DNA from: Acaryochloridaceae cyanobacterium VAR_48_metabat_390
GTDB taxonomy: Bacteria; Cyanobacteriota; Cyanobacteriia; Thermosynechococcales; Thermosynechococcaceae
Reading direction: 5' to 3'
Assembly: GCA_031422435.1 (NCBI GenBank)
Contig: JANPLU010000044.1
Span: 1-19,895 of the forward strand
Length of the DNA: 19,895 nucleotides
Below are positions 1 to 19,895 of the stretch, one piece after another. Position numbers and translations under genes: made by a program. Within the stretch, counting starts at the first letter, position 1, and every line of letters starts with the position of its first letter. A model generated the notes under the pieces. It was given only the letters and a program-made list of their open reading frames with translations, ran no database searches and was not told the origin of the DNA.

Positions 1-120
1 ATTTTTTCGTTTTTTTTGGGGGCCACCCTTGGGGGGGGCGGGTTCGCCCTTCCCCCCTTTACGGGGGGGGGGGGGGTTGGGGCGCCCCCCTTTTTTGGGC
101 CTGCCCCCCCCCCCCCCACG
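1..120. other. Low-complexity homopolymer-rich stretch, probable sequencing or assembly artefact
   Basis: Runs of T, G and C of 6-14 nt (e.g. G run from 63, C run from 104), unlike the rest of the window. Normal coding-like sequence starts at about 121. Confidence 0.75.
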
Positions 121-742
121 CAGCAGCATCCCGCAGCAGCGGGTGGAGTGGGCATACCCGACCAACTATGGCGAACGGCTGAGCCAAGGTATTGATGGCG
201 CACCGCTGCGTAACCCGTTTATCGTGGTCATTCACGAAACCGTTGGCTCGGCCAGCAGCGCAGTCAACACTTTTCAAACGCCAAACTATAGCGCCCAAGG
301 CGGTCAGGTCAGCTACCATGCCCTGATTTGCCTAGATGGCACCATTATTTATACCGTGCCGTTCCAATATCGCGCCTTTGGAGCGGGCAACTCGGTCTTT
401 ATGGGCAGTAATGGCCCCGAAGCCGTACAAAGCAGCCCTAGGATTCCGGCTTCAGTCAACAATTTTGCCTATCACTTTTCCCTAGAAACGCCTGTAGACG
501 GTCGTCATAATGGCGGTAGCCACAGCGGATATACGGCAAACCAGTATCATTCCCTCGCATGGCTTGTGCGCTATACGAAGGTTCCTGACGCTAGAATTAC
601 CTACCATAAAACCGTCGATCGCTCAGGTACCCGCAGAGATCCCCGTAGCTTTGATCAAAACTATTTTTTTCAGGCGCTGCATTCCCAGCAGGCAACGCGC
701 CAACCCAGGCTAAAGGCCCCCCTTTTAGCAGCCCTTCCCTAG
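29..742 (+). CDS. N-acetylmuramoyl-L-alanine amidase (Amidase_2/PGRP-like), 5' end unreliable and probably partial
   Basis: Motifs IVVIHETVG, VSYHALI, RAFGAGNS, VNNFAYHFSLE, YTANQY and ITYHKTVDRSGTRRDP give candidate Zn ligands His/His/Asp. The first ~30 codons lie in the homopolymer stretch. Confidence 0.8.
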   Translation: MGGAGSPFPPLRGGGGLGRPPFLGLPPPPPRSSIPQQRVEWAYPTNYGERLSQGIDGAPLRNPFIVVIHETVGSASSAVNTFQTPNYSAQGGQVSYHALICLDGTIIYTVPFQYRAFGAGNSVFMGSNGPEAVQSSPRIPASVNNFAYHFSLETPVDGRHNGGSHSGYTANQYHSLAWLVRYTKVPDARITYHKTVDRSGTRRDPRSFDQNYFFQALHSQQATRQPRLKAPLLAALP

Positions 743-785
743 GGGCACAAGACCTAACGCCCCTACAGCGCGGTATCGGCTGCCG

Positions 786-3125
786 CTACTCCTCTTCAAA
801 GGCGCTGTCGTTTTCTTCGTAGGGGACGGTATAGTTCTCAGACCACTCGGCACCTTCGCCCTGAATGTCCTCGTCAGAAGCTTCTGAGCCGCCGCCGACC
901 ACCGCTAGGTCAATCTGCTGGCGGTAGTAGTCCACGCTCTTGATTTCAACATCCACGTGATCGCCCAGACGATACTGCTGCCGATTTTTGCGACCGATCA
1001 GCGTCTGCTGCCGCGCGCGGTACTCATACCAGTCGTCCTTAAGGGAGCTGACGTGGACTAGCCCTTCTACCAGCAGCGTTTCTAATCGCACAAAGAACCC
1101 GTAGGACTGAATGCCCGTAATGACGCCCTGGTAAATTTCGCCCGTGCGCTGTTGCATTTGCTTAGTCTTTTTAAGACCCAAGAAGTCTTGCTCAGCTTGA
1201 CGAATAAGCTGCATTTGCTCATTGAGGGGCGCAACCACTTCGGCGAGGGCGCTCTCAATCTCGCGCTGCTGCTCTGGGGGCAGTACATTCCAGCTAATTT
1301 GACCGTGGCAGGCACTGTGGCGAAGGTTTACCTGTTCTTTAGAACGGGCACTCTTGCGATCGCGTCCATGAGCCAACGCCGTACTCAAAATTCGTAGGTT
1401 CAGCAAATCGGCGTAGCGGTTGAGGGGCGACACAAACTGCCCGTAATCTCGCACGTAAGCCAACCCAAAGTGTGGCCCAGACTGGAGGCTGTAGGCTACG
1501 GGTTCTAAGGTTTCAGCCAATAGCTCAAACAAGATAGGTGCCGTATCGAGGGGCAAGATTTTTTCAGCAAACCGCTGGAAATCTTGGGGCAGAACGGTAT
1601 TTTCTTGGGCGAGGGTCATCGGCAGATCCGAATTTTCGAGCAGCTTCATGAAATCTTGAAGCTTATGCGCCTCAGGGGAAGCCTGCACCTGAAACAGCAC
1701 CGGAACGCCCAATGCCTGAAGGTGAGTGGTCAGTAAGTAGTTGGCTAAAATCAGAGCTTCTGCGATCGCCTGCCGTCCCGTGGGAGGTAGCGTATCGGCA
1801 ATCACGCCAAAGCGACCGTCATCACCGAACATGCGAGGGTGAACTTCTGGCATCATCACTAGCTCAAAGTCACCGCGCTCATGGCGCTGTTTGAGGAGCT
1901 GCTGGGCGACACCTTGAAACTGATCGACCCAGTCATACAGGTCTTTGAGATCTTCAATATCAGAGCTAGGGGTAATATTGCGCTGGGCGATCGCCTGAAG
2001 CTGTTCGTAGCTAATTTGGCGATTCACCTGCACCACGCTGGGCTGTACCTCAAAGGCCATTACCTCGCCCGTTACGCTGATCGTCATCATAATCGAAAGG
2101 GTCAGACGCTCTTCGTCTGCCACTAACGCTCCCACGCGCTCCGCCACGGTTGCGGGAAAAATGGGCACTAGGGTATCGGCTAAGCCAATGGTGGTGCCCC
2201 GTCGCCGTGCCTCTTGATCTAAGGGCGAACCTGCACCCACAAACCCTTGAATATCGGCAATATGAACCCCCAAGCGCCAGGTGCCGTCTTTGTTTTGCTC
2301 CAGAGACAGCGCATGGTCAAGACTCGCCAGCCCAATGCTGGCATCGCCCACTGCAAGCGTAAAGACTTTTTGGTAAGCCGCCCGACTTTTAAGATCGGCC
2401 TTGCGGAGCTTAACGGGCAGATCCTGAGCCGCCGCCTCAACAGGTTCCGCAAAATGGCGCGGCAGGTCATACTTGCAGAAGACCAGCTCTGTGTCCGCCG
2501 CAGACTGGGCATCACTGCCCAGCACCTGATTGATTCGGCCTAAAGGCAATTGCGCCCCCAAAGGATACCGCAGCACCTCCACATGCACCAGATGGTCTAC
2601 GGCTTCATCGAGAGCCGGATCATCCCCTTGCTGGAGCAGCTCAATCTCAAACAGCAGCCGATCGTCAAGAGGCACGGCGCGGTAGCTGCCTGTGTCGGTG
2701 CGCCGCACATGGGCAATCACCGAAGGGTTAGAGCGCTCCAAAATCAGCCGCACTTCTCCCTCTGGACTGCGGCGGCGGCGACCTTCCTTTGTCACCTTCA
2801 CCAGAACGCGATCGCCATTCCAAGCCGAATGGAGCTGACTCTCGCGGATATAAATGTCTTCCGTTTCTTCGCCTTCCTGAATCGCAAAGCAAAACCCTTT
2901 GCTAGAGCAGCGCAGCTTGCCCTCAATCACGCCTTCTTCAGTAATCCGACGATACTTGCCCCGCTCCTTTGTCAAAATGCCGATTTTTTCTAGGGCATTT
3001 AGGGCAATCTCTAGCTGTTTCAACCCTTCTGGCTGATCGCAATCCAGCTTTTTCTCTAGCGCTTTCGGCGCAACTAACTTATCTTCCGCGAAGCTAGAGA
3101 GGAGGGCGCTAATTGAAAATTCCAT
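786..3125 (-). CDS. Ribonuclease R/RNB-family protein (cyanobacterial Zam type) with cold-shock domains, RNB domain and C-terminal S1 domain
   Basis: GKLRCSSKGFCFAI and AWNGDRVLV (CSD), LGVHIAD and HFGLA...FVSPLNRYADL (RNB), GVITGIQSYGFFV...EGLVHVSSLKDD (S1), acidic tail. AAGGA precedes the ATG. Confidence 0.9.
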   Translation of the reverse strand: MEFSISALLSSFAEDKLVAPKALEKKLDCDQPEGLKQLEIALNALEKIGILTKERGKYRRITEEGVIEGKLRCSSKGFCFAIQEGEETEDIYIRESQLHSAWNGDRVLVKVTKEGRRRRSPEGEVRLILERSNPSVIAHVRRTDTGSYRAVPLDDRLLFEIELLQQGDDPALDEAVDHLVHVEVLRYPLGAQLPLGRINQVLGSDAQSAADTELVFCKYDLPRHFAEPVEAAAQDLPVKLRKADLKSRAAYQKVFTLAVGDASIGLASLDHALSLEQNKDGTWRLGVHIADIQGFVGAGSPLDQEARRRGTTIGLADTLVPIFPATVAERVGALVADEERLTLSIMMTISVTGEVMAFEVQPSVVQVNRQISYEQLQAIAQRNITPSSDIEDLKDLYDWVDQFQGVAQQLLKQRHERGDFELVMMPEVHPRMFGDDGRFGVIADTLPPTGRQAIAEALILANYLLTTHLQALGVPVLFQVQASPEAHKLQDFMKLLENSDLPMTLAQENTVLPQDFQRFAEKILPLDTAPILFELLAETLEPVAYSLQSGPHFGLAYVRDYGQFVSPLNRYADLLNLRILSTALAHGRDRKSARSKEQVNLRHSACHGQISWNVLPPEQQREIESALAEVVAPLNEQMQLIRQAEQDFLGLKKTKQMQQRTGEIYQGVITGIQSYGFFVRLETLLVEGLVHVSSLKDDWYEYRARQQTLIGRKNRQQYRLGDHVDVEIKSVDYYRQQIDLAVVGGGSEASDEDIQGEGAEWSENYTVPYEENDSAFEEE

Positions 3126-3692
3126 GTATCGTTGATCCTTAAAACTGTCCTACAAGAGCAGTAGGCCATCTCTTTCCCAGGCAGCGTTGGGGGAGAGCAA
3201 AACCTAATGCGCGGCTGCGGCTAATCTTTGAACCGAACTTCTCACACAGAATGAGAAGAAACGAGAGTTCCGTCAAAGATCACCACTGAGTTGAGGGTTG
3301 TTGGAGCAATCTGAATCTAAGACCACGACCCGTGAGCAACGGACGCAGCAAAGTTTTATTTCAATTGACAAGCCAGTTACCAAAGCAGCAGCTGTCAGCG
3401 AAGTAGCTGGCACTAGAGTGACCTTAACGGTTCAAAATCCCGTCATACAAGGAGTTTTGTGGCGTTAGGATCTCTCTTTTTACCTTAGAATTCAGAGTGC
3501 GAGGCGCTTCACAACCTTCACAACTCAATATCCCTATAGTTCCCTACCAAGGCTCAACTGTCAAACATGCTTGACTCAAGCATTCGTAACGGTTATGAAA
3601 GACCACGCAGCAGGTCGTTGTCTACCAACCCAGAGGCTGCTTTAGCGAGTTTGGATTGAACCCAAAGATTTGCTGGGATTTACACCTTTCCC

Positions 3693-4352
3693 CTACCGTT
3701 TTCCAGTCACGATATAGGAGGTTCGTTTTCCAATATTAGTTGCATGATCCGCCATACGCTCTAGGGCGCGAATGGTTAAGGTCATAAGCAGTAGGGGTTC
3801 TACAGAACCCTTGAAATTGCTTTGATTTGCAAGAGCTTCATAGACGTGGTCATAGCAAGCATCCACCTCATCGTCTTTGAGCTTCATCCGCTCCCCCGAT
3901 TGGGCGTCTAGGTCGGTCACGGCGCTTAAGCTCATGGCTAACATTGCGCGGCAAATATTAGACATGGTTTCGACTTCACTCAGGCAGGGCAGGGGCGGAT
4001 AAGGGAGAAGTTTGAGCGCTACTTCACCCAGTTCTTCTGCGTAGTCTCCAATGCGCTCTAGGTCACGCACAAGCTGCACCATAGTGCCAATGAGCCTTAG
4101 GTCATTTGCAACGGGAGACTGAAGGGCTAAGAGCTTAATGCCATTGGCCTCAATTTGATGGTAGTACAGGTCAACCTGCTGATCGTGCTGCTTTAGCTCA
4201 TCTACAGCAGACAAGTCTCGATGAAACAGCGCCTGATGTGCCAGCCAGCAGGAATGTTCCACCAGTGCGCCCATCCGCAGCACATCATCCTGCATTTCTT
4301 GGAGCTGTCGCTCAAACTGGCTACGAATTGATTTAGTCACTGCTGGGTACAT
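3693..4352 (-). CDS. phoU: Phosphate signalling complex protein PhoU (SphU)
   Basis: Two PhoU repeats: LQSPVANDLR...VRDLERIGDYAEE and DDEVD...RALERMADHATNI. Confidence 0.95.
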   Translation of the reverse strand: MYPAVTKSIRSQFERQLQEMQDDVLRMGALVEHSCWLAHQALFHRDLSAVDELKQHDQQVDLYYHQIEANGIKLLALQSPVANDLRLIGTMVQLVRDLERIGDYAEELGEVALKLLPYPPLPCLSEVETMSNICRAMLAMSLSAVTDLDAQSGERMKLKDDEVDACYDHVYEALANQSNFKGSVEPLLLMTLTIRALERMADHATNIGKRTSYIVTGKR

Positions 4353-4692
4353 GAAAATTTAAGGGGCTATGTATAAAATCTTTTGAAAAAAGAAAAAAGA
4401 TTGAAAAAGAAAAGTTTCTAAAATTAATCCGCCGCTGTTAGTGACTTGCTAGATTGACCTAAGCTGTGATGACGTATGTGAGCCGTCCGTGGTGATAGCC
4501 CACACAATCTAATCTTTAAAAATATTCTAAAAGCGGTGATGGGGCTGTAAGCGATACTACTTCACGCCATATTTTTTGTTTAGGATAACAATTTTTCGGC
4601 ATGACCGTATCCATTTGTGGCTTGTATGAGTTAATGACAGATGAGCTTATTTTTAGCATTGCCTCACCTATTCTTTCGCGTTGCCGCCAGCC

Positions 4693-5643
4693 ATGACATT
4701 CACGCCAAACCCTTCAGAATCTTCGGTGTTGACGATTTTAGGGGGAGGGGTATGGGGTTTAGCGCTTGCCTCTTTGGGTCGCTCAAAAGCCAATTGCGTT
4801 AAGGTTTGGTCTCGTCGGGGCGATCTTTCTCTAGAAGAGGCTATTGACCAAGCCCCAGTAATTGTCATGGCGATCGCCATAAAGGGGGTACAGGATCTCG
4901 CCACCCGCCTCAAGGCGCTATCTCTGCCGCAAGAAACGATTCTAGTCAGCGCTACTAAGGGGTTAGATCCCGTCACTTGGCAGACCCCTTCTCAAATCTG
5001 GCACGGGACATTTCCAGAAAACCCGATGGTGGTGTTATCTGGTCCAAACCTTTCTAAAGAGATTGATCAAGGGCTTCCCACAGCAACCGTTGTCGCCAGT
5101 GAGGATATTGCAGCAGCGGCTACAGTCCAAACGCTATTCGCCTCAGACAGCTTTCGCGTGTATACCAATACTGATCGACTGGGGACAGAGTTAGGCGGAA
5201 CGCTGAAAAACGTAGTGGCGATCGCCGTGGGGGTCTGCGATGGCCTTGCACTAGGGCAAAATGCGCGAGCCGCACTCATCACGCGATCGCTCCCAGAAAT
5301 TATTCAGGTTGGCACTCTTTTAGGCGGTCGAGTCGAAACGTTCTATGGCTTATCGGGGTTAGGAGACCTACTCGCCACCTGCACTAGCCCCCTCAGCCGC
5401 AACTATCAGGTGGGCTATCAGTTGGCACAAGGTAAAACCCTAAACGAAGTTTTATCGCAAATTCAGGGCACGGCGGAAGGCATTAATACAGCCCATGTGC
5501 TGATCCAGCTTGCAGAGCAGCGGCAAATTTCAGTGCCTATTGCGCAGCAGGTACATCGCCTGCTCAATGGAAAAATTACGCCCCAAGAAGCGGTAGAGGC
5601 GCTGATGGAGCGCCGCCTAAAGCCGGAGGTGTCTCGCTCCTGA
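4693..5643 (+). CDS. gpsA: NAD(P)H-dependent glycerol-3-phosphate dehydrogenase
   Basis: ILGGGVWG Rossmann motif, SATKGL, LSGPNLSKEI, ELGGTLKNV, GLSGLGDLLATC.S..SRN, TAEG. ATG at 4693 preferred over TTG at 4681. Confidence 0.95.
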   Translation: MTFTPNPSESSVLTILGGGVWGLALASLGRSKANCVKVWSRRGDLSLEEAIDQAPVIVMAIAIKGVQDLATRLKALSLPQETILVSATKGLDPVTWQTPSQIWHGTFPENPMVVLSGPNLSKEIDQGLPTATVVASEDIAAAATVQTLFASDSFRVYTNTDRLGTELGGTLKNVVAIAVGVCDGLALGQNARAALITRSLPEIIQVGTLLGGRVETFYGLSGLGDLLATCTSPLSRNYQVGYQLAQGKTLNEVLSQIQGTAEGINTAHVLIQLAEQRQISVPIAQQVHRLLNGKITPQEAVEALMERRLKPEVSRS

Positions 5644-5721
5644 CGCTAAAGGACAGATTAAGAAAAGTTGCGATTACAAAGAAGTACGCAATCCACTTCT
5701 ATCAACTTTGCTGACGGTTTA

Positions 5722-5750
5722 ATGACGGCGCAGAACGTGATCCCTATACT
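5722..5750 (+). promoter_or_regulatory. Putative sigma70-type promoter (ATGACG-N17-TATACT)
   Basis: -10 TATACT at 5745-5750 and -35-like ATGACG at 5722-5727 with 17-bp spacing, implying a start near 5757. Confidence 0.45.
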
Positions 5751-5856
5751 AAAGGAGTGAAGCAACAAAGCTTCCCTGGCAGATTAAACAGCCAAAGACC
5801 CATCAAAATACCAAGAGGATACGTGCTGTTGATTATTCTATCTGTCTCGTTCTCGC

Positions 5857-6080
5857 AGAATAGCGTTCAGCGACCTGGCAATCTTCCCCTACTAAGCACA
5901 TCAATGGGAGTGTGTTCAGGCAACTTTAAAAGTGTCCTGAAACCTCCATTTAGCTCATAAAGCTCAAGGGGAAAAGAATGAGTCGGTTTGGCTGGACGCT
6001 ATTCTCGTCAAAATTTTCAATCCAGTTCGTAAATCAGCCCTAAATAGAGGTCTTGGCCTTTGTTTAGGGCTTTGAGCTTT
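5857..6080 (+). ncRNA. Candidate structured RNA (5' leader or ncRNA) upstream of the 83-aa gene
   Basis: Stems read by eye: 5857-5871/5991-6005 (15 bp, one G-U), 5884-5890/5967-5973, 5915-5920/5936-5941, 6036-6051/6056-6071 (16 bp with G-U), 5959-5967/6072-6080. Confidence 0.5.
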
Positions 6081-6170
6081 AAAGGCTGAGTACCAATCTA
6101 AGTCCCTCTGACCATTCCGAGACCGTTTTTGCCCATAATGAGTTCGGGAAAACGATAACGGGAGGGAAAA

Positions 6171-6422
6171 GTGGCAAGAACACCGAGTGAATTTGTGGTG
6201 CATGTTCTGATGGAAGGGGGACACCGCGAAGAAGTGCGCTTCGCGACGATTCAGGAGTTTCAGCACTGGTACAGCAACGAACTGGTGCCACGAACTGACT
6301 CCAAAGAGTTTATTAATTTGCCGATGAAGACCGTGCAGGGGGAATACATGGTAATTCGACCCTCCAGCATTTTGGCCTTGCGGGTGGAACCTGTCTTTAC
6401 CTCCAGCGTCGAACACTATTAG
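6171..6422 (+). CDS. Small hypothetical protein (83 aa), apparently a conserved cyanobacterial type
   Basis: GTG start with GGAGG Shine-Dalgarno 5 nt upstream. Globular beta-rich composition. Co-oriented with mltA. Confidence 0.85.
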   Translation: MARTPSEFVVHVLMEGGHREEVRFATIQEFQHWYSNELVPRTDSKEFINLPMKTVQGEYMVIRPSSILALRVEPVFTSSVEHY

Positions 6423-6494
6423 TATCTATCTGGCTGTTACATTGCACTGCGGTCAGCAACAGTCAGACAGATTGCGTTTAAGGTGAGGCGTTGA

Positions 6495-7664
6495 ATGGTA
6501 CAGCGGATTTCTGGCATTGCTTTGGCAACAGGCTTACTGGCTCAGGCGGCGATGGTGATGCCGATACTGGCAGCGCCCTTGCGCCCCCTTAGTTCAGCTC
6601 AGATTCCGCCACAGCTTGGGCTGGATGCTCAGATTTGGCAAAGTCCCTCGGGGGGAGTGGGCGATCGCCAGAGCTTGCTCAAGTCGATCAACTACAGCCT
6701 CCGCTACCTCAATACTGCTACTGCTCAATCGGCGTACCGTGGCTATTCGGTTCCAGGTATTACCCCCGCTCGCGTTCGCGCAAGTCTGCTGCGATTTCGC
6801 ACTTTAGTTCAAACCTCAAAATCACCCGAAGCCCTCTCTAATGCGGTAAAGAGAGACTTTGAGGTGTATCAATCTATTGGTAAAGATGGCAACGGCACCG
6901 TAGATTTTACGGGCTATTATGAGGCCACTTACCAAGCCAGTGCCGTACAGACTGCAACCTATCGCTATCCGCTGTATCAGGTGCCTGCCGATTTTTCAAA
7001 CTGGTCACAGCCCCACCCCACACGTCTTCAGTTAGAAGGTGCCGATGGGCTACAGGGCAATCAAGGTAGGCTACGAGGACAGGCATTGGTATGGCTGCGC
7101 GATCGCCTAGAGGCATACCTTGTGCAGGTGCAGGGTTCCGCAAGGCTAACGCTCACCAATGGCAAAATAATGACCATAGGTTTCGCTGGCAAAACAAACT
7201 ACCCCTACGTCAGCCTGGGCAAAGAACTAATTAAAGCAGGAAAAATACGTTCAGAAGATTTGACCCTACCGGTCTTAATGCAGTATTTCCAAGCGCGTCC
7301 AACCGAGCTAAATGAGTACATTCCACGGAACAACCGATTTGTGTTTTTCGCCCCAACCTACGGCGCACCCGCAACGGGCAGCCTAGGTGTGCCCGTTACA
7401 GCAGAACGCTCCATTGCCACAGACAAAGCCTTAATGCCGCCAGGCGCTTTAGCTATCATTCAGACGCGATTACCCTATTACGATGCTCAGGAAAATCTGA
7501 AGTATCGAGAGGTGAGCCATTTTACCCTAGACCAAGATACAGGCGGTGCCATTAAAAGCCCAGGCCGCGTCGATATTTTCATGGGGACAGGTGCCCCAGC
7601 GAAAAATAAAGCAGGGCTTGTCAATACGCCAGGACAGCTTTACTACCTGATGCTGAAGCGCTAA
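6495..7664 (+). CDS. mltA: Lytic murein transglycosylase A (MltA with 3D domain)
   Basis: FTGYYE, YRYPLY, VQVQGSA, NNRFVFF, RSIATD, catalytic DQDTGGAIKSPGRVDIFMGTG. Has an N-terminal signal peptide. Confidence 0.93.
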   Translation: MVQRISGIALATGLLAQAAMVMPILAAPLRPLSSAQIPPQLGLDAQIWQSPSGGVGDRQSLLKSINYSLRYLNTATAQSAYRGYSVPGITPARVRASLLRFRTLVQTSKSPEALSNAVKRDFEVYQSIGKDGNGTVDFTGYYEATYQASAVQTATYRYPLYQVPADFSNWSQPHPTRLQLEGADGLQGNQGRLRGQALVWLRDRLEAYLVQVQGSARLTLTNGKIMTIGFAGKTNYPYVSLGKELIKAGKIRSEDLTLPVLMQYFQARPTELNEYIPRNNRFVFFAPTYGAPATGSLGVPVTAERSIATDKALMPPGALAIIQTRLPYYDAQENLKYREVSHFTLDQDTGGAIKSPGRVDIFMGTGAPAKNKAGLVNTPGQLYYLMLKR

Positions 7665-7683
7665 ACGAACCTTGAGGCAGTCA

Positions 7684-7908
7684 TTAATGAGAAGCCGAAC
7701 GCTGAGGCATGGTGCGAAACTGAACCTTCGCTGCTTTTTCTAAGGTTTGAAACTGGTCGTACAGCTTCTGCGCCGCAAATTTTTCTTCATCACAAGGATC
7801 TTCGTCAATGATTTCTTGACGGATCCATCCCTGAAATTTTACCTGGAGAGACTTCAGCCACGAGGATGACTCAGGTTGGTTTGCATGAAAGGTTTGGTTT
7901 GAAAGCAT
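7684..7908 (-). CDS. Hypothetical protein (74 aa)
   Basis: ATG-started ORF convergent with mltA in otherwise unassigned space, protein-like composition (WIRQEIIDEDP). No recognised domain. Confidence 0.55.
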   Translation of the reverse strand: MLSNQTFHANQPESSSWLKSLQVKFQGWIRQEIIDEDPCDEEKFAAQKLYDQFQTLEKAAKVQFRTMPQRSASH

Positions 7909-8191
7909 GGCTAATCTTTGGGGGTGAGGGGAACACCAGCAGGCCGTTACAGCTTAGAGTTGGCAACGTAAAATCTGTGACGACAAGCAGGCGATATATC
8001 TATTGACAATACCGAGATGAACAAATGATTACACTCGGCCTTGTGATGTATTCAGAAACACACTTTGTATATTTCTATAGTGAACACTTTTCTAGAGCGC
8101 ACGCTCTTAATTTCATGAAGATGAACATTGCTTCACATATCTTCATTATATACGGGCTTTCTTTAAGGTTACGAAAAGCGTTGTCTTGTGC

Positions 8192-9280
8192 CTATGTCAG
8201 GCGATCGCCCGTTTTAGAATCAAAGACCATTAAATAGTTGAGATCGGGCTTAATGTGAAGATGATCTCCGAGAGAAGCAGTAAAGCTACCTGAAGTGACC
8301 AGATTTAGAGTCTGGTTTGACTCTGAAATTAAAAAAGCTCGAATAAGCGTTTCTCGACCTAAGGGTTCTACCACTTCAACGGTGACAGTTAGCGTCCCTT
8401 CTTCTGGGGTAGGTACAACCTGAATAAACTCAGGACGAATTCCAATGTCAACATTTTGAGATTGAGCTTTGTTAAAAACAGTACAAAAATGAGAAGGACA
8501 GGGGATACTTTGGCCTTTGAAATGAAATACGCCATTTTGATAGGTGCTGTGAAGCAAATTCATGGCTGGATTGCCTAAGAAAGTGGCGACCATCCGGTTA
8601 GCGGGCGTTTGATAAATTTGTTGCGGCGTCCCAATCTGCTGGATGTGCCCTTGAGACAGCACCACGATTTGATCGGCGAGGGTCATGGCTTCGGTTTGGT
8701 CGTGGGTCACATACAGGGTTGTAATGCCGACCTGCTGGTGCAGGCGCTTAAGCTCAACGCGGGTGTCGTCTCGCAGTTGAGCATCTAGGTTAGAGAGCGG
8801 CTCATCGAGCAGAAATACCTGGGGCTGTCGGGCGATCGCCCGTCCTAATGCCACCCGCTGCTGCTGTCCGCCAGAGAGTTGCTTGGGTTTACGCCCTAAT
8901 AGGTGAGATAGCTCCAGTGCCTCAGCTACCGTTGCCACCCGCTGCTGAATTTTGGCTGGCTCCCAATGGCGCATTTTAAGACCAAAGGCGAGATTTTCGG
9001 CAACGGTCATGTGAGGGTAGAGGGCATAGTTTTGAAAGACCATTGCCACATCGCGATCGCGGGCAGATTGGTCATTCACATTTTGACCTGCAATATAAAT
9101 CTCGCCAGCGGTAAGGGACTCTAGCCCTGCCACCATGCGTAAAATAGTCGATTTACCGCAGCCCGATGGCCCCACTAACACCCAAAACTGTCCATCCGGC
9201 ACCTCAAAGCTAATATTCTCAACGGCGGTGGCACCCGCGCTGAATCGACGGGCAATTTGGTGAAGGCGAACGTTTGCCAT
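8192..9280 (-). CDS. Carbohydrate ABC transporter ATP-binding subunit (MalK/UgpC/MsmX family)
   Basis: Walker A GPSGCGKST, VFQNYALYPHMTV, signature LSGGQQQRVALGRA, Walker B FLLDEPLSNLD, YVTHDQ, C-terminal GIRPE/TOBE region. Confidence 0.95.
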   Translation of the reverse strand: MANVRLHQIARRFSAGATAVENISFEVPDGQFWVLVGPSGCGKSTILRMVAGLESLTAGEIYIAGQNVNDQSARDRDVAMVFQNYALYPHMTVAENLAFGLKMRHWEPAKIQQRVATVAEALELSHLLGRKPKQLSGGQQQRVALGRAIARQPQVFLLDEPLSNLDAQLRDDTRVELKRLHQQVGITTLYVTHDQTEAMTLADQIVVLSQGHIQQIGTPQQIYQTPANRMVATFLGNPAMNLLHSTYQNGVFHFKGQSIPCPSHFCTVFNKAQSQNVDIGIRPEFIQVVPTPEEGTLTVTVEVVEPLGRETLIRAFLISESNQTLNLVTSGSFTASLGDHLHIKPDLNYLMVFDSKTGDRLT

Positions 9281-9344
9281 AGGAGATATGTTGTAGAGAG
9301 ACGGTTTTAAAAACAGGTGTTGTCAAAACTCTACCGCAGCGGCC

Positions 9345-10628
9345 TTAGCTTTGCCGTCCCCGCGTATAGTCTATAAACTGTCGAGCGGTGCGTCCAGACC
9401 GCACGTTATGCCGTACTGCCCACTGCAACGCCTGATGAGTCAGCTCTTTCTCAGGCAGGCTAATCTGATAGCGCTGAGCCAGATGGCGCACAATTTTGAG
9501 GTAGGTATCCTGATCAGTTGGCTCAAAGGTGAGGGTAAGACCAAAGCGATCGCTGAGGGACAGCTTTTCTTGCACCGTATCCCAGGCGTGAACTTCATCA
9601 GCACTGCTGGGACGGGGGCGATCTTCAAAAAATTCTCGAATTAGGTGGCGGCGGTTAGAGGTGGCGTAGACGGCAACGTTAGTCGGACGGGCGGTGAGGT
9701 TGCCTTCTAACACCACTTTGAGGGCTTTATAGCTGTCTTCTTCGTCCTCAAAAGACAGATCATCAATAAAAACAATGAACTTGAGCGGAGAGGAGCGGAT
9801 CTGCTCAATCACATCGGGTAGGTGCATCATATCGGCTTTGTTTAGCTCAATGAGCCGTAGACCGCGATCGCCATACTCGTTCATCAGCCCTTTAATGAGT
9901 GCAGATTTACCAGAGCCTCGGCTGCCGTAAAGTAATACGTTAAGGGCGGTGTGTCCTGCTAACAAAGCCTCGGTATTTTGTTTGAGGGCGGCTTGCTGCC
10001 AGTCGTAGCCCACTAGCTCCGTGAGCTGAATCTGTTCTGGGCTAGCGATACCCTCGAGTTTGTCTTTGCGCCAGCGTAGGGCTTTGGCAGCAGCAAAGAT
10101 GCCAATCCCATTTTGCTGATAGTGATGGGCAAGGGCAGGTAGAGCTTCCGCCCAGGTGGGGACGTTGTGAAAGACGGGCGATCGCCTTTCTGCGTTGGGT
10201 TCGAGTGCCTGTATGGGAGGCAGTTCAGGGAGTGACAAGGCAGCGAGGACAGACTGAATGAGGGTAGGGGCTGCGATCGCCCAGCGCTGAAGCACGTTGA
10301 GATCGTAACGGGCGGCTTGCGTTAAGCCTTGCGGCAATTCTGAGAGGGGTTGAAGCTGCGCTTGTTGGGTAAAGGGGTTATCTGCGCTTAAAATTTTTTG
10401 CTCAATCCAGGTTTGCCAGCTAAGGGAAGCCTTGGCAACGGCATAAAACCAATGGCTATAAGCCCGTACAACTTCTGCTTCACAGACTTTTAATTGCGTT
10501 AAGAGTGTCAGAAGCTTGAGATAAGCCTGGCTAATTTTGTCGTCTAATACATCTCGGTAGACCAAAAGCGCGGCAGATTGCATAGAGAGCCGCTGGAGTT
10601 CTGTAACTGCCGCTTCAGGATTGGACAA
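9345..10628 (-). CDS. DUF815-family AAA+ ATPase
   Basis: LNVLLYGSRGSGKS (Walker A), FIVFIDDLSFE (Walker B), LKVVLEG, YATSNRRHL, EKLSLSDRFGL, RSGRTARQF. TTG start is uncertain. Confidence 0.9.
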   Translation of the reverse strand: MSNPEAAVTELQRLSMQSAALLVYRDVLDDKISQAYLKLLTLLTQLKVCEAEVVRAYSHWFYAVAKASLSWQTWIEQKILSADNPFTQQAQLQPLSELPQGLTQAARYDLNVLQRWAIAAPTLIQSVLAALSLPELPPIQALEPNAERRSPVFHNVPTWAEALPALAHHYQQNGIGIFAAAKALRWRKDKLEGIASPEQIQLTELVGYDWQQAALKQNTEALLAGHTALNVLLYGSRGSGKSALIKGLMNEYGDRGLRLIELNKADMMHLPDVIEQIRSSPLKFIVFIDDLSFEDEEDSYKALKVVLEGNLTARPTNVAVYATSNRRHLIREFFEDRPRPSSADEVHAWDTVQEKLSLSDRFGLTLTFEPTDQDTYLKIVRHLAQRYQISLPEKELTHQALQWAVRHNVRSGRTARQFIDYTRGRQS

Positions 10629-10723
10629 GCTGCTTACCTTGAGTGAATGAAAAGATTTCGCCTTTTCATAGGATAAGCTTTCCTGCTTTTCTACACATAG
10701 CCCTATAGTGTATGCAAAAGCCT

Positions 10724-10747
10724 AAAAAAATCCCCTCCTCGGAGGGG
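10724..10747 (-). terminator. Putative intrinsic terminator downstream of the lipoprotein gene
   Basis: CCCCTC-ctcg-GAGGGG hairpin (10732-10747) with A7 on its left on +, which reads as hairpin then U tract on the - strand. Confidence 0.55.
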
Positions 10748-10754
10748 TGCCCAA

Positions 10755-10799
10755 AGGGGTAGGTTAGTCAGTTATGGCGCAACTGACTAACCTACCCCT
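10755..10799. repeat. Perfect 19-bp inverted repeat with 7-nt loop
   Basis: AGGGGTAGGTTAGTCAGTT-atggcgc-AACTGACTAACCTACCCCT. Confidence 0.95.
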
Positions 10800-10821
10800 G
10801 TCTCAATTTGTATGTGAAATA

Positions 10822-11619
10822 TTAACGACGCTGAACAGAATATAGGCCACGAACCGGAGGATTTGGCACAAAAGGAGAAGCCGAGGCGATGAGTACAGGC
10901 TCTCGCCCTACTGCCACTGAAAATTCGATGCTACCCTGCTGGAAAACCACCGTCGGCTCAGCACGATTGCTGGTATCAATGTTTTTAACAAACAGCCGTC
11001 CACCAGACAGAGAATCGCCAATGCCGACGGTTCGGCTAGTAGGCTCATCTGGTACTTGTACAATGGCGCGAGGCTGCCCACCCACCACGACTACACCCGT
11101 TACTTTTACATTGGCAGGTTCAGGCGCTTTAGGCAGTTCAGGAAGGGTCACACCTGCTGTCGTAGCACTTTGACCTCCCGTTTGACCTCCTGAAGTTGGA
11201 GGCTTGGGTAAGCCTAAGCTACCCGCAATCCCATTTAGGAATTTGTCATAGCTGTTTACCATTCGGTTGATGCCCTGCTGTTGACCAGAAGAACTAGAAA
11301 CTGCCGAGGTAGAACCGCTCGCAGCGGCAGAACTACCACCCGCAGAGACCACGCGCGCAACAGGCCCTACAGATCCAAACGGGTCAGTTCGCCCACTCTT
11401 AATCACGCGCAGCCGATCATCTGGATTCGTGGGGCGCGTCAGTGCAACTTTAGAAGGAGAATTAAGCGTGGCTGGCACAGAGGGAGACGGAAAAGACGCA
11501 ACGGACTGAGGCGATGGCTTAACGCTCAAATCCTCCTTAGACTCTCCGCACCCAATTACTGCCAAGGGTACCAACGCAAGGGTTAAATATAGGGGGACTC
11601 GATTAAACCGCACCTTCAT
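10822..11619 (-). CDS. Putative lipoprotein (265 aa), PilP/GspC-HR-like C-terminal domain inferred
   Basis: ATG at 11619 with GAGG upstream gives the signal MKVRFNRVPLYLTLALVPLAVIG-C (lipobox VIGC). It is followed by GRTDPF, an S/G/P-rich linker and a beta domain VTGVVVVGGQPRAIVQVPDEPTSRTVGIGD. Confidence 0.75.
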   Translation of the reverse strand: MKVRFNRVPLYLTLALVPLAVIGCGESKEDLSVKPSPQSVASFPSPSVPATLNSPSKVALTRPTNPDDRLRVIKSGRTDPFGSVGPVARVVSAGGSSAAASGSTSAVSSSSGQQQGINRMVNSYDKFLNGIAGSLGLPKPPTSGGQTGGQSATTAGVTLPELPKAPEPANVKVTGVVVVGGQPRAIVQVPDEPTSRTVGIGDSLSGGRLFVKNIDTSNRAEPTVVFQQGSIEFSVAVGREPVLIASASPFVPNPPVRGLYSVQRR

Positions 11620-11792
11620 CTGTCTATGCCTCACCGTGACCTTTAAAAAACTTAAGCCTTGAAACCTGAATGCTGTACCGTCTGAATAGCCTGCCATCAA
11701 AGGCTAACTCATAGCGTTCAAATTGCCTATAAAACTCAATCAGGCAATATTTGAAATAACGTTTCGTTCTCCTCAACGGTCAGAAACCTAAT

Positions 11793-13367
11793 ATGTCCCA
11801 AACAGAAGGGAAAGTTTATATTCTCGGCGCTGGACTGGGTGCGGTGGATTTTTTGACCGTCGCAGGACAGGCCATTTTGTCTACCGCTGATGTTCTTATT
11901 TATGATGCCCTAATCGATCCAAAATTATTAACCCTCACCCCAAAAACCTGTATTCATGTGTGGGCAGGTAAGCGGGGTCAATCCATCAGCACGCCCCAAG
12001 CCGATATTAATCAGCTCCTTGTTACCTACTGCCAGCAAGGGAAACGCGTTGTGCGCCTTAAAAGTGGAGATCCTGCTATTTTTGGCAGAGTGGCCTCAGA
12101 AGTACAGGCACTCCAAGCGGCAAACTGCGCCTACGAAGTTTGGCCGGGTCTATCTTCTGCCCTAGCAGCCCCCACCCTAGCCGGAATTCCGCTCACCGAT
12201 CCGGCTCTCAGCCGCAGCGTGACCATCGTAAGCGCCCATGAAATTGCCGCCCTAGACTGGGAACTCATGGTTCGCAGTGAGTCTTTAGTTATTTTGATGG
12301 GGGGGCGATCGCTCCCTACCCTCATCCAGTCTCTCCAAGCCCACGGCAAACCTGCCGATACGGCGATCGCCATTATTAAATGGGGTGGGTGGTCTCAGCA
12401 GCAGGTCTGGGTAGGCACCCTAGAAACCATCCTCAGCCAGACCCAAGGGGAAACGCTATCGCCGACGGTGATGGTCATTGGTCAAGTGGTGCAGCTTCGT
12501 GAAACCCTGGGCATTCCTAACGTCTCTGCTTTAATGTCGCCCCTCCCTCCTATGTCAAACGCTTCTGAAAGCTCGCCCCTTACTGGGCTAACGATTTTAG
12601 TCACGCGCTCAGCCAGTCAAGCCCCTGCGTTTCGGCAAAGTTTGGAGGCGCAAGGCGCAACGGTTTTAGAGATGGCGGCGCTCGAAATTGTTCCGCCGTC
12701 CAGTTGGAGTGAGTTGGATGGGGCGATCGCCCAGATCAATACCTTCGACTGGCTTTTTCTCACCTCCGCCAATGGCGTTGAATACTTTTTTGAACGGCTC
12801 AATGCCCAAGGGAAGGATGTCCGCGCCTTAGCAGGGGTCAAAATTGCCGTAGTGGGACGCAAGACCGCCGCCAGCCTTCAAGCAAAGGGGCTTACCCCTG
12901 ACTTTATTCCCCCTAACTACGTTGCCGATGATCTGGTGGCGCATTTCCCTGATCTAGAGCAATTAGATCACCTACGCTGCCTGTTTCCAAGAGTAGAGTC
13001 TGGTGGTAGAGAAGTTTTGGTTCAGCAGCTCACGGCAAAGGGCGCGACACTTGTTGAGGTGCCAGCCTATCAATCTCAGTGCCCTGCTGCAATAGAGCCG
13101 CAGATTTTAGCAGCGATCCGACAGCAGGCAATCGACGTTATTACCTTTGCCAGCTCCAAGACCGTCGAACATTTTTGGCAGTTGTTACAGCAGTCCCCCC
13201 AATCTGCGTCGGTAGACTGGATGCAAATTCTAAACTCCACCAAACTGGCCTCCATTGGCCCTCAGACCTCTAAAACTTGCTATGCGCTTTTCAACAGAGT
13301 AGATATTGAGGCGCAGGAGTACACCCTGGAAGGGTTAATTCAAAGCATTATCCAGACACACAGCTAA
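11793..13367 (+). CDS. cobA: Fused uroporphyrinogen-III C-methyltransferase / uroporphyrinogen-III synthase (CobA/HemD)
   Basis: N-terminal VYILGAG, ADVLIYDALI, VVRLKSGDPAIFGR, PGLSS. C-terminal ILVTR, WLFLTSANGV, VGRKTA, ITFASSKTV, SIGPQTS. Confidence 0.95.
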   Translation: MSQTEGKVYILGAGLGAVDFLTVAGQAILSTADVLIYDALIDPKLLTLTPKTCIHVWAGKRGQSISTPQADINQLLVTYCQQGKRVVRLKSGDPAIFGRVASEVQALQAANCAYEVWPGLSSALAAPTLAGIPLTDPALSRSVTIVSAHEIAALDWELMVRSESLVILMGGRSLPTLIQSLQAHGKPADTAIAIIKWGGWSQQQVWVGTLETILSQTQGETLSPTVMVIGQVVQLRETLGIPNVSALMSPLPPMSNASESSPLTGLTILVTRSASQAPAFRQSLEAQGATVLEMAALEIVPPSSWSELDGAIAQINTFDWLFLTSANGVEYFFERLNAQGKDVRALAGVKIAVVGRKTAASLQAKGLTPDFIPPNYVADDLVAHFPDLEQLDHLRCLFPRVESGGREVLVQQLTAKGATLVEVPAYQSQCPAAIEPQILAAIRQQAIDVITFASSKTVEHFWQLLQQSPQSASVDWMQILNSTKLASIGPQTSKTCYALFNRVDIEAQEYTLEGLIQSIIQTHS

Positions 13368-13377
13368 GCAAAGATTA

Positions 13378-13422
13378 CACAGTGACCAAGATCACAAATA
13401 AGTCGTGATCTTGGTCACTGTG
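13378..13422. repeat. Perfect 18-bp inverted repeat with 9-nt loop just after cobA/hemD
   Basis: CACAGTGACCAAGATCAC-aaataagtc-GTGATCTTGGTCACTGTG. Confidence 0.95.
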
Positions 13423-13549
13423 ATTCTGCAAATCCTGTGAGAGGGTGCATACAGTAAAGTATTAGCACTTAGTCAAAGGATTGCTCTCAGCGGCAGTCCT
13501 TTTTTATTGGCGCATCGCCTAGTTATGAAAAGTGCTGGAGAATGTGTAG

Positions 13550-14794
13550 ATGATCATTCCCCTTTCAAAGCACAAACCCACTATTGCGATCGCACCCGAC
13601 TCGTTCAAAGGCACCCTAACGGCAAAAGAAGCTGCCCAAGCCCTTGCAGAGGGACTCCAGCAAGCACTGCCCTCCGCCAAAATTTTACAGTGGCCTATGG
13701 CAGATGGCGGAGAAGGCACCCTGGCAGCACTGAAAGCCGTTTTAGATGGCGAAATTGAGCAGCGAGTTGTGCAAAATGCCGTAGGTTCTCCGACAAAAGC
13801 GGGGTTCTATCGTACAGAGATTCAGGGGCAGCCTGCTGCGGTTCTAGAAGTTGCGCAGGTTGTCGGCATAACGGACTCAGAACCCCAGGCGTATCCTGTC
13901 GCCCAGCGCACGACCATCGGCTTAGGCGAACTGCTGCGGCATATCTTAGACCTTGGCATTCGACAGCTTTATATTGGCCTTGGCGGAAGCTGTACCAATG
14001 ATGGTGGGGTAGGGCTGCTGGTTGGGTTAGGTGCCAAACTGCTAGATGCTCAAGGCCAATGCCTCCCCGCCACGCCAGAGGGATTGGCACAGCTCTCGAC
14101 CGTTGATTTCTCCGGTCTAGAGCCTCGGCTTCAATCAACTCACATCATCTTACTGTCAGATGTTAATAGCCCTCTGTGTGGGTCTAATGGAGCGACTCAT
14201 ACCTTCGGCGCTCAAAAAGGCTTGGTCGATAGAGAAGAGCGCGATCGCATTGACTCCAGACTCCAGCACTTTGCAGTCTTAGCAGAACAGGCCATGACGC
14301 AATGGCACCCCTATCGCCAGAGTTTGCAAACACTCCATACCCAACCTGGCACTGGCGCAGCAGGTGGGTTAGGCTTTGCACTTCAGCTTTTGGGCGGCAT
14401 CCATACCTCCGGCGCGCAGTTTATCGCGGAGCTGCTGAATATTCCCTATCTTCTCAAGCAGGTAGACTGGCTGATTACGGGGGAAGGCTGTAGCGATCGC
14501 CAAACCCTCCAAGGCAAAGCCCCTTGGGTCGTCGCGCAAATGGCTCATAATGAAGGGGTACCCGTCACGCTTTTATCTGGAGCCATCATCTCAGGCGATC
14601 AGATGAGCCTAACCCAATCATTTAGAGGGCAGTGTTTCTCCCTGACTTCTGGCTCAACCTGCTGCTTTCCTGCATCAGATGCGCCAAAATCGACCAGTGA
14701 TTGCCTTCTACATGCCGCTGACTGGCTCGAAAAAGCAGGACGTCAACTCGGCTATCAATGGCAACAGCAGGCAGACAAAAACTCTGAATTTTGA
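13550..14794 (+). CDS. Glycerate kinase (class I, GlxK/GarK family)
   Basis: IAPDSFKGTLTA, PMADGGEGT, IGLGGSCTNDGGVG, DVNSPLCG..GA..FGAQKG, GAAGGLG, ITGEGCSDRQTLQGKAP. GGAG upstream of the ATG. Confidence 0.93.
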   Translation: MIIPLSKHKPTIAIAPDSFKGTLTAKEAAQALAEGLQQALPSAKILQWPMADGGEGTLAALKAVLDGEIEQRVVQNAVGSPTKAGFYRTEIQGQPAAVLEVAQVVGITDSEPQAYPVAQRTTIGLGELLRHILDLGIRQLYIGLGGSCTNDGGVGLLVGLGAKLLDAQGQCLPATPEGLAQLSTVDFSGLEPRLQSTHIILLSDVNSPLCGSNGATHTFGAQKGLVDREERDRIDSRLQHFAVLAEQAMTQWHPYRQSLQTLHTQPGTGAAGGLGFALQLLGGIHTSGAQFIAELLNIPYLLKQVDWLITGEGCSDRQTLQGKAPWVVAQMAHNEGVPVTLLSGAIISGDQMSLTQSFRGQCFSLTSGSTCCFPASDAPKSTSDCLLHAADWLEKAGRQLGYQWQQQADKNSEF

Positions 14795-14815
14795 ATACCC
14801 TTTATCCTCATCACT

Positions 14816-15211
14816 ATGTTTGGAAATTTTCAGCAGAGCCAAATGCGCGTAGAAATAGAAGCAACAGCATCCCAGCTTTCCCGTGCGCTGTTACATACGG
14901 CTTCACTTCGGCGCTGGCTGCTGCCTCAAGTGATTCCTGAAGCACTGCCAAAAGAACTTTCGCCTGGATTAACGTTTACCAGTTGGGCAGGGTTTGTGCC
15001 CGTGTCGCACAACGTGGACGCCATTGATCCAGACGGCGTGCGACTGCTCTTAAGCCGTGGGATAGATGGGATTCACGAATGGCACTGGGGCGAAGGCTGG
15101 GTGCAGTCTTGCCTAGAGGGGGTTTCTTACCTGCCGCTTCAGGCGGGCAATGCTGCTGCACTGCTGCGCTTAAAGACTTATTTAGCTTTGCCAGATTGCC
15201 TTAAGGCTTAA
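14816..15211 (+). CDS. Hypothetical protein (131 aa), possibly START/SRPBCC-like
   Basis: Starts 21 nt after glycerate kinase. Patterns RVEIEAT...LRRWL and GIDGIHEWHWGEGWVQS. The fold suggestion is inference. Confidence 0.75.
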   Translation: MFGNFQQSQMRVEIEATASQLSRALLHTASLRRWLLPQVIPEALPKELSPGLTFTSWAGFVPVSHNVDAIDPDGVRLLLSRGIDGIHEWHWGEGWVQSCLEGVSYLPLQAGNAAALLRLKTYLALPDCLKA

Positions 15212-15633
15212 CTTAGCTTTACCACCATGACGGTACAGGGTGCATCACTTACCACCTGACTGCTCACCGAACCTTTGAGAATCCGATTAACGCCTGTTAA
15301 CCCCCGACTGCCCAGCACAATTAGATCGGCATTGTAAATATTGGCAAGGCGAATAATTTCCTCCGTCGGCTCTCCCATCACAATTTCTAGCTCAGACTGA
15401 CAGGGCAGCATTGCTTGGTGAACCTGAAGCGCCTTTTCAATGTGTCGAAACTGACCCAGCTCTGGGTCAACAAACGGAAGGTCAGCAGGCTGCTCTAGAT
15501 TGGTTTCAGATAGCTCAATGACGTGGCACAGCACAACCATCGTGCTGGGCTGGAGCTGAATCTGCAAAACGCACTGAATTACGTAGTCTGACTGGTCAGA
15601 ACTATCTAAGGCCACCAAGATTCGATTAAACAT
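15208..15633 (-). CDS. Universal stress protein (UspA family)
   Basis: MFNRILVALDSS, G.PTEEII..A, ADLIVLGSRGLTG..RILKGSVSSQVV..APCTVMVVK. ATG at 15633 has GGAGG upstream and is preferred over TTG at 15648. Confidence 0.93.
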   Translation of the reverse strand: MFNRILVALDSSDQSDYVIQCVLQIQLQPSTMVVLCHVIELSETNLEQPADLPFVDPELGQFRHIEKALQVHQAMLPCQSELEIVMGEPTEEIIRLANIYNADLIVLGSRGLTGVNRILKGSVSSQVVSDAPCTVMVVKLS

Positions 15634-15750
15634 GCTTCGTGCCTCCAAATGCGCGGTTTCGCAGCAGTCTCTCGACCTTACTACGACAATTATGGCTCTA
15701 GTACAAAGCAGTTACGAGTATTTACGCAGCGGATTGCCCCACAAGTCAAA

Positions 15751-17061
15751 CTATGGGTAATTAGGCTTAGCGCGTGCCCGTAAACGTACCGAATCTCGGT
15801 GAGAGGGAAGCCCTTCCGCTTCTGCCAAAATCTCAATCGCACTAGCCACCTTATTCAGTGCAGTGCCAGAATACTGAATCAGGCTAGAGTGCTTCATAAA
15901 CGTTTCAACCCCCAAGGCCGATGCATACCGCGCTGAGCCAGAGGTGGGGAGGGTATGGTTGGGGCCTGCTAAGTAGTCTCCTATCGCCTCAGGCGTATCC
16001 GAGCCTAAGAAAATCGCCCCTGCATGACGAATCTTTTCGAGTAGCGCCCAAGGATCTACCACCTCCAGCTCAAGGTGTTCTGGCGCAAACTCATTAGAAA
16101 GCTCCGCTGCGCGTTCTAAAGTATCGACTACAATCACCACGCCATAGTGGGCGATCGCCTTTTCCGTCAGGGTTCGTCGTGGATGGTTCACAAGCTGAAC
16201 CTCCACTTCATGCACCACCTGCTCTGCTAAGTCTGCACTGGTGGTAATTAAAATGGCGGCGGCGAGGGGGTCATGCTCGGCCTGCGCCAATAGATCCGCT
16301 GCCACAAAGACCGGATTGGCGAGATGATCCGCAATGACTAAAACCTCAGAAGGCCCTGCCAAAGAATCAATCCCGACGGTTCCGTACACTAGCTTCTTCG
16401 CCAGGGTGACATAGACATTCCCAGGGCCTGTGATCACGTCTACTTTTGGAATAGTTTCGGTGCCGTAGGCTAAAGCGGCGATCGCCTGGGCACCCCCCAC
16501 TCGATAAATCTCCTGAATCCCTGCTTCTTGAGCCGCTACCAAAACGGCTGCGTTAATCTGCTTATCAGGGCCTGGGGGCGTCACCATTACCGCGCGTGGC
16601 ACCCCCGCCACTGCCGCCGGAACCGCGTTCATCAGCACCGTACTGGGGTAGCACGCACGTCCGCCTGGGACGTAAAGCCCTGCCCGATCTACAGGGGTAT
16701 AGCGCTTCCCTAAAACAACCTGATCATCCCCAAACTGCACCCAGCTTTTGGGCTTGCGCTGCCGATGGAATGCCTCGATTTGGCGGTGGGCAAGCTGAAT
16801 CGCGTCCAGCAGTTCTTTGGAAACCTGCTGGTAGGCCGCGTCTAATTCAGCGCCGCTCACCCGTAATCCGCTCGCATCTAGCGTGACCTGATCAAACTCA
16901 GCGGTGTAGTGCAAAAGCGCGCGATCGCCCTGACGCTTCACGCTCTGCAAAATTTCGCGAACCGTCGCCTCTTTGTGCAGAACCTGATCATCATGGATGC
17001 GATCGCAAATCCGCTGGAGTTCAGATTTTGCCTCAGAGAGCTGTGTAATCGTTCTCAGCAT
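15751..17061 (-). CDS. hisD: Histidinol dehydrogenase
   Basis: GLYVPGG, YPSTVLMN, GGAQAIAALAYGT, GPGNVYV, AGPSE, DLLAQAEHD, APEHLEL, GDYLAGPNHTLPT. Confidence 0.98.
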   Translation of the reverse strand: MLRTITQLSEAKSELQRICDRIHDDQVLHKEATVREILQSVKRQGDRALLHYTAEFDQVTLDASGLRVSGAELDAAYQQVSKELLDAIQLAHRQIEAFHRQRKPKSWVQFGDDQVVLGKRYTPVDRAGLYVPGGRACYPSTVLMNAVPAAVAGVPRAVMVTPPGPDKQINAAVLVAAQEAGIQEIYRVGGAQAIAALAYGTETIPKVDVITGPGNVYVTLAKKLVYGTVGIDSLAGPSEVLVIADHLANPVFVAADLLAQAEHDPLAAAILITTSADLAEQVVHEVEVQLVNHPRRTLTEKAIAHYGVVIVVDTLERAAELSNEFAPEHLELEVVDPWALLEKIRHAGAIFLGSDTPEAIGDYLAGPNHTLPTSGSARYASALGVETFMKHSSLIQYSGTALNKVASAIEILAEAEGLPSHRDSVRLRARAKPNYP

Positions 17062-17203
17062 GGGTTTGAGCAGCCAGTGGTAGGTCTTAAATGAGAAAGA
17101 CTAAACTTAAGTATAGCGATGGATTTGGGTACTAGGGCAAACCCGCCTTTCCACATTTAGCTTAACGCGATTTCAAAAAAGGCAGTGTTTGGCAAAGAAG
17201 TGG

Positions 17204-17212
17204 TGCTATGAT
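17204..17212 (+). promoter_or_regulatory. Putative extended -10 promoter (TGcTATGAT) for rpsT
   Basis: TGn plus TATGAT about 40 nt upstream of the rpsT start, in the divergent hisD/rpsT gap. Confidence 0.45.
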
Positions 17213-17249
17213 AATTTATTGGGTGTTTTTATATTTTTGCCGAATAACT

Positions 17250-17552
17250 GTGGCTAACATTAAATCTGCGATCAAACGCATTCAAGTCTCGGAACGTAAT
17301 CGTCTCCGCAATAAGTCCTATAAGACCGCTATCAAAACGCTGACGAAGAAGTATTTTGATGCCGTTCGTCAGTACGCTGCTGAGCCAACACCAGAACAAA
17401 TGGCGTTGGTCGAAGAGCGCATGTCCTCCGCTTACAGCAAAATTGACAAAGCCGTCAAGCGTGGCGTCATTCATACCAACAACGGCGCTCGTAAAAAAGC
17501 ACGAATCTCCCGTGTTCTCAAGAACTCAACGCAAGAAGTCGCTGCTGCCTAG
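17250..17552 (+). CDS. rpsT: 30S ribosomal protein S20
   Basis: GTG start giving (M)[29 protein letters not shown]...[23 protein letters not shown]. The ORF track's extension to 17208 is not S20-like. Confidence 0.97.
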
Positions 17553-17643
17553 TGTAGATTCGGCTTGCATTTTGGGCTGCTCCTAGCTAGGGTCATCAGT
17601 CAGATTTAGGCATTGACAAGTTTCTGAAACTCGAAATATCAGA

Positions 17644-18456
17644 ATGAATCTCATTGATACCCATGTTCACCTTAACTTCGAGGCTTTTGAGCCTGATTTT
17701 GAGGCAGTTGCCCAGCGTTGGCGAGAAGCAGGCGTCGTTCGGTTGGTGCATTCCTGTGTTGAACCCAGCGAGTTTGAGAAGATTCAGGCTTTAGCGCATC
17801 GCTACCCAGAGCTATTTTTTGCTGTGGGTCTGCATCCTTTAGACGTAGCGCAGTGGTCAGAATCTTTGGGGGAGCGAATTCAAGTCTTAGCTGCTTCAGA
17901 TTCTAAGGTGGTTGCCATCGGGGAAACAGGGTTAGATTTCTACAAGGCAGATAATGCAGCGGAGCAATTTGAAGCCTTTGAGACTCAGCTCCTGATCGCT
18001 CAGCGGCTCAACCTTCCGGTCATTATTCACTGTCGTGATGCGGCACTGGCGATGGCTGAGTTTCTGAGGCAATTCTGGCAGCAGCATGGCTCTGTTAAAG
18101 GGGTAATGCACTGCTGGGGGGGGACGCCTGAAGAAACGCAGTGGTTCCTTGACCTAGGCTTCTTTATCAGCTTTAGCGGGACGGTCACATTCAAAAATGC
18201 GACTCAAATCCATGAATCTGCTAAGATTGTGCCTGAAAATCGACTACTGATCGAGACAGACTGCCCTTTTCTAGCCCCAGTTCCAAAGCGAGGAGAGCGC
18301 CGAAACGAACCTTCCTATGTCTATCACGTCGCCCAGCGAATTGCCGAATTGCGGAACTCCCCACTCGGAGAAATTGCCGCCCAAACGACTCAAAATGCCT
18401 ATCAGTTGTTCAATCTACCTTGCCTGACTGAGCAGCCTGTTTTGGCACAAGTTTAG
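17644..18456 (+). CDS. tatD: TatD-family DNase/hydrolase
   Basis: [61 protein letters not shown]. Confidence 0.95.
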
Positions 18457-18674
18457 TTAGTTACGTTAGACTGAATCACCGACCCAGCAGATAAAGCGAA
18501 GGCTCCTTAAAGGTCATATCCTCAGGAGTCGCTTAACTCCAGACAAATCTTCGTTGCCCAGACCCACCGATTTAAAGACCCGCTACGGCGCATTATGTTT
18601 GAATTGACTTTTCCTTTGCGTAGGATTATGACATACAATCTATTTGCGCTGGGCGTGACCTCTAGAGGAGACGC

Positions 18675-19895
18675 ATGACTAATCAGATCTACACCCAACC
18701 CGCTTTTGCTCTACCAGATTTGGTCGAAATTCAGCGGGCTAGCTTTCGATGGTTCCTCGAAGAAGGTCTAATTGAAGAGCTAGACAGCTTTTCGCCGATT
18801 ACAGACTACACAGGCAAGATTGAGCTTCACTTCCTTGCTAAAGATTATAAGCTGAAGCGGCCTAAGTACGACGTCGATGAAGCAAAGCGGCGGGATAGTA
18901 CCTATGCCGTTCAAATGTATGTTCCCACTCGCCTCATCAATAAAGAGACAGGCGAAATTAAGGAGCAAGAAGTTTTTATTGGCGATCTGCCCCTCATGAC
19001 CGATAGAGGGACGTTTATTATCAATGGCGCTGAGCGCGTGATTGTAAACCAAATTGTGCGGAGTCCCGGCGTCTACTACAAGTCTGAAACCGACAAAAAC
19101 GGGCGGCGAACCTACAATGCCAGCCTGATTCCAAATCGTGGGGCATGGCTTAAGTTTGAAACCGACAAAAACGATCTCGTTTGGGTACGAATCGACAAGA
19201 CGCGTAAACTTTCGGCGCAGGTGCTGCTGAAGGCGCTGGGGTTAACGGATGGCGAAATTTTTGATCGACTCCGTCACCCTGAGTACTACCAAAAGACGAT
19301 TGAAAAAGAAGGTCAATTCGGCGAAGAAGAGGCGCTGCTGGAGCTGTACCGTAAGCTGCGACCCGGTGAGCCTCCGACGGTCTCTGGTGGTCAACAGCTT
19401 TTAGACTCTCGATTCTTTGACCCCAAGCGCTATGACTTGGGTCGGGTTGGTCGCTACAAGCTCAATAAAAAGCTGCGGCTTAGCACGGCTGAAAATACGC
19501 GGGTGCTGACACCAGACGATATTTTGGCTGCGATCGACTACCTGATTAACCTAGAGTTTGACATCGGCAATGTTGATGACATTGACCACTTAGGGAATCG
19601 TCGCGTCCGATCCGTGGGCGAACTGCTCCAAAACCAAGTGCGCGTGGGTCTTAATCGACTAGAGCGCATTATCAAAGAGCGGATGACCGTTTCTGATGTG
19701 GAGTCTTTGACCCCCGCCTCTTTGGTTAACCCTAAGCCTTTAGTGGCGGCGATTAAAGAGTTCTTTGGATCTAGCCAACTGTCTCAGTTTATGGATCAAA
19801 CCAACCCGCTAGCGGAGTTAACCCACAAGAGACGGCTGAGTGCTCTTGGACCAGGGGGTCTAACGCGAGAGCGCGCTGGGTTTGCGGTACGAGAT
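18675..19895 (+). CDS. rpoB: DNA-directed RNA polymerase beta subunit (3' partial, runs off window)
   Basis: Not in the ORF track because no stop is reached. Manual translation from ATG 18675 (GAGGAG upstream): [27 protein letters not shown]...[21 protein letters not shown]...[21 protein letters not shown]...[41 protein letters not shown]. Confidence 0.98.

Follow-up and report, generated by a model that had tools for sequence, protein, structure and literature searches.

What is encoded between gpsA (4681-5643) and a conserved cyanobacterial gene for a protein of 83 amino acids (the 83-aa gene, 6171-6422, + strand), where the original prediction had seen a long structured RNA, either a leader of the 83-aa gene, in the form of a switch or pseudoknot, or an independent non-coding RNA? 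The window, by which we mean the whole stretch of 19,895 nucleotides that was analysed, is cyanobacterial. Where relatives of the 83-aa protein are named, they carry the label Acaryochloridaceae or Thermosynechococcaceae, and an mltA-like gene follows the 83-aa gene. A folding score, a search of Rfam and for repeats, and a covariation test on homologues had been suggested as ways of checking the RNA. We observed that 5745-6170 folded more strongly than its shuffles (z -4.06); for 5757-6010 the z-score was -4.0 on the + strand and -3.3 on the - strand (60 shuffles per strand). The Rfam search, over the whole window and also with relaxed settings, gave no match on the RNA at 5757-6008. This agrees with the original prediction, in which it was not recognised as RNase P RNA, tmRNA, 6S or SRP RNA, and the 6S RNA of this genome is on another contig. 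The stretch gave one match in the 3.7-Mb assembly, that is, it is single-copy, and a MITE or other dispersed repeat was rejected on this ground. The covariation test supported the long helices, as described below.

The RNA had not been recognised in the original prediction. From sequence comparisons, the structured RNA at about 5757-6008 is almost certainly a homologue of PmgR1/Ncr0700 of Synechocystis. A first profile, which was based on the upstream regions of eight same-genus loci, picked up the RNA's 5' part at 13 further loci of the 83-aa gene. There it lay at a distance of 0.7-1.9 kb upstream, and at 12 of these 13 a gene for a 256-aa protein stood between the two. Two covariance models were used, R1 for the 5' domain (17 training sequences, none from Synechocystis) and R2 for the 3' rod. 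R1 found a locus, L140, at E 2e-9, and by hand comparison L140 is identical to the published ncr0700 at 234/251 positions (17/251 differ). When L140 alone was used as the query, its sole match in the whole window genome was 5758-5881 (E 0.0076). Since R1 leads to L140, which is nearly ncr0700, and L140 leads back to the window locus, the window RNA belongs to the PmgR1 family. At this locus R1 matched 5757-5852 and R2 matched 5856-6006 (the window copy sits in both training sets), and both domains stand in order behind the family promoter (box and -10).

The published ncr0700 and TU3047 sequences, as given in the relevant part of the PMC6596454 supplement, carry the same anchors as the window RNA. 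The window RNA and Synechocystis PmgR1/Ncr0700/DsiR1 (TU3047 in PCC 6714) share the 5' hairpin, P2 and P3, the Shine-Dalgarno-like loop and the CUG, as well as the GGGAG/CTCC helix, the rod, the position of the start relative to the -10, and a length of ~250-290 nt. The window RNA differs in that the 21-nt insertion between P2 and P4 is absent, the P4 sequence is different (with compensation), the open frame has 44 rather than 31 codons, and the -10-like hexamer of the rod is more degenerate. It also lies between gpsA and the 83-aa gene, whereas the Synechocystis copy precedes a transposase gene.

We also evaluated the spread of the family. R1 matched in 45 of the 151 genomes of a phylum sample and in 21 of 41 relatives, and R2 in 51/151 and 21/41, two per set being marginal (E 0.016-0.033); here and throughout, the family counts come from related sequences, which overstates their independence. 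With R1 run with filters off, 13 extra rod loci gave weak upstream matches (13-22 bits) in six cases and none in seven. One family (f35) gave nothing convincing (R1 0/57; one 37-nt partial match with R2), and nor did eight other families of the phylum sample with these models. Some genomes had 2-4 copies, several of them arranged in tandem, and such copy numbers would suit a titrating RNA. What is new here is that the locus is a further homologue of an already known family, whose wide range is partly in print (PMC12873609). In the parts of that 2026 structure screen of 202 genomes that concern PmgR1, a model from the alignment of the original PmgR1 paper gave 34 matches in its search regions, none of them found by the screen itself, which had missed PmgR1.

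The ends of the window RNA may be placed at ~5757 and ~6008 (+ strand, ~250 nt), since in the published RNAs the first hairpin comes 2 nt after the start and the end of the PCC 6714 RNA falls about 5 nt past the closing helix; the two models cover the same stretch. The -10 element TATACT at 5745-5750 (+ strand), to which the original prediction had drawn attention, is present. By a motif scan it is at chance level when taken alone (1 match found vs 0.9 expected), but it is backed by conservation: when 54 promoters of homologues were aligned on the first hairpin, the T, A and T were kept in 42, 42 and 44 of them. These promoters also carried a conserved box upstream, at 5702-5715 in the window (+ strand), with a family consensus of about GTAAA(C/G)TTT-NN-TT(T/G)CA that spans positions -56 to -41 relative to the first hairpin. 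A metatranscriptome contig covered 5823-6001 with a word depth of 574, as against 2-6 in neighbouring contigs, in the one RNA-library run that contained part of the stretch, as contigs that do not reveal level, strand or ends. The RNA is likely made from its own promoter motif as an independent unit, separate from the 83-aa gene, and the earlier alternative of an independent + strand RNA starting near 5757 agrees with this promoter and with the family homology.

A pseudoknotted or switching 5' leader controlling the 83-aa gene, the other alternative, is in our view extremely unlikely. The RNA does lie within 600 nt upstream of the gene in 7 of 9 same-genus genomes, and some read-through past the hairpin at 6036-6071 would be possible. 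However, a promoter motif of its own stands before the 83-aa gene, at 6126-6139 (+ strand, -10 CATAAT at 6134-6139), and is conserved across loci. It was seen in 11/11 loci where the RNA is at most 600 nt away and also in 16/100 where it is not (110 loci were fetched, 30 + 80, some being one genome fetched twice). The gene itself is common, with 1043 relatives of its protein and a presence in 38/41 genomes, and the RNA was found in the fetched flank of 24/110 of its loci. In other families the gene order differs, with the 256-aa gene intervening, and RNA copies elsewhere adjoin unrelated genes or stand in tandem, many of them unlinked from the 83-aa gene. The rod contig had adapter letters behind 6001 and was unjoined to the contig at 6039-6156, which, as contigs of one run, is a weak hint in the same direction.

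The pairing that was proposed to cross the closing helix (5959-5967/6072-6080) is complementary at 9/9 positions, as had been stated, but it did not hold up as a structure. Among eight same-genus loci, a 9-mer at that place (with an offset of one base) paired completely in two, the window and the near-identical L006, while the other six showed 6-8 of 9 at unrelated places. When the tail was shuffled 1000 times, a 9-mer that matched the rod somewhere turned up in 10.5% of the trials. The hairpin at 6036-6071 (6036-6051/6056-6071, + strand) is formed as described, with 16/16 pairs, three of them G-U, and lies downstream of the RNA and outside its conserved domains. Same-genus loci have a hairpin there too, of unrelated sequence. 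It was not flagged by a terminator scan; it is likely a terminator. Another hairpin, at 6424-6473 and 3' of the 83-aa gene, has arms resembling the P2/P3 words; this was set aside, as it is kept only in near-identical loci. Two features had been passed over in the original prediction, the second -10 at 6134-6139 and the 5' domain at 5759-5849, which is the most conserved part of the RNA.

The 5' domain consists of a hairpin P1 (5759-5763/5770-5774) and a helix P2 (5778-5784/5840-5846) that encloses P3 (5787-5792/5825-5830), all on the + strand. In 83 copies, P1 was paired in 99.5% of cells with two-sided changes at 5/5 pairs, P2 in 99.3% with four pairs invariant, and P3 in 93.5%. Over the three helices, 97.5% was paired and 8/18 pairs showed two-sided changes, as against 28-49% pairing for slid partners; these figures come from an alignment fitted to the covariance model. 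The P2/P3 region (5778-5846) is the most conserved sequence of the family.

We observed that the P3 loop carries a Shine-Dalgarno-like motif, AAGAGG at 5813-5818 (+ strand) in the window, which can pair with the 3' end of 16S rRNA (this end was confirmed in three genomes). The motif was present in 71/71 non-redundant copies (72 non-redundant 5' domains, of which one without an aligned P3 strand was dropped), with a mean of -7.3 kcal/mol vs -3.6 kcal/mol for shuffled loops. It occurs as AGAGGU or AAGGAG, two registers of the Shine-Dalgarno sequence, and in most cases the 3' strand of P3 follows 5-8 nt further on. At that strand there is a potential start codon, which is CUG in 69/71 copies, UUG in 1 and CUA in 1. 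In the window the putative frame from this CUG runs over 5826-5960 (+ strand, 44 codons), with GUG and UUG flanking the CUG in frame; the length is 17-31 codons in 69/71 copies, and the 44 codons of the window are the longest. A longer frame of 67 aa at 5757-5960 was rejected as a protein gene, since only the part from the CUG onward is kept open and the peptide is not conserved.

The CUG frame contains no stop over 17 codons or more in 70/71 copies, vs 16/71 and 36/71 for the two other frames, and nucleotides 4-51 contain 1 stop triplet in the CUG frame vs 77 and 42 in the others. When a fixed register of the RNA was followed, it was open in 32/33, 35/35 and 3/3 copies where it served as the CUG frame, and in 6/38, 21/36 and 25/68 otherwise. 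In 2000 trials of linker shuffles, at most 60/71 copies stayed open. The 21-nt in-frame insertion of L140 brings no stop, and by hand reading the CUG frame of the published ncr0700 has 31 codons. In 9/10 copies whose aligned partner cannot pair, the CUG or a UUG was retained. Against easy initiation, the CUG is paired to ~85%, and opening the start region of the window copy would cost ~10 kcal/mol. On balance, ribosomes probably initiate at the CUG of the PmgR1 5' domain.

The peptide itself is very unlikely to be the effector of a dual-function or mRNA-like RNA. The conserved Shine-Dalgarno motif, start codon and open frame would all suit such a peptide, and the available sections of a Synechocystis Ribo-seq preprint (bioRxiv 10.64898/2025.12.20.695498) report that other 'sRNAs' of this organism encode small proteins and that some proteogenomic candidates start with CTG. 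However, relative to the rod the CUG frame falls in all three frames (35, 33 and 3 of 71 copies), its length varies from 17 to 44 codons, and the peptides diverge after codon 4-5. On an RNA tree of 68 rows the frame changes relative to the rod ~12 times, of which well-supported branches force only 2. What is conserved, as judged from the alignments, is the end position of the frame, in the zone of P5 and the central loop of the rod: in 63/68 copies the frame stops at -4 to +21 nt relative to where P5 starts. The peptide sequence is not conserved.

The 3' rod (5857-6005, + strand) is built of a closing helix P4, an internal loop, P5, a central loop, P6 and an apical stem. Most of its helices were as the original prediction had drawn them. 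P4 (5857-5871/5991-6005) has 15/15 pairs with one G-U, P5 (TTCCCCT/AGGGGAA, 5884-5890/5967-5973) has 7/7 pairs, and the apical TTCAGG/CCTGAA region belongs to the same covarying rod. The proposed AGCACA/TGTGTT hairpin was missing from the predicted fold, and it would enclose the GGAG strand of P6, which is paired with CTCC at 5944-5947 (P6, 5907-5910/5944-5947; with the variable apical stem, 5907-5947). In a plain MAFFT alignment (50 of 56 non-redundant rods), the rod was 85.9% paired, with two-sided changes at 33/35 pairs, vs 40-49% for slid partners, and 0/500 shuffles reached it. P4 is often followed by U-rich runs.

The central loop of the rod is bounded by strands of 12-17 and 17-21 nt, and GGGAG or GGGGG follows at the place matching that in 6S RNA. 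We looked for conserved positions in 60 non-redundant rods (of 81). The pattern xAxxxT occurred at one register of the 3' strand in 38/60 rods (at most 10/60 at 13 others), and TAxxxT at the same register in 22/60 (at most 2 at 13 others). Four nucleotides from P5, an A was present on the 3' strand in 52/60 and a U on the 5' strand in 51/60, both together in 44/60; in 47/60 this A follows the hexamer by 5-6 nt, which is the distance of a start site from a -10 element. The window copy is eroded in these respects. In its 5' strand (5891-5906, + strand) the U is at position 3 and not at the family's position 4, the U/A positions are absent, and in its 3' strand (5948-5966, + strand) the -10-like register at 5951-5956 reads TAGCTC, without the last T, where the family consensus is TAGAAT; its frame is the 44-codon one.

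Is this loop really open? Several single sequences, judged by eye, suggested a hidden pairing across it, and single-sequence folds left the hexamer just 50-66% unpaired. However, the two strands of a loop paired with each other less well (-5.0 kcal/mol) than non-cognate strands (-5.5, sd 0.24) or shuffled ones (-6.1, sd 0.3), and hidden pairing was rejected. A helix extending P6 to the hexamer was also rejected, as the three bridging pairs form in only 17-24/50 copies. Since the helices covary and the strands pair less than the controls, the central loop is predicted to be open in the family. The loop U was also considered as the first base of a stop codon, which holds in only 6 copies.

The order of these elements is that of 6S RNA. 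The consensus of 6S (RF00013; SsaA in cyanobacteria) has a closing stem, an internal loop, a short helix, a bubble of 16/13 nt, a GGGAG helix and an apical stem, and the PmgR1 rod has the same order. Both RNAs are highly abundant, and the -10-like sequence of the PmgR1 family (38/60 rods) is in the 3' loop strand as in 6S, although it may be a DNA promoter. For 6S, the pertinent part of a published account places the -10-like region in the 3' bubble strand, has product RNAs copied from the 5' strand, and finds the apical arm dispensable (PMC8876501). There are also differences. In PmgR1 the hexamer is set 3 nt away from the helix, but the 6S bubble opens directly at it; PmgR1 has an extra 95-nt 5' domain with the Shine-Dalgarno motif and open frame, its 3' loop strand is 17-21 vs ~13 nt, its apical part is variable (24-102 nt), and its gradient profile is different. 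Membership of the 6S family was rejected, as the covariance models fail both ways. With E allowed up to 10, the 6S model matched neither 5600-6500 of the window nor any of 12 homologue loci, and in five genomes it found only the true 6S and no PmgR1 locus; the rod model gave no full-length match in six 6S loci. A separate true 6S was present in all six genomes that were tested. No translated frame is known in Ms1 of actinobacteria, an RNA that binds the core enzyme without sigma; the window RNA has no Rfam match. According to the relevant sections of PMC9130861 and PMC8539372, Ms1 and scr3559 are 6S-related and bind RNA polymerase, yet form a separate family.

From these features we tentatively propose that PmgR1 may be a translation-gated decoy of RNA polymerase acting in trans, which we regard as possible but short of probable. 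A ribosome would start at the hidden CUG in the 5' domain and run to the stop at P5 or in the central loop. While translating, it would melt P3, P2, P4 and P5; folding of the rod would then be confined to untranslated RNA, as in darkness, and RNase E would cut the RNA once melted. For this gating step the chances seem evenly balanced. A ribosome that ends at P5 or in the loop would have to melt the 5' strand of the rod, which would make folding and translation mutually exclusive. The folded rod would then bind, like 6S, a sigma-70-type holoenzyme (with SigA or a group-2 factor, for example SigE), and may template a short RNA from the conserved U, with a shift of dark transcription and glycogen use. 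This second step we put forward as tentatively as the whole, and it is weakest for the window copy itself, in which the mimic features are eroded and the frame is longer. Polymerase was favoured as the partner because it alone would explain the hexamer, the A at +1 distance and the opposite U together.

The same frame and hexamer could be read in cis. Here the RNA would be an element for an ancestral downstream 256-aa gene, either a leader-peptide attenuator or an actuaton (a cassette for read-through), in which the ribosome position sets termination at P4 and its U-rich tail and the hexamer is an internal DNA promoter. Attenuator leaders typically keep the position of the stop but not the peptide. 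Attenuators or actuatons and PmgR1 are alike in having a short frame whose end position, and not its peptide, is conserved. The 256-aa gene (whose protein belongs to no Pfam family) lies within 900 nt downstream in 27/60 copies and within 65 nt in 8, 6 of which have TAnnnT. TAnnnT is commoner where this gene follows (15/27 vs 7/33; Fisher p 0.008, uncorrected for kinship), an enrichment that an internal DNA promoter predicts and that counts against the decoy. In the parts of PMC5386190 dealing with PmgR1, the RNA figures among the actuatons of PCC 6803, where Ncr0700 reads through into ssr2227 (a transposase gene). The cis reading nevertheless seems unlikely. The xAnnnT pattern is kept in 19/33 copies without the 256-aa gene, no -35 consensus stands at 16-18 nt (only 13/60 reach 4 of 6), and a DNA promoter predicts neither the U on the opposite strand nor a constantly open loop. 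The window genome has no match to the 256-aa protein, and in PCC 6714 the RNA is a free-standing unit (PMC5386190, same parts). PmgR1 also differs from attenuators in having no runs of regulatory codons and no fixed downstream gene, and in being a discrete, abundant RNA with tandem or free-standing copies.

The expression and phenotype of PmgR1 are known for Synechocystis only, and the following is taken from the passages on PmgR1 in the papers cited. Cells need the RNA to grow photomixotrophically, and it acts on glycogen downstream of PmgA (PMC6166021). It dominates the sRNA pool in the dark, in stationary phase and in heat (PMC6596454), and as TU3047 it is the most abundant transcript of PCC 6714, maximal in the dark (PMC5386190). 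It drops by log2 4.1 in high light (PMC12850537), is raised in a helicase mutant (PMC6693541), and is cut by RNase E (PMC8682795, PMC10939160), for which site tables give positions within ncr0700. The parts of PMC11622646 and PMC5721685 that deal with it hold nothing further on its mechanism. The PmgR1/Ncr0700/DsiR1 literature, taken without the original paper and two supplements, made no mention of a Shine-Dalgarno/CUG frame or of a likeness to 6S, and the same holds for literature on this RNA together with RpaB, sigma factors or RNA polymerase, and for that on 6S-like cyanobacterial RNAs and Synechocystis Ribo-seq. In the main text of the Ribo-seq preprint cited above, taken without its supplements, PmgR1 is not named.

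PmgR1 has been treated as an sRNA with a possible seed and with a shorter form made by RNase E (PMC8682795, relevant sections), which raises a conventional base-pairing sRNA that acts on mRNAs of sugar and glycogen metabolism, perhaps after processing. Gradient data bear on this. In the Grad-seq tables of PMC8136920 that list it, 52% of ncr0700 is in fractions 6-7 with the bulk RNA, the larger part running with the bulk sRNA cluster, and 24% is in fractions 9-11, where fraction 10 shows a small second peak. The ribosomal fractions are nearly free of it. By the same tables 57% of 6S is in fractions 9-11, SigE peaks at 10, SigA at 10-11 and the core subunits at 8; by a hand count on one page of the supplement, 6 of 41 other sRNA rows exceed ncr0700 in the share of 9-11. 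According to a peer-review note in this supplement, the cells were in exponential growth, when PmgR1 is low. As most PmgR1 was away from the holoenzyme, the published gradients mostly count against the decoy. Base pairing is still quite improbable as the main function. The conserved bases sit in helices, the Shine-Dalgarno-like motif is the only long conserved single-stranded one, the C/U-rich linkers are merely 3-4 nt, and no direct targets are known according to the relevant sections of PMC8682795.

A translation-gated folded RNA could also bind or sequester a protein other than polymerase, at the invariant P2/P3 face or at the rod, and the 83-aa protein is one candidate. The four invariant P2 pairs go beyond what pairing needs, and in the pertinent part of a second gradient study PmgR1 peaked at fractions 8-9, near RNase P RNA at 9-10 (PMC12475003). 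The presence of the RNA in the flank of those 24 loci of the 83-aa gene may be counted here too. The 83-aa protein has no Pfam or NCBIfam family; its model shows a weak likeness to Rv3208A (Z 5.8, rmsd 2.9, 63 aligned) and, at E 0.4-0.75, to many Hfq chains. These fold matches are under any reliable threshold (nothing at E 0.001 or Z 8; Atlas neighbours <0.9 are leads only), an oligomer prediction with four copies gave 0.34 vs the mark of 0.42, and many RNA copies are unlinked from the gene. Another protein would also leave unexplained the -10-like hexamer with its U and its A at +1 distance. We consider this reading as improbable as the cis element.

Together, these comparisons bear on the mechanism of PmgR1, an RNA without an Rfam model, through the Shine-Dalgarno/CUG frame and the open loop with its hexamer. 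It is doubtful, though worth stating, that PmgR1 gives cyanobacteria a second and so far unrecognised RNA that binds RNA polymerase, as a 6S-like promoter decoy fused to a translation sensor. The decoy would be melted and degraded in the light by ribosomes running the CUG frame, and would fold and capture polymerase in the dark, as translation drops. If true, decoy and sensor would let an RNA convey translational state directly to transcription. Should the decoy fail as an explanation, the reading of PmgR1 would still be changed by a conserved frame with a non-AUG start, in which the end point is selected and not the peptide.

We observed a conserved box, approximately GTAAA(C/G)TTT-NN-TT(T/G)CA, at window 5702-5715, which was also present in the promoters of homologues and lies 56 to 41 nt 5' of the first hairpin (P1) of the PmgR1 RNA. 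This box looks like an activator site, for which RpaA or RpaB may be candidate factors. PmgR1 was found in multiple copies, both tandem and dispersed: four copies lie within 1.3 kb at one locus (L162, genome G054), and genome G042 carries four dispersed copies. Further multi-copy loci were L117, L118, L157 and L186, and each tandem copy inspected had its own promoter box.

Additional matches to the rod (the 3' domain) were seen at loci L187-L196, where the match to the 5' domain was weak or absent; these may be divergent PmgR1 paralogues or rod-only forms. In the window's copy, a 4-bp hairpin is predicted within the 3' strand of the central loop, at 5952-5964, and is weaker in close relatives. 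In B. subtilis 6S-1, the 3' strand of the bubble likewise folds into a hairpin.

In many families (L107:910-1677, L083:980-1747 and about 25 other loci), PmgR1 is separated from the 83-aa gene by a conserved gene whose 256-aa protein has no Pfam family, giving the order RNA, 256-aa gene, 83-aa gene, mltA. Since this protein had no match in the window's genome, a deletion is suggested to have placed the RNA beside the 83-aa gene there.

Elsewhere in the window, the arms of a hairpin 3' of the 83-aa gene (6424-6473) resemble the P2/P3 words, and it was conserved only among near-identical loci. A 74-aa frame convergent with mltA (7684-7908, minus strand) had no Pfam family, and the long intergenic stretches flanking the phoU-like gene (3126-3692 and 4353-4680) held no 60-aa frame and no Rfam match.

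The 83-aa gene (6171-6422) and PmgR1 are often close together. The 83-aa protein occurs widely among cyanobacteria, in 38 of 41 genomes, and Pfam has no family for it. The predicted structure (pLDDT 80) runs from two strands through a helix to three strands, with weak likeness to Rv3208A (Z 5.8) and to Hfq/Sm chains (E 0.4-0.75). The protein could be an Sm-like RNA-binding ring.
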